A stretch of DNA of 64,000 bases, taken from assembly GCF_988243305.1 (NCBI RefSeq), contig NZ_OZ547136.1; one strand, written 5' to 3'. The notes under the pieces were generated by a model that worked only from the letters and a program-made list of their open reading frames with translations, did no database searches and was not told the DNA's origin. Numbering within the stretch: position 1 is the first letter of the stretch; every line of letters begins with the position of its first letter. The position numbers and the translations under genes are program-made. Shown one piece after another: positions 1 through 64,000 of the stretch.

Positions 1-28
1 ATATCTAATTAAGCAAAAGGAGGCTGAT

Positions 29-652
29 ATGAGCCATCATCACGAAGGGTGTTGTAAACATGAAGGCCAGCCACGCCATGAAGGCTGCTGCAAAGGTGAG
101 AAGTCAGAACATGAGCACTGCGGACACGGTCACCAGCATGAACACGGTCAATGCTGCAGTGGTCGCCACGGTCGCGGCGGCGGTCGTCGGCAACGTTTCT
201 TTGGTCACGGTGAATTACGTCTGGTGATTCTGGATATTCTCTCGCGCGATGACAGCCACGGTTACGAGTTGATTAAAGCGATTGAGAATCTAACCCAGGG
301 GAATTACACCCCAAGCCCGGGCGTCATCTACCCGACGCTGGATTTTCTCCAGGAGCAGTCGCTGATTACCATCCGCGAAGAGGAAGGTGGTAAGAAGCAG
401 ATTGCGCTGACCGAACAGGGCGCGCAGTGGCTGGAAGAAAACCGCGAACAGGTGGAGATGATCGAAGAACGCATCAAAGCGCGTTGCGTTGGTGCTGCAC
501 TCCGCCAGAACCCGCAAATGAAGCGGGCACTGGATAATTTTAAAGCGGTGCTGGATTTACGCGTCAACCAGAGCGATATCACTGATGCGCAGATAAAAAA
601 GATCATTGCGGTGATCGACCGCGCCGCTTTTGATATTACGCAACTGGATTAA
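29..652 (+). CDS. yqjI: PadR-family transcriptional regulator YqjI with His/Cys-rich N-terminal metal-binding tract
   Basis: 207-aa ORF with RBS aaggagg upstream; N-terminus MSHHHEGCCKHEG... and PadR-like core; matches K-12 YqjI length and position next to aer. Confidence 0.9.
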   Translation: MSHHHEGCCKHEGQPRHEGCCKGEKSEHEHCGHGHQHEHGQCCSGRHGRGGGRRQRFFGHGELRLVILDILSRDDSHGYELIKAIENLTQGNYTPSPGVIYPTLDFLQEQSLITIREEEGGKKQIALTEQGAQWLEENREQVEMIEERIKARCVGAALRQNPQMKRALDNFKAVLDLRVNQSDITDAQIKKIIAVIDRAAFDITQLD

Positions 653-659
653 TCACCGA

Positions 660-730
660 TTGCCGGATGTGGCGTGCCCTACCCCCCCGTAGGCCTGATA
701 AGATGCGCCAGCATCGCATCAGGCATTGTG
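660..730. repeat. REP/PU palindromic element between convergent yqjI and aer
   Basis: ccggatgtggcgtg...gcatcgcatcaggc palindromic GC-rich units typical of E. coli REP. Confidence 0.5.
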
Positions 731-757
731 CGCCAACCGCCGGATGCGGCATATCGA

Positions 758-2278
758 TTAATGCAGCACCGTCACCGCGTCTTCCAGTCGGCTGGCGCGG
801 TGTTTCACCATCGCCGACACCTGCGCACTCTCTTCCACCAGCTCGGCATTTTTCTGGGTGATGAGGTTAAGCTCATCCACTGCACGGGTCAGGCTGGAAA
901 GCCCATCGGCCTGTTCCAGCGTTGAATGGCTAATCTGGGCGATCAACTGGGTGACGTTTTTCACCTGTGCCACAATATCTTCCATCGTCCGTCCGGCTGC
1001 GTGTACCTGCTGCGAACCGGATTGCACCTTATCAGCACTGGCATCAATCAGCTTGCGAATATCGTTGGCAGCATTGGCGCTGCGGCTGGCTAAATGACGC
1101 ACTTCCCCTGCCACCACTGCAAAACCTTTGCCTTGTTCGCCGGCTCGTGCCGCTTCCACCGCCGCATTCAGGGCCAGAATATTGGTCTGAAACGCAATAT
1201 CGTTAATCAGCGAAGTAATGGTGCCAATGCGCTGGGTACTGTCGGCGATATCGTCCATTGTCTTGATCACCGTGGTCATCGCCTCCCCGCCCTGCACTGC
1301 CGCATTACTGGCAGTGATAGAAAGTTTATCGGCAGCCGACGCCGTGGCAGAGTTCTGTTTCACCGACGCCGCCATTTGGTTCATGGTCGCCACCGTTTGC
1401 TGAACGTTATCAACTGTCTGCTGGGTATGTTCGTTCAGTTCATCGGTGCCTTTCGCCAGCGTCTCACTGCCATTTCTGACACTGGACACCTGGCTTGAGA
1501 CATCGTTAATTAGCCAACGGCACATCAGGCCAAGCTGCCCTACCGCGCGTAATGTCAGCCCCAGCTCATCGCTGCGATTCAGATGCTCAACACTATTACG
1601 CTCTCCGGTCGCCACCTTCAGTGCCTGACGGGCGACATTTTCTATCGGGCGGACAATCTGCCATTCAAAACAGGCGCTTGCCAACAATACCACTAACGCA
1701 CAGAGGATATACGTCACCACCGGGGCAGCAACAAACCAAAGCATGACCGCCAGCAAGATAAACATCAGGGTCATCACGCCACGCGCCCGCCAGCGAAGCG
1801 GTAATGAAGGCAGTTTACCCAGCCAGCCTTTACGCACCACCAGGCCTTTATGAATACGTTTACTGGTACGTCCGGCGTTCAACGCTTTGTACAGCGGCTC
1901 CACCGCCGCGATCTCTTTATCCGTCGCCCGGGTACGAATCGACATATAGCCACTGATTTTTCCCTCGCGCACCATCGGTACCGCATTGGCCCGCACCCAA
2001 TAATGGTCGCCATTTTTGCGGCGATTTTTCACGATGCCGCTCCATGGCTCCCCTTTTTTCAGGGTGAACCACATATCTGCAAACGCCGCTTTTGGCATAT
2101 CCGGGTGACGCACCATGTTGTGCGGCTGCCCTTGTAACTCTTGCAAGGTATAGCCGCTCACCTGCACAAAAGTGTCATTAGCATGAGTGATATAGCTTTG
2201 CAGATCGGTAGTGGACATCAGAGTGGTATCGTCCGCCAGCGGGGTATTTTGCTGGGTGACATACGGATGAGAAGACAT
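758..2278 (-). CDS. aer: aerotaxis receptor Aer (PAS-FAD sensor plus MCP signalling domain)
   Basis: 506-aa ORF; N-terminal PAS region and C-terminal methyl-accepting signalling domain; identical in length to K-12 Aer. Confidence 0.95.
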
Positions 2279-2327
2279 GTTCGCGTCCTGTGCAGGTTAT
2301 ATGGTTGTTAACTTCTTGTCAGAGTTT

Positions 2328-2355
2328 ATGTCGGCCCCGCTGCGGTTATCTTTAA
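2328..2355 (-). promoter_or_regulatory. candidate sigma-28 (FliA) promoter for aer
   Basis: minus-strand reads TAAAGATA-N11-GCCGACAT, close to sigma-28 consensus TAAAGTTT-N11-GCCGATAA, about 50 nt upstream of the aer start. Confidence 0.55.
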
Positions 2356-2560
2356 CTGATTAATTTGATTTAGATCGCAATTTGCGATTAAAGCATAAAT
2401 CTAATCCCTTGATTTAAAATACTTTCACTCTGTTACTATACGAAAACGTTAATTATCTTGCCCAAAAATCAGGCAGTTGTTGCCCTGAAAGTGTGCATTT
2501 GCGCAGCAATCGCCAAATCCATACCCGACAAAAACCGTGCAAAATAACAACAGATGTTAA

Positions 2561-17189
<14,629 letters not shown>

Positions 17190-17293
17190 ATCAGCATACT
17201 TGTCCTTAGCCTTCTGCAGTGACAGCTGGTAGTACAGCGTGCTTCTGGCCAGCCCTGCAGCCTTTAACAGGTCAGACTGGCAGTGTCCGCATC

Positions 17294-17824
17294 TCAGGCT
17301 CCGGATGACTTTCGTTTTTTCTCCAGCTCCTGGCGCTTTTTTTCCAGGAGATGCTCCTGCATGGCTTTCAGATATGCATTTTCTGCGCGAAGATAACGCA
17401 GCTCATTCTTCATCTCTTCCGGCGTCATGTTTGCCTCGTTTTCATGGGTATCATCAGAACGGGTCATGCTTTTCTCCTTCCTGCGCCTGATAAAGGCCTC
17501 ATCACCAGATTTGCGGTAGCCTTTTATCCAGTTTTTAACCGTGTTGTGGCTGGGAATGTTAAACCGGGCAGCTACCCGGGGTAGAGACTCAGAATGCCCG
17601 AGAGCATAAAGAACCACGCAAAGTTTATCTTCAGGAGAATAGCTACGCCTGTGTCTGCAATCCAGTGCCCGAGGACCGTGAAGAAGAAAAAGATTAATCC
17701 AGTGTGAGAGGCTGGTGTGAGAAAGTTGAAAGAGTTTTGCCGTAGAAATGATGCCAGCATGACCGGCCAGGTAATGATTTACAGCGGCAAGTTTTACTTC
17801 AAATGAATGTTTCATAAACTGCAC
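17294..17824 (-). CDS. IS3-family transposase OrfA (HTH DNA-binding, leucine-zipper C-terminus)
   Basis: 176-aa ORF; slippery heptamer A AAA AAG at 17336-17342 near its 3' end. Confidence 0.8.
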   Translation of the reverse strand: MQFMKHSFEVKLAAVNHYLAGHAGIISTAKLFQLSHTSLSHWINLFLLHGPRALDCRHRRSYSPEDKLCVVLYALGHSESLPRVAARFNIPSHNTVKNWIKGYRKSGDEAFIRRRKEKSMTRSDDTHENEANMTPEEMKNELRYLRAENAYLKAMQEHLLEKKRQELEKKRKSSGA

Positions 17825-17986
17825 CTTCAGATGTCAGATTATGTCCAACATTTGGGGTGCAGTTCACAAGCGTCGTATCCGGCATTTCCAATGGGCGTAT
17901 TCTTTTTGAATCCCATCACAAACCCCGCACTCCCCTTTTCCCTTTTCTCCGGCGACGGCTAAATTAGAACTCATCCGACCACATAA

Positions 17987-20032
<2,046 letters not shown>

Positions 20033-20049
20033 ATCGTTATTTGAAGCGC

Positions 20050-20070
20050 CGGATGCGACGCATCCGGCAC
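20050..20070. terminator. hairpin/REP-like terminator after fadH
   Basis: gccggatgcgacgcatccggc perfect palindrome directly after the fadH stop. Confidence 0.45.
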
Positions 20071-20076
20071 GTCGCG

Positions 20077-20493
20077 TTAATCAATAAACAAGGCGGGAGA
20101 AATGCCGAATCGCGTTGCCAGTTTTTTAGCGTGTTCCAGCGTTAATTTCCTCTTCCCGCTCAAAACGCGTGACACCATGGATTTACTGCCAATTTCCGGA
20201 AGATCGGAAAGGGTTAAACCATATTGATCCATAAGGGTACGAATCACGGCTATACCGCCAGGCATGGCTTGAGCCATGGCATTAAATTCAGCAAATTCGG
20301 GCGCTGATTCTTCCCACGCGGTTATTTTGGCACACACCAGATCCAGCAAGGGATTTTCAGGATCGTTGAGCAGCAGATGATCTACCAGTTCCAGCGCCTG
20401 GGTGTATTGTTCCTCGTTCTGAATACCCGCCAGAAAAGGTGCCACAGCAGTTAGCTTTTCTCCTGCTTGCAAGATGTCGGCAATCGCAATCAT
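20077..20493 (-). CDS. higA: antitoxin HigA (HTH, Xre-like)
   Basis: C-terminal 138 codons of the 177-aa track ORF equal K-12 HigA (MIAIADILQAGEKLTAVAPF...). Confidence 0.8.
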   Translation of the reverse strand: MIAIADILQAGEKLTAVAPFLAGIQNEEQYTQALELVDHLLLNDPENPLLDLVCAKITAWEESAPEFAEFNAMAQAMPGGIAVIRTLMDQYGLTLSDLPEIGSKSMVSRVLSGKRKLTLEHAKKLATRFGISPALFID

Positions 20494-20610
20494 TTTTTCC
20501 CCTTTGAAATATCCCTTAGCAATCGTGTTCCCCAGAGCCACCAACTCCGTTTTATGTTGCGGGTATTTTTCCGCAGCATCTTTCAATGCTTTTTGAGTTA
20601 TCAGGTGCAT
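20494..20610 (-). pseudogene. higB: higB toxin remnant: first ~36 codons fused in frame to higA
   Basis: track ORF begins MHLITQKALKDAAEKYPQHKTELVALGNTIAKGYFK (HigB N-terminus as I recall it) then runs GEK-MIAIADIL into HigA; rest of the 104-aa toxin absent. Confidence 0.5.
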
Positions 20611-20749
20611 TCTTCATCACGTCCGTTGACAGATTGGCAACGAATGAATTTATCTGTGTGACGGAAGAATAAACGTAGAAAAATGCTAAACAAGAGAATG
20701 TAGAGGATGGTGACAGGGATTTTTTGTTTTATGGAAGCGCGATTCCAGA

Positions 20750-20865
20750 ACTGGGCAGACATTGCCGGATGCGACGCTTGCCGCGTCTTATCCGACCTGG
20801 GGGTAATGTGCTGAACGTAGGCCAGATAAGGCGTTTACGCCTTATCTGGCAGGTAGCTGCCAATC
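20750..20865. repeat. BIME/REP cluster between higB remnant and rlmG
   Basis: gccggatgcgacgcttgccgcgtcttatccgacc and aggccagataaggcgtttacgccttatctggc palindromic units. Confidence 0.5.
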
Positions 20866-22002
20866 TTACCGACGACGCCCCAGCTTCACCGCTTTCAGCA
20901 CCACAAATTTATTATTCGTGGCGATGGTGGTGCAGTTGCCGAAAATCTTCTTCAGTTTATGGAAGTAATCCAGGTGACGGTTGGCAACGATATACAGCTC
21001 GCCGTTGATTTTCAGACAGCGGCGGGCGTGGTGGAACATCTCCCAGGCGACGTTATCGGTCAGCGCATGTTGCTGATGAAACGGCGGGTTGCAGAGCACA
21101 GCATTAAAGCGGAAAGGCTCCACGCCGGAGAGCGCGTTGTTGATCATAAACTCGCAGCGATCCAACGCCTCTGGCATGTTGGTTTCAACGTTCAAACGGC
21201 TGGAAGCAACCGCCATCGGCGATTCATCGACAAACACCACTTTCGCCTGCGGGTTTTTATCAAGCAGCGTCAGACCAATAACGCCATTACCACAACCGAG
21301 ATCGACAATCTCACCTTCGAGATTCTCTGGCAGATGCTGCATAAAGAAGCGCGCGCCAATATCCAGCCCGGTGCGGGAGAAGACATTCGCATGGTTGTGG
21401 ATAGTCCAGTCAGTACCTTCCAGTTTCCAGCTAACGGTCTGCGGCGCATCGGCCAGCGGCGGCTCGTTGAAAGTACAGTTAATTAAGCGTGCCTTCTTCC
21501 ATGCCAGCGTGGTGGTGGTAGGGCCGAGCACTTTTTCGAACAGTTCCAGCGTGGAAGTGTGGATGTCACGGGCTTTGGCACCGGCAATAATACGTGTATC
21601 CGGCGTGACCACTTTGCGCAGCGCACGCAGTTGTTGTTCCAGCAACGCCAGTGTTTTCGGTACTTTGATCAGTACCACGCCCGGCTGTTGCGGGTAGTCG
21701 GCGGTGCTGTCGAGAAACTTCACGCTCGACTCATCAATCCCGTTGAGGCGTAAATTCTCGCGCGTCGCCAGTTCGCTGATGTATGAGTCGCCAATGCTGT
21801 ATGGCTTATGTTCCGCCAGCACACAACTTAACGCACCAAAGGCATCATTCAGGATCAACACCGGGCCGCGGATTTCTGTGTCGTCCAACTGTTGCAGCAA
21901 ATATTCATCCGCCGCTTCCCACGCCTGTAGTGGGTTAACGTCATCCGTCGCCGGAAAACGTTGTAGTGTCAGTGAACGGAAACCGTTGTCTAAGTGGCTC
22001 AT
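20866..22002 (-). CDS. rlmG: 23S rRNA (guanine1835-N2)-methyltransferase
   Basis: 378-aa ORF with SAM-binding motif (VDLGCGNG) matching K-12 RlmG/YgjO. Confidence 0.9.
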
Positions 22003-22086
22003 CGGCCCTCCTGAATGATAAAATTTCGACGTTGCCCCTGAAAAGGGTGCGTGAGTATACCCTTTTTCTCTTTTTCGTGGGCGGTT

Positions 22087-22590
22087 ATGAGCAATCTTAC
22101 TTATCTTCAGGGTTATCCCGACCAGCTACTTTCCCAGGTGCGAACGCTGATTAACGAACAGCGTCTGGGCGATGTGCTGGCAAAACGCTATCCGGGAACA
22201 CACGACTACGCCACCGATAAAGCCCTCTGGCAATATACTCAGGATCTTAAAAATCAGTTTCTGCGCAATGCCCCGCCGATCACTAAAGTGATGTATGACA
22301 ACAAGATCCATGTGCTGAAAAACGCGCTCGGGTTACATACCGCTGTTTCGCGTGTGCAGGGCGGCAAGCTGAAAGCAAAGGCGGAGATCCGCGTCGCTAC
22401 CGTGTTTCGCAACGCGCCGGAACCGTTTTTGCGCATGATCGTGGTGCACGAGTTGGCGCACCTGAAGGAGAAAGAGCATAACAAAGCGTTCTATCAATTG
22501 TGCTGCCATATGGAGCCGCAGTACCACCAGCTTGAGTTCGACACCCGGCTGTGGCTAACGCAGTTGTCGCTTGGGCAGGACAAAATCTGA
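22087..22590 (+). CDS. ygjP: metal-dependent hydrolase YgjP (HExxH)
   Basis: 167-aa product from ATG 22087 ([13 protein letters not shown]...); HELAH motif present. Confidence 0.85.
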
Positions 22591-22666
22591 AAATGATGTC
22601 AGGCGTTATCTTTTCTTCCTATAGCGCCTAAAATCGACCTCCCCCCTTTCGTTAAGGATAACGACC

Positions 22667-23350
22667 ATGCAGCCCCGCCTTCTTCTCCGTATTTGTTTTT
22701 CTCGCCGGACTCTTAAGATTGGCTGTTTATTGTTGCTTATAGCAGGAGCGACCATTTTTATTGCCGATCGCGTTATGGTCAACACCAGCAAGCAGCTGAC
22801 CTGGAGCGATGTCAACGCAGTTCCGGCGCGTAACGTGGGTTTATTGCTGGGGGCGAGGCCGGGTAATCGCTACTTTACCCGACGTATTGATACCGCAGCA
22901 GCGTTGTACCACGCCGGAAAAGTGAAATGGCTACTGGTAAGTGGCGATAACGGACGTAAAAATTACGATGAAGCCTCAGGTATGCAGCAGGCTTTGATCG
23001 CTAAAGGCGTACCGGCGAAAGTGATCTTCTGCGACTATGCCGGATTCTCAACGCTTGATTCGGTGGTGCGTGCCAAAAAGGTGTTTGGGGAAAACCATAT
23101 CACCATTATTTCGCAAGAATTTCATAACCAACGCGCCATCTGGCTGGCAAAACAGTACGGCATCGACGCTATCGGCTTTAACGCGCCAGACCTCAATATG
23201 AAGCACGGTTTTTATACTCAGTTACGGGAGAAACTCGCCAGAGTCAGCGCGGTGATTGACGCAAAAATCCTCCATCGCCAGCCGAAATATCTCGGGCCAT
23301 CGGTCATGATTGGGCCGTTTAGTGAGCATGGCTGTCCGGCGCAGAAATAA
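22667..23350 (+). CDS. ygjQ: DUF218-domain membrane-anchored protein YgjQ
   Basis: 227-aa ORF with N-terminal hydrophobic anchor; K-12 synteny. Confidence 0.85.
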
Positions 23351-23428
23351 TGCGTATCTGCGCACGTCGAAGATGAAAAAGGCGTGCTACATTGACGACA
23401 GAATCCCTTTATGGAGTATCCACGCGTT

Positions 23429-24415
23429 ATGATACGTTTCGCTGTGATTGGTACGAACTGGATCACTCGCCAGTTCGTCGAGGCCGCCCATGAGAGCGGT
23501 AAATACAAGTTAACCGCCGTATATTCCCGCAGCCTTGAACAGGCCCAGCACTTTGCCAATGATTTTTCTGTCGAGCATCTGTTTACGTCGCTGGAAGCGA
23601 TGGCGGAAAGCGATGCCATTGACGCGGTGTATATTGCCAGCCCGAATGCCCTGCACTTTTCCCAGACACAACTTTTCCTTAGCCACAAAATTCATGTGAT
23701 TTGCGAGAAGCCGCTGGCATCGAATCTGGCGGAAGTGGATGCCGCCATTGCCTGTGCGCGGGAAAATCAGGTGGTGCTGTTTGAGGCATTTAAAACGGCC
23801 TACCTGCCGAACTTTCATCTGTTGCGCCAGGCGCTGCCGAAAGTCGGCAAACTGCGTAAAGTCTTTTTCAACTATTGCCAGTATTCCTCGCGGTATCAAC
23901 GTTACCTGGATGGTGAGAATCCCAACACCTTTAATCCGGCATTCTCTAACGGTTCAATTATGGATATCGGCTTTTACTGCCTGGCGTCGGCGGTGGCATT
24001 ATTCGGTGAACCGAAAAGCGTGCAGGCAACCGCCAGTTTGCTGGCAAGCGGCGTGGATGCCCACGGCGTGGTGGTGATGGATTACGGTGATTTCAGCGTT
24101 ACGTTGCAGCACTCAAAAGTGAGCGATTCTGTCCTGGCAAGCGAGATTCAGGGCGAAGCAGGATCGCTGGTGATTGAAAAACTGTCTGAATGCCAGAAAG
24201 TGTGTTTTGTGCCGCGTGGCAGCCAGATGCAGGATCTCACCCAACCGCAGCATATTAATACCATGCTCTACGAAGCAGAGCTGTTCGCTACCCTGGTGGA
24301 TGAGCATCTGGTGGATCATCCTGGGCTGGCGGTCAGTCGCATCACCGCCAAACTGCTGACCGAGATCCGCCGCCAGACTGGGGTGATTTTTCCGGCAGAT
24401 AGCGTAAAACTATAA
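23429..24415 (+). CDS. ygjR: Gfo/Idh/MocA-family NAD(P)-dependent oxidoreductase
   Basis: 328-aa product from second in-frame ATG (MIRFAVIGTNWI...), Rossmann N-terminus. Confidence 0.85.
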   Translation: MIRFAVIGTNWITRQFVEAAHESGKYKLTAVYSRSLEQAQHFANDFSVEHLFTSLEAMAESDAIDAVYIASPNALHFSQTQLFLSHKIHVICEKPLASNLAEVDAAIACARENQVVLFEAFKTAYLPNFHLLRQALPKVGKLRKVFFNYCQYSSRYQRYLDGENPNTFNPAFSNGSIMDIGFYCLASAVALFGEPKSVQATASLLASGVDAHGVVVMDYGDFSVTLQHSKVSDSVLASEIQGEAGSLVIEKLSECQKVCFVPRGSQMQDLTQPQHINTMLYEAELFATLVDEHLVDHPGLAVSRITAKLLTEIRRQTGVIFPADSVKL

Positions 24416-24439
24416 TTGCCAAAGTAAAACAGTGTAAAA

Positions 24440-24698
24440 GGTATGTAACAGACCATTGACTGACTGAATGGTCTGTCATACTTTGTTACCTGCAAAGGGG
24501 AGTAACTTCATTGCCGGTCGATCGTCATTACGATGTGTGAAAAACCACATCCGGTCACCGGGCAACCCGAAAGGAATACGCAGACGTATTCCTTTTTTGT
24601 TGTAAGTGAGACCTTGCCGGAAGGCGAGGTCTATGCATAAAAAGCAGCGGCTGACGTCTTCCGACGTTGGCCGTTTTTTTTATGTGTAAGGAACTTCT
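24440..24698 (+). promoter_or_regulatory. alx 5' leader (SraF RNA; pH-responsive element of the yybP-ykoY riboswitch family)
   Basis: structured ~260-nt leader directly upstream of alx with several hairpins; assignment rests on K-12 knowledge, motif not computationally confirmed. Confidence 0.5.
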
Positions 24699-25664
24699 AT
24701 GAATACTGTCGGCACGCCGTTGCTATGGGGCGGATTCGCTGTTGTTGTCGCCATTATGCTGGCTATCGACCTGTTGTTGCAGGGGCGTCGTGGGGCACAT
24801 GCCATGACCATGAAACAGGCTGCGGCCTGGTCGCTGGTCTGGGTGACGCTGTCGTTACTGTTTAACGCCGCTTTCTGGTGGTATCTGGTGCAAACCGAAG
24901 GACGCGCCGTTGCCGATCCACAGGCACTGGCCTTTCTCACGGGTTATCTGATTGAGAAATCGCTGGCGGTCGATAACGTCTTTGTCTGGCTGATGTTGTT
25001 CAGCTATTTCTCTGTTCCGGCGGCGTTACAACGGCGCGTGCTGGTGTATGGCGTGCTCGGGGCGATTGTTCTGCGTACCATCATGATCTTCACTGGCAGC
25101 TGGCTGATTTCGCAGTTCGACTGGATCCTGTATATCTTCGGTGCCTTCCTGCTGTTTACCGGCGTGAAGATGGCGCTGGCCCATGAAGATGAATCAGGCA
25201 TTGGCGACAAGCCGCTGGTGCGCTGGCTGCGCGGTCATTTGCGCATGACCGACACCATCGACAACGAGCATTTCTTTGTGCGTAAGAATGGCTTGCTGTA
25301 TGCCACGCCGCTGATGCTGGTGCTGATTCTGGTGGAATTGAGCGACGTGATTTTCGCCGTGGATAGCATTCCGGCTATCTTCGCCGTGACCACTGACCCG
25401 TTCATTGTGCTGACCTCAAACCTGTTTGCGATCCTCGGCCTGCGTGCGATGTATTTCCTGCTGGCGGGCGTAGCAGAACGTTTCTCGATGCTCAAATATG
25501 GCCTGGCGGTGATTCTGGTGTTTATCGGTATCAAGATGCTGATTGTCGACTTCTACCATATTCCAATCGCCGTCTCGCTGGGCGTGGTGTTTGGCATTCT
25601 GGTGATGACGTTTATTATCAACGCCTGGGTGAATTATCAGCATGATAAGCAGCGGGGAGAATGA
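24699..25664 (+). CDS. alx: TerC-family inner membrane protein Alx
   Basis: 321-aa polytopic ORF matching K-12 Alx/YgjT. Confidence 0.9.
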
Positions 25665-25769
25665 TTCGCTGTATATTAAGCCATTACTAGAGATAACTCA
25701 TTCCAGACAAAGGTGAGCTATTAATTATGTAATCGGCTTATAGCTCTTTACAAAAAGACCGCACGGGTG

Positions 25770-25995
25770 TTGGTGGCGTCAAAATCGCCGAAGCGTTCCC
25801 TGGAGGCCGGGGCGACGCGCATGGATGCGCGGCGAGGGCGCATCTTACAGGGACGTTCCCTTGCGCCCGACCCGGTAGCCGCAAGGGATAAGCTGAGGGA
25901 ACCGCGCAGCGGCGATTTTGTTCGCCAGAGCCTGGGGGTGCAGGGGGCGGCGGCGATTGGCCGCCCCCTGCGCGCTCCCTGCGGTAGTGACTTTA
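25770..25995. other. GC-rich structured intergenic element of unknown identity
   Basis: ~68% GC block flanked by AT-rich DNA; long-range inverted repeat ggcgtcaaaatcgccgaagcg / cgcagcggcgattttgttcgcc plus internal hairpins. Confidence 0.3.
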
Positions 25996-26279
25996 TATGG
26001 CATAGCACATTAAAGGAGCGCAACCGTTCTCATATACCAAATAGTTTTGCCCATATGTTATCTAATCAGCCTTAGTAGCCAGTCCTTCCCTCTGTTTATG
26101 TCAAATAAATGTAACCATTAAGTTGCAAAATATGACCTCTCTTTAAAATCCAGCATTTTTCGCTTCCCGAAGCTGTAACTTTCCTTATACTCGACCTTGC
26201 AAACACTTTGTTACATCCTGAAAGATGCGTCGACAGAACGCACCAGGGATGTGCGACAACACAATGAAAGGATCGAAAA

Positions 26280-27524
26280 ATGACTACGCAACGTTCACCG
26301 GGGCTATTCCGGCGTCTGGCTCATGGCAGCCTGGTAAAACAAATCCTGGTCGGCCTTGTTCTGGGGATTCTTCTGGCATGGATCTCAAAACCCGCGGCGG
26401 AAGCTGTTGGTCTGTTAGGTACTTTGTTCGTCGGCGCACTGAAAGCCGTTGCCCCCATCCTGGTGTTGATGCTGGTAATGGCGTCTATTGCTAACCACCA
26501 GCACGGGCAGAAAACCAATATCCGTCCTATTTTGTTCCTCTATCTACTGGGCACCTTCTCTGCTGCTCTGGCCGCAGTAGTCTTCAGCTTTGCCTTCCCT
26601 TCTACCCTGCACTTATCCAGTAGCGCGGGTGATATTTCGCCGCCGTCAGGCATTGTAGAAGTGATGCGCGGGCTGGTAATGAGCATGGTTTCCAACCCCA
26701 TCGACGCGCTGCTGAAAGGTAACTACATCGGGATCCTGGTGTGGGCAATTGGCCTCGGTTTCGCACTGCGTCACGGTAACGAGACCACCAAAAACCTGGT
26801 CAACGATATGTCGAATGCCGTCACCTTTATGGTGAAACTGGTCATTCGCTTCGCACCGATCGGTATTTTTGGTCTGGTTTCTTCTACCCTGGCAACCACC
26901 GGTTTCTCCACACTGTGGGGCTACGCGCAACTGCTGGTCGTGCTGGTTGGCTGTATGCTGCTGGTGGCGCTGGTGGTTAACCCCTTGCTGGTGTGGTGGA
27001 AAATTCGTCGTAACCCGTTCCCGCTGGTGCTGCTGTGCCTGCGCGAAAGCGGCGTGTACGCCTTCTTCACCCGCAGCTCTGCGGCGAACATTCCGGTGAA
27101 TATGGCGCTGTGTGAAAAGCTGAATCTGGATCGCGATACCTATTCCGTTTCTATTCCGCTGGGTGCCACCATCAATATGGCGGGCGCAGCAATCACCATT
27201 ACCGTGTTGACGCTGGCTGCGGTTAATACGCTGGGTATTCCGGTCGATCTGCCCACAGCGCTGCTGTTGAGCGTAGTGGCTTCTCTGTGTGCCTGTGGCG
27301 CATCCGGCGTGGCGGGGGGTTCTCTGCTGCTGATCCCACTGGCCTGTAATATGTTCGGTATTTCGAACGATATCGCCATGCAGGTGGTTGCCGTCGGCTT
27401 TATCATCGGCGTATTGCAGGACTCTTGCGAAACCGCGCTGAACTCTTCAACTGACGTGCTATTCACTGCGGCAGCTTGCCAGGCAGAAGACGATCGTCTG
27501 GCAAATAGCGCCCTGCGTAATTAA
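26280..27524 (+). CDS. sstT: Na+-coupled serine/threonine transporter
   Basis: 414-aa polytopic ORF matching K-12 SstT. Confidence 0.95.
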
Positions 27525-27528
27525 TTGT

Positions 27529-28080
27529 TTAACCCCTTTCGTCTACGGCGGAAGGGGTTTTCTCTACTTTAAACGGATCAATTCCCCTTTTCTGCATCCG
27601 CCAGAAACGAATGATATTCAGACCATTCATCAGCAGAAAACTACCCTCAATCATCGTGCCGCCTATCGACCCCGCCCAGAAGTTGTGAATCACCCAGCAA
27701 CACGTTGAAAACCACATTACGCAGCGCATGGTCAGCCCTTTACAGCGGAATAGCGCCCAGGTACTGACAATCGTGCCGATAACCGGCAATAGTTCGACAG
27801 GATGATGGAACTTCGCGAGGCCAATTCCGCCAGTCAGCACAATAAAAATCGCCATTACCCATAAGCTGCGCGTGCGTAAGGTAATCAATGTACGAATGGC
27901 ATTAAGGATGGCACTGGCACCAGCGGGATAGGTGCCCAGAAGAAAAAAATGTACGCCAATAACGGCGCTATAGACCGAAAGCTGCTTTTTGAAGCGACGT
28001 TCGTCACGATTGAAAAATGTTGTGATACCAATCAGAAAGGCGATGACACCCACGCCCTGGGCCAGCCAATACGCGGTCAT
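27529..28080 (-). CDS. ygjV: inner membrane protein YgjV
   Basis: 183-aa hydrophobic ORF, K-12 synteny. Confidence 0.9.
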   Translation of the reverse strand: MTAYWLAQGVGVIAFLIGITTFFNRDERRFKKQLSVYSAVIGVHFFLLGTYPAGASAILNAIRTLITLRTRSLWVMAIFIVLTGGIGLAKFHHPVELLPVIGTIVSTWALFRCKGLTMRCVMWFSTCCWVIHNFWAGSIGGTMIEGSFLLMNGLNIIRFWRMQKRGIDPFKVEKTPSAVDERG

Positions 28081-28162
28081 GATAAATCCTTAGCAGGTAT
28101 GGAAAAGCAAACGGCGCTTCACATTATGAAACGCCGTTTTTTATTAACAACTCATTTCGACT

Positions 28163-29650
28163 TTATAGCGTTACGCCGCTTTTGAAGATCGCCAGTTCGC
28201 GGAAGTCGTTACGCTCGTTGCAGGTTTGTTTACCATTGGCAAACTCAACGATGGTGTCGATAAATTCTTCCAGCAACTGCGGCATCGCTTTACCGTGGAT
28301 CAGCTGACCCGCGTCAAAGTCGATCCAGTGTTTTTTCTTCGCCGCCAGTTCACTGTTGGTGGCGATTTTCACCGTCGGTACAAAGCCGCCGTATGGCGTG
28401 CCGCGACCAGTACTGAACAGCACCATATGGCAGCCCGCACCCGCCAGGGCGCTGGTCGCTACGGCATCGTTACCTGGCGCACTTAACAAGTTCAGCCCCG
28501 GCGTTTTCAGACGCTCGCCGTAACGCAGCACGTCAACCACGACACTGGAACCGGCTTTCTGGGTACAGCCAAGTGATTTGTCTTCCAGCGTGGTGATACC
28601 GCCCGCTTTGTTCCCCGGCGATGGGTTTTCATAGATCGGCTGGTCATGGGCAATAAAGTACTGCTTGAAGTCATTGACCATGGTGACCAGTTTTTCAAAC
28701 GTTGCTTCGTCGCGGCAATGGTCCATCAGCAACTGCTCTGCGCCAAACATCTCCGGCACTTCGGTCAGTACGGTAGTACCGCCGTTAGCAATCACGTAGT
28801 CAGAGAAACGCCCCAGCATCGGGTTAGCAGTAATACCAGAAAGACCGTCAGAACCACCACACTCCAGACCAAACTTCAGTTCGCTAAGTTTGCCTGGCTC
28901 GCGCTTGTCGTTGCGCATCACGTTATACAGCTGATGCAAATGCTCGATCCCGGCTTCGATCTCATCATCCTGCTGTTGGCAGATCATGAAATGAACGCGT
29001 TCAGGATCGATATCGCCCAGCGTTTCACGGAATGCGGCAACCTGGTTGTTTTCACAGCCCAGACCAATCACCAGCACTGCGCCCGCGTTCGGGTGGCGCA
29101 CCATGTTTTGCAGCATGGTGCGGGTATTGATGTGATCGTCGCCCAGCTGTGAGCAGCCGTAGGTGTGGCTGAAGAGGAACACGCCGTCAGTACCTTCGGC
29201 GTTGTTGGTCTCTTTCAGGAAACGATTTTGGATCTGCCGCGCGATGCCGTTGACACAGCCCACGGTTGGCAGGATCCAGAGCTCATTACGCACCCCGACA
29301 TCGCCGTTAGCGCGACGATAGATCTGCACTTCACGATCTGCCGCTTGCGCAGGCAGATCCTGAAAATCAGGTTGATAGCGATACTGATCCAGATCGCTCA
29401 GATTCGTGCGCGTATTGTGGGCGTGAACGTGTTCCCCCGCCGCAATATCCGCCAATGCATAACCAATCGGCAGGCCATATTTGATGACGTTGGCCCCTTT
29501 TGCGATATCCGTTAACGCAAATTTATGTCCACGAGCAACATCCTGGCGCAGCGTAACAGTCTGGTTATCGACACTGACTTCTGTGCCTTCAGCCAAATCC
29601 GCTAAAGCAACCGCGACGTTATCCAGCGCATGGATCTTGATGTATTGCAT
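28163..29650 (-). CDS. uxaA: altronate dehydratase
   Basis: 495-aa ORF matching K-12 UxaA. Confidence 0.95.
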   Translation of the reverse strand: MQYIKIHALDNVAVALADLAEGTEVSVDNQTVTLRQDVARGHKFALTDIAKGANVIKYGLPIGYALADIAAGEHVHAHNTRTNLSDLDQYRYQPDFQDLPAQAADREVQIYRRANGDVGVRNELWILPTVGCVNGIARQIQNRFLKETNNAEGTDGVFLFSHTYGCSQLGDDHINTRTMLQNMVRHPNAGAVLVIGLGCENNQVAAFRETLGDIDPERVHFMICQQQDDEIEAGIEHLHQLYNVMRNDKREPGKLSELKFGLECGGSDGLSGITANPMLGRFSDYVIANGGTTVLTEVPEMFGAEQLLMDHCRDEATFEKLVTMVNDFKQYFIAHDQPIYENPSPGNKAGGITTLEDKSLGCTQKAGSSVVVDVLRYGERLKTPGLNLLSAPGNDAVATSALAGAGCHMVLFSTGRGTPYGGFVPTVKIATNSELAAKKKHWIDFDAGQLIHGKAMPQLLEEFIDTIVEFANGKQTCNERNDFRELAIFKSGVTL

Positions 29651-29664
29651 ATCAACCCCAGACC

Positions 29665-31559
<1,895 letters not shown>

Positions 31560-32858
31560 ATGCGTAAAATTAAAGGGTTACGTTGGTATATGATCGCACT
31601 GGTGACGCTCGGCACCGTGCTTGGTTACCTGACGCGTAACACTGTGGCGGCAGCTGCGCCAACTCTGATGGAAGAGTTAAACATCTCCACCCAACAGTAT
31701 TCCTATATCATCGCAGCCTATTCTGCTGCTTATACGGTCATGCAACCGGTAGCAGGTTATGTACTGGATGTGCTGGGTACGAAAATCGGTTATGCAATGT
31801 TTGCTGTGCTGTGGGCCGTGTTCTGTGGTGCAACCGCGCTGGCAGGTAGCTGGGGCGGCCTGGCTGTTGCTCGTGGTGCGGTCGGTGCCGCGGAAGCAGC
31901 GATGATCCCGGCGGGTCTGAAAGCCAGCTCCGAATGGTTCCCGGCGAAAGAGCGTTCCATCGCGGTAGGTTACTTTAACGTAGGTTCTTCGATTGGTGCG
32001 ATGATTGCACCGCCGCTGGTGGTATGGGCAATCGTAATGCACAGCTGGCAGATGGCATTTATCATCTCCGGTGCATTGAGCTTTATCTGGGCGATGGCAT
32101 GGCTGATTTTCTATAAACATCCGCGCGACCAGAAGCATCTGACCGATGAAGAACGCGACTACATTATTAATGGTCAGGAAGCCCAGCACCAGGTTGACAC
32201 AGCGAAGAAAATGTCCGTTGGTCAGATCCTGCGTAACCGTCAGTTCTGGGGTATCGCGCTGCCGCGCTTCCTGGCAGAACCGGCATGGGGTACTTTTAAC
32301 GCGTGGATCCCGCTGTTCATGTTTAAAGTTTACGGCTTTAACCTGAAAGAGATCGCGATGTTTGCCTGGATGCCGATGCTATTTGCTGACCTCGGTTGTA
32401 TTCTCGGTGGTTACCTGCCGCCGCTGTTCCAGCGTTGGTTTGGTGTGAACCTGATCGTTTCCCGTAAGATGGTCGTAACGCTGGGTGCGGTGCTGATGAT
32501 TGGCCCGGGTATGATCGGTCTGTTCACCAACCCGTATGTCGCGATTATGCTGCTGTGTATCGGTGGTTTTGCTCACCAGGCACTGTCTGGCGCACTGATT
32601 ACGCTCTCTTCTGACGTGTTCGGTCGTAACGAAGTGGCGACGGCGAACGGTTTAACCGGGATGTCCGCATGGCTGGCAAGTACGCTGTTTGCACTGGTAG
32701 TCGGTGCACTGGCTGACACCATCGGCTTCAGCCCGCTGTTCGCAGTTCTGGCAGTGTTCGACCTGTTAGGTGCACTGGTTATCTGGACCGTGTTGCAGAA
32801 CAAACCGGCGATTGAGGTGGCGCAGGAATCACATAACGATCCCGCACCGCAACATTAA
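31560..32858 (+). CDS. exuT: hexuronate transporter (MFS)
   Basis: 432-aa product from ATG 31560 (MRKIKGLRWYMIALV...); 12-TM MFS pattern. Confidence 0.9.
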   Translation: MRKIKGLRWYMIALVTLGTVLGYLTRNTVAAAAPTLMEELNISTQQYSYIIAAYSAAYTVMQPVAGYVLDVLGTKIGYAMFAVLWAVFCGATALAGSWGGLAVARGAVGAAEAAMIPAGLKASSEWFPAKERSIAVGYFNVGSSIGAMIAPPLVVWAIVMHSWQMAFIISGALSFIWAMAWLIFYKHPRDQKHLTDEERDYIINGQEAQHQVDTAKKMSVGQILRNRQFWGIALPRFLAEPAWGTFNAWIPLFMFKVYGFNLKEIAMFAWMPMLFADLGCILGGYLPPLFQRWFGVNLIVSRKMVVTLGAVLMIGPGMIGLFTNPYVAIMLLCIGGFAHQALSGALITLSSDVFGRNEVATANGLTGMSAWLASTLFALVVGALADTIGFSPLFAVLAVFDLLGALVIWTVLQNKPAIEVAQESHNDPAPQH

Positions 32859-32987
32859 GGCTTCGTGTAAGTTTTAGTTTCCCTTCAAAGCCGCCTTCTC
32901 AGGCGGCTTTTTCATCACTGTGAGTAGAGCTAAACTCGCAAAAGTGGTATAACAAATATAGTCTGCCGTATCATGCCTGGAGCGCAT

Positions 32988-33764
32988 ATGGAAATCACTG
33001 AACCACGCCGTTTGTATCAACAACTTGCCGCTGATCTGAAAGAGCGCATCGAACAGGGCGTCTATCTGGTGGGTGATAAACTGCCTGCTGAGCGCTTTAT
33101 TGCCGATGAAAAAAACGTCAGCCGCACCGTGGTTCGTGAAGCCATCATCATGCTGGAAGTTGAAGGCTATGTCGAAGTGCGTAAAGGTTCAGGTATTCAT
33201 GTGGTTTCCAACCAGCCGCGCCATCAGCAGGCGGCTGACAATAATATGGAATTCGCCAATTACGGTCCGTTTGAGTTGCTTCAGGCTCGCCAGCTCATCG
33301 AAAGTAATATTGCCGAATTCGCGGCAACTCAGGTAACGAAACAGGACATCATGAAACTGATGGCCATCCAGGAGCAGGCGCGCGGCGAACAATGCTTCCG
33401 TGATTCCGAGTGGGATTTGCAGTTCCACATTCAGGTAGCCCTGGCGACGCAGAACTCCGCCCTGGCGGCTATCGTTGAAAAAATGTGGACCCAACGTAGC
33501 CATAACCCGTACTGGAAAAAACTACACGAACACATTGATGCCCGTACTGTCGATAACTGGTGCGATGACCACGATCAGATCCTAAAGGCGTTAATTCGCA
33601 AAGATCCTCATGCTGCTAAGCTGGCAATGTGGCAGCATCTGGAAAACACCAAAATCATGTTATTTAACGAAACCAGCGACGATTTCGAGTTCAATGCCGA
33701 CCGCTATCTGTTCGCAGAAAACCCGGTTGTGCATCTCGATACGGCCACCAGCGGCAGCAAATGA
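32988..33764 (+). CDS. exuR: GntR/FadR-family hexuronate regulon repressor
   Basis: 258-aa product from ATG 32988 ([12 protein letters not shown]...), N-terminal wHTH. Confidence 0.9.
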
Positions 33765-33775
33765 AATTTCCATCC

Positions 33776-33805
33776 GACAGGCGCTGCAATGCGCCTGTTT
33801 GCTTC
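33776..33805 (+). terminator. intrinsic terminator after exuR
   Basis: hairpin caggcgc-tgcaatg-gcgcctg followed by tttgctt. Confidence 0.45.
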
Positions 33806-34108
33806 GTCAGTAAGCGAAAAGTATAAAGTGTCAGCCTGTGTAAATCCTCTCGCCACCCTCCCCTGCAATCAGCAAAATCAGACTCCACGGACATGTAATT
33901 TTGATAACGAACAACGTTGACCTTTGTTACAATTAGATTCAATTTGAATTTATGCTTTTGAATGCTTTCTTATCTCACGATTTAACAGGGAATAGTTCAG
34001 GCTGTGTTGATGTATCAAACCCGCAAAACATACCAAAACAGCAATAACATTGCGGTAGTGCATCTTTTAAAACCAGCGTGGCGTTAACCGATTCACCAGG
34101 AATAATGA

Positions 34109-34771
34109 ATGGAACTTTTGACCCAATTGCTGCAAGCCCTGTGGGCGCAGGATTTTGAAACCCTGGCCAATCCGTCGATGATTGGCATGTTGTATTTTGT
34201 CTTGTTTGTAATTTTGTTCCTTGAAAACGGCTTGCTTCCGGCGGCCTTTTTACCGGGCGACAGTTTACTGGTGTTGGTCGGCGTATTGATTGCGAAAGGC
34301 GCGATGGGCTATCCGCAAACGATTCTGCTACTGACCGTTGCCGCCAGCCTCGGTTGCTGGGTCAGCTATATTCAGGGGCGATGGCTGGGCAATACCCGCA
34401 CAGTACAAAACTGGCTATCTCATTTACCCGCGCATTATCATCAACGCGCACACCATCTTTTTCATAAACACGGTTTATCGGCGCTGTTAATTGGTCGCTT
34501 TATTGCATTTGTCAGAACACTGCTGCCGACGATTGCCGGATTATCAGGGCTGAATAACGCGCGCTTTCAGTTCTTCAACTGGATGAGCGGTCTGCTGTGG
34601 GTATTGATCCTGACAACTCTGGGTTACATGCTCGGCAAAACGCCGGTATTTTTAAAGTACGAGGACCAGCTGATGTCATGCCTGATGCTGCTCCCGGTGG
34701 TGCTGCTGGTGTTTGGCCTGGCAGGTTCTCTGGTCGTGTTATGGAAAAAGAAATATGGAAATCGGGGGTAA
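34109..34771 (+). CDS. yqjA: DedA-family inner membrane protein
   Basis: 220-aa ORF matching K-12 YqjA. Confidence 0.9.
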
Positions 34772-34774
34772 GGG

Positions 34775-35158
34775 ATGCAAATACCTCGCATGTCGCTTCG
34801 CCAGCTAGCCTGGTCCGGCGCTGTTTTACTTCTGGTCGGCACACTGTTGCTGGCCTGGTCCGCGGTTCGCCAGCAAGAGTCTACGCTGGCGATTCGTGCC
34901 GTTCATCAAGGGACAACGATGCCAGACGGTTTTTCAATCTGGCATCACCTTGACGCTCACGGCATTCCTTTCAAAAGTATCACCCCCAAAAATGACACTC
35001 TGTTAATTACCTTTGACTCCAGCGACCAGAGTGCCGCCGCAAAAGCGGTCCTCGACAGAACATTGCCCCATGGCTACATCATCGCGCAGCAGGACAATAA
35101 TAGTCAGGCTATGCAGTGGCTGACCCGGTTGCGGGATAACTCTCATCGCTTCGGATAA
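34775..35158 (+). CDS. mzrA: modulator of EnvZ/OmpR
   Basis: 127-aa ORF with single N-terminal TM, immediately after yqjA. Confidence 0.9.
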
Positions 35159-35304
35159 CTTCCTGTTATCCGAAACATATCACTGACTTTGGTGATTTCA
35201 CCGTAACTGTCTATGATTAATGAGGCGGTGGTTAACACTACCGCTTCGTTGTCTGGACAATCGTTCCTTTGTAATAGGTCCGAATCACAATGGAAGGTTC
35301 AAGA

Positions 35305-35673
35305 ATGAAATACCGCATCGCTTTAGCTGTTTCTCTTTTTGCTCTTAGTGCCGGTAGTTATGCCACTACCCTGTGTCAGGAAAAGGAGCAAAATATCCTT
35401 AAGGAGATCAGCTATGCCGAAAAACACCAAAACCAGAATCGTATTGACGGTCTGAATAAAGCCCTGAGTGAAGTCCGGGCCAACTGTTCAGATAGCCAGC
35501 TGCGTGCCGATCATCAGAAGAAAATCGCAAAGCAGAAAGATGAGGTGGCGGAACGCCAGCAAGATTTAGCCGAGGCGAAGCAAAAAGGCGATGCCGATAA
35601 GATTGCCAAACGCGAACGGAAACTGGCAGAAGCGCAGGAAGAGCTGAAAAAGCTGGAAGCGCGCGACTACTAA
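35305..35673 (+). CDS. yqjC: DUF1090 periplasmic protein YqjC
   Basis: 122-aa product from second ATG (MKYRIALAVSLFALSAGSYA signal peptide). Confidence 0.85.
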   Translation: MKYRIALAVSLFALSAGSYATTLCQEKEQNILKEISYAEKHQNQNRIDGLNKALSEVRANCSDSQLRADHQKKIAKQKDEVAERQQDLAEAKQKGDADKIAKRERKLAEAQEELKKLEARDY

Positions 35674-35710
35674 CTCACAATAGTCACTACTTACTCACCT
35701 GGAGAAAACT

Positions 35711-36016
35711 ATGTCGAAAGAACACACTACGGAACATCTGCGTGCTGAGTTGAAATCCCTTTCCGATACGCTGGAAGAGGTGCTTAGCTCATCTGGCGAG
35801 AAGTCGAAAGAAGAGTTGAGTAAGATTCGTAGCAAAGCGGAGCAGGCACTGAAACAGAGCCGTTATCGCCTGGGTGAAACCGGTGATGCCATCGCCAAAC
35901 AAACCCGTGTCGCGGCGGCGCGTGCCGATGAGTATGTGCGTGAAAATCCATGGACGGGCGTGGGCATTGGCGCTGCAATCGGTGTAGTGCTCGGCGTTCT
36001 GCTGTCGCGTCGTTAA
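35711..36016 (+). CDS. yqjD: ElaB/YqjD-family ribosome-associated membrane-anchored protein
   Basis: 101-aa ORF with C-terminal TM (GVGIGAAIGVVLGVLL). Confidence 0.9.
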   Translation: MSKEHTTEHLRAELKSLSDTLEEVLSSSGEKSKEELSKIRSKAEQALKQSRYRLGETGDAIAKQTRVAAARADEYVRENPWTGVGIGAAIGVVLGVLLSRR

Positions 36017-36018
36017 TT

Positions 36019-36423
36019 ATGGCGGACACTCATCACGCGCAAGGGCCCGGTAAAAGCGTTCTGGGCATCGGGCAGCGAATTGTTTCCATCATGGTTGAAA
36101 TGGTGGAAACACGTCTGCGGCTGGCGGTGGTGGAGCTGGAAGAGGAAAAAGCGAATCTCTTTCAACTTTTACTGATGCTGGGCCTGACGATGCTTTTCGC
36201 TGCATTTGGTCTTATGAGCCTGATGGTGCTGATTATTTGGGCGGTTGATCCGCAATATCGCCTGAATGCGATGATTGCCACCACCGTGGTGTTGCTGCTA
36301 CTGGCACTGATTGGCGGTATCTGGACGTTACGTAAATCGCGTAAATCCACCTTGCTGCGCCATACACGCCATGAGCTGGCAAACGATCGGCAGCTGCTCG
36401 AGGAGGAGTCCCGTGAGCAGTAA
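36019..36423 (+). CDS. yqjE: inner membrane protein YqjE
   Basis: 134-aa product from ATG 36019 (MADTHHAQGPGKS...), 2 nt after yqjD stop. Confidence 0.9.
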   Translation: MADTHHAQGPGKSVLGIGQRIVSIMVEMVETRLRLAVVELEEEKANLFQLLLMLGLTMLFAAFGLMSLMVLIIWAVDPQYRLNAMIATTVVLLLLALIGGIWTLRKSRKSTLLRHTRHELANDRQLLEEESREQ

Positions 36424-36712
36424 AGTCGAACGTGAACGACGTAAGGCGCAACTGCTTAGCCAGATCCAGCAACAACGGCTGGATCTTTCTGCCAGTCGTC
36501 GTGAATGGCTGGAGGCAACAGGCGCTTACGATCGTCGCTGGAATATGCTGCTAAGTCTGCGCTCCTGGGCGCTGGTTGGCAGTAGCGTGATGGCGATCTG
36601 GACGATTCGCCATCCTAATATGCTGGTCCGCTGGGCCAGACGCGGTTTTGGCGTATGGAGCGCCTGGCGTCTGGTGAAAACGACCCTCAAGCAGCAACAA
36701 CTTCGCGGTTAA
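36413..36712 (+). CDS. yqjK: small protein YqjK
   Basis: 99-aa product from GTG 36413 overlapping the yqjE 3' end; start choice from memory of K-12 annotation. Confidence 0.75.
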   Translation: MSSKVERERRKAQLLSQIQQQRLDLSASRREWLEATGAYDRRWNMLLSLRSWALVGSSVMAIWTIRHPNMLVRWARRGFGVWSAWRLVKTTLKQQQLRG

Positions 36713-36897
36713 CTTCCCTCTGGCCGGAGCCATTCCGGCCTTATCCCTCAAATTTTTTGAAGATTTTTGACAGTTTTCCTTGCTAACATTCATCATTCAC
36801 CACGTTTATGATTCTCTCCATCGACAGCAACGACGCTAATACCGCGCCCTTGCACAAAAAAACAATCAGCAGCCTGAGTGGCGCAGTGGAGAGTATG

Positions 36898-37290
36898 ATG
36901 AAAAAATTAGAAGATGTTGGTGTACTGGTAGCGCGCATTTTAATGCCGATTCTGTTTATTACCGCAGGCTGGGGAAAAATTACTGGCTACGCGGGTACCC
37001 AACAATATATGGAAGCGATGGGTGTCCCAGGCTTTATGCTGCCGCTGGTGATTCTGCTTGAGTTTGGTGGTGGTCTGGCAATCCTGTTCGGTTTCCTGAC
37101 TCGCACCACAGCCCTGTTTACTGCGGGCTTTACGCTGCTGACGGCATTTTTATTTCACAGCAACTTTGCTGAAGGCGTCAACTCGCTGATGTTCATGAAA
37201 AACCTGACAATTTCTGGCGGATTCCTGCTGCTGGCAATTACCGGTCCGGGAGCGTATAGCATCGACCGCCTGCTGAATAAAAAGTGGTAA
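36898..37290 (+). CDS. yqjF: DoxX-family inner membrane protein
   Basis: 130-aa product from ATG 36898 (MKKLEDVGVLVARIL...). Confidence 0.85.
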   Translation: MKKLEDVGVLVARILMPILFITAGWGKITGYAGTQQYMEAMGVPGFMLPLVILLEFGGGLAILFGFLTRTTALFTAGFTLLTAFLFHSNFAEGVNSLMFMKNLTISGGFLLLAITGPGAYSIDRLLNKKW

Positions 37291-37359
37291 GCACGAGCTA
37301 TACTTAACGATAAAAAACGAGGAGGAAGCTCCTCGTTTTTGCTATTGGAGGAGAGAAAA

Positions 37360-38346
37360 ATGGGTCAACTGATTGACGGCGTCTGGCATGACACCTGGTA
37401 CGACACCAAATCCACCGGCGGTAAATTTCAACGTTCAGCTTCCGCATTTCGTAACTGGCTCACTGCCGATGGCGCTCCTGGCCCCACTGGCACAGGCGGT
37501 TTTATCGCAGAGAAAGATCGTTATCATCTCTATGTTTCACTCGCCTGCCCGTGGGCGCACCGCACGCTGATCATGCGCAAACTCAAAGGACTGGAACCGT
37601 TTATTTCCGTTTCCGTAGTGAACCCGCTGATGCTGGAAAACGGCTGGACCTTTGATGACAGTTTTCCAGGTGCAACCGGCGATACACTCTATCAACATGA
37701 ATTTTTGTATCAGCTTTATCTCCACGCCGATCCAGACTACAGCGGACGAGTGACTGTTCCCGTACTGTGGGACAAAAAGAACCACACCATCGTCAGCAAC
37801 GAATCAGCGGAAATCATCCGCATGTTCAATACCGCGTTTGATGCGCTGGGTGCGAAAGCTGGAGATTACTACCCACCAGCCCTGCAACCGAAAATTGACG
37901 AACTTAACGCCTGGATTTATGACACCGTTAACAATGGCGTGTATAAAGCCGGTTTTGCCACCAGCCAGCAAGCCTACGACGAGGCGGTAGTGAAAGTGTT
38001 TGAATCGCTGGCGCGACTGGAGCAGATTTTAGGCCAGCATCGTTACCTGACCGGCAACCAGCTAACCGAAGCCGATATTCGCCTGTGGACCACGCTGGTG
38101 CGTTTTGATCCGGTGTATGTCACCCACTTCAAGTGTGATAAGCACCGCATCAGCGATTACCTGAACCTGTATGGTTTCCTGCGCGATATCTACCAGATGC
38201 CGGGGATTGCCGAAACTGTCAATTTCGAACACATCCGTAATCACTACTTCCGCAGCCATAAGACCATCAACCCTACGGGGATTATTTCAATTGGTCCGTG
38301 GCAGGATCTCGATGAACCGCATGGACGAGATGTTCGCTTCGGTTAA
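37360..38346 (+). CDS. yqjG: glutathionyl-hydroquinone reductase (Xi-class GST)
   Basis: 328-aa product from ATG 37360 (MGQLIDGVWHDTWYD...), CPWA active-site motif. Confidence 0.9.
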   Translation: MGQLIDGVWHDTWYDTKSTGGKFQRSASAFRNWLTADGAPGPTGTGGFIAEKDRYHLYVSLACPWAHRTLIMRKLKGLEPFISVSVVNPLMLENGWTFDDSFPGATGDTLYQHEFLYQLYLHADPDYSGRVTVPVLWDKKNHTIVSNESAEIIRMFNTAFDALGAKAGDYYPPALQPKIDELNAWIYDTVNNGVYKAGFATSQQAYDEAVVKVFESLARLEQILGQHRYLTGNQLTEADIRLWTTLVRFDPVYVTHFKCDKHRISDYLNLYGFLRDIYQMPGIAETVNFEHIRNHYFRSHKTINPTGIISIGPWQDLDEPHGRDVRFG

Positions 38347-38389
38347 AAAAAGGCACCTTACGAGGTGCCTCTGATTATTAGCTAAGTGC

Positions 38390-38500
38390 ATGTTGTTCAT
38401 GTCGGATGCGGCGTGAACGCTTTATCAAACCTACAAAACATTTTATATTCAATATGTTGCAAGGACAGCGTAGGCCAGATAAGCGTAGCGCATCTGGCAA
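38390..38500. repeat. REP/BIME elements between yqjG and yhaH
   Basis: gtcggatgcggcgtgaacgctttatc and gtaggccagataagcgtagcgcatctggc palindromic units. Confidence 0.5.
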
Positions 38501-38637
38501 TTTTGCTTGTCATCAGTTTTAGCGCGCCTTCACAGCACCTTACTAATTCATTAAACGAATATTTACTGCCATTTCATTCACGTCTATTCTTAATTTGCTG
38601 CTTTAAAAACAAGTGATTGAGCAAAATTGAGGCAAAA

Positions 38638-39003
38638 ATGGACTGGTATCTGAAAGTACTAAAAAATTATGTCGGTTTCCGGGGTCGTGCGCGGCGCAAA
38701 GAGTACTGGATGTTTATTCTGGTCAACATCATCTTTACGTTCGTGCTGGGGCTGCTGGATAAAATGTTAGGCTGGCAACGTGCCGGTGGCGAAGGCATCC
38801 TGACGACAATCTACGGTATTCTGGTGTTTTTACCGTGGTGGGCGGTTCAGTTCCGCCGCCTGCACGACACCGACCGCTCGGCGTGGTGGGCACTGCTATT
38901 CTTAATCCCGTTTATCGGCTGGCTTATTATCATCGTCTTTAACTGCCAGGCGGGTACGCCAGGCGAAAACCGCTTTGGACCAGATCCAAAACTGGAACCT
39001 TAA
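38638..39003 (+). CDS. yhaH: DUF805 inner membrane protein
   Basis: 121-aa product from ATG 38638 (MDWYLKVLKNYVGFRGRARRKEYWMF...). Confidence 0.85.
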   Translation: MDWYLKVLKNYVGFRGRARRKEYWMFILVNIIFTFVLGLLDKMLGWQRAGGEGILTTIYGILVFLPWWAVQFRRLHDTDRSAWWALLFLIPFIGWLIIIVFNCQAGTPGENRFGPDPKLEP

Positions 39004-39244
39004 AACAAATCTGCTCGCCGGATGTCTGACTCATCCGGCTTTTATCATCATGTTGATGAATGAATAATTTACTAATGTTTATTTAAAATATTTCAATGTC
39101 GTTATATAAATTACCTATAAAAAATAACCATATATTTATCTTAAATATCAAAACCTTTATAACATCCGAAAAAGAAAGATACGAATAGCATTTACTCCAT
39201 CCCCGGAATAGACTTTCGCAACTTTTAATTAAAGGGATGTTTTT

Positions 39245-39601
39245 ATGCAGTGGTATTTAGCCGTATTAAAAAATTATGTTGGTTTCTCTGGTCGCGCACG
39301 TCGTAAAGAGTACTGGATGTTTACTCTGATTAACGCCATCGTCGGCGCTATTATCAATGTCATTCAATTGATTTTAGGTTTAGAGTTTCCATTCCTTTCT
39401 CTCATTTACCTGGCAGCAACAATCATTCCGGTCATTGCTCTGTGCGTTCGTCGTCTGCACGATACTGACCGTTCAGGTGCGTGGGCGCTTCTCTATCTGG
39501 TACCGGTCATTGGCTGGTTAGTTCTGTTTGTATTTGCCTGTTTAGAAGGTACTTCTGGCAGCAATCGTTACGGAAACGATCCGAAGTTTGGTTCAAATTA
39601 A
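39245..39601 (+). CDS. yhaI: DUF805 inner membrane protein, paralog of yhaH
   Basis: 118-aa ORF MQWYLAVLKNYVGFSGRARRKEYWMF... sharing N-terminal and RRLHDTDRS motifs with yhaH. Confidence 0.85.
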   Translation: MQWYLAVLKNYVGFSGRARRKEYWMFTLINAIVGAIINVIQLILGLEFPFLSLIYLAATIIPVIALCVRRLHDTDRSGAWALLYLVPVIGWLVLFVFACLEGTSGSNRYGNDPKFGSN

Positions 39602-39651
39602 TATTAAAATTGGGGCGATATTTCGCCCCTTTTTATTAACAATAACAAATA

Positions 39652-40548
39652 TTATTTTCCGCTAAAAAGTTTGGGAATTTCCCGCAGACACCAGGATTTC
39701 GCTTCCCCCATACTGTCACGACGCCAGGCCATAATAATATCGATCTCGCTGGTCGATTCTGGGCTGACGACACGCAACCGCCCTTCCGCAATATCTTTTT
39801 CGACCATCGGATACGGCATCGTCGCCACGCCAAGCCCCGCCAGTAATGCCTGACGTTTATCTTCAATCGTGCTCACCGTTAAGCGCGGCTGTTTGTCCAG
39901 CAGCTGTACGGTCAACACCGGGCGCTCACGAGCGGTATCTGCCACCGCAATACCACGATATTTCACGCGCGTCACTTCAGATAACGGTTCCGGCTCCTGA
40001 TGAATCGGGTGATCAGGCGCGGCAACGTAGACGTTCATTAACGTATAGAGCTTGCGCGAGTTGATCTCCGACGAGGAACGAAAATGCATATCCGGCGCGA
40101 TAACAATATCCGCCCGCCCCTGCTCCAGCCGTTCCCACGCCCCTGCCAGCACTTCGGTGATGATTGCCAGTTGGGTATTGGCTTTTGCCGCCAGTTTGTC
40201 GATTAACGGGAAAAAGGCAGGTGTCGGTACCAGCGCCTCGGTCACAATGGTGAGATGCGTTTCCCAACCGCGCGCGAGGGCTTCCGCATCGGTAGTCAGT
40301 TTATCTGCGGCTTCCAGCAAAACGCGCCCTCGCTCCAGCAACATCCTCCCGACATTAGTGAATTTGGTGCGATGGCCCGAGCGGTCAAACAGCACCACAT
40401 CCAGCTCTTCTTCCAGTTTTTGCATGGTGTAGCTAAGTGCGGAAGGCACGCGTCCCAGCTCATCCGCCGCCGCCGCAAAACTGCCCCGGCGATCGATCGC
40501 ATCCATAACCCGTAGTGCTTCCAGCGTTAATGCCCTTTCTTTGGCCAT
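39652..40548 (-). CDS. yhaJ: LysR-family transcriptional regulator
   Basis: 298-aa ORF with N-terminal HTH, divergent from yhaK. Confidence 0.9.
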   Translation of the reverse strand: MAKERALTLEALRVMDAIDRRGSFAAAADELGRVPSALSYTMQKLEEELDVVLFDRSGHRTKFTNVGRMLLERGRVLLEAADKLTTDAEALARGWETHLTIVTEALVPTPAFFPLIDKLAAKANTQLAIITEVLAGAWERLEQGRADIVIAPDMHFRSSSEINSRKLYTLMNVYVAAPDHPIHQEPEPLSEVTRVKYRGIAVADTARERPVLTVQLLDKQPRLTVSTIEDKRQALLAGLGVATMPYPMVEKDIAEGRLRVVSPESTSEIDIIMAWRRDSMGEAKSWCLREIPKLFSGK

Positions 40549-40652
40549 TTCGTTCTCATTCAGGAAATTTGAACATACCGGGCAGAATATCTGGCTAACA
40601 ATGTAGCGTCCAGCCCCTTACCATAAAAGGAAGTAAAGAGAGGTCAAGAATT

Positions 40653-41354
40653 ATGATTACTACCCGAACTGCCAGGCAGTGTGGACAAGCAGACTACGGA
40701 TGGTTGCAGGCCCGGTATACTTTTTCCTTTGGACACTACTTCGACCCGAAATTGTTAGGCTATGCCTCCCTGCGCGTGCTTAACCAGGAAGTGCTGGCCC
40801 CAGGTGCCGCCTTTCAGCCGCGAACCTATCCCAAAGTCGATATTTTAAATGTGATTCTGGATGGAGAAGCAGAGTATCGCGACAGCGAAGGCAATCATGT
40901 TCAGGCCAGCTCCGGTGAGGCGTTGCTGCTCTCTACCCAGCCGGGTGTCAGCTATAGCGAACACAATCTCAGCAAAGACAAACCGTTAACGCGAATGCAG
41001 CTTTGGCTGGATGCCTGCCCGCAGCGAGAGAATCCGCTGATTCAAAAGCTGGCGCTTAATATGGACAAGCAGCAATTAATCGCCTCGCCAGAGGGTGCGA
41101 TGGGAAGCCTGCAATTACGCCAACAAGTGTGGCTGCACCATATCGTGCTCGACAAAGGCGAAAGTGCGAATTTCCAGTTGCATGGGCCACGCGCGTATTT
41201 GCAATCGATTCACGGGAAATTTCATGCGCTTACGCATCATGAAGAGAAAGCGGCGCTAACCTGCGGTGATGGGGCGTTTATTCGTGACGAGGCTAACATT
41301 ACGCTGGTTGCCGATTCCCCACTGCGCGCTTTGCTGATAGATTTGCCTGTCTAG
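40653..41354 (+). CDS. yhaK: pirin-like bicupin protein
   Basis: 233-aa ORF matching K-12 YhaK. Confidence 0.9.
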   Translation: MITTRTARQCGQADYGWLQARYTFSFGHYFDPKLLGYASLRVLNQEVLAPGAAFQPRTYPKVDILNVILDGEAEYRDSEGNHVQASSGEALLLSTQPGVSYSEHNLSKDKPLTRMQLWLDACPQRENPLIQKLALNMDKQQLIASPEGAMGSLQLRQQVWLHHIVLDKGESANFQLHGPRAYLQSIHGKFHALTHHEEKAALTCGDGAFIRDEANITLVADSPLRALLIDLPV

Positions 41355-41376
41355 TTGTTTTTACAGGGAGATGATG

Positions 41377-41541
41377 ATGAGTAAAAAATCGGCCAAAAAG
41401 CGTCAGCCAGTGAAGCCCGTGGTGGCGAAAGAACCTGCTCGCACCGCCAATAATTTTGGCTATGAAGAGATGTTGAGCGAGCTGGAAGCCATCGTCGCGG
41501 ATGCTGAAACGCGTTTAGCCGAGGATGAAGCTACCGCGTAA
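41377..41541 (+). CDS. yhaL: small protein YhaL
   Basis: 54-aa ORF MSKKSAKKRQPVKPVVAKEPARTANNFGYEEMLSELEAIVADAETRLAEDEATA read directly from sequence (below the track threshold). Confidence 0.7.
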   Translation: MSKKSAKKRQPVKPVVAKEPARTANNFGYEEMLSELEAIVADAETRLAEDEATA

Positions 41542-41544
41542 AGA

Positions 41545-41660
<116 letters not shown>

Positions 41661-41673
41661 CAAAACCTGGCGT

Positions 41674-42984
41674 TTATCTGGCCTTGCTCGCCATAATCTC
41701 GATAATCTGCCGATCCGTTTGCTGCATCGAATGGCTTGCTAACGCACACAGGTTGGCAATCGACTGCTCAACATCATGCGCCACAATCCCTTCATTGCCG
41801 GTCACGGCGGTATCATCCAGCGCCATTAACACCGCTTTCCACGCAGCCGAAGCACTGGTCGAAACCTTCATCGCGCAGCTGTTCGACGCACCATCGCAAA
41901 TCATGCCGCTGACATCGCCGATCATACTGCTGATCGCCATCGAAATGGTTTCATAACGCCCATCCACCAGCCATGCCATCCCGGCGGCGGCCCCCATTGC
42001 TGCGGTCGTTGCGGCACAAAGCGCAGACAAACGCGGTAACTGGTTATGGATGTAAATCGCGCTCAAATGCGAAAGCATCAGCGCACGCGCCAGCCGTTCA
42101 TCATCCGCTCCGAAGTGTTCTGCTACCACCACCACAGGCATTGTTGCGGTGATCCCTTGGTTACCCGAGCCGGAGTTACTCATTGCCGGAAGCGTAGCGC
42201 CGCCCATACGCGCATCGGATGCCGCGCTGGTACGAATCACAATGGATGAAGAGAGATCTTTCGCCAGCAAACCGCGCGCGCACTGTTTTTCCAGCGTCGC
42301 ACCAATATGCAGCCCCCAGTTACCGCTCAAACCTTCCTGCGATAACGCACAATTTAACTTCGCAGAATCGAGAATAAAGCGGATCGCCGCAAACGGGACT
42401 TCATTGACGAACTTCAGGATCTCAGCCAGCGTCGTCCTGGAAAGCACCGTCAGCGGCGACTCTTGCTCGCCCTCTGTCACACACGCCTGCTGGGTAAACA
42501 CCACACCATTGTGCGTCTCAATATGCACAATGTTGGTATGCCCGCCGACAATGGTGACACACGCCCACTTCTCACCGTTCCAGACTTTGGCGCGTGAGAA
42601 GAGGATTTCATCGCAAGGTTCCTGGATCTTAACTGAGACTTTCCCCGCCGCCAGCAGTGCTTTGGCATCGGCAATTGCCTGCGCAGTTGCATCTTTCAGC
42701 ACTTCCAGCCCGGCGTTAGCATTTCCACCTAACGCTCCCAGCGCCGCCGCAATCGGCAGCCCCACCATTCCCGTGCCGGGAACGGTGACGCCCAGACCGT
42801 TCTTCATCAGATTTGGCGAAACCCAGGCTTCTACACGTTCAACCGGACCTTCCAGTTCAGCCGCAGCAACCGCCGCTGCCAGCGCCAGTGAAATCGGTTC
42901 AGTACACCCCAGCGCCGGTTTTACCTCCTCCTGAACGGCGAGGATGTAACGCTGCCATAACGGATTTAAAGTCGAATCAAACAT
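41674..42984 (-). CDS. cyuA: L-cysteine desulfidase (UPF0597 / YhaM)
   Basis: 436-aa ORF matching K-12 YhaM/CyuA. Confidence 0.9.
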
Positions 42985-43011
42985 ATTAAAAACCTTAAAA
43001 TTTCAGGTAAA

Positions 43012-44343
43012 TCAAGAAAATGCCAGGAACGGAGAAACACAAAGCAACAAACCAGTGACGATAATCAGGTACAGAGACATCCCTTTGTATTTGTGCAATG
43101 CCGGTACTTTGTAAACCAGCCACGCCGGGATCAGGCACCCTACCATGCCGAAAATCGGGCTACAGATAGAGGTGAAGCTCAACACCGGGGCGTTCAGTAC
43201 GATGGCGCTCCAGGCCAGCAAAATGGCGAAAATCATGATGCCGCGCTGAACGAGATTTTCGTTAATCTTCTCGGCAGGTATCTTGCGACGCAGGATGTTC
43301 ATTACGATCCCTTGCGTTGCTTCGCGAAAGCCTAAATAGACGCCAAAGAATGCAGTCATTACAGCAAAGATATTGAGAATGACGCTGACCACTTTCACCC
43401 ACGCTGCGCCGTCACCGCTAATAAACTGTGCGGCAATCGCCAACGCGGAAATATTCTGCTCGTAGGCTTTTACCGCTTCGTCATGTCCCATCGCCAGCGT
43501 GAACGACACGGCGTAGAAAAAGACGGTGACAAACAAAATGCCAAACGCGATATTCATTGCCCGCAATGCTTTATGCCGCGCCACTTCAATTGATTTTTCC
43601 CGCGAGCGATAAGAGATCACCATCGGGCTTAACGTCTGGATAAACAGAATCGACGTCAGGGTAAACGGCAGCGTAATAATGGCGTTTTTCACCAGCAGCC
43701 CCAGCGGCGGTAGCGAACCGACGTTATACAGATGCCACATTCCCACCATCGACACGCCCAGCGCCGCGACCACCAGCAGCTTGGTCAGCACCATGCCCGT
43801 CGAAATTTTGAATAACAATTTCTCGCCGCGTGAGGAGATCGCCACCAGAATGCAAATCAGTACCAGACCATAAAAGGGACTGTCTGACAGCAACCCTTCC
43901 GTCACGCCGAAGGTATGCAGGTAGGAAGCACTATCGTTGGTGATGGCGGTGGAATAGACGAACATCCAAATCACCAGCATTACGAAATAGAGTGCACCTA
44001 ACAGGATGCCCCAGTTTTTACCTAAATAGCCGCTAATGACGCTCGGGTAATCTTTACATTCTGGTGATTCTGCCAGCGTATTAATAAACAACCGCTGAAA
44101 CAGATACATTGCCGGGTAACCAATCACCGATGAGAGCAAAAATACCCACAATCCCATCAAACCGACCTGCACCGGGAGAAAAACAATCCCCGCGCCAATC
44201 GCCATCCCGATACTCATAATCACCCAGCCGGTGTCAGTACTGTCGAATTTGATCGCTTCTCGCCACTCGCTCTCACTCATTCCAGCACGACCCGCCGGGG
44301 TCGAAGCGTCTGCAATGACGCCTTTATTCGATGCAATTTCCAT
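43012..44343 (-). CDS. cyuP: cysteine/serine transporter (HAAAP family; YhaO)
   Basis: 443-aa polytopic ORF matching K-12 YhaO. Confidence 0.9.
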   Translation of the reverse strand: MEIASNKGVIADASTPAGRAGMSESEWREAIKFDSTDTGWVIMSIGMAIGAGIVFLPVQVGLMGLWVFLLSSVIGYPAMYLFQRLFINTLAESPECKDYPSVISGYLGKNWGILLGALYFVMLVIWMFVYSTAITNDSASYLHTFGVTEGLLSDSPFYGLVLICILVAISSRGEKLLFKISTGMVLTKLLVVAALGVSMVGMWHLYNVGSLPPLGLLVKNAIITLPFTLTSILFIQTLSPMVISYRSREKSIEVARHKALRAMNIAFGILFVTVFFYAVSFTLAMGHDEAVKAYEQNISALAIAAQFISGDGAAWVKVVSVILNIFAVMTAFFGVYLGFREATQGIVMNILRRKIPAEKINENLVQRGIMIFAILLAWSAIVLNAPVLSFTSICSPIFGMVGCLIPAWLVYKVPALHKYKGMSLYLIIVTGLLLCVSPFLAFS

Positions 44344-44618
44344 AATTTCTCGCTCAATATTTTGTAGGGCTTATTATTTTTTTCCGAGCCGCATCAAGGC
44401 GATATGCGGTCTACGTTTTTGCAGGCGAGTTATTAGAATAAAGAAATGATACGCGCGAGGTCAGAGAAAATCTTCACAATCAAGACTTTGAAATAACGGA
44501 GATGGATAAGAATTTTCTACTAAATTAATCGCAAGAGAATATTCATTCTCTATTTGCGGCAGATCACAAAAAAAAAGGTGCACATTTGTGCACCCAATGA
44601 TGAAAGCTGACAGTAATG

Positions 44619-45983
44619 TCAGCCGCAGACCACTTTAATGGCCAGTCCTCCGCGTGATGTTTCGCGGTATTTATCGTTCATATCTTTGCCGGTTTCATAC
44701 ATCGTCTCGATCACTTTATCGAGTGAAACACGCGGTGCCGAGGTGCGGCGCATCGCCATCCGTGCGGCATTTACTGCTTTCACGGCATTAATGGCATTAC
44801 GTTCAATGCACGGGATTTGTACCTGTCCGGCAACCGGATCGCAGGTCAGCCCAAGGTTATGCTCCATCGCGATTTCCGCCGCATTGCACACCTGCGCCGG
44901 ACTGCCGCCCAGGAGTTCAGTTAACCCTGCCGCCGCCATTGAACAGGCCACGCCAATCTCCCCCTGACAGCCGACTTCCGCGCCAGAGATGGAGGCGTTC
45001 ATTTTATACAGCGCGCCAATAGCCCCCGCTGCCAGAAAATAGCGGGCAATTGACCGCTCGTTTACCGGACGACGGAACTTATCGTAATAAGCCAGCACTG
45101 CCGGAATAATGCCGCACGCACCGTTAGTCGGTGCCGTTACCACACGCCCGCCAGCTGCGTTTTCTTCACTAACCGCCAGCGCGTACATATTGATCCAGTC
45201 GATGACATTCATCGGATCGTTAGAGATGTTATCGCTGGAAACCAGCTGACGACGCAGCGCTACGGCACGACGCGGCACATTGAGCGGACCAGGCAGCACG
45301 CCTTCAGTGTTCATCCCGCGTTCAATACCGTCATGCATCACTTGCCAGATACGGGCAAACCCTGCGTCAATTTCCGCTTTGCTGCGCAGCGCCAGCTCGT
45401 TGTGCATCATCAGACCAGATATAGACAGGCCGTTGTAATCACACATTTTCAGCAGTTCACCTGCTGAGTGGAAATCGTAAGGTACGGACGTTTCGACATC
45501 GTGCGACAGGCCGAAGTGTTCTTCTTCGACAATAAACCCGCCGCCGACAGAGTAATAGGTTTTACTTAATAGCGCTTCCTGTCCCTTCCAGGCAGTGATC
45601 CGCATTCCGTTCTCATGGCGAGGCAACATTTCGGGATGGAAGATAATGTTTTTTGCTACAGGAAAATCAACAATATGCGCACCAGATGCCACTGGCAGCC
45701 GCCCGCTGCGCGTTACTAACTCTATAAATGCAGGGATCTCATCAATGACAACATCCTGCGGACTATTTCCTGCCAGTCCCATGATGATGGCGACATCCGT
45801 GGCATGGCCTTTGCCCGTCAGTGACAACGACCCGTACAGATCGACCACAATATGGCTCGTCGCGGTTAATAAGCCGCTACTTTCCAGCCGATCAATAAAA
45901 CTTTTTCCGGCATTCATTGGCCCCACGGTATGCGAACTGGAGGGACCAATCCCAATTTTGAAAATATCGAATGCACTAATCAT
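44619..45983 (-). CDS. tdcG: L-serine dehydratase 3 (Fe-S)
   Basis: 454-aa product from third codon of track ORF ([19 protein letters not shown]...). Confidence 0.9.
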
Positions 45984-46054
45984 ATCCACACCCTCGGATT
46001 GCCGTTCAGTGAAGTGGAGCGGAACGACCTTGCGACCGTCCCGCTCACGAGGCT

Positions 46055-46444
46055 TTACGCACTACGTACTGCGATGGCTTCAATTTCCAGCTTCACATCT
46101 TTCGGCAAACGCGCGACCTGTACACAGCTCCGGGTCGGGTAGGTCGCCTGATGCTCATCGAAGAACTGCTTATAGACTTCGTTGATGGTGGCAAAATCAT
46201 TCAGATCGGTGATGAACACGGTCATCTTGATGATATCGCCCACGCTCAGCCCGGCAGCAACCACGATCGCTTTGACGTTTTCGAGGCTTAAACGCGCCTG
46301 ATCTTGCACATCAGCCGGGATCTCACCGGTCTGTGGGCAAACCGGAATTTGACCGGAGGTGAAGACCATGCTGCCTAAATCAACGCCCTGAACATAAGGG
46401 CCGATTGCGTCTGGGGCACGTTGCGTTTCGATAATCTTTTTCAT
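46055..46444 (-). CDS. tdcF: RidA-family enamine/imine deaminase
   Basis: 129-aa product from ATG at 46444 (MKKIIETQRAPDAIGPY...). Confidence 0.9.
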   Translation of the reverse strand: MKKIIETQRAPDAIGPYVQGVDLGSMVFTSGQIPVCPQTGEIPADVQDQARLSLENVKAIVVAAGLSVGDIIKMTVFITDLNDFATINEVYKQFFDEHQATYPTRSCVQVARLPKDVKLEIEAIAVRSA

Positions 46445-46457
46445 ACATCCTCCGGCG

Positions 46458-48752
46458 TCAGAGCGCCTGGGTAAAGGTACGTGAAATAACATCCTGCTGC
46501 TGTTCACGGGTCAGTGCGTTGAAGCGCACGGCGTAGCCAGAGACACGGATTGTCAGGTTAGGATATTTTTCCGGGTGCTCGATGGCATCCAGCAGCATTT
46601 CCCGATTCATTACGTTGACGTTGAGGTGTTGACCGCCTTCGACATCCGCTTCGTGGTGGAAATACCCATCCAGCAGGCCGACAAGGTTGGTTTTACGTAC
46701 TGGATCTTCTTTGCCCAGCGCCGCAGGCACGATCGAGAAGGTGTACGAGATCCCGTCTTTGGCGTAGGTGAACGGCAGTTTCGCCACCGACGTCAATGAG
46801 GCCACGGCACCTTTGCGGTCACGACCGTGCATCGGGTTAGCGCCCGGTGCGAACGGTGTACCCGCACGACGACCGTCTGGCGTGTTACCGGTTTTCTGGC
46901 CGTACACCACGTTAGAAGTGATAGTCAGAATCGACTGGGTAGGGACGGCGTTGCGATAGGTTGGCAGCGCTTTAATTTTCTTCATAAAGCGTTCAACCAG
47001 GTCGCAGGCAATACTGTCTACGCGCTCGTCGTTGTTGCCGTACTGCGGATATTCACCGTCGATTTCGAAATCCACCGCCAGGCCGTTTTCGTCACGGATT
47101 GGTTTCACGCGGGCATATTTGATAGCAGACAGGGAGTCCGTCGCCACCGACAGGCCCGCGATGCCGCACGCCATGGTGCGATAGACATCACGATCGTGTA
47201 GCGCCATCAGCGAAGCTTCGTAGCTGTACTTGTCGTGCATGTAGTGAATGATATTCAGCGCGCTGATGTACTGCACCGCCAGCCAGTCCATGAAGTGATC
47301 GAGACTGTCCATCACTTTGTCGTAATCCAGCACGTCGTCCATCAGCGGTGCCGTTTTCGGACCGACCTGAATCTTCAGCTTCTCATCCACCCCGCCGTTA
47401 ATTGCGTACAGCAGCGTTTTCGCCAGGTTAGCGCGTGCACCAAAGAACTGCATTTGCTTACCAATCACCATTGGGCTGACGCAGCAGGCAATCGCGTAAT
47501 CGTCGCTGTTGAAGTCAGTACGCATCAGATCGTCGTTTTCATACTGCAAGGAAGAGGTGACGATCGACACCTGCGCGGCATATTTTTTGAAGGCAATCGG
47601 TAATTCTTCCGACCAAAGAATGGTCAGGTTAGGTTCCGGTGCCGGCCCCATAGTGTGCAGGGTGTGCAAATAGCGGAAGGAGTTTTTGGTCACCAGCGTA
47701 CGACCGTCCAGCCCCATCCCGCCGATCACTTCCGTCGCCCAGATTGGGTCGCCGGAGAACAGCGAATCAAATTCCGGTGTACGCAGGAAGCGTACCATAC
47801 GGATCTTCATGATGAAGTGATCGATCAGTTCCTGTGCCTGCTGCTCATTGAGTACGCCAGCTTTAAAGTCGCGCTCAATGTAGATATCGAGGAACGATGC
47901 CGTGCGCCCCAGCGACATCGCGCCGCCATTTTGCGATTTCACTGCCGCCAGATAAGCGAAGTAGAGCCACTGCACCGCTTCCTGTGCATTCTGCGCCGGG
48001 CGAGAGATATCAAAGCCATATTTCGCCGCCATTTCCTGAATCTGCAAAAGCGCATGACGATGCTCTGCCAGCTCCTCACGCAGACGGATAGTGGCTTCCA
48101 GATCCTCGCCTTTTTCCAGACGAGACTGGAGATCGGCAAATTGCAGTTCGCGTTCACGCACCAGATAACTGATGCCATACAGCGCTACGCGGCGATAGTC
48201 ACCGATAATGCGCCCACGACCATAGCCATCTGGTAAACCGGTCAGCACGCCAGATTTACGGCAGCGCAGCATATCCGGTGAGTAAACATCAAATACGCCC
48301 TGGTTATGGGTTTTACGCAGATCGGTAAACAGATATTCAAATTCACTGTCCATTTCACGACCATAGGCGTGGAATGAACTTTTAATCATATTAATGCCAC
48401 CGAACGGGTGTAACGCACGTTTCAACGGCGCATCCGTTTGCAGGCCAACAATTTTTTCCAGCGGCTGGTTAATATATCCCGCATCATGAGCGGTAATGGT
48501 GGTAGCAATATTGGTATCGAAATCAACCGGCGCGTGGGTTGCGTTTTCAATACGAATGCCTTCCATCACCTTTTCCCACAATTCCGTGGTGGCTGGCGTC
48601 GCTTCAGCGAGGAAAGATTCATCGCCTTCATACGGTGTATAGTTATGTTGAATAAAATCGCGGACATTAATTTCGTTTTTCCAGTCCGTACCTTTAAAGC
48701 CAAGCCATGCGTCGGCGTACAGCTTATCGCTGGTATCAATATCTACCTTCAT
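46458..48752 (-). CDS. tdcE: 2-ketobutyrate formate-lyase / pyruvate formate-lyase (glycyl radical enzyme)
   Basis: 764-aa ORF with C-terminal glycyl-radical motif (RVSGYAV). Confidence 0.95.
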
Positions 48753-48785
48753 GAAAAATAATCTCTCTACAATACTTCAACTAAA

Positions 48786-49994
48786 TTATGCAAATTCTGC
48801 GGGCGCGTTCACTTTGCCTAAATGAATGGCATCCAAAGCAATCATTTTTTCTTCGTTGGTTGGGATAACGGCGCAAATGACACGCGCATTTTCACTGGAA
48901 ACAATTCGCTCTCCACAGGAGTTAGAGCGATTATTCATTTCTGTATCAATCTCTACGCCTAATACAGCCAAATGTTCCATGACCAGACGACGAATTAAAC
49001 TTGAATTCTCTCCTATTCCGCCGGTGAATATAATTCCATCCAGGCGACGTAATGAGGCTGCGTGTCCGGCAATATGACGGGCAATTCGGTGAACAAAGGT
49101 TTTAATTGCCAGTTGCGCGCGTTCGTGACCTTCATGCCAGGCTTTTTCCAGAACACGTAAATCCGAAGAAAGACCGGAAATACCTAATAATCCCGACTCT
49201 TTATTCACTACGCGTTCCAGGTCACCCAGGCTCTGGTTGGTTTGGCTGGCGACCCAGGACATCGCACCAAAGTCGACATCACCACTGCGGGTACCCATCA
49301 TCAAGCCTTCCAGCGGCGTCATTCCCATTGAAGTGTCAACACTCTGACCGTTGCGAACTGCGCAGATTGACGCGCCATTGCCAAGATGCGCCACAACCAG
49401 GCCGGAGTCATCTCCCGCCAGATTCAGCAAAGAATGTGCGCGCTGGGAAACATAGCGGTGCGACGTGCCGTGGAAACCATAACGGCGTACACCTAACTCT
49501 TCATAATATTTCCACGGCAGGCCGTATAAATAAGCTTCCGGAGCCATCGTCTGGTGGAAACTGGTATCAAATACCGCCACCTGAGTTACGCCAGGAAATA
49601 ATTGCTGCGCCGATTCAATACCACTTAAATTGGCGTAATTATGCAGGGGTGCCAGTGGAGAAACGCGACGGATATTATCAATGACTTCATCGGTAATAAT
49701 GGCGGACTCGGTAAAAATACTGCCGCCGTGAGCGATGCGGTGGCCAATTAAGGCCACACTGTCATTTAAATTCCGTTTTTCCAGTTCAAATGCAATTGCC
49801 TTCAATGCACCTTCGTAGCTGTGGTGAGCCAGCGGTGCTGGCTCTCCCCCATTTACGGATAAGAATGCATTTTCCGAGTTAATACCGTCGGCAATACCTG
49901 ACATTAATACTTCACAGTCGCTGGCGTCGAGTACGGAAAACTTAATCGAAGACGAACCACAGTTAATAACCAAAACAACCGGAAATTCATTCAT
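48786..49994 (-). CDS. tdcD: propionate kinase
   Basis: 402-aa product from ATG at 49994 ([19 protein letters not shown]...). Confidence 0.9.
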
Positions 49995-50019
49995 CTCTTT
50001 TCTCATCCTGAGTTACGGA

Positions 50020-51354
<1,335 letters not shown>

Positions 51355-51372
51355 CTATCCTCAACGAATTAA

Positions 51373-52362
51373 TTAAGCGTCAACGAAACCGGTGATTTGA
51401 GAGACGCGAGAAAGATCGATATTGCCGCCGGAAATAATACTGACGGTTTTTCTGTTTTGAATATATTGGTCTAATTTACCGCTTAATAATGCAGCACATG
51501 CCAGAGCGCCTGCGCCTTCGGTGACGACTTTATTGCGCTGAATTAAGGCAATCATACTGTTTCTGATTTCATCTTCGCTGACCAGCACGATGTCATCGAC
51601 TAATTCACGAACGATTTCGTAAGTTAAATTACCCGGGCGGGAGACATCACAACCATCCGCCAGGGTGCCGGTAGTTCGGTGCGTGGTTATTTCTCCGGAG
51701 TGGAAAGAAGCCGCCATGCCGTGAACGTTTTCTGACTGTACGCCAATAACACGAATGGTCGGGTTAATAGATTTTATTGCCACCGCAATACCAGCAATTA
51801 AACCGCCACCACCAATTGGCACAATCACGTTATCGACATCATAGAGATCTTCCATAATTTCCAGACCAATCGTTCCCTGGCCAGCAATCACTTTCGGATC
51901 ATCGTAAGGTGGGATAAAAATACGGCCTTCCATTTCGACAATTTCGCTCACTTTAGCGATAGTGTCGTTGAAGTTATCACCATGCAGAACGACTTCTGCG
52001 GAGTAGTCGCACGTTGCCGCTACTTTGGATTTCGGCGCGCCTTTTGGCATCACCACTTTACCGTCGATACCCAGCATCGCGCAGGAGAGCGAAACCCCTT
52101 GCGCATGGTTGCCCGCAGAGCAGGCCACTACACCTTTACGTTTTTCCGCATCGGTCAGTGAACTTAATTTATTAAATGCGCCACGAATTTTAAATGAACC
52201 GGTACGCTGCATGTTTTCGAATTTGAGGAATATTTCACCTTTGCAACGTTCACTAAAATAGTTGGAGCGAGGCATGCCTGTTTTATAAATTCGCCCAGCC
52301 AGTCGTTGTTTAGCTTCAATGATGTCATCAATAGCAACCGGGAGATCGTATGTAATATGCAT
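51373..52362 (-). CDS. tdcB: catabolic threonine dehydratase (PLP)
   Basis: 329-aa ORF with PLP-lysine motif (SFKIRGA). Confidence 0.95.
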
Positions 52363-52460
52363 TATAAAACCTCTTAGCCTGAATTAAATATGTAGGTAAC
52401 CGTAACCGACACCTGCAAAACAGACAGGTGGATTATTTATGTTTAAATAAAAACAAATAA

Positions 52461-64000: not shown

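Follow-up and report, generated by a model that had tools for sequence, protein, structure and literature searches.

The closest described counterpart of the locus analyzed here is nfeR (yqjI, b3071) of Escherichia coli K-12, which encodes a nickel-responsive, PadR-type repressor of nfeF. The N-terminus of this protein has reportedly been noted as Cys/His-rich, and nickel is said both to bind the protein and to lower its DNA binding; conserved N-terminal cysteines are, again reportedly, needed for its nickel-induced allosteric regulation. Classical PadR proteins have a pocket in their folded domain that senses phenolic acids or drugs; NfeR, by contrast, responds to metal. The two-domain PF03551 type is represented by Bacillus subtilis PadR (PDB 5X11), which, like NfeR, combines a winged helix-turn-helix with a helical C-terminal domain; among the matches listed, PadR structures aligned to the folded body of NfeR only, and not to its N-terminal tract. 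For the tract itself, the nearest likeness is to Hpn of Helicobacter pylori and to the tails of HypB, SlyD and UreE, which are also His-rich and of low complexity, and by analogy with which flexible multidentate nickel binding may be considered. The tract shares with Hpn-type proteins a twice-repeated (E/H)EGCC motif, yet the resemblance is one of motif and composition: a BLASTP comparison of the tract with an approximate Hpn sequence gave E = 0.37, that is, no detectable homology. Moreover, Hpn-type proteins store or deliver metal, whereas in NfeR the tail forms part of a DNA-binding protein, to whose DNA-binding domain it is joined.

The window, i.e. the whole stretch of 64,000 nucleotides that was analyzed (contig NZ_OZ547136.1 of assembly GCF_988243305.1), carries at positions 29-652 of the plus strand a single long open reading frame of 207 codons plus stop. 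This is the nfeR gene of E. coli, as the initial annotation had proposed under the name YqjI, and sequence identity, synteny, PadR fold and operators all agree on this point. Positions 1-660 showed 100% nucleotide identity to nfeR of E. coli ST2747 (WP_000018015.1) and were matched in 5,423 of 5,426 complete E. coli genomes, with the matches annotated in RefSeq as nfeR, "DNA-binding transcriptional regulator NfeR"; one of the approximately 5,425 nfeR matches was located on a plasmid record. At the amino acid level, the protein was 99% identical to those of K-12 and O157. The K-12 counterpart has the same length, neighbours (nfeF, aer and ygjG) and operators, and differs at two of the 207 residues (G44S and S185T). 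A Shine-Dalgarno sequence read directly from the DNA (AAGGAGG, positions 17-23, plus strand) ends 5 nt before the ATG, which supports position 29 as the point where translation of the tract begins, and the RefSeq start of nfeR in the identical genome (L001) is the same ATG. At the other end of the gene, a terminator-like hairpin with a T-run behind it (GCGGTGATCGACCGCGCCGC TTTTGATATT), detected as a consensus match, was found at positions 608-636 (plus strand), inside the 3' end of nfeR and upstream of its stop codon (650-652).

In the identical genome, nfeF (formerly yqjH, encoding an NADPH-dependent ferric chelate reductase) lies 276 nt upstream of nfeR, divergently oriented on the opposite strand, while aer and ygjG follow downstream; the divergent nfeF arrangement was also observed in E. 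marmotae, Leclercia and Citrobacter. The 276-nt intergenic region contains three copies of the palindrome GATATATC (L001 positions 3779-3786, 3850-3857 and 3998-4005), against 0.09 expected per 8.6 kb, and we take these palindromes to be the published NfeR binding sites. The third copy sits just upstream of the nfeR ribosome-binding site. Since L001 position 4001 corresponds to window position 1, the window opens with the end of this operator core (bases ATATC, positions 1-5), and the nfeR promoter and nfeF therefore fall outside it. The spacer between nfeR and aer (positions 653-757) spans 105 nt in the window, 106 nt in strain Rb-23 and 153 nt in K-12 and O157, thus being variable in length among strains; with respect to K-12, the window combines this shorter spacer with the minor Ser44 allele. 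The spacer also holds an imperfect, REP-like palindrome (GCCTGATAAGATGC/GCATCGCATCAGGC, positions 693-724), presumably a REP element.

The first 52 residues of the protein, encoded at positions 29-184 of the plus strand, are MSHHHEGCCKHEGQPRHEGCCKGEKSEHEHCGHGHQHEHGQCCSGRHGRGGG, as read from the translation of the open reading frame and exactly as given in the initial annotation. They comprise 12 His, 12 Gly, 7 Cys and 7 Glu, so that the description of this extension as dominated by H, C, E and G was borne out: 19 of 52 residues are His or Cys, compared with a background of 3.75% across 42 long open reading frames of the same window (binomial tail, 1.9e-14), among which the runner-up 52-residue stretch contained only 8. 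The enrichment is confined to residues 1-52, with just two His and one Cys among 151 further residues of the protein. Cysteines occupy residues 8, 9, 20, 21, 31, 42 and 43, and histidines residues 3, 4, 5, 11, 17, 28, 30, 33, 35, 37, 39 and 47. Two HEGCCK motifs were identified from the translation (residues 5-10, positions 41-58, and residues 17-22, positions 77-94, both on the plus strand), and a repeat search detected the DNA repeat CATGAAGGC at 59-67 and 77-85. Further along the plus strand follow two 9-nt direct repeats (ACACGGTCA, at 124-132 and 142-150) within the stretch coding for HGHQHEHG, the Cys42-Cys43 pair with Ser44 (AGT) directly after it (152-160, located from the alignments), and a Gly/Arg-rich hinge, (S/G)GRHGRGGG (residues 44-52, positions 158-184). 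The tract had initially been assigned to positions 29-200 (57 codons), of which the part up to 184 constitutes the tract proper; the remainder corresponds to the basic linker RRQR (residues 53-56, positions 185-196, plus strand), which opens the motif RRQRFFGHG, plus one further codon. Arg56 was invariant across a 45-sequence alignment.

The placement of this low-complexity extension ahead of a PadR fold agreed with the structural predictions. Residues 1-52 had pLDDT values below 50 in the AlphaFold2 model (built with 45 relatives), and block means rose to 73 for residues 51-60 and to 84-98 in every later block. The folded body (positions 197-652, plus strand) was modelled as a winged helix-turn-helix (helices 62-73, 78-88 and 97-109; strands 113-117 and 123-127) followed by a C-terminal domain of four helices (129-137, 139-160, 162-179 and 186-204). 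Pfam domain PF03551 (PadR) was detected at residues 67-136 with 56.7 bits (cut-off 27), and a Foldseek search of the PDB with the model returned PadR-type regulators only, among the matches listed. The PDB holds no solved structure of NfeR or its tail, and a PDB search with the tract alone gave zero matches. Tandem Repeats Finder (positions 1-700, minimum score 30) detected no array, and an Rfam search of positions 1-3000 gave zero matches, so no RNA element overlaps the tract. A 55-aa open reading frame (MKASHAMKAAAKV..., positions 60-227, plus strand) crosses the tract in the alternative +2 frame; it was considered as a separate small gene and rejected as a by-product of that frame. Several database "homologues" (P0005, P0062, P0063, P0126 and P0226) start in this Ala/Lys/Thr-rich frame and then switch to that of NfeR; they seem to stem from frameshifts or wrong calls in the assemblies and not from genuine variation.

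The tract was searched in the complete E. coli genomes (n = 5,426), with variants probed by means of variant query sequences, and was found in 5,422 of them, which is why a sequencing artefact could be discarded, in line with the initial annotation. Over 172 nt, identity to the window was 95-99% in most tracts (5,389 of 5,422); 13 of the 5,422 were at least 99% identical, and the exact allele of the window was present in nine complete genomes. This allele carries Ser44 (AGT), a rare G44S replacement directly after Cys42-Cys43, where K-12, O157 and the other aligned strains have Gly44 (GGT). The tract was matched at two places in some E. coli genomes. A single length was shared by approximately 99.6% of the genomes, and about 19 exceptions were found (approximately 0.35%) in an incomplete census of variants. 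Four or five genomes had tracts at 90-95% identity and were resolved individually only in part; some of them probably carry duplication alleles.

The most frequent exception was a deletion of 18 nt (201 aa, 14 genomes), in which HGHQHE is lost exactly between the ACACGGTCA repeats, with one repeat and the spacer removed. It occurred on two sequence backgrounds differing in flanking SNPs and in their nfeF and aer alleles, a pattern that suggests, without proving it, that the deletion arose more than once. A 33-nt deletion between GAACACG repeats of the K-12-type sequence, with loss of residues 28-38, among them Cys31, was found in one genome (strain EC05, 196 aa). Two expansions affected the hinge: GGRHGRGG was tandemly duplicated in DSM 103263 (+24 nt, 215 aa, one genome), and two 21-nt units were added in two assemblies of Nissle 1917 (CM189242 and CM189243; +42 nt, 221 aa). 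The expanded unit of Nissle 1917 codes for GGRHGRG, and its nfeR product is named only "helix-turn-helix transcriptional regulator" in RefSeq. All four alleles are in-frame, fall within residues 27-52 and retain the three Cys-Cys pairs. In the remaining genome, UTME-3 (NZ_CP168984.1; L002, 1-1962), the N-terminus is lost: nfeR breaks off at the site that corresponds to window position 199, where a partial site-specific integrase pseudogene adjoins, an IS3-family transposase lies just past the pseudogene, and the entire tract and the nfeF side are gone. A constructed query with the 6-nt (HE) insertion typical of E. marmotae had no exact match in the complete E. coli genomes; what this search revealed instead was the DSM 103263 allele with +24 nt.

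The near-uniform length, together with the lack of a tandem array, points to occasional slippage at short repeats rather than to a hypervariable locus. A hypermutable (contingency) or phase-variable repeat was considered and rejected, given the absence of an array and the in-frame length variation of only about 19 in 5,423 genomes; a frameshift was likewise rejected as an explanation of the tract. The expectation that tract length may vary between strains thus held marginally, in approximately 0.35% of the genomes. According to the initial annotation, a tract identical in all strains and already characterized would make the observation merely confirmatory, and this is essentially the situation encountered, the tract being near-identical across strains and already characterized. 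The analysis confirmed that the His/Cys tract of NfeR is real and already known, the proposed reading being correct but ordinary; what the census adds is that the tract is almost invariant in length in E. coli, and under purifying selection.

The latter rests on codon comparisons between K-12 and E. marmotae, in which the tract showed eight synonymous and no non-synonymous changes plus one two-codon insertion, and the folded domain 35 synonymous changes and one non-synonymous change. By this measure, amino acid constraint on the tract within Escherichia is at least as strong as that on the folded domain, in keeping with purifying selection.

Beyond Escherichia, orthologues with conserved synteny were found in Citrobacter, Salmonella, Leclercia, Lelliottia, Phytobacter and Huaxiibacter, at 63-79% identity, or up to 82% where the folded body alone aligned. 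As in E. coli, they keep a His-rich tail and the invariant GGG-RRQRFFGHGELRL junction. Tail length was measured from the anchor RR[QK]RFFGHG, a motif present in 115 of the 120 best homologues, and ranged among these homologues from 9 to 90 residues; the shortest entries may be fragments. The extremes among syntenic orthologues were 18 residues without Cys (Leclercia) and 90 residues with 10 Cys (Citrobacter sp. R56). Both have, as in E. coli, a divergent reductase of the FAD_binding_9/SIP type and GATATATC in the intergenic region, and are thus true positional orthologues.

Differences in tail length among the syntenic orthologues reflect modules of 9-21 residues that were gained or lost. Citrobacter tails grow by whole modules (HEGCCKGEGHQHEGCHQEHHQ), and Huaxiibacter and a near relative are one 9-residue module (HHHHGRGGE) apart. 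Escherichia, Citrobacter and Salmonella have in common an N-terminal HEGCCK, another such motif, (E/D)GCCK, after it, and a Cys located 10-11 residues ahead of RRQR; the position of the first motif (residues 5-10) is kept in Escherichia and Citrobacter, and Salmonella has HEGCCK plus HDGCCK. Only Escherichia has the third Cys-Cys pair; in Citrobacter and Salmonella, one Cys stands alone at the corresponding distance from RRQR. In Leclercia, Lelliottia and Huaxiibacter, the tail is short and contains His but no Cys.

More distant relatives, at 32-46% identity, usually have an N-terminal extension rich in Gly, Arg and His (median 49 aa; exhaustive search of representatives at 50% identity), in which at least 20% His plus Cys was reached in only 23 of 141 cases and Cys-Cys motifs were sporadic. 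A SIP reductase neighbour was absent from the three distant relatives checked, two with His/Cys-rich tails (P0196 and P0264) and one with a Gly-rich tail (P0132), so the pairing with nfeF is not family-wide. In all three, GATATATC was still located just upstream of their own gene, and P0196 had three copies within the upstream 90 nt. The palindrome thus precedes the PadR gene in E. coli, in the syntenic orthologues and in distant relatives (approximately 35-42% identity) without an nfeF-type neighbour, a distribution suggesting that operator specificity and autoregulation are conserved throughout the subfamily.

Taken as a whole, these observations make it very probable that the tract is an intrinsically disordered, multidentate metal-sensing arm of NfeR, which is an autoregulated PadR-type repressor. 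Gene identity, composition, predicted disorder, PadR fold, nfeF synteny, operators and purifying selection on the tract all enter this model from the present analysis. Metal-free NfeR would occupy the GATATATC operators between nfeR and nfeF, a siderophore-interacting ferric reductase gene, and repress both genes. Upon an increase in cytoplasmic Ni(II), the tail would itself act as the metal ligand, through the imidazole groups of its His and the thiolates of its Cys residues; candidate ligands are both HEGCCK motifs, the HxHxH run and, ten residues before RRQR, the Cys42-Cys43 pair. As a conformational step, we infer that the metal-bound tail would collapse, become ordered or cross-link beside helix 1, next to the invariant GGG-RRQRFFGHG junction. 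DNA binding, or the cooperation of operator-bound dimers, would then be weakened or lost, with derepression of nfeF and nfeR.

The nickel-responsive role attributed to YqjI from the outset is in agreement with published data. Excess nickel relieves NfeR repression of nfeF (PMC7981267, citing Wang 2011 and Wang 2014), deletion of nfeR in K. pneumoniae raised nfeF 85-fold (PMC7981267), and nickel stress induces nfeR in E. coli (PMC9508795), the last of which fits autoregulation through the operator adjoining the nfeR ribosome-binding site. A nickel phenotype was, on the other hand, absent in vitro from the nfeR mutant of K. pneumoniae (PMC7981267), which counts against the sensing model. The sensing model is further supported by the retention of all three Cys-Cys pairs in the in-frame variants, and by the His-rich tail that the syntenic orthologues keep directly before the invariant junction. 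The Escherichia-specific nature of the third pair counts against it, and the Cys-free tails of Leclercia, Lelliottia and Huaxiibacter indicate that Cys ligation is not universal in the family. These Cys-free orthologues constitute the main unexplained point for cysteine-centred models.

Three other explanations of the tract were weighed, all of them less well supported than a metal-sensing arm. The tail could instead be mainly a buffer or storage arm that takes up Ni, Zn or Co without relaying any signal, comparable to Hpn, the SlyD tail or the His stretch of HypB; in that case a site within the folded PadR domain would account for regulation. Its composition and twice-repeated EGCC do recall small nickel-storage proteins, at the motif level only, and a five-fold range in tail length (18-90 aa) among syntenic orthologues is easier to reconcile with a sponge than with a precise allosteric site. 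A low-copy repressor makes, however, a poor reservoir, the invariant junction places the tail directly against the DNA-binding helix, and the amino acid sequence is strictly conserved within Escherichia; cysteine mutants, moreover, reportedly lose nickel-dependent derepression, which also counts against storage. We consider this explanation improbable. 

Seven cysteines in a tract with three vicinal pairs, next to a target gene that encodes an iron-acquisition reductase and is also under Fur control, would fit a redox or iron/Fe-S sensor, in which a disulfide or cluster would be the physiological signal and nickel an in vitro mimic; iron had also been named in the initial annotation. Several syntenic orthologues, however, have Cys-free tails and regulate the same neighbour, and nickel is the reported inducer (PMC7981267, PMC9508795), making a sensor of this kind very unlikely. 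Least plausible of the three is a low-complexity stretch of no specific function that slippage between short repeats has expanded in a largely neutral way, as the indels at short direct repeats (the 9-nt ACACGGTCA and the 21- and 24-nt duplications), the strong divergence of tail length and sequence between genera, and the Gly/Arg-rich tails without metal ligands in many distant relatives have to be set against the absence of non-synonymous change relative to E. marmotae, which disfavours neutrality, the single length in nearly all E. coli genomes, length variants that were all in-frame, and the lack of a tandem array.

The natural in-frame indel alleles and the rare G44S replacement could be used as ready-made variants for structure-function work. 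The near-invariance of the tract in E. coli, as opposed to the five-fold length range and total loss of Cys in syntenic orthologues, bears on the way in which a disordered tail may gate a PadR DNA-binding domain. As a tentative extension, which we regard as possible though doubtful, the tail may work as a modular, evolvable sensor in which metal selectivity or sensitivity is set by tail length and Cys content, with rare alleles shifting nickel thresholds. Were this the case, the alleles with shifted thresholds would be those with -6 aa (on two backgrounds), -11 aa (including Cys31), +8 aa and +14 aa, together with G44S, and in Leclercia and Lelliottia, whose tails lack Cys, sensing would rely on His residues alone, perhaps with another metal preference. 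In the same way, the presence of GATATATC before distant relatives lacking nfeF would mark a wider, uncharacterized family of tail-gated PadR metal sensors.

Follow-up and report, generated by a model that had tools for sequence, protein, structure and literature searches.

The window analysed here, a 64,000-nucleotide stretch of contig NZ_OZ547136.1 (assembly GCF_988243305.1), is part of an E. coli chromosome, and the motif considered in this study lies in the intergenic region between aer and ygjG/patA. Over the 601 bases surrounding the motif, several E. coli chromosomes, among them that of strain 042, match the window with 100% identity, and in these genomes the flanking genes are annotated in RefSeq as aer (aerotaxis sensor receptor) and ygjG/patA (putrescine aminotransferase). 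The aer gene starts with an ATG at position 2278 and is separated from ygjG/patA by 417 nt. NCBIfam matches identify its 506-aa product as a protein with a PAS domain at the N terminus and an MCP signalling domain. The original prediction offered the motif as a sanity check on the annotation, and the assignment of aer to the minus strand of this chromosome is sound. The features of the aer side of the locus are as follows, with promoter positions numbered from the transcription start.

758-2278, minus strand: aer coding sequence, encoding the 506-aa aerotaxis receptor (from the ORF list and from RefSeq, where strains with the sequence of the window carry the entry "aerotaxis sensor receptor Aer")
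2279-2322, minus strand: 44-nt 5' UTR, from +1 to the aer ATG
2285-2289, minus strand: Shine-Dalgarno-like AGGAC, 6 nt 5' of the ATG, within a 5' UTR block conserved across genera; the ribosome-binding function is putative
2322, minus strand: aer transcription start (+1), mapped here from the numbering in PMC2859248, with about 1 nt of leeway either way
2328-2335, minus strand: -10 octamer GCCGACAT, positions -13 to -6, with the CGA core (-11 to -9) at 2331-2333
2336-2346, minus strand: 11-nt spacer ACCGCAGCGGG between the octamers, of fixed length in all orthologues, its sequence not kept
2347-2354, minus strand: -35 octamer TAAAGATA, positions -32 to -25, assigned by direct reading, published mutants and orthologues
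2361-2382, minus strand: CRP site AATTGCGATCTAAATCAAATTA, with the core TGCGA-N6-TCAAA at 2364-2379 and the centre at -49.5, between 2371 and 2372

On the other side of the intergenic region, the mechanically called patA/ygjG ORF spans 2585-4075 on the plus strand (496 aa), and the RefSeq start at 2696 gives a protein of 459 aa. In the long ORF, the alignment with the NCBIfam models of putrescine aminotransferase begins only at residue 35-45, in favour of the downstream start. A sigma-54-like sequence, TGGCGC-N5-CTGCA, is found at 2634-2649 (plus strand), 47 nt 5' of the RefSeq start. Since the count of this pattern across the window is below chance, the site is a mere lead for a divergent patA promoter.

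The combination TAAAGATA-N11-GCCGACAT has a single exact occurrence in the window, at 2328-2354 on the minus strand. Read along that strand, the region runs ...AATCAGT TAAAGATA ACCGCAGCGGG GCCGACAT AAACTC TGACAAGAAGTTAACAACCATATAACCTGCACAGGACGCGAAC ATG. The motif had earlier been assigned to 2328-2355; it is indeed present there, with the end coordinate off by one, as position 2355 takes in one extra T. Its placement about 50 nt upstream of the aer start agrees with the distance between the end of the -10 octamer (2328) and the ATG (2278). The motif has the features of class 3 promoters recognized by FliA (sigma-28), that is, a bipartite sequence resembling TAAAGTTT-N11-GCCGATAA, a spacer of exactly 11 nt, and an intact CGA core.

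This motif is an already known and thoroughly characterised sigma-28 promoter co-activated by CRP, described in publications from 2007 to 2014. Reportedly, the aer promoter had been predicted by Park et al. in 2001. From the -35 octamer through the ATG, the window is completely identical to E. coli K-12 MG1655, hence the K-12 experiments carry over directly. All promoter experiments cited below were done in K-12 rather than in the window strain, in which, judging from this identity, sigma-28 and CRP would be expected to act in the same way. Hollands, Lee, Lloyd & Busby 2010 (Mol Microbiol 75:1098; PMC2859248) list the aer promoter in their Table 1 as TAAAGATA-n11-GCCGACAT. Primer extension yielded one aer product of "approximately 148 nt", which places +1 six bp 3' of the -10 octamer (PMC2859248). 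The numbering in that study (CGA at -11 to -9; T at -32, A at -30, and G at -28 of the -35 element) was used here to derive +1 at 2322. The mapped start is thus compatible with the predicted -10 element. Promoter melting, as detected with KMnO4, extends from -10 to +4 (PMC2859248), corresponding to positions 2319-2332 of the window. The aer start also lies 18.5 bp 3' of the motif centre, and the distance between these two points is 18-23 bp at 38 of 52 FliA sites (bioRxiv 188474). The start-site assignment thus draws on one primer-extension experiment, KMnO4 footprinting, and a general rule relating ChIP motifs to transcription starts.

The dependence of the promoter on FliA has been established by several approaches. 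Replacement of CGA by GCT in the -10 element (aer206) left 12 Miller units of lacZ expression instead of 223, which equals the level measured when FliA is absent (PMC2859248). Individual substitutions in the -35 element (at -32, -30, and -28) brought it down from 223 to 23-50 Miller units (PMC2859248, Table 1). In vitro, the sigma-28 holoenzyme both makes the aer transcript and melts the promoter, and the sigma-70 holoenzyme does neither (PMC2859248). In the genome-wide study of Fitzgerald, Bonocora & Wade (PLoS Genet 2014; PMC4183435), a FliA ChIP-seq peak was reported at aer (FAT 21) with the motif TAAAGATAACCGCAGCGGGGCCGACATA, a 28-mer identical to positions 2327-2354 of the window. In the same study, FliA ChIP-qPCR showed enrichment at aer (p = 0.0097), and the aer RNA level was 225 in motile MG1655 versus 12 in the fliA deletion, a significant difference (PMC4183435). 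In the microarray data of Zhao et al. 2007 (PMC1935009), aer was 2.0-fold down in the fliA mutant and 2.8-fold up on FliA overproduction. Promoter mutants, in vitro transcription, ChIP, and RNA from the fliA deletion, all obtained on the identical sequence, therefore agree on a FliA promoter for aer, and the proposed membership of aer in the late flagellar class is consistent with them.

Taken by itself, the match to the FliA consensus is only moderate, and the description of the site as near-consensus was overstated. Compared with TAAAGTTT-N11-GCCGATAA, the aer site matches at 12 of 16 positions. Since it has four mismatches, a consensus search of the whole window allowing up to three missed it; the sole match found, at 51723, is at chance level. 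We further built a positional weight matrix from the 51 other FliA sites in Table 2 of Fitzgerald et al. 2014, with aer left out. The scan did recover the aer site, with 14.5 bits for the core columns, which is a middle rank (26 of 52, leave-one-out). Moreover, GCCGACAT has C at a position where GCCGATAA has a strongly conserved T (frequency 0.90, pseudocount-smoothed, in 24 sites with FAT above 4, aer excluded). The aer and trg promoters (14.5 and 14.3 bits, respectively) have the weakest cores by this matrix among the classical chemotaxis and flagellar promoters, ycgR excepted.

A rival explanation is that the sequence is a chance FliA-like match, with the real aer promoter being a sigma-70 promoter elsewhere in the intergenic region, acting via CRP or under an indirect influence of FlhDC. 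FliA-like sequences are indeed near chance frequency in the window: eight sites have four or fewer mismatches, with 5.2 expected from first-order Markov simulations. Six window positions reach 14.5 bits with the core columns versus 0.8 expected, and with the full 28-column matrix one to three sites as good as aer are expected per 64 kb. A sigma-70-like sequence, TGGGCA-18-TATAGT (9 of 12 matches), is present on the aer strand at 2435-2464, and an older study, as it is cited in PMC4183435, named aer as a FlhDC target. However, sigma-70-like matches occur in the scanned interval 2200-2700 at the frequency expected from shuffled sequence (1 versus 1.2), and the FlhDC assignment is stated by Fitzgerald et al. 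to be an indirect effect (PMC4183435). The decisive evidence against this explanation is experimental: the only primer-extension start is that of the sigma-28 promoter, mutation of either octamer abolishes aer expression, and the sigma-70 holoenzyme gives neither an aer transcript nor melting (PMC2859248). The conservation of the octamers across genera with a divergent spacer also argues against it. The site at 2435-2464 is ruled out as the aer promoter by the in vitro and primer-extension data, under the conditions tested, and the explanation as a whole is very improbable. Thus on the sequence match alone the aer motif is not convincingly beyond chance, but in context it is far beyond it, given the correct strand and distance, its presence in 18 of 18 orthologues with diverging spacers, and the direct experimental proof.

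Even less probable is that the FliA holoenzyme binds here and yields mainly non-coding or antisense RNA rather than functional aer mRNA: the majority of the 52 FliA ChIP-seq sites are intragenic and lack a detectable regulated mRNA (PMC4183435), and the window itself has one weak intragenic site, in yqjA (34474-34501), but the aer site is intergenic, points toward aer with a start 44 nt 5' of its ATG, and is required for both aer mRNA and aer::lacZ expression, so that a non-productive site is ruled out by the RNA-seq data from the fliA deletion and the lacZ data on promoter mutants.

The FliA promoter of aer is, in addition, co-dependent on CRP bound at -49.5, a point missed in the original prediction. 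We placed the CRP site at 2361-2382 from the published centre and the mapping of +1 given above. Its core, TGCGA-TCTAAA-TCAAA (2364-2379), matches TGTGA-N6-TCACA at 8 of 10 core positions and begins 25 nt 5' of the -35 octamer, the same offset as in the trg promoter of E. coli (MG1655 sequence). With FliA supplied independently of CRP, the aer fusion gave 223 Miller units of lacZ when CRP was present and 53 when it was not (PMC2859248). CRP was also needed at aer in vitro at a low polymerase concentration (PMC2859248). Shifting the CRP site by 5, 8, or 12 bp, to -41.5, -44.5, -54.5, or -61.5, abolished the sigma-28-dependent activation (PMC2859248). FeBABE footprinting showed that the alpha-CTDs flank CRP on both sides, with the downstream one abutting the -35 octamer, an organisation different from that of CRP promoters belonging to class I or to class II (PMC2859248).

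A genome scan with the Aer protein yielded 80 loci, of which 78 were usable. Among them, 18 are close orthologues with 73-95% amino-acid identity, from Escherichia, Citrobacter, Enterobacter, Pseudescherichia, Phytobacter, Pluralibacter, Cedecea, Pseudocitrobacter, and other genera. In all 18, the top sense-strand match to the FliA matrix within the 250 nt searched upstream of the gene lies 42-55 nt before the ATG. The motif in these orthologues is TAAAG(A/T/C)(T/A)A-N11-GCCGA(A/C)A(T/A), with no change in TAAAG or GCCGA in any of the 18. The spacer, 11 nt long throughout, is rich in G+C in E. coli but in A+T in Citrobacter and Enterobacter. Retention of the octamers with a divergent spacer sequence constitutes a classical phylogenetic footprint. 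In the complete set, matches of at least 10 bits occur upstream of aer homologues in 42 of 78 cases on the sense strand, compared with one on the antisense strand and none in the intragenic control. As judged by these matches, FliA-type promoters of Aer homologues are predicted well beyond the Enterobacteriaceae, for instance in Pantoea, Erwinia, and Burkholderia.

The layout of the CRP site is conserved as well. Each of the 18 close orthologues has a CRP-like core, TG(C/T)GA-N6-TC, at the same distance from the -35 octamer (offset -25), and when offsets from -60 to -16 were scanned for the CRP core (16 of the 18 entered), -25 scored best. Outside the close orthologue group this offset is not generally kept. 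Another conserved feature is the non-consensus base in the -10 octamer: position 6 is C in E. coli and Pseudocitrobacter and A in all others, and the consensus T was found in none of the 19 enterobacterial sequences. This conservation across genera of the full layout, with CRP at -49.5, the -35 and -10 octamers, and the non-consensus -10 base, is what the present analysis adds to the published description.

Downstream of the start, a 5' UTR block, TTAACA...ATAACCTGCACAGGACGC (2279-2306, minus strand), is common to several genera, in contrast to the neighbouring promoter spacer, and ACAGGA/AAGGA is conserved near the aer ATG in the line-up of orthologues. An Rfam search of the aer leader gave no match, and folding of the leader compared with shuffled sequences revealed no structure above expectation (z = +0.73). 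The block may reflect a translation-initiation or operator constraint.

Taken together, these data identify 2328-2354 (minus strand), almost certainly, as the core of the single E. coli aer promoter, dependent on both sigma-28 (FliA) and CRP, and none of the evidence gathered contradicts such a promoter. Experiments in K-12 have established where transcription starts, that it depends on sigma-28, and that both octamers as well as CRP at the exact spacing are required. In the mechanism that we propose for the window, the FliA holoenzyme would recognise the -35 octamer TAAAGATA and the -10 octamer GCCGACAT 11 nt apart, melt the DNA from about -10 to +4, and start at 2322, giving the 44-nt leader. 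Cyclic AMP-CRP centred at -49.5 (2361-2382) would recruit the polymerase through contact of its activating region 1 with the alpha C-terminal domain. Efficient initiation would need cAMP-CRP because the core matches the FliA consensus only moderately; this reading of the weak core as the cause of the CRP dependence fits the published recruitment idea. Given the requirement for both factors, aer would be expressed late in the flagellar cascade, following the release of FliA by FlgM, and preferentially under conditions of active cAMP-CRP.

The closest parallel to this arrangement is the E. coli trg promoter, also dependent on sigma-28 and CRP. It is alike in layout, with TGTGA 25 nt 5' of the -35 octamer and an 11-nt spacer, and its core score is similarly modest. 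It differs in the gene served, which encodes a ribose/galactose chemoreceptor, and in its octamers, TAAGTAAT and GCCGATGA, and it lies outside the window. The class 3 promoters of tar, motA, fliC, flgMN, tsr, and yhjH share with aer the sigma factor, the sequence TAAAGTTT-N11-GCCGATAA, and the logic of FlgM release, but they are much better consensus matches (17-23 bits). At the canonical class 3 promoters, CRP binding is not clear or the effect of CRP is not direct (PMC2859248), whereas aer needs CRP. At Class I (-61.5) and Class II (-41.5) sigma-70 promoters, as at aer, CRP recruits the polymerase via activating region 1 and the alpha-CTD. However, the aer site is centred at -49.5, a position from which sigma-70 promoters are activated very weakly, and moving it to either the Class I or the Class II position costs aer its sigma-28-dependent activation (PMC2859248). 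The aer promoter is instructive: besides an alternative sigma factor it requires a global activator, and one bound at an atypical position.

The absence of T at position 6 of the -10 octamer in 19 sequences, the -49.5 register in at least eight named genera, and the low scores of the aer and trg cores suggest a further, tentative idea: the aer promoter might be kept deliberately sub-optimal. We regard this as possible but rather unlikely, as is any post-transcriptional or operator control added by the conserved 5' UTR block. If the promoter is indeed kept weak, selection would maintain the dependence on the activator, so that energy taxis would be under a conserved AND-gate combining FliA with cAMP-CRP. 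The comparative point on the sub-optimal aer core was not made in the published work.

Of 5426 complete E. coli genomes, 5421 contain the 84-nt promoter segment, in every case with at least 95% identity, and 1141 of the 5421 (about 21%) are identical to the window over this segment. Among the alleles sampled, the most divergent ones retain both octamers and the CRP core without change; they vary at 2357/2358, in the spacer, or in the leader. The same locus in K-12 has an identical CRP site, -35 octamer, spacer, -10 octamer, and 5' UTR. From the CRP site to the ATG, the two differ only at 2357, where the window has A and K-12 has G. This base, at -35 counted from +1, falls in the gap separating the CRP site from the -35 octamer and is near the proposed contact of the downstream alpha-CTD. 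Three further substitutions relative to K-12 lie 5' of the CRP site, at 2385, 2388, and 2393. The polymorphism at 2357-2358 comprises ATCAG, found in the window and in about 21% of complete genomes, ATCGG in K-12, and ATTGG in strains S14, Esc3, and JJ1886.

Two individual cases were seen among these genomes. In E. coli EC21Z-151 (NZ_CP101197.1, 688627-688816), a fragment of an IS3-family transposase replaces the leader from about +34 onward; here the promoter is kept and aer has probably been lost or displaced. Of the 5422-5425 places matching the aer promoter region, one is in a plasmid record, not a chromosomal one.

A perfect 7-1-7 palindrome, ATCGCAA-A-TTGCGAT (2374-2388, minus strand), overlaps the upstream half of the CRP site. 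It is kept in Escherichia and Citrobacter, partly kept in Pluralibacter, and not kept in Enterobacter. The palindrome could be a site of a second dimeric regulator or a coincidence.

Two other FliA-like sequences of the window deserve mention. The sequence AAAGCGACCAATTAACAGCGCCGATAAA at 34474-34501 (minus strand) is the same as the weak intragenic FliA ChIP-seq site (FAT 2) within yqjA reported by Fitzgerald et al. 2014. Its core score, 15.2, is slightly above that of the aer promoter, and the distance from aer to yqjA in the window is about 3.1 kb longer than in K-12. The top full-length score of the window, 17.2 bits over 28 columns, belongs to TATGGAAGATCTCTATGATGTCGATAAC at 51829-51856 (minus strand), which ranks second to the yqjA site with the core columns; none of the 52 FliA sites published has this sequence. 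Its -35 element is poor, and the match is probably due to chance.

Follow-up and report, generated by a model that had tools for sequence, protein, structure and literature searches.

The window, a 64,000-nucleotide stretch of contig NZ_OZ547136.1 from RefSeq assembly GCF_988243305.1, contains an insertion sequence on its minus strand in which two overlapping reading frames meet near a heptamer of the kind used for programmed -1 frameshifting. The locus raises the question of whether these two frames are joined into one transposase by a slip of the ribosome, and whether this copy of the element is potentially active or a relic. We consider it very probable that the locus is a full-length, apparently undamaged IS1397 whose transposase, OrfAB, is produced by a ribosomal -1 slip at A AAA AAG, and which inserts in the loops of REP sequences.

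The element occupies positions 16435 to 17866 (minus strand) and is a complete copy of IS1397, 1432 bp in length, a known E. coli insertion sequence of the IS3 family, IS150 group. The assignment was made against loci named in RefSeq, with 99.9% identity over positions 1-1432. When the 1432 bases were compared by megablast with 5426 complete E. coli genomes, full-length matches showed 99.6-99.9% nucleotide identity, and every one of them was annotated as "IS3-like element IS1397 family transposase". The RefSeq coding sequences of the matching loci consist of two joined pieces flagged "programmed frameshift", and the gene described in this way corresponds to that of the window. An earlier note, made from the sequence of the window, had called the slippery heptamer "IS3/IS911-type"; the element belongs to the IS150 group, specifically as IS1397, and is not IS911-like. 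Compared with known IS1397, the window copy has the same length, ends, orfA/orfB layout, A AAA AAG heptamer and REP-loop insertion, with no difference of substance. Recognition of the element and its frameshift signal was thus correct, and both were already catalogued, since the IS1397 case is listed in Table S4 of Sharma et al. 2014 (PMC4066793) as cluster A_AAA_AAG_5, with "Y" for both a Shine-Dalgarno-like sequence and a structure. Footnote 6 to that table describes -1 frameshifting in the IS1397 cluster as "safely inferred", that is, not demonstrated (PMC4066793).

An IS1397 match of any kind was found in 3496 of the 5426 E. coli genomes (64% of the chromosomes) and a full-length copy in 1707 of the 5426. 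At least 40 IS1397 places were counted in strain BH100 alone. Plasmids accounted for only 7 of 7627 places, and close matches were present in 3 of 72,556 plasmid records; this near-absence from plasmids fits a reliance on chromosomal REP targets. Within the window the element is single-copy, as BLAST of IS1397 against the window returned no second copy or fragment.

The first reading frame, orfA (17294..17815, minus strand), begins with ATG at 17815, ends with TGA at 17296..17294 and encodes 173 amino acids. It is preceded by a ribosome-binding site, AGGTG, 6 nt upstream of the ATG, and the predicted protein combines helix-turn-helix domains (Pfam HTH_28, HTH_23 and HTH_Tnp_1) with a C-terminal leucine-zipper-like region; the exact 173-residue sequence is present in public data. 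The orfB frame (16467..17402, minus strand) lies at -1 relative to orfA, ends with TAA at 16469..16467 and encodes the HTH_21, rve and rve_2 domains. With the -1 frame open from 17402 onward, orfA and orfB share 109 nt, and this arrangement of consecutive, partly overlapping reading frames with orfB in the -1 frame of orfA is the one by which IS3-family members are recognized. Translation through AAA AAG and then from one base back gave a stop-free fused protein of 449 residues with its junction at K160/A161. This OrfAB sequence aligned with positions 1-369 of 369 of the NCBIfam model NF033516 (transpos_IS3) in one uninterrupted match running across the junction, scoring 388 bits where the cut-off is 160, and matched the Pfam families HTH_28, HTH_21, rve and rve_2, with 76 bits for rve (cut-off 32.6). 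The catalytic residues are D295 (16934..16932), D355 (16754..16752) and E391 (16646..16644), together with K398, seven residues after the glutamate; 35 residues separate D355 and E391, giving the DD(35)E pattern. All four are invariant columns in an alignment with IS150, ISKpn8 and ISEnfa3 (41-43% identity). In the -1 frame, no start codon (ATG, GTG, TTG or ATT) was found from 17402 until GTG at 17189, and no ribosome-binding site was found for that GTG. The orfB frame therefore has no usable start of its own, and the DDE catalytic domain depends on the frameshift.

The heptamer A AAA AAG lies at 17336..17342 on the minus strand, which around this point reads ...atg cag gag cat ctc ctg gaa aaa aag cgc cag gag.... 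With codons counted from the orfA ATG at 17815, the string (17342..17336) has the X XXY YYZ phase. It precedes the orfA stop by 42 nt and lies where the 0 and -1 frames overlap, as the X XXZ ZZN criterion of Sharma et al. 2014 requires of such a site. Heptamers of the form A_AA.A_AA.G are among the most efficient in E. coli (Sharma et al. 2014, PMC4066793). For constructs lacking a motif, the reported background is about 0.04-0.07% (PMC4066793). The bare string is not rare: 21 occurrences were counted in the window, compared with 14.5 +/- 4 expected. What lies above chance is its phase, its location in the overlap and its conservation. A second AAAAAAG within the element, at 16540..16534 inside orfB, was discarded because it is out of phase (caa aaa aga). 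The earlier note had reported an intact canonical heptamer in phase with orfA, and downstream of it an orfB open in the -1 frame with its DDE core intact; the coordinates, the phase and the open frame from 17402 to 16467 all proved exact, and the fused frame contains no internal stop and aligns end to end with IS3-family transposases, as the note had asked to see.

The E. coli dnaX frameshift signal combines the same A AAA AAG with AGGGAG 10 nt upstream and with a downstream structure. Both kinds of companion have candidates in the window. A Shine-Dalgarno-like AGGAG at 17354..17358 (minus strand) precedes the heptamer by 11 nt, a spacing that falls within the 6-17 nt at which such sequences (GGAG, AGGA, GAGG and the like) are treated as experimentally stimulatory (Sharma et al. 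2014, PMC4066793). On the other side, a candidate hairpin of 38 nt and -12.4 kcal/mol (17295..17332, minus strand) starts 4 nt past the heptamer and runs at its 3' end into the orfA stop codon. Under the published hairpin rule, such a structure should span 17-140 nt, start at +4 to +10 with a C-G or G-C pair and then three or more further pairs, and have a stability of at least 7.6 kcal/mol (Sharma et al. 2014, PMC4066793); the hairpin in the window conforms narrowly, with C-G and then A-U, G-C and G-C from +4. Against shuffled sequence its stability was weak (z = -2.3 over 50 nt and -1.0 over 60 nt). A common sequence variant of IS1397 retains it, with a U-G pair changed to U-A. Of the two candidates, AGGAG is the better conserved. 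CTCCTGG and CCAGGAG could also pair over 7 bp around the heptamer, but this structure was discounted, since it would already be melted by a ribosome sitting on the slippery site.

Named relatives differ mainly in these stimulators. IS150 and ISKpn8 resemble IS1397 in domain order and in having the heptamer near the 3' end of orfA, and their OrfAB proteins are 42-43% identical to that of IS1397. IS150 has a strong hairpin 6 nt past its heptamer (z = -4.5), whereas the IS1397 hairpin is weak, and Table S4 lists IS150 as N/Y for Shine-Dalgarno-like sequence and structure where IS1397 is Y/Y (PMC4066793). No REP targeting was seen for IS150. IS911 shares with IS1397 an A AAA AAG heptamer, an upstream Shine-Dalgarno-like stimulator and a downstream structure, and represents the other IS cluster with "Y" in both columns (PMC4066793); it differs in belonging to another IS3 sub-group and in having stimulatory structures unrelated in sequence to those of IS1397.

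A wider view was obtained from a scan of representative genomes, which returned 80 loci (L011-L090) with 39-58% amino-acid identity in Bacillaceae, Paenibacillus, Pseudomonas, Halomonas, Massilia, Rhizobium and other hosts. A Pseudomonas syringae relative (L053, 56% identity) was among the closest homologues found; searches of plasmids and representative genomes did not turn up ISKpn1, the expected nearest relative. Among the 65 relatives with the 0/-1 arrangement, about 55 carry A AAA AAG in phase within the overlap, and A AAA AAA takes its place in another 7. In these relatives the heptamer lies within the OrfA motif ENAYLKK, with GGAG 11 nt upstream. Of 50 distinct sequences, 38 use GAG for the glutamate at that point, compared with 19.4 expected from the GAG/GAA usage of the same sequences, an excess with a Fisher p of 4.5e-8, uncorrected for phylogeny. 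Past the heptamer, most relatives have negligible structure; it is strong only in IS150 and ISKpn8.

IS1397 itself departs from this pattern in position. At the ancestral site it reads YLKA (ctg aaa gcc), which is non-slippery, and its heptamer and AGGAG are found 9 codons further 3' with the 11-nt spacing kept; IS150 slips at the YLKK motif, and IS1397 would slip 9 codons downstream of it. The frameshift unit of IS1397 thus appears to have been relocated, a move for which no description was found in searchable papers. That the pair was displaced at unchanged spacing suggests that the Shine-Dalgarno-like sequence and the heptamer are selected together, as one unit.

From these features the following sequence of events is proposed. 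Translation of orfA would yield a 173-residue DNA-binding regulatory protein. Some ribosomes would slip back by one base, with two lysine tRNAs on A AAA AAG (17342..17336), and continued reading in the -1 frame would produce the 449-residue OrfAB, in which the helix-turn-helix and zipper regions of OrfA are joined to a DDE integrase-type catalytic domain. The slip is probably aided by AGGAG 11 nt upstream and perhaps by the modest hairpin 4 nt downstream. OrfAB would then work on the 25-bp terminal repeats and place the element in the loops of REP palindromic units, with duplication of 3-4 bp.

The same protein could in principle arise during transcription, if RNA polymerase added one A on the A7 run at 17343..17337; the junction, ...LLEKKAPGAG..., would be identical for the two mechanisms. 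The site is a homopolymeric run, and seven A is short for efficient transcriptional slippage. Such slippage has been reported in some IS3-family elements on A-rich runs, for example at A9U of IS1447 (PMC6211511), but the documented IS1447 run is longer than that of the window. What the relatives have kept, moreover, is the exact phase of A AAA AAG and its final G (55/65), not the length of the run, the conserved GGAG at a fixed 11 nt suits a ribosomal mechanism, and the literature places IS1397 among the ribosomal -1 frameshifts (Sharma et al. 2014, PMC4066793). An origin of OrfAB by transcriptional slippage is thus highly unlikely, and a ribosomal slip is the preferred reading.

The left inverted repeat (IRL, 17842..17866, minus strand) is TGAACTGCACCCCAAATGTTGGACA and the right one (IRR, 16435..16459, minus strand) ends in ...GGGGTTCAGTTCA. 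They form the best repeat pair in the region, 25 nt long with 21 of 25 positions matching (84% complementary) in an imperfect TGAACTG...CAGTTCA arrangement with 5'-TG...CA-3' termini, and together they delimit the 1432-bp element. The IRL is identical in the copies of strains MEI003, 23AR0806 and BH100, and the first 101 and last 156 nt of the element are identical in the three other IS1397 copies compared. IS1397 was found at differing loci in differing strains. The MEI003 copy, which lies at the dapE-ypfH locus between ypfN and ypfH, differs from that of the window by two silent base changes, and OrfAB translated from it, at another locus in another strain, is identical to OrfAB of the window. 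A sequence look-up also tied OrfAB to an accession encoded beside gppA in CP148568.1, a locus whose exact translation was not confirmed. A variant found beside fadH in other strains (WP_099156434.1) has 25 nucleotide and 6 amino-acid differences from the window copy. Judged by these sequences, IS1397 comprises at least two sub-lineages, with the window copy in one of them.

The target site could be read directly by comparison with GF60, a strain without the element whose sequence matches the window at about 99% identity on either side. In the window the two halves of a split REP palindromic unit flank IS1397: GATAAGACGCGACAA at 16420..16434 and CAAGCGTCGTATCCGGC at 17867..17883, both on the plus strand. 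In GF60 the empty site reads GATAAGACGC-GACAA-GCGTCGTATC, within the longer context ...CAGATAAGACGC-GACAA-GCGTCGTATCCGGC..., which is a REP palindromic unit, and IS1397 of the window sits in its loop. The trinucleotide CAA (TTG on the minus strand) stands beside IRL at 17867..17869 and again beside IRR at 16432..16434; the GF60 site holds a single CAA, which establishes the 3-bp target-site duplication. The MEI003 copy likewise lies in a REP loop, with a 4-bp duplication, GTTC, as does the 23AR0806 copy (4535..5967 of locus L002), with a 4-bp duplication, TGAC. Insertion into REP is a published hallmark of IS1397, reportedly shown by experiment (PMC1525189). ISPsy8, according to the same source, inserts into a REP hairpin at its axis of symmetry and produces a 3-bp direct repeat (PMC1525189). 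ISPsy8 and ISKpn1 are, like IS1397, REP-targeting members of the IS3 family; they have other hosts and other REP sequences.

Other strains record separate events close to the same place. In 23AR0806 the fadH-proximal REP was hit one base over from the insertion in the window, by a copy of a sub-lineage that differs at 25 positions, and this difference marks it as an independent hit on the fadH-proximal palindrome. In BH100 the fadH-proximal copy borders, on its far side, on a truncated ebgA, which points to a deletion of ebgC-ygjK associated with the IS.

The combination of IS1397 with the flanks seen in the window occurs in none of the 5426 complete E. coli genomes, including the 269 that share an adjacent 1.9-kb segment. 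Because it is absent from all of these genomes in its present context, the insertion looks recent. A dead relic that only seems intact, with no recent transposition and with a defect in a promoter or an end that reading-frame analysis would not reveal, would sit poorly with this private insertion, with a perfect target duplication, with ends identical to those of three other copies and with only two silent differences from the MEI003 copy. In its favor, a promoter scan of the left end of the element found no consensus sigma-70 site, the sites detected lying only outside the element, and about half of the genomes with an IS1397 match have partial copies only (1707 full-length of 3496). IS3-family elements generally have weak resident promoters. 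On balance a relic is very improbable, and we infer that the full-length copy in the window is still able to transpose. The earlier note had called both terminal repeats preserved and the element potentially active; the repeats are an intact 25-bp pair, and the activity, which continues to be a matter of inference, gains backing from the intact 3-bp duplication, the OrfAB identical at another locus and the insertion absent from 5426 genomes.

Some IS3-family members are described in the IS150 and IS911 literature as also making a separate OrfB product. That the heptamer is incidental here and OrfB is made separately, by internal initiation or translational coupling, is scarcely credible. The general description of the IS3-family transposase as two, sometimes overlapping, reading frames (PMC1525189) is consistent with it, but the -1 frame offers no start before GTG 17189 and no ribosome-binding site there, a product begun at that codon would be missing some of the sequence alignable with transposases of the family, and the heptamer is kept in phase across distant relatives.

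The left end of the element lies 147 bp (17867..18013) upstream of the fadH start codon at 18014, and the element and fadH are divergently transcribed. On the other side, a 1.9-kb segment (14486..16419) separates ygjK from the REP and IS1397. It contains an open reading frame on the plus strand (14733..16274) for a 513-residue protein annotated as "hypothetical protein", which contains three internal repeats of about 140-150 residues each with recurring motifs that include INLIN..TD...VNELV.AMTNAL, and which had no match in Pfam, NCBIfam or PADLOC. Of the 5426 complete E. coli genomes, only 269 have the segment, at this one chromosomal place; in other strains about 22 bp stand there instead. 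Flanking sequence of the window (10508..22501) was about 96% identical to 23AR0806 and about 99% identical to GF60 and VCSW7. Identity to VCSW7 was 99.2% on the ygjK side and dropped to 96.6% on the fadH side, which suggests that recombination in the lineage of the window had a boundary close to where REP and fadH meet.

The relatives also permitted a comparison of target sites. Empty sites were rebuilt for 32 relatives with flanking sequence, within L018-L090, by joining the flanks and removing one copy of the duplication. The rebuilt sites were strong hairpins that place the insertion point at their tip; the median was -13.3 kcal/mol, and 2473 control windows drawn from these flanks gave -4.8 kcal/mol (Mann-Whitney p = 5.6e-13). 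Energies of -12 kcal/mol or lower were reached by 21 of the 32 sites and by 6.3% of the controls, and A4 or T4 tracts, resembling those of intrinsic terminators, were present at 18 of the 21 strong sites. The energy comparison is the usable statistic: a strict criterion, in which the duplication had to be free of pairing and enclosed by 5 or more pairs, missed obvious cases, and a looser geometric criterion had a background of 24%. Three copies in one Neobacillus mesonae genome (L022, L028 and L078) occupy three different hairpin sequences. Further examples at hairpin tips are L046, L049 and L072, and the relatives span several phyla.

Targeting of the REP symmetry axis has been published for IS1397 and ISPsy8 (PMC1525189). 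An extension of this to terminator hairpins was not found in searchable papers, which does not in itself prove novelty. We tentatively suggest that IS1397 may be a REP-adapted member of a cross-phylum clade of the IS150 group that recognizes DNA shape at the tips of strong hairpins, mostly terminator-like, of which REP would be a special case, and that carries the selected unit GGAG-N11-A AAA AAG, rebuilt 9 codons downstream in IS1397. This broader proposal is possible, and somewhat more doubtful than probable.

For the window itself the practical value of the analysis lies mainly in annotation: orfA and orfB should be joined as one transposase with a -1 slip, the element named IS1397 and the split REP marked. 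The insertion upstream of fadH may alter the promoter context of that gene and could affect its expression. The relocated Shine-Dalgarno and heptamer unit offers a natural experiment on which stimulator is selected. If the relatives generally target hairpin tips, terminators among them, REP targeting by transposases of the IS3 family would have a simple explanation in structure, and such a preference would be a way for an insertion sequence to spare genes.

Follow-up and report, generated by a model that had tools for sequence, protein, structure and literature searches.

In Escherichia coli K-12 the toxin-antitoxin operon higBA (ygjNM; structures 5IFG, 6KML and 5YCL) lies between rlmG and fadH. 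At the same site, the 64-kb stretch of DNA analysed here, which we refer to as the window, has a single 177-aa open reading frame (ORF) on the minus strand. Is this ORF what remains of a toxin gene and its antitoxin, a functional protein in its own right, or an error in the assembly? A previous interpretation made without database searches (the sequence-only reading) had proposed that the toxin gene was deleted internally while the antitoxin gene was retained, and the alignment to a K-12-like locus, the PDB sequence matches and the Pfam domains all agree with this proposal. The ORF itself is present in the ORF list with the sequence that had been quoted for it; it starts with ATG, and the ORF finder listed it as a single ORF on the minus strand. 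The features of the locus are collected in Table 1.

Table 1. Features of the higBA locus in the window, with positions counted from the first nucleotide of the window.
Feature	Position	Strand	Basis or remark
fadH	18014-20032	+	Flanking gene, as at K-12 higBA (ygjNM)
177-aa fusion ORF, HigB(1-36) + Gly-Glu-Lys + HigA(1-138)	20077-20610	-	ORF list, translation, PDB sequence matches
Intact higA, 138 aa	20077-20493	-	ATG 20493-20491, TAA 20079-20077; 100% identical to 5IFG_B
Shine-Dalgarno-like AAGGGG of higA	20499-20504	-	Read from sequence, same as in the K-12-like locus; predicted function
Junction of the 194-bp deletion, 2-nt AA microhomology	20503-20504	-	Comparison with the locus of strain 5A (L002)
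higB 5′ remnant, codons 1-36 of 104, toxin pseudogene	20503-20610	-	Identity to K-12-like higB over 108 nt
Single 29-bp promoter/operator unit, TTGCCAATCTGTCAACGGACGTGATGAAG	20612-20640	-	Alignment, repeat analysis, promoter scans
rlmG	20866-22002	-	Flanking gene, as at K-12 higBA (ygjNM)

The two parts of the ORF were readily assigned. Residues 40–177 were identical to E. coli K-12 HigA at 138 of 138 positions (PDB 5IFG_B, E = 6.5e-86), and residues 1–40 aligned to HigB (5IFG_A, E = 2.2e-17) with identity running through residue 36. The HigB N-terminus and the full-length 138-aa HigA had therefore been named correctly in the sequence-only reading. The peptide at the junction between the two parts is ...GYFKGEKMIAIADILQAGEK. 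The higB remnant also occupies the place expected of the toxin gene, which comes first in the operon, ahead of higA, between rlmG and fadH. The homologues available for the fusion protein are more than 90% identical, which makes their alignment too shallow for a trustworthy structure prediction.

The domain content of the ORF is that of the antitoxin. In intact 104-aa HigB the Pfam domain HigB_toxin (PF09907) spans residues 20–92 (E = 4.4e-22). A Pfam search did not detect this domain in the 177-aa ORF, in which the sole match was the HTH_3 domain of HigA at residues 123–174. Since the PF09907 region is lost and the fusion keeps only HTH_3, the toxin is dead. With the toxin cut to 36 of its 104 codons, the locus is not a functional type II toxin-antitoxin module, and no further HigB homologue besides the 36-codon remnant was found in the 64-kb window. 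K-12-type HigB is not recognised by any NCBIfam model. The NCBIfam antitoxin model TIGR02607 (antidote_HigA) has a curated cut-off of 47.7 bits, which neither the fusion ORF (18.0 bits) nor K-12 HigA (18.7 bits) reached; as K-12-type HigA itself falls outside the model, this score is uninformative on the window copy.

The alignment to K-12 higBA that had been suggested was made with the K-12-like locus of strain 5A, which encodes a HigB of 104 aa and a HigA of 138 aa, and this base-by-base comparison placed the junction at 20503/20504. Relative to strain 5A, the window lacks exactly 194 bp, corresponding to nucleotides 109–302 or codons 37–101 of higB. The two loci share an identical run of 108 nt starting at the higB ATG and another that covers the 11 nt before the higA ATG; 2 nt (AA) belong to both runs. 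The right breakpoint lies directly 5′ of the AAGGGG of higA, which survives and is followed after 5 nt by the higA ATG, the spacing and the sequence both being unchanged, so this predicted ribosome-binding site is common to the two loci. We found no copy of the deleted 194 nt elsewhere in the window. The internal loss of about 68 HigB codons that had been proposed is thus real in kind; its extent is codons 37–101, and the last three codons and the stop remain as DNA.

Those remaining nucleotides explain how the toxin remnant and the antitoxin came to share one reading frame, which they do not do in K-12. In the intact operon the end of higB overlaps the start of higA in the sequence ATGA, and the two genes are in different frames. 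The terminal higB sequence ...AAG GGG AAA AAA TGA is now read as AAA GGG GAA AAA ATG (K-G-E-K-M), and the last three higB codons and the stop are translated in the higA frame as Gly-Glu-Lys. As 194 equals 3n + 2 and is not divisible by three, the fusion owes its common frame solely to this overlap of different frames; the chance of such an in-frame result is 1 in 3. The fusion is therefore in frame, as had been proposed, but the deletion that made it is not.

The window has 833 bp between fadH and rlmG, the K-12-like locus 1,055 bp. The shortening that had been noticed (a spacer of 834 bp, about 200 bp below expectation) is real, but it amounts to 222 bp and only part of it is in the toxin gene: 194 bp are missing from higB and 29 bp from the promoter, with a 1-bp indel in the opposite direction. 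REP-like palindromic elements (GCCGGATGCG...CGCATCCGGC) flank higBA at 20033–20076 and 20770–20865. The higA–fadH spacer is 44 bp long in the window and in some of the other genomes with the same deletion, and 92 bp in others, in which there is one extra REP-like copy.

The distribution of the allele, which we refer to as Δ194, was determined in 5,426 complete E. coli genomes, a collection from which Shigella is excluded. Junctions were counted with a query that the deleted allele alone can cover. The 5′ end of higB is present in 2,846 genomes, and 20 of these (0.37% of all 5,426) have the identical Δ194 junction. Another ~1,525 genomes (4,371 minus 2,846) have higA without the higB 5′ end, and ~1,055 gave no match to the queried higBA segment (window 20300–20760). 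The allele is thus rare and widely scattered among other E. coli and is not private to the window, which answers the survey that the sequence-only reading had suggested. It is also already known: in all 20 genomes the NCBI annotation pipeline PGAP records a pseudogene, 'higB, incomplete, missing C-terminus', next to a separate intact higA. In public protein collections, at least 999 contigs and 2,128 index blocks contain the exact 177-aa protein, under names that vary between 'mRNA interferase HigB', 'antitoxin HigA' and 'hypothetical protein'.

These counts bear on the possibility that the missing 194 bp are an artefact of sequencing or assembly. An artefact is excluded by the 20 independent complete genomes, sequenced in different laboratories and on different platforms, that have the same junction, and the presence of the exact protein on so many contigs points the same way. 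The converse arrangement, an ancestral short form with an insertion in K-12, conflicts with the content of the 194 bp. They encode the core of the solved RelE-like fold and PF09907, from which it follows that the ancestral, functional state is the long form. We give an artefact or an ancestral short form practically no chance of being correct.

The 20 carriers and the window together comprise at least seven higBA haplotypes, and the genes on either side differ among them by up to 125 of 2,019 nt in fadH and up to 46 of 1,137 nt in rlmG. Between positions 20300 and 20760, the window is identical to the group of strain FDAARGOS_1285 at 460 of 461 nt, whereas its fadH differs from that of the same group by ~6%; this combination of near-identity and divergence indicates that the region is a mosaic. 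We considered a repeat-driven deletion hotspot, as CTAAGGG...AAAAAA is found near both breakpoints, and rejected it: the junction lies off this motif, and AA alone is shared. With 2 nt of microhomology and the nearby motif off the breakpoint, recurrence of an identical deletion seems unlikely. Most likely, a single old deletion event was spread by descent and by homologous recombination.

The variation in fadH is an observation in its own right. Among otherwise similar E. coli, fadH alleles vary by ~6% (125/2,019 nt), far above the adjoining rlmG or higA, which points to imported alleles or to a region of frequent recombination. At least 64 nt separate the window fadH from that of every Δ194 carrier examined, and none of six loci encoding the exact 177-aa protein matches the window in its flanks. 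The closest complete E. coli genomes reached 98.0% over 15 kb around the locus and fadH, and 99.2% over 24 kb (36000–60000). None of the complete E. coli genomes in RefSeq is identical to the window, and its lineage, which may be Shigella or a poorly sampled branch of E. coli, is unrepresented among them.

Several other differences from FDAARGOS_1285 (L014) were seen in the neighbourhood. A 3.4-kb insertion is present in the window between ygjK and fadH (14445–17877). One part of it is a 513-aa ORF (14733–16274), which contains three internal repeats and matched no NCBIfam model; strain MEW has at the same position an equally long ORF (1,542 nt), annotated as 'hypothetical protein'. The insertion also holds an IS3-family element, with orfB at 16467–17189 (300 bits to NF033516) and orfA at 17294–17824. 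Between sstT and alx, the window has a segment of ~430 bp (25667–26094) where FDAARGOS_1285 has ~137 bp. Two elements of FDAARGOS_1285 are absent from the window, a 5.4-kb CS1-type fimbrial operon between exuR and exuT (window ~32872–32976) and an IS4 insertion near ebgR (5686–5697).

The larger class of genomes with higA and without the higB 5′ end proved to be of another type. In an evenly spaced sample, 11 of 11 such genomes had the arrangement of CFT073, in which, as in NRG857c, an orphan higA between fadH and rlmG has already been described (PMC7232551). The CFT073 type resembles the window in that the toxin is destroyed and higA is intact at the same locus, and its higA DNA haplotype is identical to that of the Δ194 carriers A25 and DCE7. 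The lesion itself is different. A deletion of ~324 bp covers the promoter/operator together with two thirds of higB at its 5′ end and leaves a 3′ remnant ('missing N-terminus' in RefSeq), so that there is no fusion ORF. This type is also far commoner, with ~1,525 of the 5,426 genomes compared with 20 for Δ194. Each of the two alleles keeps the end of higB that is missing from the other, so the CFT073-type deletion is independent of Δ194, and by this comparison of alleles there have been two or more independent toxin-killing deletions at higBA. Orphan antitoxins turned out to be very abundant across sequence types in a survey of 950 E. coli genomes, especially in phylogroup B2 (PMC10790755). 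The window shares with these cases an antitoxin gene that outlives its toxin, and differs in that the event is defined to the base and the toxin remnant is fused to the antitoxin.

Compared with K-12-like higA, the retained higA has five synonymous and no non-synonymous differences. Across nine haplotypes of higA there are 11 synonymous and three non-synonymous polymorphic sites (pN/pS ~0.085), a pattern of polymorphism which shows that HigA is under purifying selection in general but which may predate the deletion and is not assignable to the orphan state. For the same reason, namely that the divergence may be older than the deletion, the low pN/pS is no proof of selection on the orphan gene.

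We also asked if the 177-aa HigB′–HigA protein could itself be functional and selected, with an extension, made up of the first two helices of HigB, that alters dimerisation, stability or DNA binding. The ORF is open in 21 of 21 copies, the window included, across at least seven haplotypes and without indels; the 108-nt remnant shows one synonymous and one non-synonymous change; and the exact protein is widespread. However, 108 nt with two SNPs are far too short for selection to be detected, and an open frame was to be expected in one case out of three. As higA has its own ribosome-binding site, the extension is not needed for making HigA. The frequencies also speak against a selected fusion, as Δ194 is rare and the extension-free orphan higA of the CFT073 type is ~75 times commoner, and the window copy in addition lacks the predicted −10 element described below. 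On balance we regard a selected function of the fusion as very improbable. If the fusion protein were made, its extension need not block DNA binding, since the HTH of K-12 HigA is C-terminal (PMC6987408).

The window carries a second lesion, which had escaped the sequence-only reading and which bears on its question of continued HigA expression. In K-12-like loci, two tandem 29-bp promoter/operator units, TTGCCAATCTGGCAACGGATGTTATCATA and TTGCCAATTTGTCAACGGACGTGATGAAG, are located upstream of higB. Each contains a palindrome, and repeat analysis showed that the 12-nt arms of the first palindrome are perfect. In a structural study of E. coli HigBA from 2016 (Yang et al., BBRC), two operator palindromes were reportedly described, and helix alpha-1 of HigA is said to mediate dimerisation. 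One of the two units is absent from the window. The unit that remains, TTGCCAATCTGTCAACGGACGTGATGAAG, is a hybrid of the two K-12-like units, as expected from slippage or unequal exchange between them. It keeps a −35-like TTGCCA and one imperfect palindrome, CGTTGCCA-ATC-TGTCAACG, and the operator palindrome motif is common to both loci, whereas the predicted −10 hexamer TATCAT is lacking. In the K-12-like intergenic region of strain 5A, the sole good sigma-70-type match was TTGCCA-16 nt-TATCAT (10/12, with TG before the −10), and the −10 hexamer of this match falls in the unit that is missing from the window. A promoter scan of window positions 20000–20900 found no sigma-70-like site. For K-12 higBA, Christensen-Dalsgaard et al. 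(2010; PMC2814082) mapped one promoter, which lies upstream of higB; they saw no transcription start in front of higA and showed that HigA represses the operon. The promoter that they mapped is presumably the TTGCCA-16-TATCAT match of our consensus scan.

The loss of the unit was traced in the same genomes with a reverse query for the TATCAT-containing junction, which gave a clean split: the unit boundary with TATCAT is present in 2,829 of the 2,846 genomes that have the higB 5′ end and missing in 17. A figure of 344 genomes from a junction-specific query for the single unit was discarded, as two-unit alleles reached 85% coverage across two mismatches. The 17 genomes consist of five Δ194 carriers and 12 genomes with intact higBA (e.g. 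UTAK-1). Among the Δ194 carriers, five genomes have one unit, as does the window, 14 have two units, and one (STEC299) has three. The 29-bp unit is thus a tandem repeat with copy-number polymorphism (compare window 20612–20640, L002 860–917 and L004 2846–2932), and the unit that varies bears the predicted −10 TATCAT and a HigA-type palindrome. Single units are enriched in Δ194 carriers (5/17 vs 15/2,829; Fisher p = 6e-8, uncorrected for shared ancestry), which hints that toxin loss makes further decay of the promoter easier. A single unit may not amount to a dead promoter, since 12 genomes pair it with an intact higBA.

With the promoter taken into account, the locus might be transcriptionally silent and higA a relic that has yet to degrade, with no function as an orphan antitoxin. 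The single K-12 promoter and the lack of a start site upstream of higA (PMC2814082) are consistent with this, as are the absence of the predicted −10 unit and of any detected promoter-like site in the window; the enrichment of single units in Δ194 carriers, with the same reservation about phylogeny, would fit continued decay. Yet higA is intact and encodes a protein identical to K-12 HigA, and intact orphan higA is retained in ~1,500 genomes. Transcripts could still arise from a weak promoter or by read-through from rlmG, the upstream gene on the same strand, and in the 12 genomes mentioned above the same single unit precedes an intact higBA. A silent relic therefore has an appreciable chance of being the right description, though we think it doubtful.

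Very probably, the locus is instead a decayed chromosomal type II higBA in which a 194-bp deletion killed HigB, intact higA was retained, the allele is old rather than new and transcription is likely to be weak. The sequence shows that an illegitimate deletion at 2 nt of microhomology removed codons 37–101 of the RelE-like mRNA interferase HigB, after which no functional HigB is possible. The 36 remaining higB codons were shifted by the same event into the overlapping higA frame, giving the 177-aa ORF, while higA, its Shine-Dalgarno sequence and one operator palindrome were left untouched. The proteins made from the window allele, if any, we infer from its sequence: transcripts would yield normal 138-aa HigA from its own ribosome-binding site and some 177-aa HigB′–HigA from ribosomes that start at the higB ATG. 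HigA would then serve only as an orphan repressor or antitoxin. In the window copy, transcription is probably weak or absent, because the unit with the predicted −10 is missing and the K-12 operon has one promoter. The most economical reading is that of an orphan antitoxin in the course of decay.

The copy-number variation also allows another interpretation of the promoter, in which the 29-bp unit, at one, two or three copies, would be a slippage-prone switch of higBA expression. While the toxin is intact, selection would act against loss of the −10 unit, as the stable toxin would be set free once the labile antitoxin was no longer made; in cells without the toxin this loss would be tolerated, and the enrichment of single units in Δ194 carriers would thereby be explained. 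If this were true, the toxin would 'addict' the cell to the toxin's own promoter. We consider such a switch, or its weaker variant in which the fusion is a functional repressor, to be unlikely.

What the window contains is an ordinary toxin pseudogene with a retained antitoxin in a well-studied toxin-antitoxin locus, and its significance beyond correct annotation is slight. The correct annotation is a higB pseudogene and higA, and not the 177-aa 'HigB' or 'hypothetical protein' of some public records. The copy-number polymorphism of the higBA promoter/operator unit is a small side observation. As a whole, the locus is a clean, base-resolved example of the toxin-first decay of chromosomal toxin-antitoxin modules: two or more toxin-killing deletions of independent origin, as well as one complete loss, segregate at this one site, so that ~28% of complete E. 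coli genomes carry an orphan higA.

Follow-up and report, generated by a model that had tools for sequence, protein, structure and literature searches.

The alx leader of an Escherichia coli genome and its counterparts in Enterobacterales

The yybP-ykoY switch of L. lactis works through transcription termination. The L. lactis yoaB and X. oryzae yybP-ykoY aptamers are described in the literature as having two docked coaxial legs, a two-metal site between L1 and L3 and an adenosine that contacts Mn2+, all features found also in alx, but they are built on a four-way junction, unlike alx. The mntP riboswitch of E. coli shares with alx the L1 block GGGGAGUA...GAGACC, an L3 with GUCA...UAC as well as a predicted switch helix, P1.1, and likewise exerts translational control over a Mn2+ exporter that is induced by Mn2+ (PMC12153347). 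Unlike alx, mntP has helix P2 and hence a four-way junction, lacks a terminator in P4 and does not respond to pH; its L3 is 2 nt longer (UCAACAUAC versus UCAUUAC in alx).

The alx leader is itself already known. It ranks among the most studied riboswitches of E. coli, the published work covering genetics, probing, smFRET and a crystal structure. In K-12 the names SraF, pH-responsive element (PRE) and Mn2+-sensing yybP-ykoY-family riboswitch refer to this one leader (PMC9472077, PMC12153347, PMC12934788), and the exporter function of Alx has been described (PMC10197570). The K-12 sequence gives approximately 20-fold induction by Mn2+ and approximately 70-fold at alkaline pH, with loss in the A37U mutant, and its aptamer has been studied by smFRET docking and in the crystal structure PDB 9JGM (PMC12934788, PMC12153347, PMC10197570). 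How pH is sensed is debated in the literature, the proposals being pausing, Mn2+ influx, or protonation in L2. The alx-type aptamer is restricted to Enterobacterales (PMC12153347).

We describe here the alx leader found in a 64,000-nt stretch of contig NZ_OZ547136.1 ('the window'). Sequence identity, anatomy, gene context and the covariation seen in P3, P4 and stem C/D were obtained in this analysis; what is said on Mn2+ binding, on the effect of pH, on pausing and termination efficiencies and on translational control comes from the literature. We are nearly certain that the element is the E. coli alx riboswitch (SraF/PRE), responsive to Mn2+ and pH and controlling a manganese exporter.

Locus, promoter and anatomy of the leader

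The leader lies in a 283-nt gap (24416-24698) between the stop codon of ygjR, a Gfo/Idh/MocA oxidoreductase gene ending at 24415, and the start of alx at 24699. The downstream ORF matches the Pfam TerC domain (PF03741) at 1.3e-53, and the K-12 RefSeq annotation of alx is Mn2+ exporter; the leader thus stands upstream of a TerC family gene of Mn2+ homeostasis and export. Many E. coli chromosomes match a 321-nt query spanning the gap at 100% identity, and this sequence is present as a single copy, always between ygjR and alx, in 5419 of 5426 complete E. coli genomes. From the identity to these chromosomes, the TerC ORF and the near-K-12 sequence it follows that the window is from E. coli and that the locus is alx. 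The initial annotation had placed a SraF/PRE/yybP-ykoY-type alx leader here, and the RefSeq and Pfam TerC identifications, the K-12 comparison and the literature all agree with it.

K-12 MG1655 (NC_000913.3) is identical to the window at 280 of the 283 intergenic positions, so there is no substantial divergence from the K-12 leader. The locus, numbering, L1, L2, L3, P1-P6, terminators B and D, pause region, Shine-Dalgarno (SD) sequence and start codon are common to the two. Position 24463, in the promoter spacer, is A here and G in K-12; RNA position 55 (24545), in the P3.1 loop, is C here and A in K-12; and the terminator D tract (24674-24681) has eight U here and seven in K-12. All three differences lie outside the metal core and the switch strands. 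The CC at the 24545 region is seen also in the displayed alx loci of other genera, so that the A which laboratory K-12 has at RNA position 55 may be derived. A G49-C55 pair is possible in the window and would make P3.1 one pair longer.

The transcription start was fixed by fitting to the sequence approximately 20 nucleotides named in three papers, together with the sizes of the termination products. A11, U18, C19, G23, U35, A37, A114, U125, C127 and A132 fit solely with +1 at 24491, which is needed also for G134, C135, A137, G138, A149-153, C155 and A156; the published pauses (142-144) agree with it, as do the termination products of ~108 and ~190 nt. With this +1 the transcribed leader is ~208 nt long (24491-24698). 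The initial annotation had counted about 260 nt (24440-24698) as untranslated leader, of which the first ~51 nt (24440-24490) are promoter DNA. The distance from +1 to the terminator D U-tract is 184-191 nt, and both locus and sequence are those of SraF/PRE. The features are as follows.

24456-24484, plus strand: putative alx promoter, with -35 TTGACT (24456-24461), a 17-nt spacer and -10 TACTTT (24479-24484)
24491-24698, plus strand: transcribed alx 5' leader (PRE; aptamer and expression platform), ~208 nt, from the +1 fit and the folding z-score
24491-24681, plus strand: SraF-sized product of ~190 nt, from +1 to the terminator D U-tract
24492-24508, plus strand: aptamer 5' strand, comprising the P1.1 5' strand (G2-G8), the L1 5' strand GGAGUA (G9-A14, with A11 at 24501) and the P1.2 5' strand (A15-U18)
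24509-24513, plus strand: L2 capping loop (C19-G23), which takes the place of helix P2 and leaves a three-way junction
24514-24561, plus strand: P3 arm, comprising P3.2 (C24-G34 with C62-G71), the metal-binding loop L3, UCAUUAC (24525-24531, with A37 at 24527), and the P3.1 hairpin (24532-24551)
24563-24602, plus strand: P4 with intrinsic terminator B, found by terminator scan (hairpin 24569-24596, U-tract 24593-24598)
24604-24617, plus strand: aptamer 3' strand, comprising the P1.2 3' strand (A114-U117), the L1 3' strand GAGA (24608-24611) and the P1.1 3' switch strand CCUUGC (24612-24617)
24610-24631, plus strand: hairpin C, or P5 (G120-C141), with loop GGAA (24619-24622); in the OFF state it is predicted to take up the 3' strand of P1.1
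24619-24662, plus strand: predicted ON-state helix C/D (P5/P6), 129-141 with 159-172, in which GGAA of loop C pairs with UUCC of loop D
24632-24634, plus strand: RNA polymerase 'pause 1' cluster (U142, A143, U144), placed through the +1 assignment
24632-24687, plus strand: hairpin D, or P6, with terminator D (core stem G157-U184 at 24647-24674, loop UUCC 24659-24662, U-tract 24674-24681)
24688-24701, plus strand: SD sequence AAGGAA (24688-24693) and alx ATG (24699-24701)
24699-25664, plus strand: alx CDS, a 321-aa ORF of the TerC family (RefSeq name 'TerC family membrane protein Alx')

Promoter. We infer a sigma-70-type promoter from the sequence upstream of +1. The -10 element ends 7 nt upstream of the published +1, and 67 Enterobacterales have invariant TTG in the -35 element and invariant T, A and last T in the -10 element. 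A consensus promoter scan did not flag the alx promoter, whose -10 has only three of six matches. The minus strand has one promoter-like site (24438-24409), where chance would give 0.5. The -35 box lies within an inverted repeat, AGACCATT-N9-AATGGTCT, at 24450-24474, approximately 35 nt past the ygjR stop codon; the repeat's complementarity is kept in 67% of cells, compared with 31-46% when the partners are slid, with some double changes in many genera. This support is weak; the repeat could be a hairpin or terminator at the 3' end of ygjR, or an operator. A 45-aa ORF at 24468-24605 was rejected as a leader peptide, since its ATG lies upstream of +1.

Folding. The RNAfold energy of 24491-24711 is -97 kcal/mol, whereas 200 dinucleotide shuffles gave -59.2 +/- 4.5 and none was as good (z = -8.39); the leader is therefore structured well beyond chance. 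The hairpin quoted in the initial annotation, ggaatacgcagacgtattcc, is at 24573-24592, within a terminator-like stem of 12 bp (24569-24596) with T6 after it, and the U-rich tract and ribosome binding site also proved to be where they had been described. A second terminator-like hairpin (24646-24675) has its T8 tract (24674-24681) just 5' of the SD. The two hairpins coincide with the published termination sites at ~108 and ~190 nt; terminator B gives the ~108-nt product at 43-46% termination in vitro, and a product of ~190 nt was reported in the same work (PMC9472077).

Aptamer and platform. The gap between P1.2 and P3.2 is just 5 nt, and C19-G23 is described as a capping loop from crystal structure 9JGM (PMC12934788). 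A37 is the Mn-coordinating adenosine (PMC12153347, PMC12934788). Hairpin C, named in PMC3874183 and PMC12153347, is seen both in the minimum free energy (MFE) fold and in the RNAalifold consensus. The pairing of loop C with loop D is stated in PMC3874183, and the pauses at 142-144 were mapped in PMC9472077. Hairpin D is extended by an A-rich linker (24633-24644), which pairs with the U-tract and AUGUGU and so reaches the edge of the SD. The MFE fold for E. coli has the SD/start region paired with G8-U18 of L1/P1.1.

The switch and its conservation in Enterobacterales

The published work and the anatomy above suggest the following sequence of events. A sigma-70 promoter would start transcription at 24491, and nucleotides 1-127 (24491-24617) would fold as a Mn2+-sensing three-way-junction aptamer of the yybP-ykoY kind, with one leg formed by P1.1/L1/P1.2, the other by P3.2/L3/P3.1 stacked on P4, and a 3-nt capping loop at the P2 site. 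In the ON state Mn2+ would bind between L1 and L3, with N7 of A37 as the specific contact, docking the legs and holding P1.1 closed; 129-141 would then pair with 159-172 (stem C/D), blocking hairpins C and D and leaving the U-tract, SD and AUG accessible, so that Alx is translated. In the OFF state hairpin C (P5) would capture the P1.1 3' strand and the long hairpin D (P6, terminator D) would reach the SD edge; without Mn2+ the SD would be occluded, and the 5' strand of L1/P1.1, once free, would in E. coli also pair with the SD region. Intrinsic terminators B (in P4) and D (in the platform) would release RNAs of ~108 and ~190 nt, the longer being SraF. The decision would be co-transcriptional, with RNA polymerase pausing at 142-144 and before D. 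Alkaline pH would act by raising cytoplasmic Mn2+ and sensitising the aptamer, and would not lengthen the pauses.

A protein-guided scan gave 80 alx loci, all in Enterobacterales (Escherichia, Citrobacter, Salmonella, Klebsiella, Kosakonia, Enterobacter, Buttiauxella, Cedecea, Erwinia, Pantoea and others), of which 67 had alignable leaders. The L1 motif was found upstream of alx in 78 of the 80 loci, the other two being truncated or disrupted by a large insertion; leader and alx are linked in every locus with a readable upstream region. Invariant or near-invariant blocks in the 67 leaders are AAGGGGAGTAACTT, CGTCA..ACG (L3), CCGGT and GTAAGTGAGACCTTGCC. The first is the aptamer 5' block, which corresponds to GGGGAGUAG in the RF00080 consensus as aligned with the mntP control (see below); the last, the aptamer 3' block, is invariant throughout.

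Mn-bound fold. The published Mn-bound fold is paired in 95.9% of cells, compared with 32-45% with partners slid, and its covariation was reached by none of 500 shuffles. Compensatory double changes occur at 5 of 10 pairs in P3.2, 5 of 6 in P3.1 and 15 of 16 in P4; P3.2 and P3.1 are paired in 98-99% of cells. The base of P4 (CAAC/GUUG) covaries, and P4 is hypervariable in length from genus to genus. The pairs of P1.1 and P1.2 are all kept in the 67 leaders and never vary, so that covariation is uninformative on these helices. Stem C/D, a helix of the active conformer only, joins loops C and D with their flanks; it is paired in 96% of cells and shows G130:C171 replaced by A:U in 15 leaders, A132:U169 by U:A in seven, and a change at one more pair in two. 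At sequence level these compensatory changes between loop C and loop D independently support the published active conformer, stem C/D.

Inactive fold. The inactive fold keeps its hairpins C and D as well, hairpin C being paired in 95% of cells with variation on one side only. The strand CCUUGC (24612-24617) has two complements, GCAAAGG (24492-24498) and GCGAGG of hairpin C; each pairing is kept in 95-99% of cells, with invariant strands. Complementarity of the linker to the U-tract is conserved (mean z = -2.9, with z < -2 in 45 of 67 leaders). Pairing of L1 with the SD, by column counts over the 67 leaders, is kept in 69% of cells without double changes, and by RNAduplex on each sequence it has a mean z of -0.66, Citrobacter being essentially without complementarity; an L1-SD helix is thus not supported as a conserved feature. 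The comparison hints that the conserved feature of the OFF state may be the extended hairpin D reaching the SD, the L1-to-SD pairing of E. coli being less conserved.

Thermodynamics and pH. Nearest-neighbour modelling puts the cost of enforcing P1.1 and P1.2 at ~+14.6 kcal/mol. With P1 enforced the modelling did not reproduce opening of the SD, mean accessibility going from 0.53 to 0.47 (from 0.30 to 0.36 for E. coli). In these models the switch would lie beyond secondary-structure thermodynamics, an outcome which fits kinetic and tertiary control, and agrees with reports of a co-transcriptional switch, but is uninformative. The same energetic cost fits kinetic control in the original model of the PRE, the first to be published (summarised in PMC9472077). 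That model has a ligand-free pH sensor in which alkaline pH prolongs pausing at two sites and thereby gives the active fold, with no role for Mn2+ and no true membership of yybP-ykoY; in keeping with it, RNA that is refolded or made by T7 RNA polymerase takes the inactive fold, and Rfam RF00080 does not recognise the leader. The pauses, however, are shortened or unchanged at alkaline pH (PMC9472077), and the pH response needs Mn binding, being abolished by A37U (PMC12153347, PMC12934788). The crystal structure of the aptamer, and the invariance of the L1 and L3 metal-core motifs across 67 species, argue against it further, and we regard this model as very improbable.

Trans-acting sRNA. Even less probable, by a little, is that the main product is a free-standing trans-acting sRNA (the ~190-nt SraF, the ~108-nt terminator-B RNA, or both) whose structure serves target pairing rather than cis control: SraF was first found in an sRNA screen and the leader holds two efficient intrinsic terminators, with 43-46% termination at B and 10-13% at D in vitro (PMC9472077), but no target is known, conservation follows the aptamer core and the alternative helices ending at the alx SD, the leader stays with alx in the 78 readable loci of 80, and translational fusions respond to Mn and pH (PMC10197570, PMC3874183).

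Covariance-model searches and membership of yybP-ykoY

The Mn2+-sensing riboswitch reading of the leader raises the matter of how it scores against the family model. The initial annotation had proposed an Infernal scan with the Rfam yybP-ykoY model, RF00080, and this returned no match at E <= 10. With Rfam 15 RF00080 had no match at gathering in 20000-30000 or in the whole 64-kb window, none at E <= 10 on a 501-nt (24300-24800) or a 145-nt (24486-24630) slice, and none at E <= 0.5 in 20 further alx loci from other genera. Low-threshold scans of the alx leader with Rfam gave chance-level matches only (STnc370, STnc240, microRNAs). A missing or faulty model was rejected as the cause by a positive control, the K-12 mntP leader, which RF00080 matches at 44.9 bits (E = 4e-11), 0.1 bit under the gathering score of 45. 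The initial annotation was to be given up on two findings together, failure of the covariance model and substantial divergence from K-12; the first was found and the second was not.

Since RF00080 misses alx altogether and mntP by 0.1 bit, neither of these E. coli loci receives a riboswitch in genome annotation, and RefSeq annotates none at alx, nor at mntP in K-12. The mntP riboswitch (L002:968-1058), although crystallographically validated, goes unreported at gathering. In the window the only Rfam match at gathering level is to rnpB RNase P RNA (RF00010, 318.6 bits, 56043-56419, minus strand).

The RF00080 consensus has the P2 hairpin directly after L1 and a longer L3, and leaves the 3' strand of P1 unmodelled. 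We built an alx-type covariance model from 65 alx-type aptamers. On the window it scores 111.7 bits, with no other match in the 64 kb. On the mntP locus its top match is the mntP aptamer with correct ends, at 6.8 bits (E = 0.58). Given this score and the failure of RF00080, homology of alx to the canonical members is not demonstrable by covariance-model search.

The identification holds all the same, on the individual parts, the TerC gene that follows and the literature. For L1, GGGGAGTA stands at 24497-24504 and GAGACC at 24608-24613, both invariant in the 67 leaders. The L1 blocks, 5' GGGGAGUA and 3' GAGACC between P1.1 and P1.2, are common to the RF00080 consensus and mntP, and they are precisely what the best match of the alx-type model at the mntP locus aligns. 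For L3, UCAUUAC (24525-24531) lies between the 10-bp P3.2 and the 6-bp P3.1; the RF00080 consensus has the same architecture (10 bp, 7 nt, 5 bp), with its loop in the register ACAUACU versus UCAUUAC here. The four-way junction with helix P2 is absent, C19-G23 (5 nt) leaving no room for a P2 hairpin. The alx aptamer is described as a three-way junction with an L2 capping loop (PMC12153347, PMC12934788).

A negative Infernal/Rfam scan at this locus is not evidence of absence, because RF00080 misses alx-type aptamers entirely. We propose, tentatively, that the alx-type three-way-junction aptamer is a distinct, Enterobacterales-wide subclass that Rfam and PGAP systematically miss, and we take this jointly with the hairpin D feature of the OFF state and the tolerance of insertions described below; the three together are a possibility that we hold to be less likely than not. 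Alx-type seeds, or a separate three-way-junction model, would repair annotation in Enterobacterales.

The best Rfam match to the alx aptamer, at 18 bits (E = 0.17), is sub-threshold: RF02617 SSRC10 (Streptococcus sRNA 10), with a gathering score of 56. Its alignment places GGGAGUAG on L1 and CGUCAAUA on L3, and the 3' half of the model falls wrongly on the P4 terminator of alx. In this alignment SSRC10 has itself the look of a yybP-ykoY-type leader, which we offer only as a lead.

Insertions in the leader and sequence downstream of alx

Insertions of repeat elements, 100-250 nt in length, are found within the riboswitch in several genera, mostly in the P4 loop. Examples upstream of alx are, by locus number, L003:824-1200 (E. 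albertii), L017, L018, L024, L056, L047, L054, L032, L035 and L036. The P3.1 loop is the site in L035, L032, L023 and L075, and the insertion falls between terminator D and the SD in L036 and L054. The P4 insert of E. albertii duplicates the terminator-B hairpin and has sub-threshold Rfam matches to naRNA4 and ES036, families which we take to be REP-derived. Other inserts are ERIC-like by eye. The P4 and P3.1 loops and the linker before the SD would, on the tentative joint proposal above, tolerate REP- or ERIC-type insertions in several genera. Together the insertions amount to a natural map of insertion tolerance in the aptamer.

The window also departs from K-12 in the final 7 nt of alx and in most of the spacer between alx and sstT (25658-26094), with 437 nt here versus 220 nt. 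The K-12 spacer has box C-like elements by eye. The variant spacer is present at this locus in approximately 1659 of 5426 E. coli genomes, and parts of it match three to five places per genome at 80-90% identity. E. albertii and one other E. coli strain lack its GC-rich core of ~120 nt (~25813-25933). In Salmonella enterica subsp. arizonae the sRNA STnc310 (RF02067, 80 bits; L014:2190-2250, minus strand) lies just 3' of alx, on the opposite strand.

What the first reader, a model, noticed from the sequence alone, without database searches (positions are those of the whole stretch)
25770..25995. Unexplained GC-rich, highly structured ~230-bp element in the alx-sstT spacer
The 616-bp same-strand spacer between alx and sstT is unusually long and contains a ~68% GC block abruptly flanked by AT-rich DNA. 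Within it, ggcgtcaaaatcgccgaagcgttccc (about 25778) pairs with gggaaccgcgcagcggcgattttgttcgcc (about 25900) as a long-range stem enclosing smaller hairpins (cccttgcg...cgcaaggg; gggggcggc...gccgccccc). It does not match REP, ERIC/IRU or boxC consensus as I remember them. Candidate explanations: a structured sRNA or cis-regulatory RNA (sstT leader), or a small non-autonomous mobile element.
Basis: seen in the sequence. Interest (0 to 1): 0.45.

Follow-up and report, generated by a model that had tools for sequence, protein, structure and literature searches.

The report
Known TRIP1d / RRS repeat copy
The GC-rich structured block between alx and sstT is a copy of an already described E. coli repeat (TRIP1d, of the TRIP1 or "replication risk sequence" family), so the finding is real but not new; its core does look like an orphan RNA motif with two CsrA-type hairpin loops, a link the papers I read do not mention.

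Summary
Window 25761-26024 (+) is a 264-bp block of 66% GC between flanks of 34% and 40% GC. It folds far better than shuffled sequence (z = -4).

It is not unexplained. Position, length and orientation match "TRIP1d" of Li et al. 2024 exactly: 96 bp after the alx stop and 255 bp before the sstT start. TRIP1 (Rudd 1999) is the same family as the Cox/Goodman "replication risk sequences" (RRS). In those, the G-rich strand forms a G-quadruplex plus hairpins and triggers post-replication gaps.

The window copy carries the exact 20-nt RRS G4 motif at 25934-25953. Here, however, that motif lies on the leading-strand template, the orientation published as weak or inactive.

K-12 lacks this copy. About 29% of complete E. 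coli genomes have it.

New here:
- 23 enterobacterial copies share one fold. 98.5% of cells are paired and 16 pairs carry compensatory changes. The fold is specific to the G-rich strand.
- The 166-nt core resembles Rfam TwoAYGGAY at 31-33 bits, below the gathering score of 43.
- Its two hairpin loops are near-matches to the CsrA SELEX consensus.

Verdict: already known, low interest. An RNA or CsrA role is untested.

The parts
25761..26024 (+). Whole TRIP1d repeat unit: 264 bp, 66% GC, member of the TRIP1 / RRS family
   Evidence: It starts 96 bp after the alx stop (25664) and ends 255 bp before the sstT start (26280), exactly as published for TRIP1d. It is 87-90% identical over about 267 bp to copies at aqpZ-lysO, yohP-dusC and efeU-putP. 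GC.
25768..25933 (+). Core with TwoAYGGAY-like architecture: a long closing stem P1, an inner stem P2 and two hairpins
   Evidence: Rfam RF01731 scores 33.1 bits, E = 0.004, over the full model 1-168, below the gathering score of 43. K-12 TRIP1c scores 30.9 bits and TRIP1a 30.6 bits on the same strand.
25770..25801 (+). 5' strands of closing stem P1: 25770-25774, 25782-25787, 25788-25794, 25797-25801
   Evidence: RNAalifold consensus and pair counts on 23 copies. Five pairs in the inner part carry compensatory changes.
25884..25928 (+). 3' strands of closing stem P1 (25884-25888, 25892-25898, 25913-25918, 25924-25928), plus the small hairpin 25902-25905 / 25909-25912
25805..25880 (+). Inner stem P2 (25805-25811 with 25871-25880), which encloses the two hairpins
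25813..25834 (+). Hairpin H1 with loop CAUGGAUG (GGA at 25823-25825)
   Evidence: The loop is invariant in 23 copies. This copy's stem differs from the others by three compensatory pairs: GACGCGC/GCGCGGC against AGCCCAC/GTGGGCT.
25836..25868 (+). Hairpin H2 with loop UUACAGGGACGU (GGA at 25851-25853, 28 nt after the H1 GGA)
   Evidence: The stem is 99% paired with one compensatory pair. The loop matches the CsrA SELEX consensus RUACARGGAUGU at 10 of 12 positions, and the K-12 copies at 11 of 12 (consensus quoted).
25934..25953 (+). G-quadruplex motif GGGGGTGCAGGGGGCGGCGG, identical to the published RRS G4
   Evidence: Exact and unique match in the window, with 0 expected by chance. The motif sequence comes from the RRS paper.
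25938..25973 (+). GC hairpin overlapping the G4 motif, with loop GGCGAUUG
   Evidence: Arms are 12/12 complementary. Four pairs carry compensatory changes across copies, for example C-G to A-T twice in APEC O1. The loop is conserved.
25974..26019 (+). Helix P6: GCUCCC (25974-25979) pairs with AGGAGC (26014-26019) and sequesters the SD-like GGAG at the 3' end
   Evidence: Three pairs carry compensatory changes. In the diverged asmA-yegH type the helix is GTTCAC/GTGAAC.
25669..26085 (.). Variable cassette of the alx-sstT spacer: the element plus its private flanks. K-12 has a different sequence here.
   Evidence: Alignment with the MG1655 spacer. E. whittamii has an inverted TRIP1 cassette between the same conserved flanks.

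Best explanation
**What it is.** This is the TRIP1d copy of the TRIP1 repeat family (Rudd 1999; Li et al. 2024). The Cox and Goodman laboratories call the same family replication risk sequences (RRS).

**How the family works (shown by others for the lysO and dusC copies).** When the G-rich strand becomes single-stranded during replication, it folds into a G-quadruplex plus extensive hairpins. This blocks DNA polymerases. When that strand is the lagging-strand template, it leaves a post-replication gap of up to about 2 kb that loads SSB and RecA. The repeats also act as substrates for homologous recombination, which causes chromosomal rearrangements.

**Shown here.** The window copy is a full-length family member at the published TRIP1d position. 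It keeps the exact G4 motif and every conserved helix.

**Inferred here.** At this locus the G4 strand is the + strand. In this replichore that is the leading-strand template. TRIP1d is therefore an 'extra' RRS in the weak orientation. It probably causes few or no gaps and is dispensable, since about 70% of E. coli lack it.
For: **Position, length and orientation** equal the published TRIP1d.

**Homology.** It is 87-90% identical over about 267 bp to TRIP1a, TRIP1c and other copies.

**Distribution.** The family is in 5425 of 5426 complete E. coli genomes, 1-5 places each. A copy at least 95% identical to this one is the best match in 1592 of 5434 records (29%), close to the published 23%.

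**G4 motif.** It is exact at 25934-25953 and matches the motif in the RRS paper.

**Identity of the two names.** The RRS paper itself states that RRS = TRIP1.

**Conserved fold.**
- 98.5% of cells are paired.
- 16 pairs have compensatory changes, against 8.7 +/- 1.5 in shuffles (0 of 500 reach 16) and 0-4 in slid controls.
- The fold is specific to the G-rich strand: 123 G-U cells against 8 A-C cells.

**Orientation.**
- Gene order ygjQ-ygjR-alx-sstT-ygjV-uxaA is as on the K-12 + strand at 3.24 Mb.
- Window GC skew is negative overall.
- K-12 RRS-dusC, in the same replichore, carries its G4 on the minus strand and is described as lying on the lagging-strand template.
Against: **No functional data for TRIP1d.** No replication or gap data exist for TRIP1d itself.

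**Orientation reduces the known activity.**
- In vivo, inverted RRS gave no RecA/SSB peak.
- In vitro, the leading-template orientation still produced gaps, but less often.

**Replichore assignment is indirect.** It rests on synteny and a noisy 64-kb skew, not on mapped oriC and dif.

**The G4-only mechanism leaves features unexplained.**
- The two hairpin loops are invariant while their stems covary.
- Several G-U pairs are conserved.
- A diverged family member has lost the canonical G4 motif but keeps all the helices.
Confidence: 0.88

Rival explanations
1. The element acts mainly as RNA. Transcribed from the + strand, as an alx 3' UTR or read-through transcript or from its own promoter, it folds into a TwoAYGGAY-type structure. 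Its two GGA hairpin loops would bind a CsrA dimer, so it would act as a small CsrA sponge or as a CsrA-dependent RNA element.
For: **Rfam TwoAYGGAY** matches the sense strand of three copies across the full model: 33.1, 30.9 and 30.6 bits.

**Loop sequences.**
- CAUGGAUG and UACAGGGACGU also occur in Weinberg's Psychromonas seed sequences.
- The same loops occur in true TwoAYGGAY members that score 68-108 bits.
- They match the CsrA SELEX consensus RUACARGGAUGU at 10-11 of 12 positions for H2. The two GGA motifs are 28 nt apart, within the 10-63 nt bridging range.
- The same loop pair forms tandem CsrB-like arrays in Alteromonadales.

**Other points.**
- TwoAYGGAY has already been proposed to bind CsrA.
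- The fold is strand-specific, with conserved G-U pairs.
- No terminator lies between the alx stop and the element.
Against: **Rfam scores.** All are below the Rfam gathering score of 43.

**Expression signals.**
- No consensus promoter or terminator was found on the + strand.
- Orientation relative to neighbouring genes varies among loci and lineages.

**CsrA binding.**
- In the E. coli CsrA CLIP-seq gene table, dusC and ybjE carry 'No' in what appear to be the CLIP columns. The column headers were not read.
- SELEX hairpins have short stems, whereas these are long and very stable.

**Published results.** Every published experimental result for the family is at the DNA level.

**Reciprocal search.** My reciprocal model search was run on loci pre-selected for the loop pattern. 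It also missed two of the three TwoAYGGAY copies in L064.
Confidence: 0.18
2. It is a small non-autonomous mobile element (MITE-like) that inserted between alx and sstT.
For: - The element is present or absent at this locus in different strains.
- There are 1-5 dispersed copies per genome.
- Both orientations occur at the same locus in different lineages, each with private flanks.
- A few copies lie on plasmids.
Against: - No terminal inverted repeats or target-site duplications were found.
- 99% of copies lie in only five fixed loci.
- Copy number is very low.
- No partner transposase is known.
- Presence or absence involves replacement of a roughly 420-bp cassette, not a clean insertion.
Confidence: 0.07
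3. It is a cis-regulatory leader of sstT or a terminator/stabiliser of alx that belongs to this operon.
For: It lies on the same strand as both genes, in the spacer between them, and is highly structured.
Against: - It is absent from K-12 and most E. coli. K-12 keeps the proximal ~195 bp upstream of sstT.
- It ends 255 bp before the sstT start codon.
- Paralogous copies sit beside unrelated genes.
- There is no U-tract terminator.
Confidence: 0.04

Closest known systems
TRIP1 repeats (Rudd 1999; TRIP1a-e of Li et al. 2024, PMC10888264), specifically TRIP1d
   Same: Locus, distances to alx and sstT, 264-bp length, forward orientation, GC content, about 89% identity to TRIP1a, and frequency in E. 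coli.
   Different: Nothing material. This is that element.
RRS, replication risk sequences at lysO and dusC (Pham et al. 2023, PMC10287960; Pham et al. 2024, PMC10592627; Kusi-Appauh et al. 2026 preprint)
   Same: The same repeat family, with an identical 20-nt G4 motif and the same helices.
   Different: [quoted passage not shown]
- This copy is at about 3.24 Mb in K-12 coordinates.
- It is strain-variable.
- Its G4 lies on the leading-strand template (inferred).
TwoAYGGAY RNA motif (Rfam RF01731; Weinberg et al. 2010)
   Same: A core of about 165 nt with a very long closing stem, an inner stem and two adjacent hairpins. The loops are AUGGAU and A(C)AGGGAC, and the loop sequences are the same as in seed members.
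   Different: - The score is 31-33 bits against a gathering score of 43.
- The element is much more GC-rich.
- It carries an extra G4 hairpin and a 3' helix absent from the Rfam model.
- It has never been shown to be RNA.
CsrA-sequestering sRNAs (CsrB/CsrC/Rsm type)
   Same: GGA sits in hairpin loops that nearly match the SELEX consensus. The spacing suits dual-site binding.
   Different: - It has only two strong sites rather than 9-22.
- The stems are long and stable.
- There is no evidence of transcription or of CsrA binding.

Membership tests
TRIP1 (type d) | 264-bp unit, 96 bp downstream of the alx stop and 255 bp upstream of the sstT start, in forward orientation | tested here: met
   alx ends at 25664 and sstT starts at 26280. 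The homology unit is 25761-26024 on the + strand.
TRIP1 (type d) | High sequence identity to K-12 TRIP1a/TRIP1c (published: 89% to TRIP1a) | tested here: met
   87.3% identity to K-12 TRIP1a (L011) and 87.7% to TRIP1c (L010) over 267-269 bp.
TRIP1 (type d) | GC-rich (62-65%) and able to form a very stable secondary structure | tested here: met
   GC is 65.9%. The fold is -144.9 kcal/mol, z = -4.0.
RRS (replication risk sequence) | G4-forming motif GGGGGTGCAGGGGGCGGCGG on the sense strand | tested here: met
   Exact match at 25934-25953 on the + strand.
RRS (replication risk sequence) | [quoted passage not shown] | tested here: not met
   The G4 is on the + strand. The + strand has negative GC skew and K-12 + strand gene order in the oriC-to-dif counter-clockwise replichore, so it is the leading-strand template. 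This is an inference.
RRS (replication risk sequence) | Paired inverted copies about 650 kb on either side of dif, flanking Ter | tested here: not met
   This locus corresponds to K-12 3.24 Mb. The canonical pair lies at 0.915 and 2.229 Mb.
RRS (replication risk sequence) | Triggers post-replication ssDNA gaps with RecA/SSB loading | not testable with these tools
   Needs ssGap-seq or single-molecule replication assays on a TRIP1d strain.
TwoAYGGAY RNA (RF01731) | Score at or above the Rfam gathering threshold (43 bits) | tested here: not met
   33.1 bits for the window, 30.9 and 30.6 bits for the K-12 copies.
TwoAYGGAY RNA (RF01731) | Two terminal loops carrying AYGGAY, enclosed by a long P1 stem | tested here: inconclusive
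   The H1 loop AUGGAU fits. The H2 loop AGGGAC has G at the Y position, but the same variant occurs in a Psychromonas seed sequence. The long P1 is present.
TwoAYGGAY RNA (RF01731) | Expressed as RNA | not testable with these tools
   No transcriptome data are available here. No consensus promoter or terminator was found.
CsrA-binding sRNA | GGA motifs in hairpin loops matching RUACARGGAUGU, two or more sites 10-63 nt apart | tested here: met
   H2 matches 10 of 12 positions, and 11 of 12 in the K-12 copies. H1 keeps GGA-UG. The GGA motifs are 28 nt apart.
CsrA-binding sRNA | Bound by CsrA in vivo or in vitro | tested here: inconclusive
   In the Potts 2017 supplementary gene table, dusC and ybjE carry 'No' in four columns that appear to be the CLIP categories. 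The headers were not read, and intergenic peaks could not be checked.
MITE / non-autonomous transposon | Terminal inverted repeats and target-site duplication | tested here: not met
   No inverted repeat joins the two ends of the element and no flanking direct repeat was found. The flanks of inverted alleles are unrelated.

The most novel reading that the evidence does not exclude
The TRIP1/RRS repeats, currently studied only as DNA elements that trigger replication gaps, may be GC-rich enterobacterial members of the orphan TwoAYGGAY motif. If so, their G-rich strand would act at least partly as a structured RNA, presenting two high-affinity CsrA-type GGA hairpins. The conserved loops would then exist for protein recognition, and the G4 hairpin would be an enterobacterial add-on. 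A weaker version is that TwoAYGGAY 'RNAs' in other phyla are themselves RRS-like DNA elements.
Probability: 0.2. Interest if true: 0.7.

Novelty: already known. Interest (0 to 1): 0.2.

Why it matters
For annotation, the matter is simple. This spacer should carry a 'TRIP1d / RRS-family repeat' label rather than 'unexplained'. RefSeq annotates nothing under any copy I inspected.

It also flags this strain as having an extra RRS-type element. That element can recombine with the Ter-flanking copies; TRIP1a/1d rearrangements have been reported. It may also perturb replication weakly.

The wider point comes from the comparison. The family's fold is conserved by compensatory changes and is strand-specific. 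Its core also matches an orphan Rfam motif whose loops look like CsrA sites. That gives the RRS field a concrete test that separates two functions: mutate the loops or mutate the G4.

Tried and rejected
**Rfam.**
- No Rfam family reaches its gathering score on the element. The only matches are sub-threshold TwoAYGGAY hits.
- A scan of five paralogous loci (26 kb) at E <= 0.1 returned nothing.

**Other copies.** The window holds no second copy.

**Expression signals.** The promoter and terminator scan found nothing on the + strand between the alx stop and sstT.

**Transposon signatures.** No terminal inverted repeats or target duplications were found.

**Simple inversion.** I tested whether the opposite-orientation alleles arise by inverting the element together with its flanks. 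The flanks are unrelated; the best local score covers only a 14-nt stretch.

**Small ORF after the SD-like 3' end.** The sequences downstream of AAAGGAGCGCAAC differ between copies. In K-12 TRIP1c the putative ORF has only 3 codons. The GGAG is instead paired in a covarying helix. I rejected this idea.

**Reciprocal model search.** A covariance model of the TRIP1 core hit true TwoAYGGAY members at 37.9 and 26.8 bits. I discount this because the loci had been pre-selected on the loop pattern, and because two other TwoAYGGAY copies in L064 were missed.

**CsrA CLIP-seq.** The supplement gave no support.

**Transcripts.** Literature searches for a transcript in the aqpZ-ybjE spacer turned up only an RpoD site assigned to ybjE.

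Full report
**1. The observation**

alx is 24699-25664 (+) and sstT is 26280-27524 (+), leaving a 615-bp spacer. Inside it, GC rises to 64-70% and drops to 34-41% on either side.

The G-rich strand folds at -144.9 kcal/mol, against -122.3 +/- 5.6 for dinucleotide shuffles (z = -4.0). The feature is real and is not a chance effect.

**2. It is a dispersed repeat**

Megablast of 25740-26020 against 5,426 complete E. coli genomes hits 5,425 of them. The median is 3 places per genome, with a range of 1-5.

A copy at least 95% identical to this one is the best match in only about 29% of records. The other records hold paralogues of 80-91% identity.

Those paralogues lie between aqpZ and lysO, between yohP and dusC, and between efeU and putP. 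RefSeq annotates nothing under them.

K-12 MG1655 has a 398-bp alx-sstT spacer without the element. Window ~25669-26085 is replaced there by a different GC-rich sequence, which I recall as boxC-like but did not verify. The proximal ~195 bp upstream of sstT is identical.

**3. Identification**

A literature search found two descriptions of exactly this family.

- **Li et al. 2024 (PMC10888264).** They define five TRIP1 types in 6,725 E. coli genomes. 'TRIP1d' is 264 bp, lies 96 bp downstream of the alx stop and 255 bp upstream of the sstT start, is present in 1,565 genomes, and is always forward. Those distances give 25761-26024 in the window, which matches exactly.
- **Pham et al. (PMC10287960, PMC10592627).** They call the lysO and dusC copies replication risk sequences (RRS) and state that these are Rudd's TRIP1.

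The published RRS properties are:
- The G-rich strand carries the G4 motif GGGGGTGCAGGGGGCGGCGG.
- It blocks Pol I, II and IV in vitro.
- When it is the lagging-strand template, it produces gaps of up to about 2 kb that load RecA and SSB.
- Inverted RRS give no such peak in vivo.
- A 2026 preprint reports gaps at lower frequency in the inverted orientation in vitro.

The window copy has that 20-mer exactly, at 25934-25953 on the + strand.

**4. Orientation at this locus**

The window has K-12 + strand gene order (ygjQ-ygjR-alx-sstT-ygjV-uxaA) and a negative overall GC skew. This fits the replichore that runs counter-clockwise from oriC.

In that replichore, K-12 RRS-dusC carries its G4 on the minus strand and is described as lying on the lagging-strand template. 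TRIP1d has its G4 on the + strand, which is the leading-strand template.

I therefore infer that TRIP1d sits in the weak or inactive orientation. This is an inference, not a measurement.

**5. Anatomy and conservation**

I aligned 23 copies: Escherichia coli, E. albertii, E. whittamii, other Escherichia, Pseudocitrobacter and Kluyvera.

- RNAalifold gives 69 pairs.
- 98.5% of cells are paired.
- 16 pairs show compensatory double changes, against 8.7 +/- 1.5 in shuffles (0 of 500 reach 16) and 0-4 when partners are slid by 1-3 columns.
- The sequences are related, so independent events are fewer than cells.

The helices in window coordinates are:
- Closing stem P1: 25770-25801 with 25884-25928
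- Inner stem P2: 25805-25811 with 25871-25880
- Hairpin H1: 25813-25834
- Hairpin H2: 25836-25868
- G4 hairpin: 25938-25973
- Helix P6: 25974-25979 with 26014-26019, which pairs the SD-like GGAG

For the inner half, covariation supports a different pairing.

The fold belongs to the G-rich strand: 123 G-U cells against 8 A-C cells.

**6. An unexpected resemblance**

Rfam's TwoAYGGAY model (RF01731, gathering score 43) aligns end to end with the sense strand. It scores 33.1 bits on the window copy, 30.9 on K-12 TRIP1c and 30.6 on K-12 TRIP1a. This is below threshold, so membership is not established.

The architecture is nevertheless the same: a core of about 165 nt, a very long P1, an inner stem and two hairpins. 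The loop sequences CAUGGAUG and UACAGGGACGU occur verbatim in Weinberg's Psychromonas seed sequences.

These loops nearly match the CsrA SELEX consensus RUACARGGAUGU. The two GGA motifs are 28 nt apart, within the dual-site bridging range. TwoAYGGAY has already been proposed to bind CsrA.

The hits fall into these groups:
- true TwoAYGGAY members
- tandem CsrB-like arrays in Alteromonadales
- multi-copy repeats in Pseudomonas and Acinetobacter
- the enterobacterial TRIP1 copies

None of the RRS or TRIP1 papers I read mentions CsrA or Rfam.

Several points argue against an RNA role:
- No promoter or terminator was found.
- Orientation relative to neighbouring genes varies.
- dusC and ybjE carry 'No' in what appear to be the CLIP columns of the E. 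coli CsrA CLIP-seq gene table. I did not read the column headers.
- The stems are very stable.
- All experimental evidence so far is at the DNA level.

**7. Verdict**

The element is the known TRIP1d / RRS-family repeat. Novelty is 'already known' and interest is low.

The most novel reading not excluded is that TRIP1/RRS acts at least partly as a TwoAYGGAY-type, CsrA-binding RNA. I put that at about 0.2.

Noticed in passing
L133 2501-2769 (E. coli 2013C-4282, asmA-yegH spacer); L033 8746-9014 (-); L015, L105, L106: A sixth, diverged TRIP1-like type, about 78% identical to TRIP1d, lies between asmA and yegH. A copy at least 95% identical is the best match in 1,377 of 5,423 E. coli records. Its canonical G4 motif is degraded, but every helix is kept by compensatory changes. 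It is not among TRIP1a-e of Li et al. 2024.
   Followed up: partly
L003 vs L007 (yohP-dusC); L011 vs L005 (aqpZ-lysO); window 25670-26096 vs L054 4939-5521 (E. whittamii alx-sstT): At three loci the element lies in opposite orientations in different lineages. The outer flanks are conserved, but the immediate flanks are unrelated. This looks like cassette replacement rather than simple inversion. The reverse-orientation copies at aqpZ-lysO (O157) and yohP-dusC (APEC O1) share sequence features that differ from the K-12 copies at those loci.
   Followed up: partly
L002 1546-1945 (K-12 alx-sstT spacer) vs window 25669-26085: K-12 carries a different GC-rich repeat in place of the TRIP1d cassette. 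It contains GGGAGAGGG...GGGTGAGGG, which I recall as boxC-like but did not verify.
   Followed up: no
L037-L049 (Pseudomonas delhiensis), L109-L117 (P. citronellolis): GC-rich repeats with at least 13 and 9 copies per genome, conserved over at least the ~170 nt inspected. They carry the same two loops (ACAUGGAUGU and UACAGGGACGU) inside nested stems. No Rfam family reaches its gathering score on the three of these loci that were scanned.
   Followed up: partly
L022, L023, L027-L030, L036, L058, L061-L063 and other Acinetobacter loci: Several copies per genome of a hairpin pair with the same loops, followed by a third hairpin. This may be an undescribed sRNA or repeat family. The Acinetobacter loci scanned had no Rfam match at the gathering score.
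   Followed up: no
L031, L032, L055, L057, L059, L087, L088, L120, L129: Tandem arrays of the same two hairpins in Thalassotalea, Alteromonadaceae, Oceanospirillaceae and Pseudoalteromonas. They look like CsrB/Rsm-type sponge RNAs. The four of these loci that were scanned have no Rfam family at the gathering score.
   Followed up: no
L064 456-620 (-), 826-989 (+), 3374-3536 (-): Three bona fide TwoAYGGAY copies (95-108 bits) lie within 3.1 kb, on both strands, in Firmicutes bacterium CAG:882. The motif therefore behaves as a local multi-copy element there.
   Followed up: no
L012 336-372 (K-12, beside TRIP1b): A sub-threshold match to naRNA4 (28 bits, gathering score 59.5), a REP-derived family, lies next to the truncated TRIP1b copy.
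   Followed up: no
window 48001-60000: GC drops to 0.43-0.45, against about 0.52 in the rest of the window. This may be a horizontally acquired segment.
   Followed up: no

Follow-up and report, generated by a model that had tools for sequence, protein, structure and literature searches.

Two small genes of the DUF805 family, yhaH and yhaI, stand next to each other in the stretch of DNA analyzed here (64,000 nucleotides of contig NZ_OZ547136.1, assembly GCF_988243305.1; hereafter, the window), which raises the question of whether they arose by local duplication, how long ago, and whether both genes are controlled and used in the same way. Positions 37339-41354 of the window correspond to the E. 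coli yqjG-yhaH-yhaI-yhaJ-yhaK locus, in which yhaJ lies on the opposite strand, and the Pfam families encountered along it (GST, two DUF805, LysR, and pirin), the open reading frames, and the K-12 annotation are concordant. Both genes were identified by open reading frame and Pfam match (Table 1). Both proteins matched the Pfam DUF805 model (PF05656; gathering threshold, 25.7 bits) over its entire length, YhaH with 120.9 bits and YhaI with 109.8 bits, and a BLASTP comparison of the two gave 54% identity (E = 4e-45). Open reading frames, Pfam scores, and BLASTP therefore concur that two DUF805 paralogs occupy this place on one strand, as originally predicted. The range assigned to the pair in that prediction, 38617-39601, is correct at its end but not at its start: 38617 is an upstream in-frame TTG, while the start of yhaH is taken to be the ATG at 38638 because the K-12 annotation places it there and all aligned homologs begin M-x-W-Y-L.

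The two genes are adjacent, with their starts 607 bp apart, and the locus, gene order, spacer, and terminators are those of E. coli K-12 yhaH (b3103) and yhaI (b3104), which are annotated as putative inner-membrane proteins. YhaH of the window is 100% identical in amino acid sequence to K-12 YhaH. A 1.6-kb query spanning yhaH-yhaI had matches in 5,422 of 5,426 complete E. coli genomes; additional BLAST places per genome were obtained because the query includes the REP-like region upstream of yhaH, which carries 25 differences from K-12 over 38376-38553. In the literature, yhaH has been described as "surrounded by repeat sites" (PMC11551758). The genes and their family are already known and annotated, and the original observation, which amounts to the standard annotation of these E. 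coli y-genes, changes nothing by itself.

Table 1. Positions of features in the yhaH-yhaI region, numbered from the first nucleotide of the window.
Feature	Position	Strand	Basis or description
REP-like repeat region upstream of yhaH	38386..38500	.	GCCGGATGCGGCGTGAACGC type; variability exceeds that of the genes
yhaH, 121-aa DUF805 inner-membrane protein, conserved paralog	38638..39003	+	ORF, Pfam PF05656
Segment replaced by ~40 bp (yhaH stop, terminator, spacer, yhaI, terminator)	38999..39650	+	Replaced in ~1,000 E. coli genomes
AT-rich spacer, presumed yhaI promoter and 5' UTR	39004..39244	+	241 bp, 28.6% GC
Intrinsic-terminator-like hairpin and T-run after yhaH	39017..39043	+	8-bp stem, 6 GC pairs, then TTTTAT
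CpxR-box-like site ATAAACATTAGTAAA (GTAAA-N5-GTAAA, one mismatch)	39068..39082	-	Pattern search
yhaI, 118-aa DUF805 paralog, low GC, fast-evolving, dispensable	39245..39601	+	ORF, Pfam
Mosaic block in yhaI, codons 47-110	39383..39574	+	Between-genus-level divergence from the K-12 allele
Bidirectional terminator hairpin common to yhaI and convergent yhaJ	39612..39629	.	7-bp stem, 6 GC pairs

A tandem duplication had been deduced from two conserved blocks shared by the proteins. The quoted N-terminal block is present in both genes and is the sole DNA-level repeat of the region. The second motif, which begins RRLHD, is also common to both, but the ending attributed to it, S(A/G)WWALL, is inaccurate, the sequence being RRLHDTDRSAWWALL in YhaH and RRLHDTDRSGAWALL in YhaI. 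When yhaH and yhaI were aligned by codons, a DNA-level check that had been proposed together with the prediction and for which low identity was named as the sign of ancient divergence, identity was only 56.7%; pS was 0.78, which is saturated, and dS was undefined. Within the N-terminal block, the two copies of which span 96 nt, are spaced 607 bp apart, and share 78% DNA identity, dS was ~1.0, and the similarity of the DNA is attributable to a near-invariant peptide with many W, Y, M, K, and N codons. At the protein level, YhaH and YhaI are 52-57% identical, and either protein is 49-61% identical to homologs from Bacillus, Paenibacillus, Lysobacter, Halopseudomonas, or Streptomyces. Both blocks are signatures of the whole family, occur also in Bacillus, Streptomyces, and Bacteroidota homologs, and, being spread across phyla, are no sign of a recent local duplication.

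A neighbor-joining tree recovered a YhaH clade (E. coli, Salmonella, Citrobacter rodentium, and Superficieibacter) with 100% bootstrap support and a YhaI clade (E. coli, Superficieibacter, Intestinirhabdus, and C. rodentium) with 60%. The two clades were not sisters, although the deep nodes were poorly supported, and the tree therefore does not demonstrate descent from one local duplication. Of the features expected of recent tandem duplicates, adjacency on the same strand was found, whereas high DNA identity and closest relationship to each other were not. The claim of tandem duplication is consequently wrong in the recent sense, given the low DNA identity and saturated pS, and unproven in the ancient sense. 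Judged from sequence, yhaH and yhaI would be ancient rather than recent duplicates, if they are duplicates at all, with an old pair and differential loss as the simplest account. The evolutionary reading of the locus is corrected in two respects: any duplication is old, and the conserved blocks belong to the family at large.

The occupancy of the locus in other genera, with contexts taken from protein look-ups, bears on this age. C. rodentium carries 121-aa and 119-aa DUF805 genes in the same slot, and Superficieibacter electus has three DUF805 genes there, so any duplication predates these genera. Intestinirhabdus alba has the YhaI type only, and Salmonella has yhaH at the locus and lacks yhaI. 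The YhaH orthologs of Salmonella and C. rodentium are 86-87% identical in amino acid sequence to YhaH of the window. Between E. coli and C. rodentium, dN is 0.09 for yhaH versus 0.31-0.34 for yhaI, and amino acid change between genera is ~3.5 times faster in YhaI than in YhaH. The two genes also differ in composition, GC3 being 0.41-0.46 in yhaI (0.41 in the window allele) versus 0.62 in yhaH and 0.57-0.63 in neighboring genes; in C. rodentium, yhaI has a GC3 of 0.58. The low GC3 of yhaI and its AT-rich flank would suit a foreign origin too. A contig scan with YhaI exact-peptide patterns yielded no match exceeding 58% identity and none from Escherichia; the contig collection or the patterns evidently overlook close relatives.

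Comparison of E. coli genomes revealed a second difference between the genes. yhaH and the flanks of the locus carry 0-2 differences from K-12 per 60 bp (dS for yhaH, 0.024). The window YhaI, in contrast, is only 86% identical to its K-12 counterpart, because two yhaI alleles are common and K-12 has the one that the window lacks: the mosaic block within the gene (Table 1) contains 48 differences in 180 bp, while its flanks contain 0-4 per 60 bp. In this block dS is ~1.0 and dN is 0.18, which equals the divergence of yhaH between E. coli and Salmonella. Over the 3' half of yhaI, 2,291 of the 5,426 genomes are at least 95% identical to the window and 2,071 are 80-90% identical, a class that comprises the K-12 and O157:H7 type, with a single genome between them; a recombinant allele, P0004, was also found. 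The dN/dS ratio between the alleles is ~0.18, indicating purifying selection on both, so that the block resembles an old or imported haplotype rather than the product of rapid diversification. Gene conversion from yhaH was considered as the source of the divergent block and rejected, as neither allele resembles yhaH there.

A third state of the locus is the absence of yhaI. In this class, a single yhaH ends in LEQE and a stop codon, with a different hairpin and yhaJ beyond it (e.g., UPEC129, locus L004). Complete copies of the junction were found in 1,008 of the 5,426 genomes, among them those of E2348/69 and O25b:H4-ST131, both of phylogroup B2, so that the class looks lineage-bound. The ~40 bp that take the place of the segment, hairpin included, have no counterpart within the window, and a simple deletion was for this reason not established as the source of the yhaI-less state. 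IS1 elements have inserted independently into yhaH and into the spacer. Frameshift variants of the K-12 yhaI allele, which contains a T7 run that is absent from the window allele, were considered as possible phase variation and set aside; homopolymer sequencing error is equally likely, since some of the genomes that carry them are long-read assemblies in which further genes are of odd length. The three-state condition of yhaI, with two alleles and absence, set against a near-invariant yhaH, is what this analysis adds to the description of the locus.

The regulation of the two genes differs as well. The spacer between them had been described as ~240 bp long and strongly AT-rich, which is accurate (Table 1); its GC content falls to a minimum of 16.7% over 120 bp, compared with 50.8% over the whole window. 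It is ~96% identical to that of K-12, and the C. rodentium spacer is likewise AT-rich, at 29.6% GC. A G-rich, Shine-Dalgarno-like stretch is present just 5' of the yhaI-type gene (GGGATGTTT; GGATGTTT in C. rodentium) and is shared by Intestinirhabdus. The hairpin that follows yhaH begins 14 nt past its stop codon and has a predicted RNA folding energy of -15 kcal/mol (z = -4.66), and the terminator located between yhaI and yhaJ has T-runs on both strands and a folding energy of -15.9 kcal/mol. An Rfam scan of 38200-39800 found no RNA family in the spacer, and an isrD-like match on the yqjG terminator in the same scan was discarded as sub-threshold (24.6 bits versus 37). A promoter scan of the spacer found no consensus sigma-70 promoter, as might be expected of an activator-dependent promoter. 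The position of the putative CpxR-like box agrees with the published Cpx induction of yhaI; because the window contains 11 such sites versus 3.55 expected, the box is weak evidence.

Expression data, which had been suggested as a second check, are available from published work, all of it on other strains. Upon Cpx activation in K-12, arrays showed a 1.9-fold increase for yhaH and a 3.2-fold increase for yhaI, and yhaI rose 40.3-fold by qPCR (PMC2731931). The Salmonella sRNA SdsR represses yhaH, whose mRNA is one of its validated targets, and YhaH protein in that organism increases toward stationary phase (PMC5137417). The Cpx data show that yhaH and yhaI are regulated differently, and together with the hairpin after yhaH they support the suggestion that yhaI has its own promoter; it is very likely that yhaI is transcribed separately from yhaH.

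Ler is an antagonist of H-NS. In EHEC, Ler activates yhaI 36-fold, and yhaI, which lies outside any mobile element, is one of only four extra-LEE responders (PMC3891560); in the available part of that study it is named only among EHEC extra-LEE genes. The junction search showed that EPEC strain E2348/69 is without yhaI, which is consistent with the naming of yhaI for EHEC only. Activation by Ler would fit a silenced, AT-rich yhaI promoter. In its AT-rich upstream DNA, its low-GC coding sequence, and the strength of its Ler and Cpx responses, yhaI resembles H-NS-silenced accessory genes that are activated by Ler or Cpx. It is unlike them in being located off mobile elements and syntenic in other genera. 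In polymorphism and in regulation, then, yhaI stands apart from yhaH.

Host factors of the inner membrane that serve phage genome entry include ManYZ for lambda, PtsG for HK97, and NfrB for N4. A connection of this kind has been reported for yhaH: mutation of yhaH in a wild E. coli strain conferred resistance to PhiWec188 and PhiWec190, and wild-type yhaH restored sensitivity (bioRxiv 10.1101/2024.11.29.626071). The authors regard YhaH as an inner-membrane protein required for infection (PMC12695924). YhaH is thus like ManYZ, PtsG, and NfrB in being an inner-membrane protein whose loss abolishes infection, in this case by two Stephanstirmvirinae phages, and whose gene complements the defect. 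It differs from them in not being a transporter of known type, and it may be regarded as a candidate entry factor. An unannotated DUF805 open reading frame is present in the Stx phages 75/02 and POCJ13, and a prophage copy was found in 8 of the 5,426 genomes. Neither of the two E. coli proteins nor the Stx-phage DUF805 protein matched a PADLOC defense model at E <= 0.1.

How the pair and its variation came about can be read in several ways. A recent local tandem duplication, with the N-terminal block and the RRLHD motif preserved from a recent common ancestor, could account for two adjacent, same-strand genes of similar length that share a 96-nt block and encode proteins that are 54% identical. 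It is nevertheless highly improbable, as pS is saturated over the genes and dS is high even in the conserved block, the motifs are common to the family across phyla, both ortholog groups already exist in Citrobacter and Superficieibacter, and the paralogs are no more alike than either is to homologs from distant phyla. Greater weight, though still well on the unlikely side, can be given to the idea that yhaI is a xenolog, i.e., that a foreign DUF805 gene and AT-rich upstream DNA were inserted beside a resident yhaH and later spread among enterobacterial lineages by homologous recombination in the conserved flanks. Such an origin would suit the composition of yhaI and its spacer, the variable presence of the gene within E. 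coli with clean junctions, the occurrence of two alleles at between-genus divergence within ~190 bp along with the recombinant P0004, the non-sister placement of YhaH and YhaI, and activation by Ler, which is typical for H-NS-silenced foreign DNA; DUF805 genes are, moreover, carried as morons in lambdoid Stx phages. However, the YhaI-type orthologs form one clade and share a single location in Citrobacter, Superficieibacter, and Intestinirhabdus, for which vertical descent with losses is simpler, the segment is not bordered by remnants of mobile elements or by target duplications, and the GC3 of yhaI is normal in C. rodentium.

The reported phage resistance invites a selective explanation of the polymorphism, in which DUF805 proteins are phage entry factors and both the allele diversity and the loss of yhaI are maintained by phage selection. 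The blockage of PhiWec188 and PhiWec190 by loss of YhaH and its reversal by complementation are in keeping with this proposal, as are the intermediate frequencies of both alleles and of absence, the independent IS1 insertions in yhaH and the spacer, and the existence of a prophage-borne DUF805 open reading frame. Yet the gene linked to phages is the near-invariant yhaH, selection on the yhaI alleles is purifying and not diversifying, the yhaI-less class that includes ST131 and E2348/69 looks lineage-bound, and the scarcity of the prophage copy and the absence of PADLOC matches also speak against it, so that phage-driven variation appears distinctly unlikely. A bolder version, to which slightly less credence is given, holds that DUF805 proteins might be general inner-membrane portals exploited by phages and that YhaI, inducible by stress, could alter phage susceptibility as a decoy or an alternative subunit. 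If this were so, the yhaI states, the IS1 hits, and the Stx-phage morons would reflect phage-driven balancing selection or superinfection exclusion.

The account preferred here, that of an ancient pair of genes in separate transcription units with unequal roles and oligomeric products, is, taken as a whole, moderately probable. yhaH and yhaI would be anciently diverged DUF805 members that have been neighbors between yqjG and yhaJ since before the split of Escherichia, Citrobacter, and Superficieibacter, one or the other having later been lost in some lineages. In this arrangement, yhaH would be the conserved, generally expressed copy, while yhaI, behind the yhaH terminator and a 29%-GC spacer, would normally be silent, probably through H-NS; published work shows that Ler and the Cpx envelope-stress response activate it.

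What the proteins themselves might do can be approached through the family, which comprises ~51,000 clusters at 50% identity. In an alignment of 35 sequences spanning Proteobacteria, Bacillota, Actinomycetota, Bacteroidota, and other groups, 13 columns were invariant (Y11, R17, R20, E22, P66, R73, R74, H76, D77, S81, P91, N111, and G114), and all of them are present in both YhaH and YhaI. The family signatures are G-R-x-x-R-x-E-Y/F-W, R-R-L-H-D, S, and N-x-x-G-x-x-P-K, with prolines in helix 2 and segment 3. Both E. coli proteins, with full-length matches to Pfam PF05656/COG3152 (the "YhaH family"), are typical single-domain members. Many other members are chains of 2-5 domains, each of which keeps the strongly basic G-R-x-x-R-x-E-Y-W start, with short intervening linkers that contain no transmembrane segment, and some are fused to an N-terminal zinc ribbon; neither architecture occurs in E. 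coli. Low-stringency Pfam and NCBIfam scans gave sub-threshold matches only, e.g., to DUF5684 and the VP0952 family, and no relative of the DUF805 fold was found among solved structures.

An AF2 model (pLDDT 90.6) contains helices at residues 2-9, 20-44, 54-77, 82-89, and 93-103. Its three hydrophobic segments (20-44, 54-77, and 82-103) are those of a small helical membrane protein. The third segment contains the invariant P91 and a near-invariant G94 and is split at P91 into the last two helices; some homologs have it enlarged to two full helices. A GFP localization screen had YhaH in its C-terminus-in pool (PMC3225971). This result, the linkers without transmembrane segments, the zinc ribbons, and the positive-inside rule point to a cytoplasmic location of both ends, and the model suggests that the third hydrophobic segment is probably a re-entrant hairpin. 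An N-in/C-in topology is at odds with the usual three-TM reading of such proteins. Each protein would accordingly be envisaged as an N-terminal amphipathic helix, two transmembrane helices, and a third, probably re-entrant segment, with the invariant polar residues of the four signatures converging on what may be a single cytoplasm-facing site.

It is proposed that DUF805 proteins act as oligomers, in view of the domain fusions and the recurrence of tandem gene arrays; YhaI produced under stress could then join or replace YhaH in the oligomer during envelope stress. A widespread, uncharacterized family is in this way tied to one concrete phenotype, the dependence of phages on YhaH, and to a testable model of topology and oligomerization. 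The corrected age of the pair, the polymorphism and regulation of yhaI, and the phage link with this model offer starting points for assigning a function to DUF805. The AF2 model of a natural two-domain DUF805 protein had a pTM of 0.52 and a disordered linker and lent no support to a defined domain-domain interface. The gene neighborhoods of 80 DUF805 loci from many phyla contained no conserved neighbor besides further DUF805 genes, which makes guilt by association uninformative for this family; tandem DUF805 genes were present at 6 of 69 unrelated loci.

The DUF805 pair is variable in gene content across the 5,426 complete E. coli genomes searched. About 1,000 of them, including E2348/69, ST131 and UPEC129, lack yhaI entirely, and ~40 bp containing a different terminator hairpin stands in place of the yhaI-bearing segment. 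The exchange also alters the upstream gene, with YhaH ending in LEQE* in these genomes versus LEP* otherwise. Gene number at the locus differs among other genera as well: Salmonella carries yhaH without yhaI, the sole member in Intestinirhabdus is of the yhaI type, and in Superficieibacter the locus holds three DUF805 genes.

The pair has also been disrupted by discrete events. IS1 was found at three distinct sites in different strains, twice within yhaH and once in the yhaH-yhaI spacer, representing independent insertions. In one strain (locus L002) yhaI is a pseudogene through an internal deletion, while another (L005) has lost the entire yhaH-yhaI region, with IS26 bounding the loss. Furthermore, the T7 run of K-12-type yhaI occurs in T6 and T8 variants (loci L096-L099), the resulting frameshift eliminating the conserved C-terminal motif. 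Such variants were present on 345 (protein P0061) and 190 (P0077) contigs and may be either genuinely inactivated genes or artefacts of sequencing through the homopolymer. The yhaI allele of the window does not contain a run of this type.

The yhaI allele of the window diverges from that of K-12 in a short internal block with dS of ~1.0, flanked by near-identical sequence. Two allele classes of this block are each represented by about 2,000-2,300 of the E. coli genomes, and one YhaI sequence, P0004, is recombinant. The REP-like region upstream of yhaH is divergent, with 25 differences from K-12 in ~180 bp, while the genes on either side are far less diverged; this region accounts for the extra BLAST places per genome. 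An isrD-like Rfam match (24.6 bits versus a gathering threshold of 37; E = 0.035) overlaps the hairpin 3' of yqjG and is probably just a terminator-like stem. Downstream, CpxR-type boxes lie between yhaJ and yhaK, and yhaJ was induced 2.0-fold in a Cpx study (PMC2731931).

Coordinates of features at the DUF805 locus and in compared loci
Feature	Position	Strand	Remarks
yhaI mosaic block	window 39383-39574		codons 47-110; diverged from K-12 allele
REP-like repeat region	window 38376-38553		between yqjG and yhaH
isrD-like match	window 38346-38390	-	Rfam, sub-threshold
CpxR-type boxes (two)	window 40623-40647		overlapping, one mismatch; yhaJ-yhaK divergent intergenic region
Segment replaced in yhaI-less genomes	window 38999-39650		counterpart in UPEC129, L004 2190-2245
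T7 run, K-12-type yhaI	L001 (K-12) 3198-3204		K-12 yhaI nt 287-293
IS1 insertions	L003 1937-2698; L093 about 700-1477; L094 1007-2024
DUF805 ORF, 124 aa, intact	L092 about 2985-3360		MRKSPLAWYTDVLF...; Shigella phage 75/02 Stx record 16349-16693

Tandem DUF805 genes are recurrent, occurring in Polaribacter (three consecutive), Hafnia, Aquimarina and Solirubrum. Many members recovered by the family search (P0121-P0270) carry two to five DUF805 domains in a single polypeptide. Other modules occur in some members: zinc ribbons at the N-terminus, DUF2510, or a cyclophilin domain at the C-terminus. A DUF805 ORF matching PHROG 12855 is also present, unannotated, in two Stx-converting phages, 75/02 and POCJ13. 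In both its orientation is opposite to that of the nin genes, a moron-like placement, and only 8 of the 5,426 E. coli genomes contain it.
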